This document shows, piece by piece, positions 1 through 47,826 of a stretch of DNA of 47,826 nt. Each line of letters begins with the position of its first letter. Position 1 is the first letter of the stretch. This stretch comes from Magnetococcales bacterium. Its GTDB lineage: Bacteria > Pseudomonadota > Magnetococcia > Magnetococcales > Magnetaquicoccaceae. A model generated the notes under the pieces. It did not search any database and was not told the DNA's origin. It saw nothing but the letters and a program-made list of their open reading frames with translations. The stretch is taken from assembly GCA_015232705.1 (NCBI GenBank), contig JADFZD010000001.1, positions 1 to 47,826 of the forward strand, given 5' to 3'. The position numbers and the translations under genes are program-made.

Positions 1-445
1 CTTCCTGAGCCACTTCGAAGAAACGGGCGGCACCGGCATACTCCAGGCCGTCGAGCAGCTCTTCGTGCTTGAAGTCGAACAGATCGACGGTCATTTGACA
101 GGCGATCATCTTGACATCCGACTCAATGGCCATCTCCATCAGATCTTCAATGGAGGCGACGCCTTTGCCGGCCATTTTCTGCTTCATCATGATGGTCGCC
201 ATGCTCTCCATGCCCGGCAGAGCCTGCACCAGCACCGGCATCGGCACCGGCATCGGCATGGCCGGATTGCCAAGCGGAGAGATCTTGAGATTGCGATTCT
301 TCTTCAAGACCTGCAAACCATAGAAGGTCCAGAAGATGGTGACCTCGTAATCCAATGCCGCTGCCGTGGTGGCCAGGATCAACGGCGGATAGGCGAAGTC
401 CAGCGTGCCTTTGGTGGCGATGATCGCCAAACGTTTCTGCGCCAT
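1..445 (-). CDS. dsrE2: DsrE2-type sulfurtransferase (DsrE/DsrF/DrsH-like), runs off the window start
   Basis: Hand translation from ATG 445: MAQKRLAIIATKGTLDFAYPPLILATTAAALDYEVTIFWTFYGL...MIACQMTVDLF...AGAARF. Typical DsrE2 motifs; directly downstream of tusA. Not in the ORF track because the stop lies outside the window. Confidence 0.9.
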   Translation of the reverse strand, partial: MAQKRLAIIATKGTLDFAYPPLILATTAAALDYEVTIFWTFYGLQVLKKNRNLKISPLGNPAMPMPVPMPVLVQALPGMESMATIMMKQKMAGKGVASIEDLMEMAIESDVKMIACQMTVDLFDFKHEELLDGLEYAGAARFFEVAQE

Positions 446-470
446 GTCGGTTGACTCCTCGGTCGAATGA

Positions 471-695
471 TCAGGGCTTGCGGATTTCGTAGTAGAAGAC
501 GCCAGCCGCTTCCGAAGCCTTGACCAGTTCGTTGCCGGTCTGCGAGCAGAACGATTCGAAATCCTTGGCAGAACCGGGATCCGTGGCCTCGATGGCGAGA
601 ATCTGTCCGGATGTCATGTCCTTGAGAGCTTTTTTGGCGCGCAGGATGGGGAGCGGGCAGTTCAGCCCCTTGGCGTCGAGGGTGATGTCAGCCAT
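471..695 (-). CDS. tusA: Sulfur carrier protein TusA
   Basis: MADITLDAKGLNCPLPILRAKKAL...ATDPGS..DF; CPxP motif; GGAGG RBS upstream of ATG 695. Confidence 0.93.
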   Translation of the reverse strand: MADITLDAKGLNCPLPILRAKKALKDMTSGQILAIEATDPGSAKDFESFCSQTGNELVKASEAAGVFYYEIRKP

Positions 696-961
696 GATAG
701 ATTTTTCCTCCGGGTTGGGTCGCTGAAACGAAAATGAGAGTGTCAAATTAGAAAAACAGCAAACTCTGTTATAGTGAATGGCATTGACGCGGGTTGCAAA
801 GAATTTTTTCTCATCTCAAGATAAAAAACTGGCACGCGCCATGAAACTGTCCCTTGATGGGGGGAGGCCCCCTCACTCTTCTTGACGTGTACCGTCCCTG
901 AAATGGGACTTCATGCTCAATGTGTCAGGAATCAACTCTCCAGCCTTGGACGAAAACGGCC

Positions 962-1543
962 ATGGAACATCCGATTCTGACGGTTTTCTTCGCTTTGCTC
1001 GTTTTGATCGCGCTCTTCTGGTTTCTTTTGAGACTCCGCAGTTTGCGCGAGGATGCCATTCAGGATGAGATGCCGCCGGACAAACTGACCGTGCTGCTGG
1101 GCATGTTCTATGTGCTAAGTCGCGCCTGCCTGAACTACTACCGGGATCGCAACGCCTATCCCGCGGCGGTGAGCGGTTCGCCTGAAGGGTTGATGGAGCT
1201 GGGATATCTCAACGACGAGCCGTTGGCGCAATTGAGCAAATCCGTGAAACTCTTTTCCATCGTGGTCACGGACAAAGGGGGATATGGCATCTGTCTGGCG
1301 CACATCAAGGCGTCGGTGGCCATGGAGTTTTTGCGGCGCGTCTCGGAGACCAAGACCACCATCGAATTTCAGGACTATCGTGGCGGTCAGTACAAACCCT
1401 TGACCAGCACCGGGGATACCCTGATCAATCTCACGCTGCCCCTGCCGGTGCGTCCGATCGGCGCCAAGCCGCCTTCGCCCGTGGATGCGGTGGCAACGGG
1501 CGCAACACCCGTGCCGGTCGCCAGCGACGATGATGCCGAGTGA
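962..1543 (+). CDS. Hypothetical protein with N-terminal membrane anchor
   Basis: Hydrophobic ILTVFFALLVLIALFWFLL; start could instead be 920. Confidence 0.65.
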   Translation: MEHPILTVFFALLVLIALFWFLLRLRSLREDAIQDEMPPDKLTVLLGMFYVLSRACLNYYRDRNAYPAAVSGSPEGLMELGYLNDEPLAQLSKSVKLFSIVVTDKGGYGICLAHIKASVAMEFLRRVSETKTTIEFQDYRGGQYKPLTSTGDTLINLTLPLPVRPIGAKPPSPVDAVATGATPVPVASDDDAE

Positions 1544-1559
1544 ACCGTTGCCTTGCACG

Positions 1560-1646
1560 AACGAATCTCCAAGGTCATGCCACGCAACCCGGGAGCCGCT
1601 GGATCACACCAACGAGCCTCCAAGGCCATGCCGCACACACCCGGGA
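1560..1646. repeat. Two-copy imperfect direct repeat (~35-bp unit, 51-bp period)
   Basis: aacgaatctccaaggtcatgccacgcaacccggga vs aacgagcctccaaggccatgccgcacacacccggga, between convergent genes. Confidence 0.6.
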
Positions 1647-1706
1647 CTCACCCGGAAGCCGCCGGTCGCTCAGCCGGATGGCGTCGCTAAGTTGTGATCC
1701 GCCGGA

Positions 1707-2279
1707 TCATTCAGCCGGACGGGCATCCTGAGCCTTCTTGCGCACCGCCTTTTCGATCTGACGGGCGGTCTCGCTGTCCGAGGGGGCATCCTGCCAGTTG
1801 CCATCGCCGCGCAGGGTCTGTTTGAGAACCACCACCTTCACATCTCCATAGGGTGCCTGACCCGATACCCGGATGTTGACGCGATAGCGGATTCGCGGAT
1901 CGTTGGGATCGATCTTCCAGTCCGTGGAGATGAATCCCCCCTCACGATTGGCCACCTGCACCGGCAGTTCCATCACGACATCCATGGCGCCGGCATAGAG
2001 TTTGTTCTGCCGGATCTGCTCCTGGGAGAGCTTGGTGCCTCCACCGCCCATGCCGCCCATGGTGAAAAAGCTCTCCTGACCGAGCAATTCGGCAGAGCTG
2101 TTCTCCGTGCGTCCCTCCTGGGCATCTTCACGTGCCTTTTTTTGGCCGAATTTGGCCAGCTTTTGTTGCTCCAGGGTATTGGGGTTGCTGAAAAAGGAGT
2201 TGGAACAACCGGAGACAGACAGGGCCAAAGCGGTGATCGCCACGCTCATGAGTCGGATTTTCATGGAGGTATCTTTCAT
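1707..2279 (-). CDS. DUF3576-like lipoprotein
   Basis: Lipobox VSGC; GGFISTDW...RYRVNIRV...GNWQDAP...ARQIE resembles DUF3576. Confidence 0.75.
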   Translation of the reverse strand: MKDTSMKIRLMSVAITALALSVSGCSNSFFSNPNTLEQQKLAKFGQKKAREDAQEGRTENSSAELLGQESFFTMGGMGGGGTKLSQEQIRQNKLYAGAMDVVMELPVQVANREGGFISTDWKIDPNDPRIRYRVNIRVSGQAPYGDVKVVVLKQTLRGDGNWQDAPSDSETARQIEKAVRKKAQDARPAE

Positions 2280-2300
2280 TAGATTGGATCGGAGGTGACT

Positions 2301-2441
2301 AGGGCGTGTTGACCTATTGCGTCACCGGCCTGGATACGGCGTTGCGACGCCCCTTCGCGGCTCACATACGACCGTGGATGCCGCGCAGCTCTCGTTCCGC
2401 CTTGTCAGAAGGTTCCCAGCCTTCATATGTCAACACGCCCT
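2301..2441. repeat. Palindromic MITE-like element, family A copy 1
   Basis: Terminal inverted repeats agggcgtgttgac...gtcaacacgccct; internal gatacggcgttgcgacg / cgccttg arms. Confidence 0.85.
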
Positions 2442-2561
2442 CAAGGAACGTTTTTGTACCGCATCCATTATGAAGCAAAATCGCGGCGTGGGGAATGCAT
2501 CTCCCGAGCGCAAACGGATTTTTTTGACGATGGTGCCCTGGATCGCATGACCCAGGGGATT

Positions 2562-3461
2562 TCATCGATCCTCCCGCCCTTCGAGCAGACGTGCGATGAT
2601 CTTGCCATCCCGTCGATCCAGGGAGTGATCCGCGCCACTCTGGATGGCGTCTCCCGTATGCTCCTTCAAGGCTGCGACGCGCGCCATGTCTTGGCTCCAG
2701 GCGGGCACGGTGTTGTCGCCATACAGGGCAAACCCCTCACGTCGCATGATCGAGATATAGCGCGCCTTGGGATGGGGTTGACGGTTGAGCTGATAGAGGA
2801 AATTGCCTGGTCGTTCCCGTTCCAGTTCGGCATAGAGGGTGCGTGAGCGGTTCAGGGTATCGACGCCCATCATCGGAGCCATCATCGATAACGGGGTCGA
2901 AGCCAGAAGCCCGGCCATTTCGGCCTTGTCGGTTCCCAGATGCGGCGTGGCGATGGTGATCAGCGTGTCGATGGCCAAATCCGGGGCGCGCACCATCAGC
3001 AGACGCGCCACCACGCCACCCGCCGAATGGCCGATCAGAATGCTCTTCTCCGTACCGCGTCGGGCGCGCAGGGTGGTGATGATCCCACGCAACCCTTCGG
3101 CCTGGACGCTGAGTGAGGCTTCGGACGGGAGATCGGCCAACAGATATCCGCGCCCTTGAGCGCGGGTGATCGGAGCGCGTTCAACCACCTCGCGACCGGT
3201 GGCGATCATCCGGCCAATGCCCATCCAGCCGGCAGCCTCCAGCGCTTCGGTCACTCCGGCCTGTTGCCATGCATCGTCGCCGCTGAAATAGCCATGCACC
3301 AGAATCGCCACGTCGGCTTGCGCTGCGCATGGCCCGATCCAGGGCAACATGAGCACCACAACAAGAAGGCGCGTAAAAAAAGCGCATTGCCAGGCAATGC
3401 GCTTTAAAGATGCGGTATCCCTTCCGCACGATGGGGGGGAGAAAACAGACCGGTTAATCAC
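2562..3461 (-). CDS. Secreted alpha/beta hydrolase (lipase/esterase-like)
   Basis: VHG oxyanion motif, GHSAGG nucleophile elbow, IATPHLG, late D and H; signal-like segment; true start may be downstream. Confidence 0.85.
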   Translation of the reverse strand: MINRSVFSPPSCGRDTASLKRIAWQCAFFTRLLVVVLMLPWIGPCAAQADVAILVHGYFSGDDAWQQAGVTEALEAAGWMGIGRMIATGREVVERAPITRAQGRGYLLADLPSEASLSVQAEGLRGIITTLRARRGTEKSILIGHSAGGVVARLLMVRAPDLAIDTLITIATPHLGTDKAEMAGLLASTPLSMMAPMMGVDTLNRSRTLYAELERERPGNFLYQLNRQPHPKARYISIMRREGFALYGDNTVPAWSQDMARVAALKEHTGDAIQSGADHSLDRRDGKIIARLLEGREDR

Positions 3462-3660
3462 GCTTCTCCAGGGCCTTCAGGAAGAAGGACTGAAAATCAT
3501 TGCCTTCGCCTTCGGCGAGCGTCGATTGAGAAAAGCCGGGTCGGCTGGTGGAGATCCGAGCCTGGACGCCAGTTCCCGGTTCCACGACCTGCCGGGTCTC
3601 ACGGCTCCGATCCACCCGACGGTAGAGTTGCAACAAGACTGGATACGATACGCTGATCAT
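3454..3660 (-). CDS. Small hypothetical protein (68 aa)
   Basis: GAGGA RBS before ATG 3660; stop overlaps hydrolase start. Confidence 0.55.
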   Translation of the reverse strand: MISVSYPVLLQLYRRVDRSRETRQVVEPGTGVQARISTSRPGFSQSTLAEGEGNDFQSFFLKALEKRD

Positions 3661-3784
3661 GGTTTCCTCGCCGTTCATGCGTGACATAAAGAACTGTCGT
3701 GGCCTTTATGATCATTGGATCGACCAATTTTTCGGTTTTCTTGATCTCTTTTTTGGTCTGAGGTTGGAATTTTTCGGCTGGGAT

Positions 3785-3914
3785 TGCCAAAGGCGCAAAA
3801 CGATTCCGTAAGCCTTGGCTGGCGCGAAGATGTTTTCACAAAAAGCGTGAAGGAATCATTCATTGGAAAGAAGCGCCTAAAACTAAGGTCAAAACCAAAA
3901 CCTCAGAGGCTTAA
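3785..3914 (-). repeat. Repeat family C, partial inverted copy
   Basis: Reverse complement contains ttcgcgccagccaaggcttacggaatcgttttgcgcctttggc, matching ~43836-43877. Confidence 0.7.
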
Positions 3915-4155
3915 GCCGCTCCCATCACGGGATAGGTCGTTTTCCAACAGGCCGCGTGCACGATGTGGGAGTCGTTTCCAAAAAACGGAAACGACTCCCA
4001 CGAAGGCGGCGCGCCGCGTATTTTTCGCAAAAGACGCGAAAAATGCTTCTTTTGAACAGCGCGCTCACGTCAAAATCAAAACCCTGGGAGACGAATCTCC
4101 CAGACCCTCTCTTCTTTTTACCCGTAAAAACGACACATTCCAAGATGGGTGCGGT
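3915..4155. mobile_element. MITE-like element, family B copy 1 (241 bp, TTAA-flanked)
   Basis: Imperfect ~30-bp TIRs gccgctcccatcacgggataggtcgtttt / aaaacgacacattccaagatgggtgcggt; TTAA at 3911-3914 and 4156-4159; internal hairpins gggagtcgtttcc..ggaaacgactccc and ctgggagacgaatctcccag; inverted copies at 41483 and 47650. Confidence 0.75.
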
Positions 4156-4159
4156 TTAA

Positions 4160-4247
4160 AGTCAAAGAGACACGTCAAAGACAAAACCTCGGAGGCTTAA
4201 GCCTTCTGAACCTCCGCCAGGGATCGAGCCGATCCCCGGATCCCTGC
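4160..4247 (-). repeat. Repeat family C, double-hairpin end, inverted
   Basis: Reverse complement gcagggatccggggatcggctcgatccctggcggaggttcagaaggcttaagcctccgaggttttg matches 6089-6145 and 43738-43801. Confidence 0.75.
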
Positions 4248-4248
4248 T

Positions 4249-4392
4249 AAGGCGTGTTGACATCGTGCGTCAGCGGCCTTGATACGGCGTTGCGACGCCG
4301 CTTCTCTGCTTACATACTACCGTGTATGCTGGGCTGCTCGGGTCGTCGCGCCTTGTCTGAAGGCTCGCTGCCTTCATATGTCAACACGCCCT
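4249..4392. repeat. Palindromic MITE-like element, family A copy 2
   Basis: aaggcgtgttgacat...atgtcaacacgccct with central catac..gtatg hairpin. Confidence 0.85.
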
Positions 4393-4470
4393 GGCGTTGG
4401 ATACCTGAATCGAGACCCAAGACAATCCATCCAGGGCAAGGTTCGGAACAGCCGGGCCGGTCACCCGTTC

Positions 4471-6057
4471 TCATCGAGGATTCCGCCTCCGTCGGCTCAA
4501 GAACTGATGATACAACTCCGAAACCCCGGACTCCCGTCCGACGGACTCCACCACCTGCCGCGCCCGGTCGCCATCAAACTCTTCGATCACCTGTGCCACG
4601 ATCTGCTGGTTGTTGCGTGCCAACCGCTCCAGCAAAGCCTCAGCCGAACGGGCGAAACTCGACGACATGCGCTCGTTGAAACCCTCCACCGCGGAAACCA
4701 GGGCCTCCACCGTCTCGCGATTGGCCCGTGTCGCGCCTTCGCTGGCCTGCCGTGTCTCGCGGGCCAATTCGCTCAACCCCTCCAATCCCTCGGATTGGCG
4801 TTCCAGCGCCCGGGCGGCCATCTCCATGCGATCCACGATCCGCATCCACGACTCCTGCTCGCCGCGTGACACCATGGCCGATGATTCGACGGAGCGTACC
4901 AACAACGGCTGGATCTCGCGAGCCAGGTGCAGCGCCAGTTCCCGTACCACATGACGACCCTCTTCGCGCAACGATTCGATCAGCGGACGCCAAGCGTTCG
5001 GGTCCGGTGCGATCAGCGTGGTGGCAGTTCCCTGCACGGGGAGGGACTCCTCCGGGGCAGTCAGCATCGGGCTGGAGGTGGAAGGATCCGGCAGGCGAGC
5101 GCGGATGAGATCGCGAAGTTTGTCGTTCTCTTCGCGCAAGGTGGTGACCACCGGCTCCAGGGAGAGCGAGATCTGGGGAACTGCTGGTGGCGCGTGCGGG
5201 GATTCCGGCAGGCGAGCGCGGATAAGATCGCGGAGTTTGTCGTTCTCCTCGCGCAAGGTGGCGATCACCGGCTCCAGGGAGAGCGAAGTGGATGGGTGAC
5301 GTGCCCCTTCTGATTTGGCGGATAGCGGGCGATGAGCGTTCTCTTGTCCCAGTTGTTGCATGGCGCGCAGTTGGGCATGCAGCAGTTGTTCACGGGTAAC
5401 GGACGGAAAGCGCTGCACCAGTTGTTCGCACAAGTGCCCCAGTTCCTTTTCCAGGCGTTCATGCCATGCCCGGGTGCGCCAGGAGACGATCCAGGCGGTG
5501 AAGAGACCTGAAATGGAGGCGAGGAACTTGAACGCAGCCAGACCGAGCATGGCGCGCACCGCCTGTTGTGCGGAGGCGGCATCGCCGGGCACGAGTCCTG
5601 TGGCAGCCACCTGCAATGCGCCGAGGAGTCCGATGAAGGTGAACAGCACACCGGCTCCGATCAGGTGGAGCGGCAGAATGCGCAAGCGTTCGGCGTGTGG
5701 GTTTGATTTTGAGAGAGCGGCCAGTTCGAAATGGGTGTTGGGGTGCGCAGTGCGCAGGATGGAGGTATTGGGGGCATCGTGATCGATCAGGGTGACCACG
5801 AAATTTTGCCAAGCCGCTCCCAGTCTGGGCAGGTGTTCCATGCCGGCATGCAGGCGTCGGAAATGTGGGGCAAATGATTCCGGGGAGTCCGGGGTTTCGT
5901 CACACAGTTGACGTGCGGTGTGGATCTCCTGGCGCAGGGGATCCAGCCAGGCGTCGCGGGTGAACCACCAGGCAGCCATGGCCCATATGGGCAGCAGGTC
6001 TGCGGCGATCCAGGGAAGCGCAGGGTGGTTGAGCAGTTGAATCAGCCAGTCAAACAT
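4471..6057 (-). CDS. ZorA-like / MotA-TolQ-ExbB-fold membrane protein with long helical tail (528 aa)
   Basis: Three TM segments including LIGAGVLFTFIGLLGAL and AFKFLASISGLFTAWI, then a long predicted helical tail. Start placed at ATG 6057 because the longer track ORF reads through repeat C. Confidence 0.7.
   Translation of the reverse strand: MFDWLIQLLNHPALPWIAADLLPIWAMAAWWFTRDAWLDPLRQEIHTARQLCDETPDSPESFAPHFRRLHAGMEHLPRLGAAWQNFVVTLIDHDAPNTSILRTAHPNTHFELAALSKSNPHAERLRILPLHLIGAGVLFTFIGLLGALQVAATGLVPGDAASAQQAVRAMLGLAAFKFLASISGLFTAWIVSWRTRAWHERLEKELGHLCEQLVQRFPSVTREQLLHAQLRAMQQLGQENAHRPLSAKSEGARHPSTSLSLEPVIATLREENDKLRDLIRARLPESPHAPPAVPQISLSLEPVVTTLREENDKLRDLIRARLPDPSTSSPMLTAPEESLPVQGTATTLIAPDPNAWRPLIESLREEGRHVVRELALHLAREIQPLLVRSVESSAMVSRGEQESWMRIVDRMEMAARALERQSEGLEGLSELARETRQASEGATRANRETVEALVSAVEGFNERMSSSFARSAEALLERLARNNQQIVAQVIEEFDGDRARQVVESVGRESGVSELYHQFLSRRRRNPR
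5087..5286 (-). repeat. In-frame intragenic duplication (117-bp period)
   Basis: SLSLEPV(I/V)(A/T)TLREENDKLRDLIRARLP encoded twice. Confidence 0.9.
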
Positions 6058-6080
6058 GATGCGTATCGATACAAAGGTGA

Positions 6081-6378
6081 CAACTGTTGCAGGGGGCCGG
6101 GAACCGAAGGTCCCCGGCAGAGGTCCGGAGGCAGAGCCTCCGAGGTTTTCTCTTTGCTTTTGATGTTTTATCTTTACGGTGTGTCTTTGAATGTGCCTTT
6201 GGCGCGCTGCTATACAAAAAAAGCGATTTTCACGTGTTTTGTGAAAATCGCTTGCGCGCAGCCTTGGCTGCGGGATCGCTTTGCGATGTGTGCAAAATGA
6301 TCCCGCGAATTTGGCCAGAGTAACAGGCCGCCAGAGGCGGCAAACTGCCGCGAGCAATTCGCCATGGGTCGTTGCCGA
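6081..6378 (+). repeat. Repeat family C, long copy
   Basis: caactgttgc...ccggcagaggtccggaggcagagcctccgaggtttt...caggccgcc...ctgccgc...tcgttgc, colinear with 43730-43960. Confidence 0.8.
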
Positions 6379-6466
6379 TTGGTTGGATGGGGGGGAGACC
6401 CTTCTCATACCCCCCCGCCAACAGGAATCCGGAATCAGGCCGCACCCGCAAAAAACCGAACCTACC

Positions 6467-7336
6467 CTATCCATCCACACTGTGCCATCTGCGAAACGCC
6501 TCGATCACCACCGCCTTTACCTGGGCATGATAGTGACCGTAACGGTCGCGCAACGATCCCACCTGGCCGGTGTCATCCGTGGCTGTGGTCAGACTCTGGG
6601 CATTGGGCAGGGCGTTCTCGAAAACCGGTATGCCCAGTCGATCCGCCAAAACATGTACCTGCCCGATGTTGCGATGATACTGCTGACCGCGCTTGTCCAC
6701 ACGGTTGAGCAGCAGACCCAGACAGGTCGGTCGCATCCCGCCACCCCGTTCACGGGCATAATGGATCATCTCCAGAGTGTCCGGCAACGCTTCCAGCGAA
6801 AACCGCGATACCTCGACTGGCACGATCACCGAGTCGCTCATGATCAGGCCATTCACTGCCAACAGATTGCGCACGTCGATGTTGCCAGGCAGATCCATCA
6901 AAACAATGTCGCAACAGGTGGCCAGAAAAGGGCGCAGCTTCTCCCGAAACGTGGTCAGACGATGCAAGGGATTGACCTCGAAGGCAAATCCACTCGCCTT
7001 GTCCGAAACCATCACCGCCACCTCACCGATCGCCGTGGCACGTCCCTTGACCAGACCAGCCGCACGCCGATGCAGATAGGAACCGATATCCACTTTTTGT
7101 CCGGCATCCAGTCGCCGTGCCAGATCTCCGACAGTCAGACCACTCTGTCGCGCCGCTTCCAGACCCTCGCGTCCCAACATCGCCACCCCACAGGATCCCT
7201 GGGGGTCCAGATCGAGCACCACAACCCGCAACGATCGTTCACGAATCACCAGCGAGGCAAGAAAATCGGCCATGAATACCGTCAAGGTCGATTTTCCCAC
7301 GCCCCCTTTGTTGTTGTAGATGGTGATCGCGTACAT
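6467..7336 (-). CDS. ParA/Soj-family ATPase
   Basis: Deviant Walker A KGGVGKST, DLDPQG, Walker B LMDLP; no parB nearby. Confidence 0.9.
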   Translation of the reverse strand: MYAITIYNNKGGVGKSTLTVFMADFLASLVIRERSLRVVVLDLDPQGSCGVAMLGREGLEAARQSGLTVGDLARRLDAGQKVDIGSYLHRRAAGLVKGRATAIGEVAVMVSDKASGFAFEVNPLHRLTTFREKLRPFLATCCDIVLMDLPGNIDVRNLLAVNGLIMSDSVIVPVEVSRFSLEALPDTLEMIHYARERGGGMRPTCLGLLLNRVDKRGQQYHRNIGQVHVLADRLGIPVFENALPNAQSLTTATDDTGQVGSLRDRYGHYHAQVKAVVIEAFRRWHSVDG

Positions 7337-7439
7337 CCGTGGACCTCAAACAACGGGTTCGGGGTTCCATCGAGTCGGCATGATCATTGCATTAATCATC
7401 CATGAAACCTGCTTCCCCAAAGCCTCGAAGGAGACTACC

Positions 7440-7631
7440 ATGAGCCGTGAAATCCAGGCACTGCAAGACAAAGTGAACTTTCTGCGCCAGACCCCGCACG
7501 TTTACGACATCGTTTCCACCCATTGCGGTGTCAAGGATCTGACGAATCTCAAAGGGATCAGCCCCGGCGCCCTGCAACGGGTGCAGCGCTACGTGGATTA
7601 CTACTACGGCATCTTTGCCTATCCCTATTGA
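7440..7631 (+). CDS. Small hypothetical protein (63 aa)
   Basis: AAGGAG RBS; MSREIQALQDKVNFLRQ...VQRYVDYYYGIFAYPY; divergent from parA. Confidence 0.65.
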   Translation: MSREIQALQDKVNFLRQTPHVYDIVSTHCGVKDLTNLKGISPGALQRVQRYVDYYYGIFAYPY

Positions 7632-7635
7632 GCCT

Positions 7636-7739
7636 GGGGCGTGTTGACATTATGCGTCTGCGGCCATGATACGGCGATGCGGCGCCGTTTGTGCGCGTCG
7701 CGCCTTGCCTGATTTCGGCCTCGATGTGTCCACACGCTT
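7636..7739. repeat. Family A copy 3 (internally shortened)
   Basis: ggggcgtgttgacat...atgtgtccacacgc; lacks the central hairpin. Confidence 0.75.
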
Positions 7740-7984
7740 ACCCAAGTGCATGAGGGGCATGATCGCTTGGGTGGCTGTTCGTGACCTCCAGGACAGCCAA
7801 TGACGGTAATACCAAAGCCGGGGAGCTTGTCGCATCACTGCCAGTCAAGCTCTCCGCGCCTTTATGCCTTCACGATGCCTCCGGATGCCACCGCGCCAAT
7901 CCCACCCTGCTTGACCCGCGACACCCCTTGAAATTCGCCAAGCGGCTGCTCAACAATCGCCAAGCCTCCAGGCCGTATGGAACT

Positions 7985-8112
7985 ATGGCGCCAGCCAGCG
8001 TCTTGATACGGCGTGGCGACGCCCCTTCGTGCCTTACATCATGCAATGCCATTCAACTCGGTACATCGCGCCTTGACGGAAGGCGCGCTGTCTTCATGGG
8101 ACAACATGCCAT
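7985..8112. repeat. Family A copy 4 (degenerate)
   Basis: cttgatacggcgtggcgacgccccttcg...cgccttg...gaagg...cttcatgggacaacatgcc. Confidence 0.6.
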
Positions 8113-8185
8113 GATTTGGCCGCGCATGCGCTGAAAAAAATCGGTCACACGGCCATTTCGCGCGTCATCCGGGCGACTGGCCTCC

Positions 8186-8920
8186 TTACCACGGCATGAA
8201 TCGGTTGATGAAGCTCATGGGACGTGAAGCGCTGTTCATGTCGTAACTCATCACGTTCATCGCGCCGGTCATGGCATGCACCGCCTGTCCCATGGAGGCG
8301 ACATTCTGACTGATCGGTGAGAGGACGTTCATTTTCTGGTTGATTTCGGTCATGCTCTTGTCCATGTTCTTGATGCTGCCATTGAGCGAGGACACGTTCT
8401 GGTTCATGCTGGCGACATTGGTGTTCATGCCGTTGACCGATTCCGTGATGTTCTCCATGTTCTCGGACATGTTTTGCAGATCCACGGACATGGTTTCCAT
8501 ATTGTCGCTGATATACTCCAGATGGGTGGACATCAGTTCGATGTTGTTGGAGAGCATGGCAATGTGGTTGGAAAGACTTCCCATGTTCACGCCCATCTTC
8601 GGGTCGATGGAGGAGGCCATGGTGCGAATATCCTGGGTAAGGCTGTAGATCAGAAAAAAGCCATACATTGCCAGGATGATGAAGGCAAACAGCGATGGAT
8701 AGACGATCAGCTCCCAACGACGGGCACTCTTGTCGAAACTCTTGGCAAACTCCGACAGGATCATGGCCGAACATTCGCCACACTCCCGGTAGCGCCCGGC
8801 GGGGACGATCGGCATATTCGGCGGCATGGATCTGATTTTGGGGGCAGCTTTCTGACCGTCCATGTTGTCCGGGCTGGTGGGATCCTGGGGAGGCTCCCGC
8901 GGTGGTGCGGTGTCCGACAT
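8186..8920 (-). CDS. Single-TM protein with long Met/Ser/Asn heptad coiled coil; putative ParA partner
   Basis: N-terminal Pro-rich region with CGEC, TM RRWELIVYPSLFAFIILAMYGFFLIYSL, heptads such as MSENMENITESVNGMNTNVASMNQNV, end RPMSFINRFMPW; starts 3 bp after the parA stop. Confidence 0.85.
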   Translation of the reverse strand: MSDTAPPREPPQDPTSPDNMDGQKAAPKIRSMPPNMPIVPAGRYRECGECSAMILSEFAKSFDKSARRWELIVYPSLFAFIILAMYGFFLIYSLTQDIRTMASSIDPKMGVNMGSLSNHIAMLSNNIELMSTHLEYISDNMETMSVDLQNMSENMENITESVNGMNTNVASMNQNVSSLNGSIKNMDKSMTEINQKMNVLSPISQNVASMGQAVHAMTGAMNVMSYDMNSASRPMSFINRFMPW

Positions 8921-8923
8921 GGA

Positions 8924-9607
8924 TCAGGCTCCTTTCTTGGATGTGCGCGTCACCGGTGGTTTCCCGGATGAGACCAGTTCAGGGTAGAGCGGTTCCATCA
9001 GATTCAGAAATTCCTGGGTGGCCTTGCCGCTGGGCGACAGTTCGAATACCGCCCGGCCCTCGCTGAACGAACGACGATAGGCGGTACGCTGGGCAATGCG
9101 GGTTTTCAGAATCGTCACCCCCGGCAATGTCGCCAGGGCAGCTTCGGTCTCGTCCGACTCCCGCAGCATGGGATGTGTATCGGCTCGGTTGATGAAAAGA
9201 TAAATATCCGGTCGCCTGTCACGGTTTGTGGCGGTCTCCTTGATGATCTCCAGAAAGCGCGCCGTGGACCAGACATCCGCCTGACTGGGTGGAACCGGGG
9301 AGAGGATGCGATCCGCCTGGGCGATCGCCTGACGCATGGCCCAAAGGTTCGATGCGCCGACATCCACCAACACCTCGCCCTGATGATGGGCCATGATGCG
9401 CACCGGATCGCTTTCGGAACGATAGACCTTGATTTCGGGCGTGACCCCCTCTTCGCGGCGTACCTCGATGGCATCGCTCAAAGTGGCCTGCGGGTCGAGA
9501 TCGAAGGTGATCACGTCCTTGCCAAGTCGCGCCAGCCAGACCGCCAGATTGAAGGTGATCGTGCTCTTGCCACAGCCGCCTTTCAGGTTGCCAACGACGG
9601 TGATCAT
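8924..9607 (-). CDS. Short ParA/MinD-family ATPase
   Basis: MITVVGNLKGGCGKST, DLDPQAT, LVDVG, PVPPSQADVW; 227 aa with no N-terminal HTH. Confidence 0.92.
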   Translation of the reverse strand: MITVVGNLKGGCGKSTITFNLAVWLARLGKDVITFDLDPQATLSDAIEVRREEGVTPEIKVYRSESDPVRIMAHHQGEVLVDVGASNLWAMRQAIAQADRILSPVPPSQADVWSTARFLEIIKETATNRDRRPDIYLFINRADTHPMLRESDETEAALATLPGVTILKTRIAQRTAYRRSFSEGRAVFELSPSGKATQEFLNLMEPLYPELVSSGKPPVTRTSKKGA

Positions 9608-9918
9608 CTGATTTTATTGCGTTCCTTGAGCGCCTTTGGGGTGAACCGGGATCCAGGAAAGGATCTGTATTTCAGAATCATTCAATCTACGCAATATTTA
9701 TCAAGAATTCAAGTCTCCACCCGCGCATCTGTCCAGGGTGGGATGACATCTGAAATCAGCGCTTCTCAGTCCATGCCACGACGTTCGGAACGGGCAAGCC
9801 CCATGGTTTCGTATCGGGCACGGTGAAAGGGCAACGCCTCAAGGCCGATGAGGTCAAAATGTTCCAAAGCTTCACGTCACGGTGCAGACCAGAGAGCAAC
9901 GGACAACCCAACGTCATG

Positions 9919-9946
9919 AAAAAAAAGGGCGGCCCAAGGGCCGCCC
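9919..9946 (-). terminator. Intrinsic terminator after the sulfur globule genes
   Basis: Minus strand gggcggcccttgggccgccc followed by a T run. Confidence 0.8.
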
Positions 9947-9994
9947 AGATGCATGAATCGTTCTCTAAGGAACGCAATCCATGGCAGGTCAGAC

Positions 9995-10462
9995 TTACTT
10001 GGCAGCCGGAGCCGCTTCGGCGGGCGCAGCGGCGGGAGCCTGCGGAGCGCCCCAGGCACCCGGAGCACCACCCCAACCCGGAGCGCCACCCCAACCCGGA
10101 GCACCACCCCAACCCGGAGCGCCACCCCAACCCGGACCATAGCCGTATCCCGGATTCCAGCCGTTGTTCCAGCCGTTGTTCCAGCCGTTGTTCATGTTGT
10201 TGTTCCAACCGTTGTTCATATTGTTGTTTCCGCTTCCAGCAGCATCGCCGCTCATGTTGAAGCCGAAATTGCCACCGGCGCGTCCATTGCCGGAGCCGGA
10301 GCCGTTGTTGCCCCAGTTGTTGCCCCAGTTGTTGTTGCCCCAGCCATTGTTGTTGCCCCAACCCGGACCATTACCCCACCAAGCGGAAGCTTCCGGCGCC
10401 GTCAGCAGCGCGCTACCGCCAATCAGAACCGCCACTGCCAGCACCTTCATTCCAATCTTCAT
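9995..10462 (-). CDS. Sulfur globule protein, SgpA/SgpB-like
   Basis: Sec signal ending ASA then WWGNGPG; GNFGFNMSG core; GWGGAP repeats; Ala/Pro tail. Same layout as Allochromatium vinosum SgpA as I recall it (ASA-WWGGPG, FNMS, GYGAP repeats, AP tail). Confidence 0.8.
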   Translation of the reverse strand: MKIGMKVLAVAVLIGGSALLTAPEASAWWGNGPGWGNNNGWGNNNWGNNWGNNGSGSGNGRAGGNFGFNMSGDAAGSGNNNMNNGWNNNMNNGWNNGWNNGWNPGYGYGPGWGGAPGWGGAPGWGGAPGWGGAPGAWGAPQAPAAAPAEAAPAAK

Positions 10463-10524
10463 GATCATCTCCAATATAGTATGTGATTGAGAGGGCTAAT
10501 CCTACCTGAATCCACGCAAACCGT

Positions 10525-10965
10525 TTACCACCAGCCACCTGGTCCCCAGTTTCCGGGCCCGTTACCAGACCCCCAGTTACCGGGCCACCAGCCGCCTGGC
10601 CCACCGTTCCAGGGACCGCCCCCTTGAGGCCCCCAGCCGTTGTTCCATCCATTGTTCAGGCCGTTGTTCCAGCCGTTGTTCCAGCCGTTGTTCCACAAAT
10701 TATTCGCCCAACCATCCACATCCCCATCCAGGGTGATGGTCAGGTTGCCACGGGCGCGGCCATTGCCATTGCCACTGCCGTTGCCCCAGCCGTTGTTGCC
10801 CCAGTTGTTGCCCCAGCCGTTGTTGCCCCAGCCGTTGTTGCCCCAGCCGTTGTTGCCCCAGCCGTTGTCCCACGGACCCCACCAGGCAGAGGCCGTCTCG
10901 GGAATCGCCTGACCCAGCAAGGTCAGGAGTCCGGCCAAAGTCAAAATACGCGCCGATCTCTTCAT
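10525..10965 (-). CDS. Second sulfur globule protein-like paralogue
   Basis: Signal ending ASA then WWGPW; GWGNN and GWNN repeats; GNGRARGN shared with the neighbour's GNGRAGGN. Confidence 0.75.
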   Translation of the reverse strand: MKRSARILTLAGLLTLLGQAIPETASAWWGPWDNGWGNNGWGNNGWGNNGWGNNWGNNGWGNGSGNGNGRARGNLTITLDGDVDGWANNLWNNGWNNGWNNGLNNGWNNGWGPQGGGPWNGGPGGWWPGNWGSGNGPGNWGPGGWW

Positions 10966-11084
10966 CGATAAGACTCCTTGTCCAAGAGTAGTGCCGGGCG
11001 GTTTTGCAATCGACTCAAACCACCCATGTTACCGCGAAGCTCCCAAAGGGAGGCGCACGGCAGGGGTCCACCCATCATGCACGC

Positions 11085-11882
11085 TTACCACCAACTGCCG
11101 CGGCGATATCCATCACCCCACGGACGCTCGGAACGAGGCGGCGCTTGAGGTTCATCCTCGGGAAGACGATAGCCCCACCCCTGGCGCGGACGCTCATAGT
11201 AAGAGGGGTCATGCCAACGCCGCTCCACGCGTGGATCAACTGGCGGCTCGTAGGCATCCCAGGGGGAGAGTCCCGCTCCGTAGTAGCCGCGAGCACGATC
11301 CCAGTCCCGTGTGGCCGCCCAGCCTAAAGAGCCTGGATCGTTCAAGGGATTTCCGTATCCCGGATGGGGGGAGCGTCCATAATACGGATTTCCGCTTCCC
11401 CACATCTCCCATTCCGGATAGAGGCCACCTCGCTCAGTCGCGCCCCATGGATCGTACAGTGGCATGTAGCGATACACTTCTCGCGATTCACCTCGCCGAC
11501 CGGCGGCGTCGTAATCATTCCAGGAGTTCCGACGGTTGTCCGCCGGCACCGGCTCGCGCACGCGCCCATCCCCGCGCCAACCCTCACCGGTCTGCTCCTG
11601 CGGTGGTTTCATCTCCCGCATGAACGAACCCATAAATTTGCCCATGCGTTGACCCATCTCCACAGCGTCCCCCTGATCGGTGGCGCCTGCCATGGTGGGC
11701 ATGCCGGGCATGTTGGTCACGCCGGGCATGCCAGTCACGCCTGGCATGCCAGTCACGCCGGGCATGGAAGGCATGCCCTCGGCGATGGGGTTTCCGGCTT
11801 CCGCGTTCACCGCGCGACCCATCCAAAACAGTCCGATGGCCACGGCAAAAACTAAGTTTTGATAACGCAGAGAAATCCTCAT
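11085..11882 (-). CDS. Secreted low-complexity protein (MPGVTG repeats; Gly/Trp/Tyr/Arg-rich)
   Basis: Signal ending VNA; MPGVTG/MPGVTN repeats; MGQRMGKFMGSFMREM helix; YDPW, PWD motifs; ends WW. Confidence 0.75.
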   Translation of the reverse strand: MRISLRYQNLVFAVAIGLFWMGRAVNAEAGNPIAEGMPSMPGVTGMPGVTGMPGVTNMPGMPTMAGATDQGDAVEMGQRMGKFMGSFMREMKPPQEQTGEGWRGDGRVREPVPADNRRNSWNDYDAAGRRGESREVYRYMPLYDPWGATERGGLYPEWEMWGSGNPYYGRSPHPGYGNPLNDPGSLGWAATRDWDRARGYYGAGLSPWDAYEPPVDPRVERRWHDPSYYERPRQGWGYRLPEDEPQAPPRSERPWGDGYRRGSWW

Positions 11883-12110
11883 CGGTTCACCGCTGGATCC
11901 TGGGTTCGAATCTGGTGCGTCAGACAGGCGCTTATCGACCCATGATATCAATTTGTGCTGTTGTGAAACCAGGAAAGAAATCCCTCCGTGACCATTATTT
12001 GTATATGATAATTTTCTAATATACCCTTTCCGGTACGATTGCAAGGGAATTTTCATGGGCGGCTCATTTTTTTGACCAAAAAAGTCAGAATTAGGTTCCT
12101 GGATGCCATC

Positions 12111-12731
12111 TTATGGCGCTTGCTTTTGATAATCCTTGGGAATTTGAAACAGCTCCACAGGTTGAGGCCCCTCCTGGATGTTGGAAAGTTCGACTTGCAA
12201 ACCATCGGCATAGCGCTCACGGATGGCAATTCCCAATCGGGTATCGATCCAGAGATGGGCTTGGGGGATTTCGAGATGGTCTGGACCCCTCTGCGCGATC
12301 TCCCAGTGGATGGTTTGCCGACTATCGATTTTTTCGGTTCCAATCGCGCGACAGATGAGTGATTTATCGCGTCGGCAGGGGCTGTTCGGATCATCGGGCA
12401 AAAATGGGCGGGATGGGCTGATTCCTTTACGCTCTGAATATATCTTTTGATCTGGAGCAAGTATCCATGTGGTTTTTTCGATGGCGGGGTATATCATGAC
12501 GATCTGAATCCCATCCCGCAGGCTTTCACCGCGAACCCCATCTTTAGAAACAAACATTTTTCCGCGGCTATGGGGATTTTTTTTATCCGGACGGGAGCGC
12601 GTCACATCCGCGGAAAAGGGTATGGTGACCGATTCGGCCATCAGAGGGGGGGCAGAGAGGGTCAGCAGGAGGAGGATGCCGGTCCAGGAAAGAGAGGGTC
12701 GCTTCAGGGAGTGGTCGATGTTTCTGGACAT
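12111..12731 (-). CDS. DUF4412/LolA-like-fold periplasmic protein
   Basis: Signal peptide; FSAD, GKMFVS, G.E.I..R.T.HW, W.D..LG, NIQEGPQP..LF.IP.DY pattern; start uncertain. Confidence 0.7.
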   Translation of the reverse strand: MSRNIDHSLKRPSLSWTGILLLLTLSAPPLMAESVTIPFSADVTRSRPDKKNPHSRGKMFVSKDGVRGESLRDGIQIVMIYPAIEKTTWILAPDQKIYSERKGISPSRPFLPDDPNSPCRRDKSLICRAIGTEKIDSRQTIHWEIAQRGPDHLEIPQAHLWIDTRLGIAIRERYADGLQVELSNIQEGPQPVELFQIPKDYQKQAP

Positions 12732-13050
12732 TTTTGCGCGCTGGTACGAGGAAAGGTAGGTAACGTGCGTGCGGGGTGCGACCCCCCTTTCAGCCATGAA
12801 TCTCATGACGGGAGGTGCATCGGAATGGACTTTTTCGTAAGCGTTATCCCTCACCTCCACCATCCGTGGAACACCCGATGGGCGTCACAAAAAAAAGAGA
12901 TCTGTTGATCATGCCATTCATGGAAGCCCCAAACTTGCGACGTTCGCAGTCACTTCCAATTTGGCTGCCAGAGCGTTTTGCAATCCGGCTGGCATCCCTG
13001 ATCCGCATCGGCAGTTCGGAAAATGCCGGACTCTCTCCAAAAAGCTGAGA

Positions 13051-13785
13051 TCAGCGCTCCTCCGGCCAGTAGCGTCCGCCCGAAGATCCGCTGCCACGTC
13101 CCCACCAATTGCCTTCACTCCGAGGCCGCTCCTCTTCATAGCCGCCTGCGCGCGGATAGCGCTCCTCATATCCGCCACGCTCTCGGGAAGGATCCTCTCC
13201 CGAACGGTAGCCTCCGCGTCCATCGTTCCGTTGATAGGGTCCGTCCCAGCGGGAGTAACCCCCTCGATCCGGCGGATAATCGCGATATCCTAGGCGGTTC
13301 GGATCCTGATCCCGCCCATAACCGTCACCCCAGCGTTCACCCACAGGGGAGGAATAGCGCTCATCCAACTCATTCCGTTGGCCGGATCCGCCACCATGGG
13401 CATAACCGGGATCCTCCCATTGCGAGGGTACCCTTCCCCAAGGACGGCTTGAGCCGCGAGCCCCTTCGTTCCAGCCGCGACCCGGGCCGCGCATGGCACC
13501 GCTCATCGGTGGAGCCTCTTCCCTCCGCCCCTCGCGCCACGGTATGCTGCGATCATCCTCTTCGTAGTCGCGGCGCGGCTGGGCCGGACGGACCTTGAAC
13601 GGCGTTTTCTCCGGTTCGACCCGATAAAAGCCGGAATTCCATTGGGAATCCTCTTCGGCAGACGCCAACGGCGCCCAGCCGGTGATGATCCACAAAACCA
13701 GAACGATCGTCCGTTGCGTGCCACGTCGTGCAGCACCCAACCAGAACCAATCCATATGATGCATCGACGATTCCATCGGCCTCAT
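13051..13785 (-). CDS. Secreted Arg/Gly/Trp/Tyr-rich disordered protein
   Basis: ATGA overlap with the upstream stop; signal ending ASA; RPWG, RGGY repeats. Confidence 0.7.
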   Translation of the reverse strand: MRPMESSMHHMDWFWLGAARRGTQRTIVLVLWIITGWAPLASAEEDSQWNSGFYRVEPEKTPFKVRPAQPRRDYEEDDRSIPWREGRREEAPPMSGAMRGPGRGWNEGARGSSRPWGRVPSQWEDPGYAHGGGSGQRNELDERYSSPVGERWGDGYGRDQDPNRLGYRDYPPDRGGYSRWDGPYQRNDGRGGYRSGEDPSRERGGYEERYPRAGGYEEERPRSEGNWWGRGSGSSGGRYWPEER

Positions 13786-14501
13786 CTCCAGGGATTGCCG
13801 TCCTGACCATACCACTCACTGCCTGGATTCCAGCCCTCCCCAGAGGGCGATGGATCGGTCAGCGGACCTGCGGGGAGAGTCAAGACGCCTCGTGACGGAA
13901 TCTCCCCAGAGAGGTCCGGGGGTGGTTCCCTGCCAGGCCGACCAGGGGCTCCCAACACCGACGGCGATGGCGCGAACAGCGGATCCTCCCCGCTCATGAA
14001 TCCCTGCTCAATCCGCTCGATGGCGGGTTGGCTTGAAGGCCCATTCGTGCCAACGTCCGATGAACCCGCTTTGGAATTCGGCGCCTTTTCCGGCTTTCGT
14101 CCCCGTTCCGACACTCCCCCTTCCCCTGCGCGATCCATGGATCGCACACTCCCCTGGGGAGGCGGACGGCTCCCTTCATCCCGTTTCCCAGGTGGCAGAC
14201 GACGCTTCTCCTGCCCGACTTTCCCAGGGGGGGCGGGAGGTGGCGGCTGGGGAGCCTCCTCGAACTGCTGAAACGGACCATCCTCCATAAGATGCAGTGG
14301 TTTCTCACGCTCTGGAGCACCAGAGTCCCGAGGATTCCCCCACAATCGGATGCCACCATCGGATTCGGATGGGCCGAAAGCGCCCTCCTGATTGGGCAGA
14401 TGAACCGGTTTTTCTTCGCCAAACGCCCATACCTGACTTGCGAGCGTACAGCCGATCAGAAGCATCGTCACGACCAGACCGCTGCGCGCGCCACGACTCA
14501 T
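13782..14501 (-). CDS. Secreted Pro/Gly/Glu-rich disordered protein
   Basis: TGATG overlap with the RND stop; signal ending VWA; ends GNPWR. Confidence 0.7.
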   Translation of the reverse strand: MSRGARSGLVVTMLLIGCTLASQVWAFGEEKPVHLPNQEGAFGPSESDGGIRLWGNPRDSGAPEREKPLHLMEDGPFQQFEEAPQPPPPAPPGKVGQEKRRLPPGKRDEGSRPPPQGSVRSMDRAGEGGVSERGRKPEKAPNSKAGSSDVGTNGPSSQPAIERIEQGFMSGEDPLFAPSPSVLGAPGRPGREPPPDLSGEIPSRGVLTLPAGPLTDPSPSGEGWNPGSEWYGQDGNPWR

Positions 14502-17500
14502 CAAGCGTCCCCGCGCGACTCGTCCGTCTTACCGTGATCGCTTTTCAGGCGAATGCCACGCCGGACAATAGGCTTAGGCTTGGACTCCTCGCTGCCGGTT
14601 TCACCGGGCTCGATCCTGGATTCCGGAATGATTTCGCGTGGCGCGTTCACCTCTGGAACCGAGGTCTCGGTTCGCGTCTGAGTGGTGGTCGGTTGCGGGA
14701 TCGGTGCGGCACCCGTATCCGGCTCCAGCACCACGGGCGGCATCGGCGGCGGCGTTACCGGCTTCGGTCGGGCCTTGGGTTTGGACTTCTTGGGACGAAA
14801 GATCAGCCCACAGAAGAGTTGCCAGAGGGCGAGCAGAATTCCGGTCCTCGGCGTCTTGTTCACCTTGGCCTGCTTGGGTGCGGAAGAAGCGGGCAGATCG
14901 GCCTCGCAGACTCCGGCGCCACCGGCATGCGACGAAGGCATATGTTCCGGATGGACGAAAGCATGGCTGGCGCTCACGCAGCCCAACGGAATCACCAGCA
15001 GAGTCAGCAGGGTCGAGACCAGGGAACCGAACAGCAGAGAAATCGCCATGCCCTGGAAGATGAAATCCCCCAGGATCACGCTCGATCCGGCCACAAGCGC
15101 CAGAGCGGTGATGATGATGGGCCGGGTGCGTGCCTTGCACGAGAGAATCACCGCATCGCGCACGCTGGTGCCGCGCATGATCTCCTGTTGGGCGAAGTCC
15201 ACCAGCAGAATCGAGTTGCGCACGATGATCCCTGCCAGGGCAATGAAACCGATCATCGAGGTGGCGGTGAATTTGGCGTCCAGAAGCCAGTGCCCCGGCA
15301 GAATTCCCAACAGCGTCAACGGGATCGGCGCCATGATCACCGCCGGCAGCACGAAGTTGCCAAACTCCCACACCACCAACATGTAGATCAGGATCAAGGC
15401 CACGCCAAAGGCCAATCCCATGTCGCGGAAGGTTTCATAGGTGACCACCCATTCTCCGGTCCATTCAAAGGCCGATTGGGTGTAGCTCTTGGGCGGACCC
15501 ATCATCTCGCCGGTGATCTTCACGCCATCCGGCGCGGTGTAACTCTTGAGCATCGCCTCCACGTCCATCATGGCGTAGATCGGTGCATCCAAACGCCCTT
15601 CCACCTCGGCGGTCACATACTCGACCGGTCGCAGATCCTTGTGGAAGATGATCGGATCGTGCGCCTGCTTGACAAAACGACCCAACTCGCCCAACGGCAC
15701 GATTTTGCCCTGGGGGTTGATCAGGGGAAGATCGCTCACGCTCGAAATGTTGGAACGCACTCCCATCGGCACTTGCAACACGATATAGGTCGGTTCGAGC
15801 ACGCTGCCGCGCTTCACGTCACCCACCTGGGCGCCACCCATGGCCATGCCGAGGTTGCGGTTGATGGCCTCCACGGTGATGCCACGGCGGACCGCCTTTT
15901 CGGTGTCCACCTCGAACCGCCAGATGTCATAGGGTTCGCGCATGTAGGTATCGACATCCACCAGGGAGGGCGATTTCTTGAACATGGCCTCCATGTCACG
16001 CGCCAGTTTGTGACGGGTGTCGGCATCCGGACCGGTCACCTCCGCGACCACGGATTGCAGCACAGGCGGTCCGGGCGGCATCTCCACGATCTCGATGTTG
16101 GCACCGACCTCGCGCGCCATCGGCGTGAGCAGTTTCCGTGCGTCGACGGCGATGTCGTGGCTGGTACGCTTGCGTTTGCTCTTGTGCAGCAGCTGCACCT
16201 GGATGTCGGCGTGCCAGGCATCCTGACGGAGATAGTAATGCCGCACCATGCCGTTGAAGTTGAACGGCGAGGCTGAACCCACATAGGTTTGCAGCGCCGT
16301 GACCTCCGGGATCTGGGTTTTAAGCGCTTGGGTCATGCGCCTTGCCAGATTGGTGGTCTTGGGCATGGCCGTCCCTTCCGCCATGTTGATCACCACGTTG
16401 AACTCTGGCTTGTTGTCGAGCGGCAGGATCTTCACCGTGACATCCGTGGTGTAGAAAAGCAGCATCGACAAAAAAAACAGTCCGATGAGCAGCAGCAGGA
16501 AGCCATACCCCTTGACCTTGCTGTCCAGCAGGGCCGGGATGATCCAGCGAAAGAATCTTTCCAGACGTTCCGAGCTTTTAAGCTCACGGTCGGAGTGGTG
16601 ATGCAAGGAGCGCATGCTCGGTTTGATGAGCTGTGCCAGCCAGGGGGTGAAGATGAAGGCGGCAAGCAGCGAAAAGAGCATGGCTACCGAGCCCAAGGCC
16701 GGGATCGGCAGCATGTAGGGGCCCATCATGCCGCGCACGAAGCCCATGGGCAACAGGGCGGCGATCACGGTGAAGGTGGCGAGAATCGTCGGGTTGCCGA
16801 CCTCGCGCACCGCATCGATGGAGATCAGATGGCAGCATTTGTCCTCCAGCAGCCAGCGCCGGTAGATGTTTTCCACCACGACGATGGCGTCATCCACCAG
16901 GATGCCAATGGAGAAGATCAAGGCGAACAGACTCACGCGGTCGATGGTATAGCCCATGATGAGCGCCGCGAAGACGGTCATCAGGATCACCACCGGGATC
17001 ACGATCAGGGTGACGGTCGCCGGTTTGAAGCCGAGGGCGAACCATACGAGTACCGTGACCGCCATGGTGGCGACCAGCAGCTTGAAGAGCAGTTCGTTGA
17101 CCTTTTCGTTGGCGGTCTCGCCGTAGTTGCGAGTGACGGCGACGTTGACGTTCTTGGGGATCAGTCGCCCTTTGAGCTCCTCGATCTTGGCGAGCACGCC
17201 ATTGGCCACGGTGACGCCGTTGGCGCCCTTCTTCTTGGCGACCGCGACGGTCACCGCTGCCGCCTGGTTGGCCTTCGGGCCATTGGGATCAGCCGCCGGA
17301 CCGGTGGTGTAGGTTGCCATGCGTTGCGTCTCCTCCGGACCGGAGAAGACTTCAGCCACATCACGCACCCGGATCGGCTGGTCGCCGTGGGTGCCGATCA
17401 TCAGGCGGGCCACGTCGTGGGCGTTTTTCAGAAAGGCGCCGGAGTAGACCTGAAAGCCCAAGTCCGAGGATTCGACGCTGCCCAAACCCTTTTCGCTGTT

Positions 17501-18199
17501 GGCCGTGCGGATGGCCTGGGCGATCTGGTCGAGGGAAATGCCATAACCGCTGAGACGTTCAGGAGAGACTTCGACCCGGATCTGCTCCGGACGACCGCCG
17601 ACCACGAAGCTCTGGCTGGCGTTTTCCACTTCGTTGAGCTTTTGCAGAACGTCAAGAGCCAGAATGCGCAGCGAGGAGTCATCCACATCGTTGGACCAGA
17701 GGGTCAGGGTGACCACTGGCACGTCATCCACCGCCTTCGGCTTGACCAGAGGTTTGGTCACGTCCGGAGGGATCAGATCCATATGGGATTCGAGCTTGTC
17801 GTAGAGCTTGACCAGTGACGCCTCCATGTCCTGGCCCACGTCGAACTCGACGGTCACCATCGCCTGACCGCGCACCGAAGCGGAATAGACGTGTTTGACC
17901 CCTTTGATTTCGCTCATGATCCGTTCAAGAGGCTCGGCCACGAGGGTGGAGACCTGATCCGCCGAGGCACCGGTGTAGCGCACAAAAATGTCCACCATCG
18001 GCACCGAGATTTGGGGATCCTCCTGACGTGGCGTGAGGATCAGTCCCATGATGCCCATGGCCAGACAGGCAAAAAGCAGCAGTGGCGAGAGTGGCGAGTG
18101 GATGAAAGTCTTGGCCATCGAACCCGCCACCCCGAGATTGTGCGCAAGGGTGGTGGGAGTCGGGGGAGGGGGCAGCGAATCTTTGTGGGATGTCGTCAT
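14501..18199 (-). CDS. RND (AcrB/AcrD/AcrF family) transporter
   Basis: 12-TM RND layout; GILVDDAIVVVEN, GIIVRNSILLVDF, RTRPIIIT; Pro-rich C-terminal extension. Confidence 0.95.
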   Translation of the reverse strand: MTTSHKDSLPPPPTPTTLAHNLGVAGSMAKTFIHSPLSPLLLFACLAMGIMGLILTPRQEDPQISVPMVDIFVRYTGASADQVSTLVAEPLERIMSEIKGVKHVYSASVRGQAMVTVEFDVGQDMEASLVKLYDKLESHMDLIPPDVTKPLVKPKAVDDVPVVTLTLWSNDVDDSSLRILALDVLQKLNEVENASQSFVVGGRPEQIRVEVSPERLSGYGISLDQIAQAIRTANSEKGLGSVESSDLGFQVYSGAFLKNAHDVARLMIGTHGDQPIRVRDVAEVFSGPEETQRMATYTTGPAADPNGPKANQAAAVTVAVAKKKGANGVTVANGVLAKIEELKGRLIPKNVNVAVTRNYGETANEKVNELLFKLLVATMAVTVLVWFALGFKPATVTLIVIPVVILMTVFAALIMGYTIDRVSLFALIFSIGILVDDAIVVVENIYRRWLLEDKCCHLISIDAVREVGNPTILATFTVIAALLPMGFVRGMMGPYMLPIPALGSVAMLFSLLAAFIFTPWLAQLIKPSMRSLHHHSDRELKSSERLERFFRWIIPALLDSKVKGYGFLLLLIGLFFLSMLLFYTTDVTVKILPLDNKPEFNVVINMAEGTAMPKTTNLARRMTQALKTQIPEVTALQTYVGSASPFNFNGMVRHYYLRQDAWHADIQVQLLHKSKRKRTSHDIAVDARKLLTPMAREVGANIEIVEMPPGPPVLQSVVAEVTGPDADTRHKLARDMEAMFKKSPSLVDVDTYMREPYDIWRFEVDTEKAVRRGITVEAINRNLGMAMGGAQVGDVKRGSVLEPTYIVLQVPMGVRSNISSVSDLPLINPQGKIVPLGELGRFVKQAHDPIIFHKDLRPVEYVTAEVEGRLDAPIYAMMDVEAMLKSYTAPDGVKITGEMMGPPKSYTQSAFEWTGEWVVTYETFRDMGLAFGVALILIYMLVVWEFGNFVLPAVIMAPIPLTLLGILPGHWLLDAKFTATSMIGFIALAGIIVRNSILLVDFAQQEIMRGTSVRDAVILSCKARTRPIIITALALVAGSSVILGDFIFQGMAISLLFGSLVSTLLTLLVIPLGCVSASHAFVHPEHMPSSHAGGAGVCEADLPASSAPKQAKVNKTPRTGILLALWQLFCGLIFRPKKSKPKARPKPVTPPPMPPVVLEPDTGAAPIPQPTTTQTRTETSVPEVNAPREIIPESRIEPGETGSEESKPKPIVRRGIRLKSDHGKTDESRGDA

Positions 18200-18369
18200 G
18201 GTTCGCGCTTCCGGGTCGCAGGGTTCGGGGCCACCGCTCAGGAGAGGTCTTTAATGGTTGAAGCGGAACTCGTTACCGAGGTCGCTCCGGATGGGTCAGG
18301 AGTGTGGTGCTCTTGGTGAGGAAGCGCCACGGATGGGGGGTGGGGATTCACCCCCCATCAAGCCAATGC

Positions 18370-19554
18370 TCAGTGCTGCTTCTCCATCTTTTTGCCAGCG
18401 GGATTGGTGGCAGAAGGGCTCCAGTCCGTAGCCATGCCGCTCGGTGGCGTGGAAAGAATCCGTTCGCCGACCGACAGACCCGACAGTACGCTGACCGATT
18501 TGTCGTCCACGAAACCGCCCAGACGGATCATGCGCAATTGGGGATCCTCCCCTTTCTGGTCCGGGGCGATCAGCACCGCCGGGAGACTGCCGCGCCAGAT
18601 GACTGCGGATTTGGGTACGATCGGCATGCTCTTCACCGGCGTGGTGACATCCGGAATCATGACCTCGGCGTACATGCCGGGACCGCCAGGGGAATCCTTG
18701 GGCAGATCGAGCTTGACGGTCACCGTATGCCGTTGGGCGTCGGCCATGGGATAGATCTGGGAGACCTTGGTTTCGACGCGAGCTTCGCCGACATCGAGTT
18801 TGGCCGGGATGATCATATCCTTCTGGATGCCTGGCATGAGCCGTGCCGGGATATCCACCTTGACCTGGAGATGACGGGTATCCGCAAAGGTCAGAAGGGG
18901 CATGCCGGGTTGTACGGTATTCCCCTTTTCGATGTGTTTGGCCACGATCACGCCGGAGAAGGGGGCGATCGACTTGGTATCGCGCAGCTTGGCTTCGAGT
19001 TCCTGCAATTTGGCCTGGGCCTGGGTACGGGCTGCGTAGGCTTGATCGATCTGCGAACCCTGATTGTAGATGCGGGCGCGACGGGTGAGTTCGGGGTTGT
19101 CGATGCCGATCATGCTGGACATGGGGCGTGTGACCATGTAGTCCCACATGCGCGGCATGGCCATGCCGGTATTGTCCGCGCCGCCGTAATCCGAGCCACT
19201 GTAGACCTGACGGGTATACTGCACGCGGGAATTCTTCCAGTTGACATCCGCGGATTCGAGTGACGCCTGAGCCGAGCGACGCATGGCCAGGAGATCATCG
19301 TTATCCAGGGCGACCAGGACGGTGCCACTTTTGAACCAGTCACCCTCGACACCGGCGATATATTCGACCCGACCGGGCATCTGCGCGGTGAAGGCGACCT
19401 CCTTGAAGGGGACCACGGTACCGCCCAACGTCGTGGTGGAACCAATCGAGCCGGCTTCGACCATAATGATGTTCCCATTGGCATGCGCCGATGGCGCGGC
19501 CAGGGTCACCATGAACGCGGCGAGAAGCGCGAGGTACGTTTTTTGGTTGGTCAT
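18370..19554 (-). CDS. RND periplasmic adaptor (membrane fusion protein)
   Basis: TAQMPGRVE..G.EGD, IAPFSGVI..K.IE.G..VQPGMPL, PGMYA; signal ending AHA; Met-rich insert inside the helical hairpin. Confidence 0.92.
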   Translation of the reverse strand: MTNQKTYLALLAAFMVTLAAPSAHANGNIIMVEAGSIGSTTTLGGTVVPFKEVAFTAQMPGRVEYIAGVEGDWFKSGTVLVALDNDDLLAMRRSAQASLESADVNWKNSRVQYTRQVYSGSDYGGADNTGMAMPRMWDYMVTRPMSSMIGIDNPELTRRARIYNQGSQIDQAYAARTQAQAKLQELEAKLRDTKSIAPFSGVIVAKHIEKGNTVQPGMPLLTFADTRHLQVKVDIPARLMPGIQKDMIIPAKLDVGEARVETKVSQIYPMADAQRHTVTVKLDLPKDSPGGPGMYAEVMIPDVTTPVKSMPIVPKSAVIWRGSLPAVLIAPDQKGEDPQLRMIRLGGFVDDKSVSVLSGLSVGERILSTPPSGMATDWSPSATNPAGKKMEKQH

Positions 19555-19585
19555 GACGTGCGTGCCCCCTTGACTGACGATGAAG

Positions 19586-19613
19586 ACCCCGGCCTCCGTT
19601 CCGAGGCCGGGGT
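19586..19613. terminator. Strong hairpin between scp2 and the adaptor gene
   Basis: accccggcctc-cgttcc-gaggccggggt; no clear U tract. Confidence 0.5.
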
Positions 19614-19641
19614 GATCAATCTCTCGATATTCGAGAGAGTT

Positions 19642-20037
19642 TTATACCCGTCCCATGACGGTGAACGACTTGATGAACGGGCCGGCCATGCGCGGATCCT
19701 TGATCATCGCGCCATAGTCGCCCACTTCGAACTTGAGCTTGCGGGTGGTATAGGCCATGCCCAGACCCATCATGCCCAGTCCTTTTTCGATCCACTTGTT
19801 CCAACTCTCTTCACTGGCGCGCAGATCCCAGTTCACATCCTCTCCGGCATAGGCGCCACTTTTGACGGCCTTGCCTTCCTCGATCACCAGCACCCCGCGC
19901 GGTGCATCCTCGCCATCGATGCCGTAGGCGATGGTCGAGTTGAAGCCGATTTTGGCCAAGGCATCGGCCAGATCCGGTTCGTTGTTCCATTCCGTCTGAA
20001 AGCGATTCATCCATTGCGCGGAAAACAGATCAGCCAT
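19642..20037 (-). CDS. SCP-2 sterol-carrier-fold protein
   Basis: LFSAQWM..F..EWN, WDLRA..E.W, LGMAYTTRKLKF..GDY..MIKDPRMAGPFIKSF; stand-alone bacterial SCP-2 type. Confidence 0.8.
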   Translation of the reverse strand: MADLFSAQWMNRFQTEWNNEPDLADALAKIGFNSTIAYGIDGEDAPRGVLVIEEGKAVKSGAYAGEDVNWDLRASEESWNKWIEKGLGMMGLGMAYTTRKLKFEVGDYGAMIKDPRMAGPFIKSFTVMGRV

Positions 20038-20284
20038 GTGCGTGGTTCTCCTTTATTTTTCATTAATAGGGCTGGATTGGGGCGGAATGGCACCCGCCTG
20101 GATCCTGGTACAAAATAGCCCTTGATTATAAGAGAATCCTGTTGCGTTCGCCAAATTTTTTTTCCAAGGTCGCTCACGAGAGGCGATCTTCCGGTGAAAT
20201 GGAGGTGGAATCACCTACCCTGCTGGTCGATTTGGCGAAAAGTGACCATCCGCAACCTATGAATCGGCAGGTTGGGGATGGAAC

Positions 20285-21058
20285 TTAAACGATGATACGA
20301 TTTTGGATGCTTTTTACTGCCAAAGGAAAAAAAAGGGCGATGAGCATGAGCAGAGCGGACAGGTGCCAGAGAGGGGATTCGAAAGGCAGACCGGTGGTGA
20401 GCGGACGGATGAGGGCGACCACGTGGGTGAGGGGAAAGAGTTCGGTGGCGAGTTTGAGGGGGAGCGGCAGGGTATCGACGGGGAAGAAGACACCGCAGAA
20501 GAGGAACATGGGAGTAATGATCAAGGTGAAGTAATACATGAAGAAATCATAGTTCGGGGCGAGGGCGGTGATCACCAGGCCCATGGAGCCGAAGGTGATG
20601 CCGGAGAGGAGCACCACGGGGAGGGCGAGCAGGGCGGTGGGTGCGGTGACGGCGCCCATGAGCCAGCCGACGAAAAGAATGGCCGATCCGGAGAGGAGGG
20701 ATTTGGTGGCGGCCCAGCTTACTTCTCCGGCCACGATATCGGGGATCCGCAGCGGGGTGGCGAGCATGGCGTGGAAGGTTTGTTGCCGGGTCATGCGGGT
20801 GAAGCTGTTGTAGATGGACTCGAAGGTGGCGGCATACATGGAGTTGGAGGCGAGGATCCCGGCGGTGAGATAGACCGGGTAGGGGAGGTCGCCCATGGTT
20901 TCGACGTAGCGGCCAAGGCCGAAGCCCATACCGAGTAGATAGAGGAAGGGTTCTCCCAGGTTGCCGATCACGGAGGTGGCGATGTTTTTGCGCCATACCA
21001 GCAGATGGCGCCGCCAGACTTGCACGAAGAGCGGGGAGGGGAGGATCGCGTGTCTCAT
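20285..21058 (-). CDS. nodJ: ABC-2 type permease, NodJ family
   Basis: GNLGEPFLYLLGMGFGLG, ATFES.Y..FTRM, AMLATPL, TPMFLFCGVFFP, PLTH; ATPase partner not adjacent. Confidence 0.85.
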   Translation of the reverse strand: MRHAILPSPLFVQVWRRHLLVWRKNIATSVIGNLGEPFLYLLGMGFGLGRYVETMGDLPYPVYLTAGILASNSMYAATFESIYNSFTRMTRQQTFHAMLATPLRIPDIVAGEVSWAATKSLLSGSAILFVGWLMGAVTAPTALLALPVVLLSGITFGSMGLVITALAPNYDFFMYYFTLIITPMFLFCGVFFPVDTLPLPLKLATELFPLTHVVALIRPLTTGLPFESPLWHLSALLMLIALFFPLAVKSIQNRIIV

Positions 21059-21590
21059 GGGGTGAGGATCATGCCACGAATGCACGCGAAAGGGAACGGC
21101 GGAGCGATGTGCGCCCCACGGTATTCGGATCGGTCAATCGGCATGTTTGGGTGATCGGCGGTGGCGCGAAGTGTCCGGGAGTGACGCGTTCACCTGAGAG
21201 GTTGGTCGGTGATGCCATCCATGATATCGCCGTACCCGGGAAATCCGCAGTCAATTCGAGCGTCGCGCCCCAATTGCTTTACCATGTGGCGTGCCATCCA
21301 TGGTCCGCATCGGCTGTTTGGCAAGTACCAAACAGCCGATGCGAGCGGTTGTTCATGGGTTGAGGTGGGGTGCAAGCGCCTCTTGCCTCGTGGATAGCCG
21401 TTTCAGGACTCTATGGATGGCAGGTATCGGCTGACCGCGCATCAGCCTGTCCGTCAGGTTGCCCGGATAGGGGTTCGATCTACAGGCCCGTCAAAATGCT
21501 TGTCTAAACGGCACAGATGGGTTAAGATGATCATTCCGGTCGGCAAGATATCGTTGTATGTGTGACACGATATCGACCCGCACGGCGCGC

Positions 21591-21680
21591 GGAGGAGTTC
21601 CAGAGCGGTTGAATGGGACGGTCTCGAAAATCGTTGTGGGGGTAACCCCACCCAGGGTTCGAATCCCTGCTCCTCCGCCA
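21591..21680 (+). tRNA. tRNA-Ser(CGA)
   Basis: Acceptor ggaggag/ctcctcc, discriminator G plus encoded CCA, anticodon loop ct-CGA-aa, long variable arm, ggttcgaatcc T loop. Confidence 0.97.
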
Positions 21681-21795
21681 TTTTCTCATTCAGTTTCATA
21701 CAATTCTGTTCAAAATTCCCTTGTAAAATCGACAATTTCCGGATACCCTTTGTTCAACCTCGTTCGTCCCGATTCGCTCAAATTTGCGATTTTAT

Positions 21796-21850
21796 TGTGG
21801 GTACGATTGTGGGTAGGCCATTGTGGGTGGTATTGTAGGTATCGTATAGG
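21796..21850 (+). promoter_or_regulatory. Integrase arm-type direct repeats
   Basis: ttgtgggta, ttgtgggta, ttgtgggtg, ttgtaggta in series upstream of int; related tgtgtgtag / cgtgtgtag pair at ~33235-33255. Confidence 0.6.
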
Positions 21851-21861
21851 GAAACTTGCAA

Positions 21862-23040
21862 ATGCCGAAACTTGCTCCAGGACAACTCACAGCATTAAAA
21901 GTGGCGAAAATCCGCAAAGTTGGCTTGCACGCCGATGGCGGAAATCTTTATCTCCAAGTATCCGGACTGCAAGCAAAATCCTGGATCTTCCGTTTCCGCA
22001 TGACCGGACGTGATCGCACGATGGGCTTAGGAAGCGTGCAGGATGTTCCCCTTGTTGAAGCCAGGGCGCGAGCCACCGAGGCCAGAAGACAGGTTCAGTC
22101 CGGCATCGATCCAATCGACACCCGCCAGCAAGCCCGCCAGCAAGAGGAAGCCAAGCGCACGACTTTCAAGGATTGCGCGGTTGCCTTCATTCAAGCGCAC
22201 AAGGATGGCTGGTCCAATCCCAAGCACATCGCACAATGGACCAGCACACTGACCACCTACGCATTCCCAGCCATTGGAGAGACCCCGATTGCTGAGGTGG
22301 GTACCGATCAGGTTTTGGCGATTCTGGAACCGATCTGGACAGCCAAGGCGGAAACCGCCTCCCGCGTTCGCGGGCGAATCGAAGCCGTCTTGGATTGGGC
22401 TACCGTCCGGCAATACCGGCAAGGCGAGAATCCGGCCAGGTGGAAAGGTCATTTGGATCACCTGTTGCCAGCACGCTCCAAGGTGACCAGGGTCGAGCAT
22501 CACGCCGCACTGCCCTATCGGGAGTTGCCCGGCTTCATGCTGACGTTGCAGGAACAGGATGGGGTTGGCGCGCTGGCCTTGCAGTTCACCATTCTGACCG
22601 CCACCCGCACCAGTGAGACGTTGAACGCAATGTGGCGTGAGATCGACATGGACACGCGGACATGGACAATCCCCGCCGAAAGGATGAAGGCCGACAAGGA
22701 ACACCGTGTCCCTTTGAGCGATTCGGCCATATCGATTTTGCAGCGCATGCGCGAGCGGCGGGAATCGGAATTTGTCTTTCCCGGCAATCGGCGCGGCAAC
22801 CCCCTATCCAACATGACGATGTTGATGACACTGCGCCGCATGGGGCGTGGCGATCTGACCGCGCACGGCTTCCGATCCACCTTCCGCGATTGGGCGGCTG
22901 AACAGACCTCCTATCCGCGCGAGGTGTGTGAAATGGCATTGGCGCATGCCGTTGTCGGTGTGGAAGGAGCTTATCGTCGTGGCGACATGTTCGAGAAACG
23001 TCGCTCACTTATGGAGACGTGGGGGGCGTTTGCACAATGA
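21862..23040 (+). CDS. P4-family tyrosine integrase with arm-binding N-domain
   Basis: DGGNLYL..KSWIFR; catalytic ATRTSE, RMK, HGFR, LAH, AY. Confidence 0.97.
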   Translation: MPKLAPGQLTALKVAKIRKVGLHADGGNLYLQVSGLQAKSWIFRFRMTGRDRTMGLGSVQDVPLVEARARATEARRQVQSGIDPIDTRQQARQQEEAKRTTFKDCAVAFIQAHKDGWSNPKHIAQWTSTLTTYAFPAIGETPIAEVGTDQVLAILEPIWTAKAETASRVRGRIEAVLDWATVRQYRQGENPARWKGHLDHLLPARSKVTRVEHHAALPYRELPGFMLTLQEQDGVGALALQFTILTATRTSETLNAMWREIDMDTRTWTIPAERMKADKEHRVPLSDSAISILQRMRERRESEFVFPGNRRGNPLSNMTMLMTLRRMGRGDLTAHGFRSTFRDWAAEQTSYPREVCEMALAHAVVGVEGAYRRGDMFEKRRSLMETWGAFAQ

Positions 23041-23489
23041 AAGGGTTGAAGTGGCGTTCCCTCCCTCAAATGTTAGACTACCTAATGAAGAATCAGTTTA
23101 GTTTGCCACAACAAAATAGACTTGTAAAAGTTTCAGATCTTTTAGAAAGGAACAGAAATACGGCTATAGATACCATTGAAGACTATCGTAACAACTATAT
23201 TTCGTTTCAGCAATATGAATATAGGATCGAGCTCCTTGGTGAGACAAAGAAAAAAATGCTCGAACTGTCATCAAAGAAGATGAAGGAACTTCTGACCGAC
23301 AAGACGATCATTTGCTTCGGATACGGATCAATAAGTGAGCCGGAAAGAATGATAATTCCTGAACAGCATTGGCCTTTTCTTAATTTTGACTTTGAAAACA
23401 ACAGAGCAATAGGAAACGGTTTGTTTTGGGGAAGTTTAAAATTGATTTATTGTACTAAGTTGTCAGAAAATCAAAAATCTGAAACTTGA
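23037..23489 (+). CDS. Hypothetical AT-rich protein; probable N-half of a frameshifted gene
   Basis: ATGA overlap with the int stop; the next frame is open from 23446. Confidence 0.6.
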   Translation: MKGLKWRSLPQMLDYLMKNQFSLPQQNRLVKVSDLLERNRNTAIDTIEDYRNNYISFQQYEYRIELLGETKKKMLELSSKKMKELLTDKTIICFGYGSISEPERMIIPEQHWPFLNFDFENNRAIGNGLFWGSLKLIYCTKLSENQKSET

Positions 23490-23517
23490 AGAAATAATCA
23501 GAAATACAAAGAAATGG

Positions 23518-23982
23518 ATGCCGCCTGAAAAACAGAGTTCTTCAATTGACCTGATTGGTTCATTGCGTGTCAAATTGGAAACGGATATAAAATCTGTTCC
23601 TGACGAACCGCCAGCCAAGAACATCGCTCAGGACGAACCGCCAACCAAGAACATCGCTCCGGACGACTCGCCAGCAGGGGGCGTTGTTCCAAACGACCCT
23701 TGGGCGTTTCTCCCAAAGCAAGAGCCTGCGCGCGAACATGCAAAAAAGGTCATCAAAAAAGCCGCGCAAATCATCGCAGATGAAGCAAAATACGATCCTA
23801 ACCAACTTCGTCATGGCGGCTCGCTGTCTGCATCAGCAATCGCGAGTATCGCTGACGATGAATCTTTAAACTGGTGGGAACGTCAGGATAGAGAAGACCC
23901 TCCAACGCAACGAAAAATGGCCGAACACATCAGCAAGTGGCTAAAGTCCGGACAACCTGATCCCAAGACGATGCCAATTTAA
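23518..23982 (+). CDS. Hypothetical protein upstream of alpA; probable C-half of a split gene
   Basis: DEPP(A/T)KNIA 30-bp repeats; homologous to 26785-27228 (W.FLPK.EP, LRHG..LSAS.IA, WW, W.K.G.PDPKT). Confidence 0.7.
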   Translation: MPPEKQSSSIDLIGSLRVKLETDIKSVPDEPPAKNIAQDEPPTKNIAPDDSPAGGVVPNDPWAFLPKQEPAREHAKKVIKKAAQIIADEAKYDPNQLRHGGSLSASAIASIADDESLNWWERQDREDPPTQRKMAEHISKWLKSGQPDPKTMPI

Positions 23983-24108
23983 GCAATCTCTAATATTATG
24001 CGCAGCGCGAATTGTTTTTATACGCAGCGCACACAACATTTTGGCCGTACCTCAACCCTGCGAGTCATACTTCTCCTCACGTTCAACGCAAACCGTGAGG
24101 ATTTAAAA

Positions 24109-24354
24109 ATGACCGCACCGATTCAATATCAGCTCCCCGAAACCGGCTTTCTGCGCATTCGACAAATCATCGGCGATCCGCGCGCCAACCCGCCAACCCC
24201 TCCGATTATCCCCGTCAAAGCCACGACCTGGTGGAACGGCTGCAAGAGCGGTCGATTCCCAAAACCCGTTCGCCTTGGACCGAATTCAACCGGTTGGCGC
24301 GTCGAAGATATCCGAAAACTGGTGGAGGATATGTCCGCCGGTGCGGCGCGGTGA
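24109..24354 (+). CDS. alpA: AlpA-family regulator/excisionase
   Basis: LPETGFLRIRQI...IIPVKATTWW.G.KSGRFPKPVRLG..STGWRVEDI. Confidence 0.92.
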   Translation: MTAPIQYQLPETGFLRIRQIIGDPRANPPTPPIIPVKATTWWNGCKSGRFPKPVRLGPNSTGWRVEDIRKLVEDMSAGAAR

Positions 24355-24364
24355 GGGGGAAGCC

Positions 24365-26419
24365 ATGGCCGAAGAACGAAAAAGCCCGGCTGGCGGGCCG
24401 GGCGAGAACTTTCAAACACGCAACCATTTTACCGAAAACACTACAAAAGCACAAGTAAACCTCGCCGATGCACGCAAATTTTTGCAGGCTGTTGGTGGTG
24501 ATGGGCCGTTCTGCTTCCAGTTAATCAACTCAAACGGAGGTCAGATTCTAAAGAGCGTTCCTTTTGACGAACAATGGTCGAACTATATCGCTCAACAGAA
24601 CTTAAAAGGAGATAATGTCTTCGTAACTGTCAACCAAACAGACGGCATAGGACGCAAAACAAGCAATATAACTCGCGTCAGAGCAATTTTTGTTGATCTG
24701 GACGGCGCACCATTCCCGAATAATATTCCACTAACGCCAAGCGTTATTGTTAATAGTTCACCAGGAAAATTTCACATTTACTGGTTTGTTGATGACTTGC
24801 CGCTAGAAGAGTTTAGGGTAATACAAAAAAATATTGCACACATGTTCGATGGTGATCGAATGGTTATCGATCTACCGCGCGTCATGCGTGTTCCAGGGTT
24901 CTTGCACTTAAAGAATGAACCGTTTTGCTCGGAACTACTATACAGCGATCCGACCCGTTACACTGCGGATCAGATACGAAATGCGTTCAGACAACCATTT
25001 CAACCAGAAACGGTTGTTGTTGAAGCGGCTTCAACTGCCGATATTTCGCCATACGCCAGACGCGCGCTTGAATCGGAGGTTGCGCGCGTCCTGACTGCTC
25101 AACAAGGCACCAGAAATGCCACCTTAAACGAAGCGAGCTTCAAACTCGGGTCGCTCGTCGCATCTGGTGCGCTGTCACGAACCATGGTTGAGGTCTCATT
25201 GTTGCGCGCGGCGGCAGGATGCGGCCTACTAGCCATGGAAGCTGGTGCGACGGTCAAAAGTGGCATCGAGAGCGGTCTGCGACACCCGCGCAAGGTGCAC
25301 GAACCACAATACCGCGAGCCTTCGTTCATCGAGATGTTTCCAGATCGGCAACCGTTGAAAGATTACCCGTTTTCCGATCTGGGCAATAGCCAGCGATTGC
25401 TTGAAATGCACGGTCAAGATTTACGGTTCGTCGAACAATGGAAAACGTGGCTCGTTTGGAATGGCAAATGTTGGTCACCAGACCGTAACGGGGAGGTTCA
25501 GCGCCGTGCCATAGCAATGACGGAGGTGTTTCGGCAAGATGAGTTTAAAAATAATGGCATTTACAGCAGAGAATTTAAGTTCGCACAGCGTAGTCAAAAC
25601 CGACCATCAATCGATAATGCAATAACACTCGCTCGAAGCAATCTTATTGTTGCGGCAATTCCAGAACAATTTGACACAAAAAGTTTGTTGCTGAACGTTG
25701 AAAACGGAACAATCGATCTACAGACAATGAAACTCCGAAAACATTGTCGTGACGATATGATTACAAAGACCTTACGCATTCAATATGACAAAAACGCGCA
25801 AAATGCACGATGGTTGCATTTTGTCAATTGGTGTACATGCGGCGATGTTGAACTTGCTCGATTCATTCAAAAAGCAGTCGGATACAGTCTGACAGGCGAA
25901 ACATCCGAACAGATATTGTTCTATCTTTACGGACTTGGCGCAAATGGAAAATCCACATTTATTGAAACGATCTTTCGTTTGCTCGAATCGCTTGCAGAAA
26001 GAATACCTTCCGAAAGCCTGATGTTACAGAAAAGCGGATCTGGTCAATCAAACGATATTGCCGGTCTGGTAGGAAAACGTTTGGTTGTTGCTAATGAAGT
26101 CGGTGAAGGTGTAACGCTCAACGAAAGTCGAGTCAAAGAAATTACCGGCAGCGACATGGTTGCCGCCCGACGACTTTATCAGGAGTTTTTCAACTTCAGG
26201 CCACAATTCAAATTGTGGATCGTTGGGAATCACCGACCAATCATCAAGGGGACCGATCACGGGATCTGGCGGCGGATCCGGATGATCCCCTTCAACGCGC
26301 AAATCGCTGAGGCGGACAAAGATCCGTATCTCCAGAGCCTGTTGCCGAATGGCTCGACAAGGCCACAAATCGGTCGTCTAGCCTCAACCTGTCTTCATCA
26401 GGCTGTTTTTCCCCACTGA
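24365..26419 (+). pseudogene. RepB-type primase + D5-like SF3 helicase (P4-family), C-terminus cut by IS at 26335
   Basis: FVDLDG, SSPGKFHIYW, RVMRVPG primase motifs; SDLGN, W..WNGK.W, LNVENG, GLGANGKST, DHGIWRR; the final ~27 codons are IS-derived. Confidence 0.88.
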
Positions 26420-26785
26420 TGGCGGGAATTCCGCTCTCAGTGAAGCCATTTTCCCCCTTTTCGTCCCATCAGGACGCATTTCGAGTGCAGTTTCTTTAGA
26501 TTGTGCGTGGCAGAGTGCAGATTCCACTCTCCACTGCACAGTTCCAGTCCCCGCAAGCGGAACTCATCCGCTCCCTGGGTTTCTTTCATCTGGCCGAAAA
26601 CCGGTTCCACCGTCTGGCCGCGCTTTTTGTACAGCTCCTTGCCTCGCTTGGTCAAAAGTTTGCGCTCCATCTTCTCTCGGGCCGACAACCCTTTGGGAAT
26701 TCGGCCACGGGGCGCATCCTGATCCTGCATCGCCTGTCGTTGCTTCCAATCCTTGCGCGTGGCAATCAGCAATTCACAATCATAC
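26335..26785 (-). mobile_element. IS1182-family remnant (transposase C-terminus plus right end)
   Basis: Minus strand YKKRGQTVEPVFGQMK..G...FRLRGL...GEW.L....HNLKKL; end sequence attcggcaacaggctc; 5' part missing. Confidence 0.85.
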
Positions 26786-27228
26786 GTCCCCACTTGATCA
26801 TTGTTGAGGCTCTTACAGAGGCGTTTGCGAAGACATCCATCCAAGGTGAACCGCCCGCCACCATCGCGCCAGAGACCACGCCGAAGGCATCCACACAAGA
26901 TGAACCGCCCCAAGAGCCAGCGCCACATGCTCCCTCGTGGGGATTTTTGCCAAAGAATGAACCCTATTGTGTGCGCGTCATCGCGATCTGCCAAGAGGCG
27001 CACAGGCTCCTTGCCCAAGAACAATCCCACGGACTGAATTTGCGCCATGGAAATCAATTGTCAGCCAGCAAAATCGCGAAAGAGCTGGTAGAGCAAAGTG
27101 AATCTTGGTGGGACCAGAGTAAACTTGAGGGCGAAATATACACCCATGTGAAAATATGTGAGTGGGTCAACACATGGATTAAAGAGGGCAAGCCTGACCC
27201 GAAAACGGCACCAAAAAATATTTTATAG
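26785..27228 (+). pseudogene. 5'-truncated paralogue of the 23518-23982 protein
   Basis: DEPPQEP..SWGFLPKNEP...LRHGNQLSASKIA...WW...WIKEGKPDPKT; fused to the IS remnant. Confidence 0.75.
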
Positions 27229-27341
27229 TTAATCAGCAAATATTGAGGGTATTGACCACAGTGAAGACAGTTTTTTGACGTACTAAAGTCGTACAAAGCA
27301 CGCTCTGGCCATCTTCAACCAATTCCATCGAGGATTGAGAA

Positions 27342-27590
27342 ATGGCCAAAATTCTTCGAAACGTGTCACCCACCCATGCACTGTCTGTAGAAGCTTCCCC
27401 GCCACAACAACCTGATCGCATTTTGCGTCGCCGCGAGGTTCAAACACGCGTCGGAACCCCGTGTTCAACGCTGTACAACTGGATCGAGAAAGGGATTTTT
27501 CCGAAACCGATTCAGCTTGGGCCGCGCAACGTTGGGTGGCTGGAATCGACGGTTGCCGCGTGGATCGCCTCGCGCCAGCCTGCTCGGTGA
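27342..27590 (+). CDS. alpA: Second AlpA-family regulator
   Basis: RILRRREVQTRVG..CSTLYNWI.KG.FPKPIQLGPRNVGWLES.V..WI. Confidence 0.92.
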   Translation: MAKILRNVSPTHALSVEASPPQQPDRILRRREVQTRVGTPCSTLYNWIEKGIFPKPIQLGPRNVGWLESTVAAWIASRQPAR

Positions 27591-27596
27591 CCACTC

Positions 27597-28742
27597 ATGG
27601 ACGCGCCCCAACAAAAAAGCCGTCAGGCTGCCACCCCCGACGGCTTAAATCATGGACGCGGGATCAATTATACCGCGACATCACCGCAATCTCAAAGGCT
27701 TGATGCCGACCAGGTGAAATCAGTTGCTCAACGACGCTGGCGCGAGATCCTTGGACGGCTTGCCCCCGAACTCTCCGAAGCGATCAACAAAATGCCACGT
27801 CATGTTGCCTGCCCCGTCCACGGTGGGCGAGATGGGTTCCGACTTTTTGCCGACGAGTCTGGAGGTGGCATCTGCAATTCCTGCGGTTCGTTCCCGGACG
27901 GGTTTTCCCTGCTCCAATGGTTGCGCCGGTGGGCGTTCCCAGAGACGCTTCAAGAGGTTGCCTCCGTGCTCGGGATGACGCGCGATCCTTACAGGAAGGC
28001 GCATGTCGTCGCCCAGTGTCCGCCGAACCCATCTCCACCAAATCGGGACTCAAAGGCCGTCTTGGAGCGCCTGCGCGCCACCTGGGCCGAATCGCTGCCG
28101 CTCGACCACCCGGAGGCGGACCCGGTGCGGCGCTACATGGTCAATCGTGGGCTGGGCGAGATCCTTTCCGATCTGCCAAGCGGGGTGCGCTGCCACCCAT
28201 TACTGTCGTACTGGCTGGAGGGACGTGAAGTTGGGAGATTCCCGACGATGCTGGCGCTGGTCCAAGATCTGGCAGGGCGGGGTGTTTCGCTTCACCGCAC
28301 ATACCTGGCCAGCGATGGCATCAAAGCCCAAGTCCCCGAACCAAAAAAATTGATGAAACCTATCCGCCATGGGGCCACCCGAGGCGCGGCGATCAGGCTT
28401 TATCACTCAAATGAGAAAGTTCGACATCTGGAAGTTGCCGAGGGCGTCGAAACCTCGCTTGCGGTTCGTGCGGCGACCGGTGCGGCGGTTTGGGCAACCA
28501 TTACGGCGGGTGGCATGGCGGCGCTGCAACTGCCAGCCGGAATCCGAACTGTGGATATCTGGGCCGATCTTGACCGAACCGGAGTTGGGCAACAGGCCGC
28601 CATCGAGCTGGCGCGACGCCTGACCAGCGAAGGGCGTGTTTGCCGCATCCTGGTGCCGCCTGGACCGATCCTAGATGGTTCCAAGGGAGTTGACTGGCTT
28701 GACGTGTTGAACGGCGAGTCAGCGCGAAAGGAGGCCGGATGA
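27597..28742 (+). CDS. Zinc-finger / TOPRIM primase (P4 alpha N-terminal-like)
   Basis: HVACPVHGGRDGFR..GICNSCG zinc ribbon; LHRTYL; VAEGVETSL; WADLD; DWLD. Confidence 0.9.
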   Translation: MDAPQQKSRQAATPDGLNHGRGINYTATSPQSQRLDADQVKSVAQRRWREILGRLAPELSEAINKMPRHVACPVHGGRDGFRLFADESGGGICNSCGSFPDGFSLLQWLRRWAFPETLQEVASVLGMTRDPYRKAHVVAQCPPNPSPPNRDSKAVLERLRATWAESLPLDHPEADPVRRYMVNRGLGEILSDLPSGVRCHPLLSYWLEGREVGRFPTMLALVQDLAGRGVSLHRTYLASDGIKAQVPEPKKLMKPIRHGATRGAAIRLYHSNEKVRHLEVAEGVETSLAVRAATGAAVWATITAGGMAALQLPAGIRTVDIWADLDRTGVGQQAAIELARRLTSEGRVCRILVPPGPILDGSKGVDWLDVLNGESARKEAG

Positions 28743-29980
28743 ACGCCGAGCCATTTCATGATGCCGCCAGCGAGGCCGAGCCGTTTTGCGAAGAGTCGTT
28801 CAGCCGCGCCGAGGATCCGAGAACCGAAGCGAACCATCCGCCAGCATGGTTTAGTCTGGAAGAATGCCGAGTCACAACCTGGATCGACACCCCGCCCCCG
28901 TCGCGCCGATGGCTGATCGATGGCGTCATGCCAGCCAACAAGAACCTATTGATCGTCGCTCCGGGCGGTACTTCAAAATCCATGTTTGCCGTGCAATTGG
29001 CGTTAAGTATCGCGACCGGAAAACCGTTTTTGAACCGCTGGTCTGTCGGTGAGTCTGGCGCGGTGTTGCTGCTTGCCGCTGAGGATGACCGTGACGAACT
29101 CCACCGACGGTTCCACCATGCCGCCCAGGCATTGACCGGGGGTGATGTCGATGGCGGTGATTACGCGCGGCAATTGATCAAGGATCGCATTTTCGCCGTT
29201 TCGTTGGTTGGGCAACGGAACTTGATGACCGGTAAGGAGCGCGACCAAGTTTTTCAAACCGAGCGCGTTTGCCAACTGATTGCCGAGGCACGCAAGATCC
29301 CGAACCTTCGGTTGATTGTGATTGACCCTCTCGCACGTTTTCAGGGGGGGCAAGAAAACGCGTCCGACGATGTGACCCGATTCGTTGAGACTCTGGAACA
29401 AATAGTTCAGGAGACCGGTGCGGGGGCGCTGTCGATCCACCATGCGAACAAGGCGTCCATGATGCCTGGCACACAAACCACTCAAGCAGCTTCGCGTGGT
29501 TCGAGCGCGCTGACTGACGGCGTTCGCTGGCAGGGCAATCTGTCCACGATGTCTGAACAGGAGGCGCGCCGCTTCGGGGTCAAATCGGATGACCGAAAAA
29601 AACTCGTCCAGTTTTCCGTGGTAAAGAATAACTATGGGCCACCTATCTCGGAAATCTGGTTGCGCCGTGGCGACCATGGGGTGTTGTCGGGCGAGATGTT
29701 GGAGACGCCCAGGGATGCCGAGGATACGACGATTCTGGCCAGGGTGATTGAAATTCTGCGACGAGAATTCGACGAGGGCCGTGAATTCTCCAAGAACGGT
29801 TTTGAACAAAAATTCGGCGGGATTTCTGGTGAGCTTGGGTGCGCCGAAAAACGGCTCAGATTCGTGCTCACGGAGGCGGTGGGTCAAGGGGTGCTCGAAC
29901 TCCGCTCCCCACAGAAACCCACCCGCAGCGTTCGCGAGGTGCTCGCCGTCGTGGAATCCGATCAAAGGGGGGAATTCTGA
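28739..29980 (+). CDS. RepA-type (AAA_25/SF4-like) helicase
   Basis: Walker A APGGTSKS, AEDD, VIDP, IHHANK, RGSSAL.DGVR, VKNNY. Confidence 0.9.
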   Translation: MNAEPFHDAASEAEPFCEESFSRAEDPRTEANHPPAWFSLEECRVTTWIDTPPPSRRWLIDGVMPANKNLLIVAPGGTSKSMFAVQLALSIATGKPFLNRWSVGESGAVLLLAAEDDRDELHRRFHHAAQALTGGDVDGGDYARQLIKDRIFAVSLVGQRNLMTGKERDQVFQTERVCQLIAEARKIPNLRLIVIDPLARFQGGQENASDDVTRFVETLEQIVQETGAGALSIHHANKASMMPGTQTTQAASRGSSALTDGVRWQGNLSTMSEQEARRFGVKSDDRKKLVQFSVVKNNYGPPISEIWLRRGDHGVLSGEMLETPRDAEDTTILARVIEILRREFDEGREFSKNGFEQKFGGISGELGCAEKRLRFVLTEAVGQGVLELRSPQKPTRSVREVLAVVESDQRGEF

Positions 29981-30008
29981 TGATCGCGGCCACGGTGGAA
30001 TGCTGTTT

Positions 30009-30254
30009 TCAGTCCGGCAATAGTCCGGCAAAACTTGTCCGGCAAAGGGATGTGCCACGCTGGACGCCTACTCTCGCAACGGGTTCAGTCCGGCAAAGTC
30101 CGGCACCTACTCTCGCAACGGGTTCAGTCCGGCAAAGTCCGGCAAAACGCCTTGCCGGGCTGAAGTCCAGTATCCACGCGGTGTTCAGTCCGGCAACCCA
30201 AAAATGTCTTGCCGGGCTGAAGTCCAGTATCCACGCGGTGTTCAGTCCGGCAAC
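30009..30254. repeat. Iteron-like array, probable satellite replication origin
   Basis: Nine gtccggca copies plus two inverted ttgccgggct; nested 39-bp (30067/30106) and 57-bp (30151/30208) duplications. Confidence 0.8.
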
Positions 30255-30373
30255 ATCTCACCCCCTAAAGGGGGAGGATTTGAGTCCTCCCCTTTGGGGG
30301 ATTTGGACCCGAAGAGATCCGTCCTGGACGGCTACCGTCCAAAGCACCAACCAAACCTTCAAAGGAAATTAAA

Positions 30374-30616
30374 ATGACCAATGAACGAATTGTCAGCATC
30401 ATCCCGGCGTCCCCTGGCTGGCTCGCGGTGTTTGGCTGCGAGGCTGGGCCAACGGATCAAACTCCCCTCGCCTGTTGGGCTCTGCTTGAAAACGTGCGCG
30501 GGGACCGTCGAGTTGTCGGCATGGTCGCGTCGCATGGCGTGATCGAGCCTGCGGACTATGTCGGAAATTTTCAGAGCTACAGTCCGACGCCGGTGAAATT
30601 GATCATCCCTGGTTGA
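30374..30616 (+). CDS. Small hypothetical satellite protein
   Basis: AAGGA RBS; IVSIIPASPGWLAVF...PLACWAL. Confidence 0.7.
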   Translation: MTNERIVSIIPASPGWLAVFGCEAGPTDQTPLACWALLENVRGDRRVVGMVASHGVIEPADYVGNFQSYSPTPVKLIIPG

Positions 30617-30620
30617 AATC

Positions 30621-30680
30621 CGGGTCCTCCCCGGACCCCGGCGCGGGCGGGTAAATTCGAACCCCGGCGGCGCGCTACTG
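30621..30680 (+). other. Putative cos packaging site (lambda-type cosQ)
   Basis: cGGGTCCTccccgg resembles lambda cosQ (GGGTCCT); followed by gggtaaattcgaaccccg; directly upstream of terS. Confidence 0.6.
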
Positions 30681-30728
30681 TCAGAAGAAAATTTTATGGG
30701 TTCCGCTTTCGACTTGATGAGGAAAAAA

Positions 30729-31196
30729 ATGGCAACTGATGAATCGTGGTCGCAGCAACGAATGGCCGAGCACCTTGGCATGAGCACGCGAAACCTTCGA
30801 GACGTTCTGAAAACGCTGGGCCTCCCAGCGCGTGGCTTTGACCCCGCCGAGGTGCGGCTCGGATACATTGAGAGCCTCAGAAAGCGCGCGGCCACAAGCG
30901 GGCCAGGGGCATCGTCACCTGGCGTGGCCTCCGAGCGTGAGCGGCTCATCAAGGCGCGGCGCGAGCTGACCGAATTGGAGTTGGCCCGGAAACGTGAGGA
31001 GCTGGTCGAGGTCGAAGCCGTGCACAAGGAGGTGTTTGCCATGGCCAGGCGGGTTCGGGATCGAATCTTGAATGTGCCGAGTCGCATTTCTGCGGCTGTT
31101 GCTGCTGAGACTGATGCACGGGTGATTGATCGGATGATCACCCAAGAGTTGCGAACGGCGCTTATCGAGTTAGGAAAAATGGAGGTGGCGGGATGA
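30729..31196 (+). CDS. Terminase small subunit, Nu1-like
   Basis: N-terminal HTH SQQRMAEHLGMSTRNLR; YIESLR..A; ERERL.KARRE..EL...R.ELV; IL.VP.R pattern of lambda-type TerS. Confidence 0.8.
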   Translation: MATDESWSQQRMAEHLGMSTRNLRDVLKTLGLPARGFDPAEVRLGYIESLRKRAATSGPGASSPGVASERERLIKARRELTELELARKREELVEVEAVHKEVFAMARRVRDRILNVPSRISAAVAAETDARVIDRMITQELRTALIELGKMEVAG

Positions 31197-31447
31197 GAAT
31201 TTCAGAACTTCTCTATGAGGCCTACGAAGCGGTTCGCGCGGGGGAAGAGTGGGCGGCATATGAATCGCGGATCCTCACCACAGAACAGGCATGGGAGGCA
31301 ATCGAGGCATCATTGCTGGCTGGTTGGCTTGGAGAGAATTTGCCACCAACGCCGGATTACCCACCGAACCCCGAGCCTTGGCGCGAGGTCGAGCGTGAAG
31401 CAATCAAGCTGCTTGAGGGCTTGATCGAGCGCTTGAAACAGGGGTGA
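31193..31447 (+). CDS. Hypothetical protein coupled to terS
   Basis: ATGA overlap; GGAGG RBS. Confidence 0.65.
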   Translation: MRISELLYEAYEAVRAGEEWAAYESRILTTEQAWEAIEASLLAGWLGENLPPTPDYPPNPEPWREVEREAIKLLEGLIERLKQG

Positions 31448-31603
31448 CCCAACACGAGGCGCACCCTGCGCGCGTCAGACGCACCAGGAGCGCGTTTCCC
31501 TGGCTGGCTGCGTAAGGGGGGTGCCTCGTGCTCTCAAAATGCCTTGCAGGGCGTCCTGAAACGATTCCGTTCTGTCCGCTTTGGTACGTCTGGAAGCCAA
31601 AGA

Positions 31604-31999
31604 TCACAGTTCTGATCTGGTGGCGCGACCGCTTATAAAGACTGTGACAAGCCCGACAACGGTTCCGCCCCCCATGACGCCACCAACCCAGTCATGGCCG
31701 TTCAAAGTCAAGATGACTGATCCGATAATAGCGGTCAATCCCATCAGCATGGCCATCCACTGTCCACGACTCTGGAGCGACATCGCTTCCCGCTCCATTG
31801 CCGCGCGATGGTGGCCTTCCTCTTCGAATCGACTGACGATGCGTTCCGGGAAATCAGGCACGATTTTACCGTATTCCGCGAGCATTTGGGGAGGCGGGAT
31901 CGGGCCAATGTACTGGGCGCGCTGTATGAGAAGACGAGAGGATTCGCTTTCTTCCTGTTGAGGAATGGCCGGGGTGATATCGGCAAGAGGATCAGACAC
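31604..31999 (-). CDS. DUF2335-like membrane protein
   Basis: GPIPPPQMLAEY..IVPDFPERI...E.E..HR, RGQ, two TM helices; GTG start overlaps the upstream stop. Confidence 0.8.
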   Translation of the reverse strand: MSDPLADITPAIPQQEESESSRLLIQRAQYIGPIPPPQMLAEYGKIVPDFPERIVSRFEEEGHHRAAMEREAMSLQSRGQWMAMLMGLTAIIGSVILTLNGHDWVGGVMGGGTVVGLVTVFISGRATRSEL

Positions 32000-32207
32000 G
32001 TTCAATCCCGGTGATTGCCTGGCGCAATGACGCACCAACCTTGTCCCAATCCTGGCGCAAGGCGTTTGCATCGGCACGAAATGCCTGTTCAACCGATTTT
32101 GGCTGGTTCATGAAACGGTGCAATTCGCGCGGCATGCTTGCGATAGTGGGGTAAACGTTGAACACCACACCCATGCCTTTGACCAGGTTATGCCATTGAC
32201 TTTTCAT
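31992..32207 (-). CDS. Small protein coupled to the DUF2335 gene
   Basis: GGAG RBS; D..AL..DW..VG..LR.AI helix. Confidence 0.7.
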   Translation of the reverse strand: MKSQWHNLVKGMGVVFNVYPTIASMPRELHRFMNQPKSVEQAFRADANALRQDWDKVGASLRQAITGIERV

Positions 32208-32290
32208 TCGGGCGTCTCCCCGTTGTGATTCCTCATGCGGCAACATGCGGAAATTATATACGATTGGTTGAAACATCTCCAGAAGAATCC

Positions 32291-32319
32291 TTGACCCTGG
32301 CCGGAGTCTGATTCACGAT
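32291..32319 (+). promoter_or_regulatory. Sigma70-like promoter of the c4/ash transcript
   Basis: TTGACC-17 bp-CACGAT. Confidence 0.55.
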
Positions 32320-32426
32320 TGGAGCCACGGGGCTGCAAACCCCAAACACAAGCGGAAACCGCACCCGTCAGACCATGCGGTATTTTTGCGCCCTGAATCC
32401 GGCATGGCTGCTCTGTGCCTGACTCA

Positions 32427-32505
32427 TGGCCGGGTGTGGACGAATACAACACCCCGCAAGGGGGAATCAGTCCGCCGTCTTGTGTCGGTTTGCAACTCCC
32501 GGTCC
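32427..32505 (+). ncRNA. c4 antisense / P4 CI-like RNA (ash region)
   Basis: Stem ggccggg..cccggtc, inner gtggac..gtccgc, cccc-GCAA-gggg tetraloop; its cttgtgtcggtttgca segment is complementary to upstream tgcaaacc..acacaag (32334-32352) and to tgcaa..acgcaag just before ATG 32537. Confidence 0.75.
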
Positions 32506-32536
32506 TATTCACACTCCATGCAAGGAGACGCAAGCC

Positions 32537-32926
32537 ATGAACACCCGCATCACCCCCACGAACACCCCCACCATTCCCCGCACCATCCGCATTCAGGTTT
32601 CCGAGAAAGGCAAGCTGCGCCTGATCGATGCCGATCTGTTGCCCGGCCAAGGGAACACCCCTGAGCCTCACCAGAAGGCGCACCAGCTCTCCGAAGGCCG
32701 CACCTTCGACGATGGCCGGGCGCTGTTGACGGAACTGTCCCAACTGGTCTACATGCGACGTGCTCAAGGGCACGCGATCTCGCCGGATGAACTATCCCCC
32801 TTCCTGATCGATCTGGAAGCGGTGCTGGCTCGCGGTTGGACGGAAGCGTCCGAAGCGGCGCAACGCTTGGACAGGGCGTCCACCTACCTGCGTCGCTGGT
32901 GCGTGCGGGTTGGGAATGCCGGGTAA
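32537..32926 (+). CDS. Hypothetical protein downstream of the c4-like RNA
   Basis: AAGGAG RBS; in frame with an upstream ash-like peptide MAGCGR..RFATPG from 32426. Confidence 0.7.
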   Translation: MNTRITPTNTPTIPRTIRIQVSEKGKLRLIDADLLPGQGNTPEPHQKAHQLSEGRTFDDGRALLTELSQLVYMRRAQGHAISPDELSPFLIDLEAVLARGWTEASEAAQRLDRASTYLRRWCVRVGNAG

Positions 32927-32974
32927 TCCCCATCGGCTGCCAGGGACGGCGGCACCTGCCAGGATGAGGCATGA

Positions 32975-33000
32975 GGCCGGGAGCGATTCCGGCTTTTTTT
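32975..33000 (+). terminator. Intrinsic terminator
   Basis: gccggga-gcga-ttccggc followed by T7. Confidence 0.7.
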
Positions 33001-33310
33001 GTGCATGGGGCGCATGGAGTCAGGGAGGCATTCACCTGGAAGGCGATCATCGATTATCTGGACGCGGCGCAGTGGACACCTGAGCCCATGCGGGTGGAGG
33101 GTGCCGGGTGCGTGCACACCCCGGTTGCTGTCCAGGGAGGTGATGACATGTCATCGATGGTGGCGGGGTCATCCTTCGGAAGGGATGGCATGGCGTGATG
33201 TTGGAATTTTGACAAAGGGTGCAGCAAAATTTTTTGTGTGTAGAATCGTGTGTAGTTTCAGGGGAGTTCAATTTTTTATTGTTTAAAAACAATTAATTGC
33301 TTGTAGATGT

Positions 33311-33338
33311 GAATCAGGCTATCCCATTTTTTTCTCAT
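33311..33338 (+). other. Degenerate right attachment site
   Basis: gaatcaggctatcccatttttttctcat vs tRNA end gaatccctgctcctccgccattttctcat; preceded by arm-like repeats and an AT-rich tract. Confidence 0.5.
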
Positions 33339-33365
33339 GGATCCAAATTCGCTTCAAGCCGATCC

Positions 33366-33399
33366 AAAGCCAGCCGAGCCACGCTCTGCTGGCTTTTTT
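33366..33399 (+). terminator. Terminator, possibly the displaced tRNA terminator
   Basis: aaagccagc...gctggctttttt just past the putative attR. Confidence 0.65.
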
Positions 33400-33704
33400 G
33401 TTGCCCACCAGAGGGGGATCGGCACATGGGCGTGCGGCATAACAATCCCGTCTCGCCCGAGATACTTGCCAGGAATGTCGTGGAGAATGTCAACCAGGCA
33501 TAGGATCTCAAGAATCTCTCCTGGGGATGCGGCTTGAAGGGCTGTACCTTTCTCAAGCGGCAACGGTCGCCGTCGCGCCCCACCCCCGAATCCCATCCAT
33601 ATTCCAGAACATGGCACCAAAAAAAACGGACCGAGGCGACATGCCATGGTCCGTTCACGCTTCGTCTACACGTCACGTCTTTGTACGCTGCGAAACCATG
33701 CGGG

Positions 33705-34349
33705 TCAGACGTGCTTTTCCACCCCACCAACACCGCGCACAAAAAACGCCCAGGAGCTGTCCACGTCCGTGGTCGGAGCAACCGCAAATCCGCTGATCAC
33801 AAAACGCAGCGTCGCAGCCTGAATCAGACCCACGAAGAAATCCGCGCTCGCATCCAGATCCAGGGAATCAGGCAGCTCACGCGCCGCACGAGCGTCATTC
33901 AAGATGCTCTTGATCAGTCGCACATACTCCCGCACGACCCGGCTCATCACCTGACTCTCTGCCGGAGTCATCACCCCCTCGACCAGAAAAACCCGACACA
34001 GCCCAGGATGCTCGGTAAAAAATTGCAGATGATAGGCCAACAGCAGCCGCAAACGGGCCAAGGGCGAGGAGACCTCCGGAATTCTTCCAGCGAACTGGAA
34101 GAGATGATCCTTCAAATAATCGGTCAGTGCCTGGAAAATCGCATCCTTGCCCGAAAAATGACGATAAAGCGCCGCCTCGGACAAGCCGACCTGCGAGGCC
34201 AACTCGGCGGTGGTGACACGACGATTGCCCTGCTCCAACAGGGTCATGACAGCACGCAGAATCTCCAGACGCCGCTCTGGACGACGACGACGGTCCACCT
34301 TGAGGAAATCACGATTCGATCCAGCGGTACGGTCATCATCGAAGGACAT
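33705..34349 (-). CDS. TetR/AcrR-family regulator (SlmA-like HTH)
   Basis: RRLEIL...VTTAELASQVGLSEAALYRHFSGK. Confidence 0.9.
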   Translation of the reverse strand: MSFDDDRTAGSNRDFLKVDRRRRPERRLEILRAVMTLLEQGNRRVTTAELASQVGLSEAALYRHFSGKDAIFQALTDYLKDHLFQFAGRIPEVSSPLARLRLLLAYHLQFFTEHPGLCRVFLVEGVMTPAESQVMSRVVREYVRLIKSILNDARAARELPDSLDLDASADFFVGLIQAATLRFVISGFAVAPTTDVDSSWAFFVRGVGGVEKHV

Positions 34350-34656
34350 GCGAATCTCCAGAACTCATTGAAAAAAGATGATATTCACAAACGGTCGTTT
34401 ATTGAAGCCGCACCATCCCCCCATTCTTGACTTCCTAACAAAACATATTACACACTTTCTGCATATTTTGCAATTTAATTGCACATCAATACCCTTCATG
34501 CTAGGATTGACATGAAGTAACACAGTGACCATATCCACAAATGCGTTGACAAACTTGGTCCTGATGGGGTGCCCTTCCTGACACCCCACCCATGCCCCTT
34601 TCACAAGAGAAGGCGCACGGATAACAGCATGCCAACACATACCCGGAGATCCAACC

Positions 34657-35343
34657 ATGTATAACGATTCAAAATTCACAACCCACGACTCGCCCTGGGG
34701 AAGCACCATCCAGGTCAAGACATACAGCGAAGCCGAGGTCACTACCTACCTCAAGCAGGTCTATGCCATGCTGGCCTCCAGCCTCCTCGTCGCCGTGGCC
34801 TCCGGCTATGTCGGCATGACCCTGCCCTTCGCGCGTGAACACCCCTTTGTGCTGCTCTTCATGATGTTCGGTGCCATGTTCCTGGCCTTCAAGGTGCAAA
34901 ACGCCGCCACCCTCTTTCTGTTCACCGGCATCTCCGGCCTCTCCCTCGGCCCGGTGATCGCCCACTACGTCGGTGCCGGCATGGCCGGAGTGGTCGGGCA
35001 GGCCGCATTCCTCACCGGAGCCATCTTCTCCGGTCTGTCGGTCTACTCCCTGTCCACCAAACGGGACCTCTCGATGATGAGCGGCATGCTCTTCGCCGGC
35101 TTGATCATCGTGGTGATCGGCGGCCTGATCAACCTCTTCGTGCAATCCTCGGCCATGGCCTTCGGTTTGTCCGCCATCGGCTCGGTGATCTTTGCCGGGT
35201 ATATCCTCTTTGAGACCCAACAACTCAAAGAGAACCCCTGGGCCGTATCGCCCTCCGTGGCCGCGCTCTCGATGTATCTGAACATCATCAATCTCTTCAC
35301 CAGCCTGTTGCGTCTGCTCGGCCTGCTGGGAGGCGATGAGTAA
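34657..35343 (+). CDS. yccA: Bax inhibitor-1/YccA family membrane protein
   Basis: YLKQVY, 7 TM, YILFETQ, AALSMYLNIINLF.SLL. Confidence 0.92.
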   Translation: MYNDSKFTTHDSPWGSTIQVKTYSEAEVTTYLKQVYAMLASSLLVAVASGYVGMTLPFAREHPFVLLFMMFGAMFLAFKVQNAATLFLFTGISGLSLGPVIAHYVGAGMAGVVGQAAFLTGAIFSGLSVYSLSTKRDLSMMSGMLFAGLIIVVIGGLINLFVQSSAMAFGLSAIGSVIFAGYILFETQQLKENPWAVSPSVAALSMYLNIINLFTSLLRLLGLLGGDE

Positions 35344-35920
35344 TTTACTGAAAAAAATAAAAAACCGACTGCGCTTGGCGGGCTGGGATGGTATCCGGCC
35401 CGCCATCGTCGTTTTGGGAGGCGCACAACGACTGCAACTGCTCGGACGCTACGACAGGCATGGCCAACCGCTGCCCAATCCTAAAAGACGCCGCTGGTTG
35501 ATCTCCACCGGTCAGGCAGGCTTTGGTTGCCAACTGGATAGCGGTCGCACCCCCACAGGGATGCATCGCATCGCAGAGATGTTCGGTGCGGAGGCCCCGT
35601 TGGGTATGGTCTTCAAGAGCCGCAAGGCCACGGGAGAGATCGTCCAGTCTGGACGTGTCATGGAGGGGGATTACATCACCAGCCGAATCCTCTGGCTTGA
35701 GGGGCTGGAACCCGGACACAATCAAGGTCCGGGGGTCGATTCACTGGCACGCTTCATCTACATCCACGGCACGCCGCACACCGATCACCTCGGCACTCCG
35801 GCCTCGGCAGGATGCGTGCGCATGCGCGATACCCACGTCGCACGACTGTTCAGGAGAGTCGGACCCGGTACGTTGGTCTACATCGTGCCGCCAGTCGTGA
35901 TGCCTGTAGGAAAGAAATAA
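35336..35920 (+). CDS. L,D-transpeptidase (YkuD family)
   Basis: ISTG..G.G....SGRTP.G, IYIHGT, SAGCVRM. Confidence 0.9.
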   Translation: MSNLLKKIKNRLRLAGWDGIRPAIVVLGGAQRLQLLGRYDRHGQPLPNPKRRRWLISTGQAGFGCQLDSGRTPTGMHRIAEMFGAEAPLGMVFKSRKATGEIVQSGRVMEGDYITSRILWLEGLEPGHNQGPGVDSLARFIYIHGTPHTDHLGTPASAGCVRMRDTHVARLFRRVGPGTLVYIVPPVVMPVGKK

Positions 35921-36033
35921 ACTGTGACGCCATCACCCATCCTCTGAATCAGACACGATCGCGGCGTGGATGGTCAACATCCGTTCCGCATCATCGATCA
36001 GACGACACTCTGGACGACGTCCGGCGAGCCGTA

Positions 36034-36199
36034 AACCTAGATCCGACAATTGCGGGTGATTGCATGAGCTAACATATTGGTTCATATGGTGAATTGCAAG
36101 AAACCAAAGTTACCTTATTGGCAATGAGGCTTTCTTCCGATTTGCCATATAGATCAAGAGGTTGCCGCAGGTGATTGCCCGCAACTGCCGGATCCAGGG
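36034..36199. mobile_element. MITE family E copy 1 (~166 bp)
   Basis: TIRs aacctagatccgacaattgcg / cgcaactgccggatccaggg, TA-flanked; colinear with 47427-47596. Confidence 0.8.
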
Positions 36200-36423
36200 T
36201 AAACCTTCCTCCATGATGATCGGCACCCCCTCCCCCCGTTTGCCATCCCTCCGATCCTGATACAGGCATACGATACAACAATTGAATGCAAAAAAATACA
36301 ATCATAGTTATATTGTTCGCAAAAAAATACACATTGAGATTAAATTTCAAATATTCTTATACCTGCATCAGGAGAATGGTGACGATACAAGAATATATCA
36401 AGGAGAAAGATGAGAAAGAGCAC

Positions 36424-37185
36424 TCACAACCGGTTGATCAACCCGGCCACATAACCGGCGCCAAAGCCGTTGTCGATGTTGACCACCGTGACATTGGCCG
36501 CACAACTGTTGAGCATGCCCAAAAGCGCCGTCAGACCACCGAAGGCAGCTCCATAGCCCGCCGAGGTCGGTACCGCGATCACCGGCTTGTCCACCAGACC
36601 GCCGACCACCGACGGCAGCGCACCCTCCATGCCGGCCACCACCACGAACACCCGTGCTGTCCGCAACAGCGCGTCCGCAGCCAGCAGACGGTGCAATCCG
36701 GCCACCCCGGCATCGAAGTGGGTCTCGACACGCGCACCCATCAATCGGGCCACCAACGCCGCCTCGCGCGCCACCCCGATGTCGCTGGTCCCGGCGCAGA
36801 GCACCCCTACCAGTCCATGAGGCGCCCGACCATCTTGACCCGCGCGAAACAGACAGCCGGTCCCCGGCTCATGCTGCAACTCCGGATAACGAACGGTCAA
36901 CCGGCGGATGCGCTTGCCGGTCAGCCGGGTGATCAGCAAGGGATCCTCGCGACCCATCGCCTGCCCGATGATCGCCTCCAGATGCGAAAAACGCTTCCCC
37001 TGTCCCAGCACCACCTCCGGGAAACCGTGTCGCGCCGCCCGCTGTGTATCGAGTCGCGCCACCACTTCGCCATCCTCGCGGCAAAACGCCACCGGAAAGC
37101 CACTCAACCGGCGCGACGCCTCCTCCACCGACAGTCGTCCTGCCGCCACCTCGACCAACAGGGCATGAATCCGCTCAGAAGTCAT
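36424..37185 (-). CDS. larB: Nickel-pincer cofactor biosynthesis protein LarB
   Basis: R.GFPEVV.G.GK, AGTSD..VA.EA, D.GVAGLHRL, AGMEGALPSV, PTS.GYG, MLNSCA, VNIDNGFGA. Confidence 0.95.
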   Translation of the reverse strand: MTSERIHALLVEVAAGRLSVEEASRRLSGFPVAFCREDGEVVARLDTQRAARHGFPEVVLGQGKRFSHLEAIIGQAMGREDPLLITRLTGKRIRRLTVRYPELQHEPGTGCLFRAGQDGRAPHGLVGVLCAGTSDIGVAREAALVARLMGARVETHFDAGVAGLHRLLAADALLRTARVFVVVAGMEGALPSVVGGLVDKPVIAVPTSAGYGAAFGGLTALLGMLNSCAANVTVVNIDNGFGAGYVAGLINRL

Positions 37186-38401
37186 AGGACTTGAACTCAA
37201 CGACCGGAGAGAGCTTCTCACCCGCCGCATCGGCCAGGAAAGGCATCAGATGCTGTTGGGCCTGGTGGAGCGTCCAGCCCTGACGCCGCGCCAGCATGGC
37301 CAGATCCTCGTGCTCCACACGCCAGATTCCCGCAGCCTCCTTGGCACGCAACGTCCCCCAGGGAGATTTCAAGGCGCGCTCCTCGCGTGGCAGCACATAG
37401 CGATCCATCAACGCCACCCGCACCCCCAGGGTGGTCGTATTGGCCAGAATGACCCGCGCCAGATTCTCCTCCTCACCCTGGGCAGCAACCACCTCCAGGC
37501 GTACACCCGGACGACCCTTTTTCATGGTGATGGGGATCAACGCCACATCCAGCGCCTTGGCCTGAAACAACAACTCCCAGAGGGAGCCATACCACTCGGG
37601 ATTCATGTCGTCGATGTGCGCCGAAAGCACGGCCACACGCTCACGATCCATGTCCGTGACCGGCGAGGGGATCTCTTCGTCGGTGTCGCAGATCAGGATG
37701 CGCATCAGATTGGCACGCCCTGGCAAATCGCGACTTCCCAGCCCATACCCCACGCGATCGATGCGGGGCAGATCCGGCGCGCCAAAGCTTTCGGCCAGCG
37801 TGACGAGAATCGCCGCACCGGTCGGGGTGACCAGTTCGGCCTCGACCGAATCGGCGCGCAGGGGGGCCTGATGGCGCTTGAGCAACTCGATCACCGCCGG
37901 AGCCGGAATCGGCATGCGCCCGTGGGCACACTGCACCGATCCCGATCCGGTCGGCACCGTCGAAGCCGTGATGCGGGTGGCGCCCAGTTTCCAAACCGCA
38001 AACGCCGCGCCCACGATATCGAGAATGGCATCCACCGCCCCCACCTCGTGAAAGTGGACCTCATCCACCGGGATGCCATGCACCACGGCTTCGGCCTCGG
38101 CCAGCTTGACGAAAATTTTTTCAGCCAACTCCTTGACCGGATCAGGCAGTTCGGCGCCCCGAATCAGGCCAAGAATCGCCGGCAACTGACGCTGCTGCTC
38201 GTGATCCTGGGTCAGGCGGATCGCGGCATGGATGCCGCGCACTCCACCGCGTCGTCCCCGTTTGAGATCAAGGGTCCAGCCCGGCAATCCCAGGGTGGAC
38301 AACGCCGCGCGCAACGATTTGGGTTCCAGGCCCGCATCCAGGCAGGCCGCCATAAACATGTTGCCGGAAATCCCGGCTTCCAGATCCAGATGCATTTGCA
38401 T
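37175..38401 (-). CDS. larC: Nickel insertion protein LarC
   Basis: GISGNM, VHFHEVGAVDAI.DI, CAHG..P.PAPA, TPTGAA, IDDM.PE, MKKGRPG, TTLGVR. Confidence 0.95.
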   Translation of the reverse strand: MQMHLDLEAGISGNMFMAACLDAGLEPKSLRAALSTLGLPGWTLDLKRGRRGGVRGIHAAIRLTQDHEQQRQLPAILGLIRGAELPDPVKELAEKIFVKLAEAEAVVHGIPVDEVHFHEVGAVDAILDIVGAAFAVWKLGATRITASTVPTGSGSVQCAHGRMPIPAPAVIELLKRHQAPLRADSVEAELVTPTGAAILVTLAESFGAPDLPRIDRVGYGLGSRDLPGRANLMRILICDTDEEIPSPVTDMDRERVAVLSAHIDDMNPEWYGSLWELLFQAKALDVALIPITMKKGRPGVRLEVVAAQGEEENLARVILANTTTLGVRVALMDRYVLPREERALKSPWGTLRAKEAAGIWRVEHEDLAMLARRQGWTLHQAQQHLMPFLADAAGEKLSPVVEFKSYDF

Positions 38402-38413
38402 GGTCGTGTCAGA

Positions 38414-39208
38414 TCACAATTTCAGGACGTGAAGGGCTGCGGTGATGAAGGCTTCCATCTCCGAGACCATGACCTGCCCGAAGATGGCCATGGTCAGCCC
38501 CATGACGACGAATCCGACGATCTGGGCGATGGGCATGGCCACAAAAAAGACCTGAATCTGCGGCGAAGCGCGGTTGATCAGGCCCATGCCCAAATAGAGC
38601 AGCTTGGTGGTACCGATGACAGGTGCGGCGATGATCAGCGCCAGTTTGAACATGCGCACAATCATCTCCATGCCGCCGCGCAGCAGATCTTCGGTATGCG
38701 GCAGTCCGGCCCCGAGTGGCAGGGTCGCGAACGAGCGCGCCACCCCTTCGACCAGCAGGAGGTGACCATTGAATCCCAGAAAGAGCATCAAGGCAGTCAT
38801 ATACATGAGATTGGAGAGTACGCCCTCTTGGACCCCGGAGGTGGGATCCATGACCATGGCCATGGAGAGTCCCATCTGAAAGCCCATCAATCCGCCGGCC
38901 ACCTGCACGGCGACCAGCACCCAGTGGATCAGCATGCCGAAGACAGCGCCGATGATCACCTCGGTGATGGCGGCGTAGCCCATGGCCACGACGCTGCCCT
39001 TCCCCTCCCCGATCCACGGAGGAACCAGCGGATAGATCACCACGGTCAGGGCAATGAGCAGCAGGGCCTTGATGCGGCTGGGACCGACGCTGCGCGAAAA
39101 AAGCGGTGCGGCCAGGAACATGCCGGACAAGCGGGAAAAAATCAGCAGCAGTCGTTCGATCTCGCCTGTCGAGAGGCCGAAGAGATCCAGCAGTGCCGTG
39201 GGTTCCAT
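38414..39208 (-). CDS. fliR: Flagellar export protein FliR
   Basis: R.SG....PLF, AG.....QMGLS....DP, NGH, PQIQVF....P. Confidence 0.93.
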   Translation of the reverse strand: MEPTALLDLFGLSTGEIERLLLIFSRLSGMFLAAPLFSRSVGPSRIKALLLIALTVVIYPLVPPWIGEGKGSVVAMGYAAITEVIIGAVFGMLIHWVLVAVQVAGGLMGFQMGLSMAMVMDPTSGVQEGVLSNLMYMTALMLFLGFNGHLLLVEGVARSFATLPLGAGLPHTEDLLRGGMEMIVRMFKLALIIAAPVIGTTKLLYLGMGLINRASPQIQVFFVAMPIAQIVGFVVMGLTMAIFGQVMVSEMEAFITAALHVLKL

Positions 39209-39228
39209 GGGATGCGTCTCCCTTCGGG

Positions 39229-39498
39229 TCACAGCACCATGCGTGGAATGGTGTCGAAGAGTTTGGCGAAGTAATCCATAAGGGTTTCCATCATCCATGG
39301 CAGAGTGAGGGAGAGTGCGAAGAAGGTGGCCAGGATTTTGGGAATGAACGTGAGGGTCATCTCCTGGATCTGGGTCACGGACTGGAACAGCGAGATGACG
39401 ATACCCACCACCAGGGCAGTCAGGAGCATGGGCGCGGAGATCAGCAAGGCGATCTTCAAGGCATCGTTCACCAGTTCCAGAACCGTGGTCACAGGCAT
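39229..39498 (-). CDS. fliQ: Flagellar export protein FliQ
   Basis: ISLFQSVTQIQEMTLTFIPKI, PWM. Confidence 0.95.
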   Translation of the reverse strand: MPVTTVLELVNDALKIALLISAPMLLTALVVGIVISLFQSVTQIQEMTLTFIPKILATFFALSLTLPWMMETLMDYFAKLFDTIPRMVL

Positions 39499-39588
39499 GG
39501 GAGAGCTGCTCCGTAAGGGATAGTCGAGGTATGACGGTAATTCATATGTTAGCCCAATCCAAATCCCATGCCAAGCGTGACGCCGGTC

Positions 39589-40722
39589 TCATGACCGGTC
39601 CAAAAGATCTTCGTGAATCATCTCGTAGACCTCGAAGACCGAGATGGCCATGGCGGCCAGGATCGGTCCGAAGAAGAGTCCCAGAATGCCGAACTGAATC
39701 AGTCCGCCGAACGTCGAAAGCACGGTGAAGAGGGTATAGTCCAGCACATGGAGTTCCCCGTTGCCATTCTCCTGCTGTTGGTTGGCCAGCCAGCCCATCA
39801 GGATCGGACGGGTGATGTTGTCGATCAAAAATCCGGTCACCAGCGACCCCCAAAGCGCCAGGAAAATCGCCTGTCCCGCATGGCCGTGCAGAAACAGCAC
39901 ATAGGCGGTGGGAGCCCAGACCACCATGCCTCCGACCACGGGAATGAAGGAGGCGGCGGCGATCGCCACGCCCAGGTAAAACCAGGGAAGACCCATGAAG
40001 GCGGTTACCAGAGCAAAGGAGACCCCCTGCAAAAAAGCGACCCCGAGAATGGTGGTGGTCAAGACCGTGGCCAGGGCAGCGAAGCGACCAAAGAGGATGT
40101 TGTCGTAATGGTTGGTGAGCGGGGAGAGCACCTTCAATTGTCGCGCCAGGCGCGGCCCGTCGCGATAGAAGAAGAACAGCGCAAACACCACCAGGATCAA
40201 CGAAGCGAAGAAGGCCAATCCGTTGTTGGTGATCCCCTTGAAAAGCGTGAGGAGCACCAGACCGATCCCTTTGCCCACCTCGGCATGATTCTCCCCGATC
40301 CACCCGATCAACTCCTCAAGCGGATACTCCGGGATCGGCAGGGCCGACACCAGGCGACGCAGTTCATCGGTCAGCGCCTCGGGCGAGGCAAACCCTGTAA
40401 ACCATGCCTGAATATCGCGCGACAAGGCGCCAGCTTTCACGGTGGTGGCCACCAGCAGATACAAAATCGGGCTTACCACCAAAAAAAACATCAAAACAGT
40501 CATGAAAACGGCTGCGCGATCCGATTCATTAGGCATGCGGGCTAAAATCCGCCGATAGAGCGGATAGGTCGAAGAGGCCAGCAGGGCCGCGAGAAACAAT
40601 CCGGGCAAAAACGGGGAAAAGAGCCACCCCATGCCGCCGATGGCCAGAACCAGGAGGGTCAACAGAAACCCTTCCTGATAGGGATGGTTTGTGGTCGTCG
40701 TGGGAGATTCGATTTTTTCCAT
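39589..40722 (-). CDS. AI-2E (PerM-like) family transporter
   Basis: FFFYRDG, SFIPVVG, DNITRP, GG...FG.LGLFFGP; start may be 40743. Confidence 0.9.
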   Translation of the reverse strand: MEKIESPTTTTNHPYQEGFLLTLLVLAIGGMGWLFSPFLPGLFLAALLASSTYPLYRRILARMPNESDRAAVFMTVLMFFLVVSPILYLLVATTVKAGALSRDIQAWFTGFASPEALTDELRRLVSALPIPEYPLEELIGWIGENHAEVGKGIGLVLLTLFKGITNNGLAFFASLILVVFALFFFYRDGPRLARQLKVLSPLTNHYDNILFGRFAALATVLTTTILGVAFLQGVSFALVTAFMGLPWFYLGVAIAAASFIPVVGGMVVWAPTAYVLFLHGHAGQAIFLALWGSLVTGFLIDNITRPILMGWLANQQQENGNGELHVLDYTLFTVLSTFGGLIQFGILGLFFGPILAAMAISVFEVYEMIHEDLLDRS

Positions 40723-40788
40723 CGTGTTGATCACTGATTGCATGCGCTTGCATGCCGAGGATGCTTACCCAGACGCAAGGAGAAGACC

Positions 40789-41457
40789 ATGAAACTGTTG
40801 TATTCCCTCTCTTTGGCCCTGTTGCTCGTGGCCGCGCCGCTGACCGTCGCCTGGAGCGACGAACCCGGCACCGCGACGCCCAAGGCGAACAAGACCGATA
40901 CCGCCAAGAGCAAGGAGGCCGCGCGTGTCGCCCAGGTCAAGAAGGACAAGGAGCATGTGCGTCAGGTAGTCCTCGCCAAAAAGGAGCAGCGCCTTGCCAA
41001 AAAGAATGGCACACACGTCTCCAAACGTCCCACCGACAAGACCATGGACCTCAAGGCCAAGGCAGGCAGCAAGCCGAACGCCAAATCCGTCGCCAAGACG
41101 GGCAGCAAAAAATCCCATAACGCAGCGCGCAAGCCTGGCAGCGCACCTGGTCCCCTTGGGATTCGCACCTGGACCTTCCCGGAATCCAACGAGGCACGCA
41201 CCAAAAAGCTCAACGAACTGGCTGGTCACATCCGTGTTGCCGAGAACGCCTATGATGCCGAAAACGCCAAATATCAAAAGCTCTTAAAGTCAAGCAAGGA
41301 TCAGGCCAAGCCGGATCCAAAGACCGCGACCACCCCGGACATGCAACGTGCCGCCTCTCAGCAACGCCTCACCGAGATCATGCAAAAACTCGACGCCCTG
41401 CATCAACACCGCAACGAGGTGGCAGGTATCGTGTTCTTGAAGAACGTGAAGAACTGA
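40789..41457 (+). CDS. Secreted Lys/Ala-rich hypothetical protein
   Basis: AAGGAG RBS, signal ending AWS, basic low-complexity middle, helical C-terminus. Confidence 0.75.
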   Translation: MKLLYSLSLALLLVAAPLTVAWSDEPGTATPKANKTDTAKSKEAARVAQVKKDKEHVRQVVLAKKEQRLAKKNGTHVSKRPTDKTMDLKAKAGSKPNAKSVAKTGSKKSHNAARKPGSAPGPLGIRTWTFPESNEARTKKLNELAGHIRVAENAYDAENAKYQKLLKSSKDQAKPDPKTATTPDMQRAASQQRLTEIMQKLDALHQHRNEVAGIVFLKNVKN

Positions 41458-41482
41458 TCCCGCCGTTTTGGTTTTACTGTTG

Positions 41483-41664
41483 AAAAAAAAGAGAGAGTCT
41501 GGGAGATTCCTCTCCCAGGATTGTGCTGTTGACGTTGACTTTAGCGCGCTTTTCTCAAAGAAGCATTTTTTGCGCTCTTTGCGAAAAATGCGCCGCGCGC
41601 AGCCTTCGCGAGCGTCGTTTCCGACTTTTGGAAACGACGCTCGTATTTTGCACACAGGCTTGGC
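41483..41664. repeat. Family B copy 2 (core only)
   Basis: gagagtctgggagattcctctcccagg...aaagaagcatttt..gcgaaaaatgcg..gtcgtttcc..ggaaacgac. Confidence 0.8.
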
Positions 41665-41826
41665 AGAACATGGCGCTTGACATTCAAGTCCATGGTTTGA
41701 TGTGAGCAGACTGTTAAGATAGCCAGATATATTGATATAATTATAGCTTGACTTGCATAAGATGATATGATAAAGCTAATTTTAATCTCCGATTGACTTT
41801 CCATTTACCATTAATAGGTTTCATTC

Positions 41827-42474
41827 ATGGATCAAACCTGGACCAGTGGAATTTTTACAATTATCGGTATTCTGATCGGCTCTGGCATAACCTGGCTCAA
41901 AGAGTTGTACTTACATAAAAGATCGCAAGATCGTGATGCCCATTATTTGGCGGTACGGGTCATTTGTGTTCTGGATCAGTTTGCATCGGACTGTTGTGCT
42001 GTTGCCTGTGATGATGGGATATGGGATCCCCATGAAAACCCGGATCCTCAAGGCAGACTTTTCGAAAAAGTAAAAGAGCCAGAGTCGATTCTTCTTCCAG
42101 ACGATGTGAATTGGAAAAGTATTGACAACATAATCCTATACAAAATACTTAACTTACCATTCAAATTAAAAAGCGTTAAAAAACTACTTAATGAACAATC
42201 AGAGTACGCAATTTATGATGATGGAAATTTGTGGTTCCAAACAAGGCAATACGAATATGCGTGTCTAGGACTTGATGTGATCGAGACTACTGAAAAACTG
42301 AAATCCAGATACAAAATACCTCACCCAGATGGTTTTGATCTTCCAGATTTAAAAAATTCTCTGATCGAAATAAAATCAAGCTGTGAGCAAAAAAAAATCT
42401 CGCCAACAGGATCATTCTTGAATCTGAATCGAACGAAACGATTTAAGCATAATAAAAATATCACCTCTCTATAA
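41827..42474 (+). CDS. AT-rich hypothetical protein with N-terminal TM
   Basis: GIFTIIGILIGSGITW; YLAVRVIC.LD.F...C..VA.DDG; markedly lower GC than its flanks. Confidence 0.75.
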   Translation: MDQTWTSGIFTIIGILIGSGITWLKELYLHKRSQDRDAHYLAVRVICVLDQFASDCCAVACDDGIWDPHENPDPQGRLFEKVKEPESILLPDDVNWKSIDNIILYKILNLPFKLKSVKKLLNEQSEYAIYDDGNLWFQTRQYEYACLGLDVIETTEKLKSRYKIPHPDGFDLPDLKNSLIEIKSSCEQKKISPTGSFLNLNRTKRFKHNKNITSL

Positions 42475-42547
42475 CATGCAACCAGACCCCCTTAGACGCA
42501 CGCCTTCCGTTTCCCAAGCCAGGAATTTATCTTGCTCCCAATGCAAA

Positions 42548-42590
42548 TGAGCCTGAGTAGTCGCTAAAAAACAGCGACTACTCAGGCTCA
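42548..42590. repeat. Perfect 18-bp inverted repeat
   Basis: tgagcctgagtagtcgct-aaaaaac-agcgactactcaggctca. Confidence 0.85.
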
Positions 42591-42597
42591 AGGGCGG

Positions 42598-42745
42598 TGC
42601 GCGCTTGCGCCATTTTTCGCAAAAATCGCGAAAAATGGCTTATCGTGAAAAGCGCGCGAAAGGCAAAGTCACAAAAGATACAGTCCCAAGGGCTTTGCCC
42701 TTGGATCCCACCGGGGGCGGTAACCGCCCCCGGTCCCCCGTGACA
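42598..42745 (+). repeat. Repeat family D copy 1
   Basis: gcgcgcttgcgcc...tcccaagggctttgcccttggatcccaccgggggcggtaaccgccccc..cccccgtgac. Confidence 0.85.
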
Positions 42746-42762
42746 GTTGGACACCCTCCCCC

Positions 42763-43692
42763 TCACCCCGGCAAAGCGCCGTTCACCGCCTCACGCAACG
42801 CCCGCGCCGCTGCCGCCACCCTCTCCATCACCTCGGCACGCCAACCGGGTCCGGAGATCTCTCCCGGCTTGAAGGGATACATCACCCCACGCGACGCCGC
42901 CGCATACGCCCCCACCCCATTGAAGCCCGCCGCGCGCGTCACCGCCTCCAGCGATCCACCCTGAGCGCCAATGCCGGGCATCAGAAACAACGCATGCGGG
43001 GCCAACTCCCGCAACCGACCGGCATGCGCCGGATAGGTGGCACCCACCACGATCCCCACGTTGCCATAGCCATGTGTACCAATCGACCCTTCCCCCCACG
43101 ACTCCGCAAGCTGCGCCATCCGTTCCGCCACCGTCTCGCCGGAGGTCAGAGTCAGATCCTGCAACTCGCCGGACGAGGGGTTGGAGGTCTTGGCCAACAC
43201 AAACAGCCCGGCATCGGGGTTGACCTCCTGAAACGGCGCCACCCCGTCCCGACCCAGATAACCGTTGATGGTCAACGCATCGGCGCGCCACGGATTGGGC
43301 GTGCCGAACAGCGGATGCTCCCGCCCCAGCCAGGCGATCCCATAAGCCCGCGCGGTATGCGACACGTCGTTGCGCTTGCCGTCCATAAGGATCGGCAACC
43401 CCATATCCCGCAACAGCATGATGGTCCGTCGCAACGCTACATGCCCGGCAGTGCCGTACTGTTCGTAAAAAGCCACCTGCGGTTTGAAACCGACCGCCTC
43501 CCCGGCGCTCGCCTCGATCACCGCGCGATTGAACTCGAACAGCGTCTCCTCCAGCCGCTCCTCGGTGGGCTCATCCCGCAAACGCTGACGCAGCTGCGCC
43601 GGAAAGCGTTCCACCTCCGGGTCCAACCCCACCACCACACGGGAACGCACCCGCAAGGCGCGTCCGATCCAACGATCCGCAAAATGGGCCAT
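42763..43692 (-). CDS. pyrF: Orotidine-5'-phosphate decarboxylase (type 2)
   Basis: VGLDP, FKPQVAFYE, DGKRNDV, KTSNP, VVGAT, LMPGIGAQGG, SRG. Confidence 0.95.
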   Translation of the reverse strand: MAHFADRWIGRALRVRSRVVVGLDPEVERFPAQLRQRLRDEPTEERLEETLFEFNRAVIEASAGEAVGFKPQVAFYEQYGTAGHVALRRTIMLLRDMGLPILMDGKRNDVSHTARAYGIAWLGREHPLFGTPNPWRADALTINGYLGRDGVAPFQEVNPDAGLFVLAKTSNPSSGELQDLTLTSGETVAERMAQLAESWGEGSIGTHGYGNVGIVVGATYPAHAGRLRELAPHALFLMPGIGAQGGSLEAVTRAAGFNGVGAYAAASRGVMYPFKPGEISGPGWRAEVMERVAAAARALREAVNGALPG

Positions 43693-43729
43693 CCGCCACT
43701 CCAAAAATCAATGTGCTGATTCAGGTCAC

Positions 43730-43960
43730 CAACTGTTGCCGGGGTCCGGGGACCGGATCGGTCCCCGGCAGAGGTTCGGAGACGGAGTCTCCGAGGTTTT
43801 GACTTTGATTTTCAGGCGCGTATTTCAAAAAAAATTTCGCGCCAGCCTTGGAAGCGGCATCGTTTTGCGTCTTTGGCAAAAGGACGCCGCTTCGCCTTGC
43901 CTCAAGCAGGCCGCCGCAGGCGACCATCTGCCGCAAACCGTTCCCCAGAATCGTTGCTAA
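43730..43960 (+). repeat. Repeat family C copy
   Basis: caactgttgccggggtccggggaccggatcggtccccggcagaggttcggagacggagtctccgaggtttt. Confidence 0.8.
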
Positions 43961-43989
43961 AAAACAACAACGATTCATGGCACATATAA

Positions 43990-44126
43990 GCGCGCGCTTG
44001 CGCCTTTTTAGCCGCGCGAAAAAGTCTTGTCGTGAAAAACGCGCAAAAATCAAAGATCAAAAAAAATCCCAAGGGCTTTGCCCTTGGATCCCACCGGGGG
44101 CGATAATCGCCCCCGAACCCCCGTGA
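43990..44126 (+). repeat. Repeat family D copy 2
   Basis: Shares tcccaagggctttgcccttggatcccaccgggggcg with copy 1. Confidence 0.85.
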
Positions 44127-44152
44127 CTCTCGGAATCCTGAATCGTTGCCTC

Positions 44153-45466
44153 TTACTCGCAAAACGCCGCCACCGCCGCCTCGATGCCGTCCCAGCCACG
44201 ATGCAACGCCTCCGGCGTGATGCAATACGGGGGCATCAGATACAACACTGCCCCCAAAGGGCGGATGATCATGCCACGATCCAGAAAAAAACGGATCAGA
44301 CGCGGGGTGAATGACGAACCATAGCGCCGATCCGGCAGGGCCAGCTCGAATGCCGCCACTGCGCCCATGGTGCGCGGGTAGAGAATCCGATCCCCCAAGC
44401 CAGCCAGACGCGCCCGATGCACTGTCTCGATGGCTGCCACCCGCGCCAGAGTATCCTCGCGCTCGAACAACCCCAACGAGGCCAAAGCCGCCGCGCAACC
44501 CAAGGCATTGGCGGTGAAGGAGTGACCATGCGCCAGCGCCCGATCAAAGGTCTCACCCAGAAAGGCGGCATAGATCCGCTCTTGGCAGGCGGTGACGGCC
44601 ATCGGCAGGAATCCTCCGGTCAACCCCTTGGAAAGACAGATAAAATCCGGCTCGATCCCAGCCTTTTCACACGCGAACAGCGTGCCGCAGCGGCCAAACC
44701 CGGTCATCACCTCATCGGCGATCAACAACACCCCCGCCCCACGCAGTCGCGCGACCAGGGCACGCAGAAACTCCGGACGGCAGATGCGCATGCCACCCGC
44801 GCCCTGAATCAACGGTTCGATCAACATGGCCGCGCAGTCGCTGCCGTGGCTCTCCAGATAGCGATCCAGCGCCCCAAGGGCATGCGACTCCTTCTCGACG
44901 ACATCCGGATCCCCCACCCAGGTGGCCGGAAACGGCACCGTGTCCACGCCGAACAGCAGCGACCCATACCCTTCGAACAAGCCGGAGGATCGACTTGCCG
45001 ACATCGCGCCCACGGTATCCCCATGGTAGCCGTGCTCGAATACCAGAAAACGACCGCGCACTTGACCCATGTTACGCCAGTAGTGCAGAGCCATCTTCAT
45101 GGCCACCTCGACCGCCGTCGAGCCGTCGTCCGAGTAAAAGATCCGCGTCAACCCCGCCGGCAACCGCTTGACCAACTCTTCGGCCAAGCGCACCGCCGGT
45201 TCGTGGGTCAGACCGGCAAAGATGATCTGGGCCATGGCATGGGCCTGCTTGCCGATCGCCTCGGCGATCACCGGGTGGGCATGGCCATGGATCGCCACCC
45301 ACCAGGAGGCGATCAGATCCAGATACTCGCTGCCATCCACCCCCGTAAGCCAGGCCCCGTGCGCCGAAGCGATTGGCACCGGCAGCGGTGCGGTGGCCTG
45401 CTGGGTGTAAGGGTGCCAGACATGCGCCCGATCCAGGGTGATCAAGGCATCGTGTACGCTGTTCAC
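44153..45466 (-). CDS. bioA: Adenosylmethionine-8-amino-7-oxononanoate aminotransferase
   Basis: VWHPYTQ, SWWV..HGH, GSTAVEVAMK, YHGDT, DEVMTGFGR, SKGLTGG, HGHS; GTGA overlap with bioD. Confidence 0.96.
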   Translation of the reverse strand: MNSVHDALITLDRAHVWHPYTQQATAPLPVPIASAHGAWLTGVDGSEYLDLIASWWVAIHGHAHPVIAEAIGKQAHAMAQIIFAGLTHEPAVRLAEELVKRLPAGLTRIFYSDDGSTAVEVAMKMALHYWRNMGQVRGRFLVFEHGYHGDTVGAMSASRSSGLFEGYGSLLFGVDTVPFPATWVGDPDVVEKESHALGALDRYLESHGSDCAAMLIEPLIQGAGGMRICRPEFLRALVARLRGAGVLLIADEVMTGFGRCGTLFACEKAGIEPDFICLSKGLTGGFLPMAVTACQERIYAAFLGETFDRALAHGHSFTANALGCAAALASLGLFEREDTLARVAAIETVHRARLAGLGDRILYPRTMGAVAAFELALPDRRYGSSFTPRLIRFFLDRGMIIRPLGAVLYLMPPYCITPEALHRGWDGIEAAVAAFCE

Positions 45467-46113
45467 AGTCCCAATCTCCGCCGTGTCATCACCCACCGTT
45501 CCGGATCCCAGGGGGGAACCGCTGCCAAGGCCTCCGGGGTGAGCGGATCGAGCCAGGGGATCTCGGCCAGCAGGGAGACCGCCCCGAAATCGGTGATCGC
45601 CGTGCGATTGACCGCATTGGGCACTCCGGAGAGAATCACCCCGAGAATTTCCAGATCGCGACGCCGCAACGCCTCCAGGGTCAGCAAGGTGTGGTTGATG
45701 GTCCCAAGCGTGGTACGCGCCACCACCACCACCGGCATGGCCAATCGCACCATCAGATCCACCATGCTCTCCCGATGGTTCAGCGGCACCAGCGCCCCGC
45801 CCGCCCCCTCGACGACCAGACAGGAGCCGCCGGCATCCGGCAGGTTGAAATCCGCCAATCGGATTGAAATCCCGTCACGCCGCGCGGCTTCGTGGGGCGA
45901 GAGCGGCGCGTTCAGACGAAACCGCTCGGGGTGGATCCGCCCACCCCCGGACAAGCGGGCCACCACATGGCTGTCACTCTCCTCCTCCAGTCCTGACTGC
46001 ACCGGTTTCCAGTAGCAGGCGCCGAGACGCGCCACCAGCCATGCCGAGGCGATGCTTTTGCCTACCCCGGTGTCGGTGCCGGTGACGAACAGCCCGGTGC
46101 CAGAATCACGCAT
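45463..46113 (-). CDS. bioD: Dethiobiotin synthase
   Basis: TGTDTGVGKS, YWKPVQSG, EGAGG, LGTINHTLL. Confidence 0.96.
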   Translation of the reverse strand: MRDSGTGLFVTGTDTGVGKSIASAWLVARLGACYWKPVQSGLEEESDSHVVARLSGGGRIHPERFRLNAPLSPHEAARRDGISIRLADFNLPDAGGSCLVVEGAGGALVPLNHRESMVDLMVRLAMPVVVVARTTLGTINHTLLTLEALRRRDLEILGVILSGVPNAVNRTAITDFGAVSLLAEIPWLDPLTPEALAAVPPWDPERWVMTRRRLGL

Positions 46114-47116
46114 GCTCTTCCACCCGCTCGACGATAAAGCCGGCGTCCTCGATCAGGCGCAGCGTCTTGTCGGCGGCGTGACCGCCGGTGTTCAGATACC
46201 CCTCGGCAAAGAGCGAATTGGCCGGATAGAGCGCCAAAGACTCCAGTCCGCGCAGATTGGCCTCCCGTCCGCCCGCGGCGCGCACCTCGGCGGAGGGGTT
46301 CAAAAAGCGAAACAGACACAAGGCCCGCAGCGCATATTCCGGGGTCAGACGATTCTGCTCGCCCAGTTTCGAACCCGGCGCATGGACATAGAAGTTGACC
46401 GGAATGGAACGGGCATCCAGGCGATTCAGGGTGAGGGCCACCTCCACCACCTCATCCGCTCCTTCGCCCATACCCAGGATCAGGCCGCTGCACACCTCCA
46501 GTCCCACGGAACGGGCCGCCGTCAGCGTGGCCACGCGGTCGGCGTAGGTGTGGGTATGGCAGATGGTGCCGTAGCGCGCCTCGGAGGTGTTGAGATTGTG
46601 GTTGTAGCGGTCGAGTCCGGCCTCCTTCAGGCGGGCGGCCTGAGCGGCATCGATGAAGCCTGCCGACAGACACACCTCCATCGGAAAGGCCGCCTTCAGA
46701 CGATGGACGATGCCGGCCAAATGCGCCACCCGTTCATCTCCCGGTCCGCGCCCGGAGAGCACCAGACAGTAACGATAGGCACCCGACTCCAGAGCCTTGC
46801 GGGCCTCGTCGAAGATCGCCTCTTCGGACTTCATCCGATAGACCGGCACCTCGCCGTCACTGCTGGTCGCCTGTGCGCAGTAGTTGCAATCCTCGGGACA
46901 AAGGCCGTTCTGGACGTTGTTGAGAATATGCACCCGTACGCCACGTCCGAAATGACGCTCGCGTACCGTAAAGGCCGCATCCAGGAGCGGCAACAGGGAA
47001 ACGGCAGGATCGGTCAACACGCGCAAGGCAGCTTCGCGCGGGATCGACCCACCCTCCAGGGCCATGCGGGCAAGCGCGCGACAAAATTCATGAGAATCGG
47101 CAGGCATCCATTCCAC
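46106..47116 (-). CDS. bioB: Biotin synthase
   Basis: CPEDCNYCAQ radical-SAM motif, YNHNLNTS, CSG.I.GMGE, SIPVNF, AGGRE, ANSLF; start may be 47107. Confidence 0.96.
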   Translation of the reverse strand: MEWMPADSHEFCRALARMALEGGSIPREAALRVLTDPAVSLLPLLDAAFTVRERHFGRGVRVHILNNVQNGLCPEDCNYCAQATSSDGEVPVYRMKSEEAIFDEARKALESGAYRYCLVLSGRGPGDERVAHLAGIVHRLKAAFPMEVCLSAGFIDAAQAARLKEAGLDRYNHNLNTSEARYGTICHTHTYADRVATLTAARSVGLEVCSGLILGMGEGADEVVEVALTLNRLDARSIPVNFYVHAPGSKLGEQNRLTPEYALRALCLFRFLNPSAEVRAAGGREANLRGLESLALYPANSLFAEGYLNTGGHAADKTLRLIEDAGFIVERVEEHA

Positions 47117-47194
47117 AGAAGTGTACCCTCAAAAAAAAGATCAACACCCCCAGATCAGGTCACCGTGCGATTGTGCCCCAAGCGCAACCGTTTC

Positions 47195-47370
47195 ACCAGG
47201 GATTGGATTGGTACCCAATATCAGGATGCTTACGGCCTTCGAAGATTCCCTCCAGCCTTGCCTGAATGTCCGTTCCAATGTTGACCAGGGAGTTGGATTG
47301 GAACCCAACTTCAAGTTGCAGACGGCCTTCGAAAGATTCCCTCCAGCCTTGCCTGAATGCCCGTTCCAAT
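47195..47370. repeat. Two tandem ~90-bp palindromic units upstream of bioB
   Basis: ccaggga(g)ttggattgg(t/a)acccaa...acggccttcga(a)agattccctccagccttgcctgaatg(t/c)ccgttccaat twice. Confidence 0.85.
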
Positions 47371-47426
47371 TTTTGCACAACGATAAACAACTCTTTATTC
47401 GACACTCATGAACCCTATTCACAATA

Positions 47427-47596
47427 ATCCTGGATCCGACAGTTGCGCATGATTGCATGAGCCAACGTATGGGTTCATATGATGAATCGTCAGAAGCCGT
47501 AGTTCCTCATTTAATCAGGCATTTTTCCAATTTCCGATTTACCTGATGGATCAAAAGGTTGTCTCAAGTGACCGTTCGCAACCGCCGGATTTGGGT
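47427..47596. mobile_element. MITE family E copy 2
   Basis: TIRs atcctggatccgacagttgcg / cgcaaccgccggatttgggt, TA-flanked. Confidence 0.8.
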
Positions 47597-47649
47597 TAAC
47601 CCCATACCATCCAGACATATCCGGCAATTCCCAGGCATTCCTCCATTAA

Positions 47650-47826
47650 ACCGCACCCAGCTTGGAATGTGTCGTTTTTACTGATGAGAAAAAAAGAGAG
47701 GGTCTGGGAGATTCGTCTCCCAGGGTTTTGATTTTGATTGTGACTTTACCGCGCTCTTCAAAAGAAGCATTTTTCTCGTCTTTTGCGAAAAATGCGCTGC
47801 GCGCCGCCTTCGTGGGAGTCGTTTCC
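47650..47826. mobile_element. Family B copy 3 (runs off the window end)
   Basis: TTAA then accgcacccagcttggaatgtgtcgtttttac...; close reverse complement of ~3987-4155. Confidence 0.85.

Follow-up and report, generated by a model that had tools for sequence, protein, structure and literature searches.

What does an orphan ParA ATPase carry when its gene stands beside genes for sulfur storage? The question is raised by a 47,826-nucleotide stretch of a Magnetococcales genome (assembly GCA_015232705.1, contig JADFZD010000001.1), here called the window, in which a short parA without parB lies 3 bp upstream of the gene for a single-pass membrane protein with Met-rich heptads (hereafter the zipper) on the same minus strand, beside two sgp-like genes. 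A sequence-only reading, whose starting observations agree with our ORF calls and profile scans, took the zipper for an adaptor between nucleoid-bound ParA and a periplasmic globule. In the following we argue that the broad positioning idea stands, that the zipper is probably not the adaptor, and that the tail of an RND pump encoded in the same cluster comes before the zipper as candidate ParA partner.

A conserved gene module

The parA and zipper genes are part of a larger module that is shared by Magnetococcales and by sulfur-oxidising Gammaproteobacteria and runs in the order 131-aa protein, MFP, RND pump, exported low-complexity proteins, DUF4412-like protein, sgp-like genes, parA and zipper. 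Its features in the window, from head to end, are as follows:

19642..20037, minus strand: conserved protein of 131 aa, first gene of the module, without a family match
18370..19554, minus strand: RND periplasmic adaptor (MFP), TIGR01730 at 145.9 bits, above the cut-off
14501..18199, minus strand: RND pump of 1232 aa, PF00873 over residues 28-1072, with a low-complexity C-terminal tail of 159 aa
14543..14563, minus strand: RRGIRLK close to the C-terminus of the RND tail, candidate binding peptide for ParA, tracks ParA
13051-13815 and 13782-14504, minus strand: two low-complexity, probably exported ORFs, poorly conserved outside the genus
12111..12863, minus strand: DUF4412/LolA-like, probably exported protein, weak PF14371 match (orthologue at 35.4 bits, above the cut-off)
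11085..12056, minus strand: low-complexity, probably exported protein, start uncertain, position conserved in Magnetococcales
10525..10965, minus strand: sulfur-globule-protein-like gene 2, aligns with PF17228-positive orthologues
9995..10474, minus strand: sulfur-globule-protein-like gene 1, signal-like N-terminus and G/N/W repeats, aligns with PF17228-positive orthologues
9927..9946, minus strand: terminator-like hairpin of 8 G-C pairs with a T run, separating parA from the sgp-like genes
8924..9607, minus strand: short ParF-like ParA ATPase of 227 aa, conserved core ending near residue 210
8186..8920, minus strand: single-pass Met-zipper membrane protein of 244 aa, likely an RND accessory, with relatives behind a sister RND

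The 131-aa protein may be SCP2-like, and the cluster of the DUF4412/LolA-like protein was found in 17 loci. Among 41 genomes of the order, 37 gave a strong zipper match and 34 a ParA, and all 34 parA copies directly precede the zipper gene; the window's own genome is 58% complete and holds dsrA. An AAGGAG lies inside the 3' end of parA, ahead of the zipper gene. Of 28 relatives, 23 have a hairpin with a T run no more than 450 bp ahead of parA (a raw count), and in one relative a hairpin falls between parA and the zipper gene. A promoter scan gave nothing above chance, no outer-membrane-channel gene was found on the window's contig, and a search of sequencing runs listed no RNA run and six DNA runs of small share.

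Gammaproteobacteria have the same module. TM-TPR and DUF302 genes often follow parA there and a dynamin-like gene stands at the end, which in Magnetococcales lies outside the module (5/5). Among the 47 best gammaproteobacterial zipper loci parA is adjacent in 2, and 27 of those genomes hold a parA of at least 50% identity. Beggiatoaceae, and some others, have parA at a place unlinked to the pump. The TM-TPR neighbour was considered as a universal ParA partner and rejected, being present in 31 of 52 gammaproteobacterial ParA genomes (E 1e-9) and in none of 18 near-complete Magnetococcales. The DUF302 and dynamin-like genes occur elsewhere in the window's genome (G000:C255:117-812 and G000:C335:1623-3260), the former next to what are presumably sulfur-oxidation genes.

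Several further genes surround the module. Downstream of the zipper gene lies a second, longer ParA-like ATPase of 289 aa (6467-7336, minus strand), which is found in this place in 7 of the 8 closest loci that extend so far, with one partial case besides (L013-L020); it was not found in more distant loci and stands outside the conserved module. Between it and the zipper gene, on the opposite strand, is a 63-aa ORF (7440-7631, plus strand) with no family match, 80-95% identical in L013-L021. The ORF at 4471-6480 (minus strand) begins with a membrane region that resembles ZorA (NF033914, E 3.8e-26, under the cut-off), and no zorB was noticed alongside. Just upstream of the module, from 21591 to about 33000, an integrated element comprises tRNA-Ser(CGA), then a phage-type integrase, a D5-like primase, a Toprim protein and an AAA_25 helicase.

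The ParA ATPase

The ATPase has the deviant Walker A with signature lysine and the Walker A' and B aspartates of the ParA/MinD family: K9 and K14 of KGGxGKS, together with D36, D38 and D82, are invariant in an alignment of 30 of 30 orthologues. Its model (pLDDT 89) has the ParA/MinD fold, with ParF, MipZ and Soj as top Foldseek matches, and ParF of plasmid TP228 is the closest solved relative in sequence and fold (profile E 7e-16; Foldseek 5u1g, TM 0.78/0.84); the match to NF041546 reaches 139.8 bits, under the cut-off of 180. Conservation stops at P209 and the orthologues end at 210-213 aa (30 rows), and the C-terminal extension of the window's protein is a low-confidence coil in the model. 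Neither the orthologue alignment nor the model contains a MinD-type C-terminal amphipathic membrane helix.

Non-specific DNA binding by this ParA is plausible, considering that all 30 orthologues have a basic residue at R170, R174, R178, R179 and K195. Of these, R174 aligns with ParF R169, known from ATPase mutants (PMC9178275). DNA binding is not assured, because the core is net acidic (pI 4.75-6.16 in nine rows, net charge -1 to -12).

A scan of 18 ORFs from 0.5 to 20 kb of the window gave no ParB-family match, and the sole parS match is on contig C345, beside a separate ParA; this parA therefore has neither of the two neighbours, parB and parS, that mark a ParABS system. The BMC shell gene PF00936 was found in none of five relatives whose genomes are 95-99% complete, with two controls giving matches, so that identity with a carboxysome McdA is unlikely. 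A homologue search that started from a Chromatiaceae ParA gave no studied strain among the best 120.

The zipper protein

The anatomy that the sequence-only reading had given the partner, namely a CGEC, one membrane helix, heptads and an amphipathic end, was found in full:

8771..8782, minus strand: CGEC (CxxC), zipper residues 47-50, typical of Magnetococcales members
8636..8710, minus strand: transmembrane helix, residues 71-95, the most conserved part of the protein
8225..8632, minus strand: Met/Ser/Asn heptad coiled coil, residues 97-232, predicted periplasmic
8189..8224, minus strand: conserved amphipathic end RPMSFINRFMPW, W near the C-terminus

The single hydrophobic helix, at about residues 71-95, is followed by 149 residues, and Met, Ser and Asn together account for 44%. 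Of 19 heptad repeats, 18 have a hydrophobic residue at one given position, matched by none of 10,000 shuffles. As one straight helix the coiled coil would measure about 19-20 nm, and the AlphaFold model (pTM 0.27) has two long helices, residues 50-105 and 109-228. The C-terminal RPMSFINRFMPW has a hydrophobic moment of 0.66. No Pfam or NCBIfam family passes its cut-off for the protein, and a PDB search with the zipper profile gave generic coiled coils only. Some homologues are labelled 'methyl-accepting chemotaxis protein' in databases; the MCP signalling domain (MCPsignal) is absent among the zipper's 23 Pfam matches, all of which are under the cut-off. Homologues number 1340 at E 1e-5 and form 559 clusters at 50% identity (E up to 1e-10). 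The best named one, at 94%, comes from a Magnetococcales strain, and the ESM Atlas holds three clusters of the family without function.

Family features were counted over 246 of 266 fetched proteins, those matching the anchor pattern. Lys and Arg are more frequent before the helix than after it in 95% of these 246, which favours an N-in, C-out orientation; the zipper thus probably spans the membrane with its C-terminus in the periplasm, as the sequence-only reading had supposed. A Trp occurs within the last five residues of 197 of 246 members, and 93-149 residues follow the helix (10th to 90th percentile). The N-terminus is 14-170 residues long with a median net charge of 0. The CxxC, present in 83 of 246, was ruled out as a family-wide feature. 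Over 30 paired loci the mean pairwise identity is 0.90 in the membrane helix, 0.73 in the juxtamembrane part and 0.42 in the coiled coil, the last 13 residues are 71% identical, and R68, on the predicted cytoplasmic side, is near-invariant. The identities of ParA and zipper correlate at 0.83, which is explained by shared descent and is not used as evidence here. Co-folding of a ParA dimer (ATP, Mg) with zipper residues 33-100 scored 0.00 in two runs and counts neither way.

The link to sulfur storage

The sequence-only reading had called the two genes upstream of parA sgp genes. The label is probable and depends on a same-position orthologue, which scores 64.9 bits on the Pfam SGP profile (PF17228) against a cut-off of 26.7 (L118:8753-9127), whereas the window's genes have no match themselves; the profile misses true relatives, these two among them. 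Four gammaproteobacterial members of the sgp-like cluster score 26-62 bits.

We made an even draw of 351 Gammaproteobacteria, five of them already known as zipper carriers, and found ParA in 52, the zipper in 62 of 350, SGP in 45 and dsrA in 108. The zipper is present in 49 of the 52 ParA genomes, in 29 at most 2.6 kb downstream and in 6 directly adjacent. With SGP and dsrA as proxies for globules, the pair is tied to sulfur storers, as had been expected, and is far from common elsewhere (1 of 238 sampled genomes that have neither gene). Among the dsrA genomes, ParA occurs in 37 of 40 with SGP versus 10 of 68 without, and 58 of the 108 have neither SGP nor this ParA. No SGP match was found in 11 of the 49 pair-holding genomes, and most sgp copies sit outside the module.

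Sulfur globules have been reported in magnetotactic cocci (10.64898/2025.12.17.695019). Their usual compartment is the periplasm, and their placement appears random in many species (PMC10386293); in Beggiatoaceae they usually lie in vesicles believed to arise from the cytoplasmic membrane (10.1101/2022.04.11.487978).

A motif in the RND tail tracks ParA

The C-terminal tail of the module's RND pump extends past the Pfam domain by 147-385 residues across 53 genomes. In AcrB-type topology this end of the protein is cytoplasmic. RRGIRLK or a close variant ends the tail in 30 of 33 module RND ORFs, and the three exceptions are exactly the three loci that have no parA.

The tail was read in 91 genomes with a module RND, of which the even draw supplied 63 and an earlier selection of zipper carriers 28. 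At the first ParA threshold, a loose form of the motif was present in 54 of 54 assessable ParA genomes versus 16 of 31 without ParA. All 32 ParA-negative genomes were then re-searched at lower stringency, and seven moved to 'ParA present': G106, which has a full-length divergent parA inside the module, and six with divergent, unlinked ParA of about 190-210 bits, one of them split. Unlinked matches of 75-130 bits in five other genomes were left uncounted. With these seven reclassified after the motif exceptions were known, all 60 assessable ParA genomes have the core [RK]GI[RKQ][LI] intact, versus 2 of 25 genomes without ParA, as raw counts over genomes that include kin and are not independent. 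Beyond the 60 (one read across a frameshift), 6 more were cut by contig ends. The 25 ParA-less genomes include 8 with substitutions unseen beside ParA, such as RQGIQL and RGVRL, and 15 without the motif; the intact motif stands without a ParA found in G073 and G291. In G028, 100% complete, the motif is likewise intact and no ParA was found, and the contig ends right after the sgp genes. The zipper occurs in 51 of 53 even-draw genomes with ParA versus 9 of 10 without, and thus does not discriminate ParA genomes.

In L133 (G322:C6), which has parA in the locus, an apparent frameshift puts the tail motif into a different reading frame. A divergent ParA clade, L241-L247 (G188, G368, G053, G065, G067, G217, G057), scores 190-210 bits, is unlinked from the module and has RRSLTEG in place of RRSFSEG, and the pump in those genomes mostly keeps the motif.

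Natural losses and a sister pump

Five genomes (G025, G221, G357, G246 and G095) have pump and zipper without parA and without an intact motif. In G025, of the same order and 96% complete, the pump, sgp genes and zipper gene stand in line with no parA between them, the motif is decayed, and the zipper retains CxxC and SARRW. Zippers in parA-less modules keep SARRW or a close variant, and the CGEC is kept in the parA-less module L236. The reverse is also seen: G097 and G418, each essentially one contig, keep parA and the motif and gave no zipper at E 1e-3, and the zipper was not found in G286, where parA is present. The claim that the coiled-coil partner is the ParA adaptor finds no support in these cases, in which the zipper is kept without parA or not found beside it, or in its direct adjacency in only 6 of 52 ParA genomes of the even draw.

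Distant homologues of the zipper were found behind another pump. In G034 (L120:3532-8023) the gene of a short-tailed sister RND stands between an outer-membrane-channel gene, on its upstream side, and two tandem genes for single-pass Met-heptad proteins, which match the zipper profile (HHalign 97.5% and 95.1%); weak zipper-like matches follow the sister pump in G025, G038, G028 and G368. Because such homologues follow the sister pump, zipper-type proteins travel with RND pumps, and the zipper is likely a membrane accessory of the pump. A role for it as TolC stand-in is disfavoured, as the sister module holds an outer-membrane-channel gene and two zipper homologues.

A pump-tail model and its alternatives

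Which protein, then, does ParA bind? We start from the joint loss of parA and motif, the persistence of the zipper without parA, the module order, and the co-occurrence with SGP and dsrA. Since ParA and the RRGIRLK motif are kept and lost together, ParA likely grips the RND pump. We propose that it binds the RND tail, spaces the pumps via the nucleoid and thereby places the globules, with the zipper as pump accessory; we give this proposal slightly under an even chance of being right. ParA-ATP dimers would bind DNA non-specifically, as ParF does with ATP (PMC5389482), and the flexible cytoplasmic tail would bridge membrane and nucleoid. The tail peptide may dock in the cleft of the ParA dimer as ParG, McdB and MinE peptides do; residues 15-23 of ParG dock there as a helix (PMC5393062), and 20 residues of McdB suffice (PMC12139897). 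ParA would in this way spread pump complexes over the inner membrane facing the nucleoid. The zipper may pack on the pump via its conserved helix and prop the periplasmic side, spanning about 14-22 nm of periplasm, and the pump may feed or build Sgp-coated deposits outside the cytoplasm, so that pump complexes would be the sites where coated sulfur deposits form. The complete picture, in which nucleoid-borne ParA grips the RND tail and spaces globule-building sites of pump, zipper strut and coat proteins, and so governs the spacing and inheritance of globules from across the inner membrane, is possible and on the whole doubtful. The evidence for the pump-tail model is comparative throughout. 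Against it stand the reclassification of seven genomes, the intact motif with no ParA found in G073, G291 and G028, the acidic ParA core, the seemingly random placement of globules in many species, the 58 dsrA genomes with neither SGP nor this ParA, the unlinked parA of Beggiatoaceae and some others, the direct succession of parA and zipper in every Magnetococcales copy, and the C-terminal place of RRGIRLK, whereas known partner peptides are N-terminal.

It is also conceivable, though unlikely, that ParA binds the tail as a pump switch or assembly factor and not as a nucleoid-based positioner. The same pattern of co-loss would be expected, the acidic core of ParA and the survival of modules after parA loss fit, and the ParA/MinD family includes the regulators FleN and BcsQ (PMC9178275). 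However, the closest structures are of DNA-binding ParF, the C-terminal basic residues of ParA are invariant, and a tether of 147-385 residues would suit nucleoid reach better than local regulation.

Alternatively, ParA may position the pump for the sake of another envelope structure, such as invaginations or lipid or metal export, the sgp link reflecting shared regulation. The terminator-like hairpin that splits sgp from parA, the pair-holding genomes without an SGP match, the sgp copies outside the module and the dynamin-like gene within it in many Gammaproteobacteria could all be read this way. We consider it rather unlikely, as both classes have sgp-like genes within the module, ParA follows SGP within the dsrA genomes, and the SGP profile misses true relatives.

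The adaptor role of the zipper, with its cytoplasmic N-terminus binding ParA and its periplasmic end gripping the globule coat, we now regard as quite improbable. It has the constant adjacency in Magnetococcales, where translational coupling is likely, the high co-occurrence in Gammaproteobacteria, the near-invariant R68, a C-terminal Trp that recalls McdB (PMC8359340), and the lack of the other neighbour, the TM-TPR protein, in near-complete Magnetococcales. Against it are the reciprocal losses described above, the SARRW retained without parA, an N-terminus of no fixed length and a median net charge of 0, a membrane helix more conserved than the cytoplasmic part, two arginines that fit the positive-inside rule, and the distant homologues behind the sister pump.

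It is very improbable that ParA stands here by chance and is in fact the McdA of carboxysomes, a partition protein of plasmid type or a positioner for chemotaxis, with a chemoreceptor as partner: McdAB is common in sulfur bacteria (PMC8359340) and some zipper homologues bear a chemotaxis name, but no shell gene was found in the five near-complete relatives, the zipper has no MCP signalling domain, no parB is nearby, a separate ParA accompanies parS on another contig, and the gene order is conserved across two classes.

Comparison with known systems

The pump-tail model gives the zipper a place next to a known arrangement. AcrB-AcrZ is an RND pump with a small, single-pass membrane accessory whose helix is highly conserved. 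In contrast to AcrZ, the zipper bears a periplasmic coiled coil of 90-150 residues, and the module's pump has a long tail.

For the ATPase, the nearest system is ParF-ParG of TP228, a short ParA with signature lysine that is the best match in sequence and fold and is activated by a short arginine peptide lying in the dimer cleft (PMC5393062). Here no ParG, parB or centromere was found, the genes are chromosomal, and the candidate peptide ends a membrane pump. McdA-McdB likewise pairs an orphan short ParA with inclusion genes, and a basic peptide tunes its ATPase (PMC12139897). Unlike that system, the present one has no carboxysome shell genes, its cargo would lie outside the cytoplasm, its two candidate partners sit in the membrane, and the motif is C-terminal. 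McdB is small and soluble with a charged N-terminus, whereas the zipper has a membrane helix and an N-terminus of neutral median charge; it ends in Trp like McdB (PMC8359340), but this end is predicted to be periplasmic. PpfA-TlpT and ParC are also orphan ParAs acting through a component of the cargo (PMC9178275); the module here is without chemotaxis genes and the zipper without an MCP domain.

With SgpA-D of Allochromatium vinosum (PF17228) the module shares exported, Gly/aromatic-rich coat-like proteins. SgpD has a possible coiled coil and its gene adjoins an exporter; as described, it has a cleavable signal peptide, which sets it apart from the uncleaved anchor of the zipper (PMC10386293). 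The sections of that paper drawn on here describe only coat proteins, with no ATPase or positioning for SgpA-D (PMC10386293). Likewise, papers containing both 'sulfur globule' and 'dynamin' gave, in the portions consulted, no link to this cluster. The literature searched describes neither the module nor the zipper nor the motif; subscription studies of the A. vinosum globule proteome or transcriptome may list the genes.

The module supplies named genes and a seven-residue peptide for work on globule placement. ParA/MinD partners act via short, basic, disordered N-terminal peptides (10.1101/2022.06.09.495121); if our model is true, a transporter's C-terminal tail as ParA partner would extend this rule, and cargo would be positioned across a membrane. 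The system would work like ParA cargo positioning and is not a member of McdAB; it is best filed as a variant.
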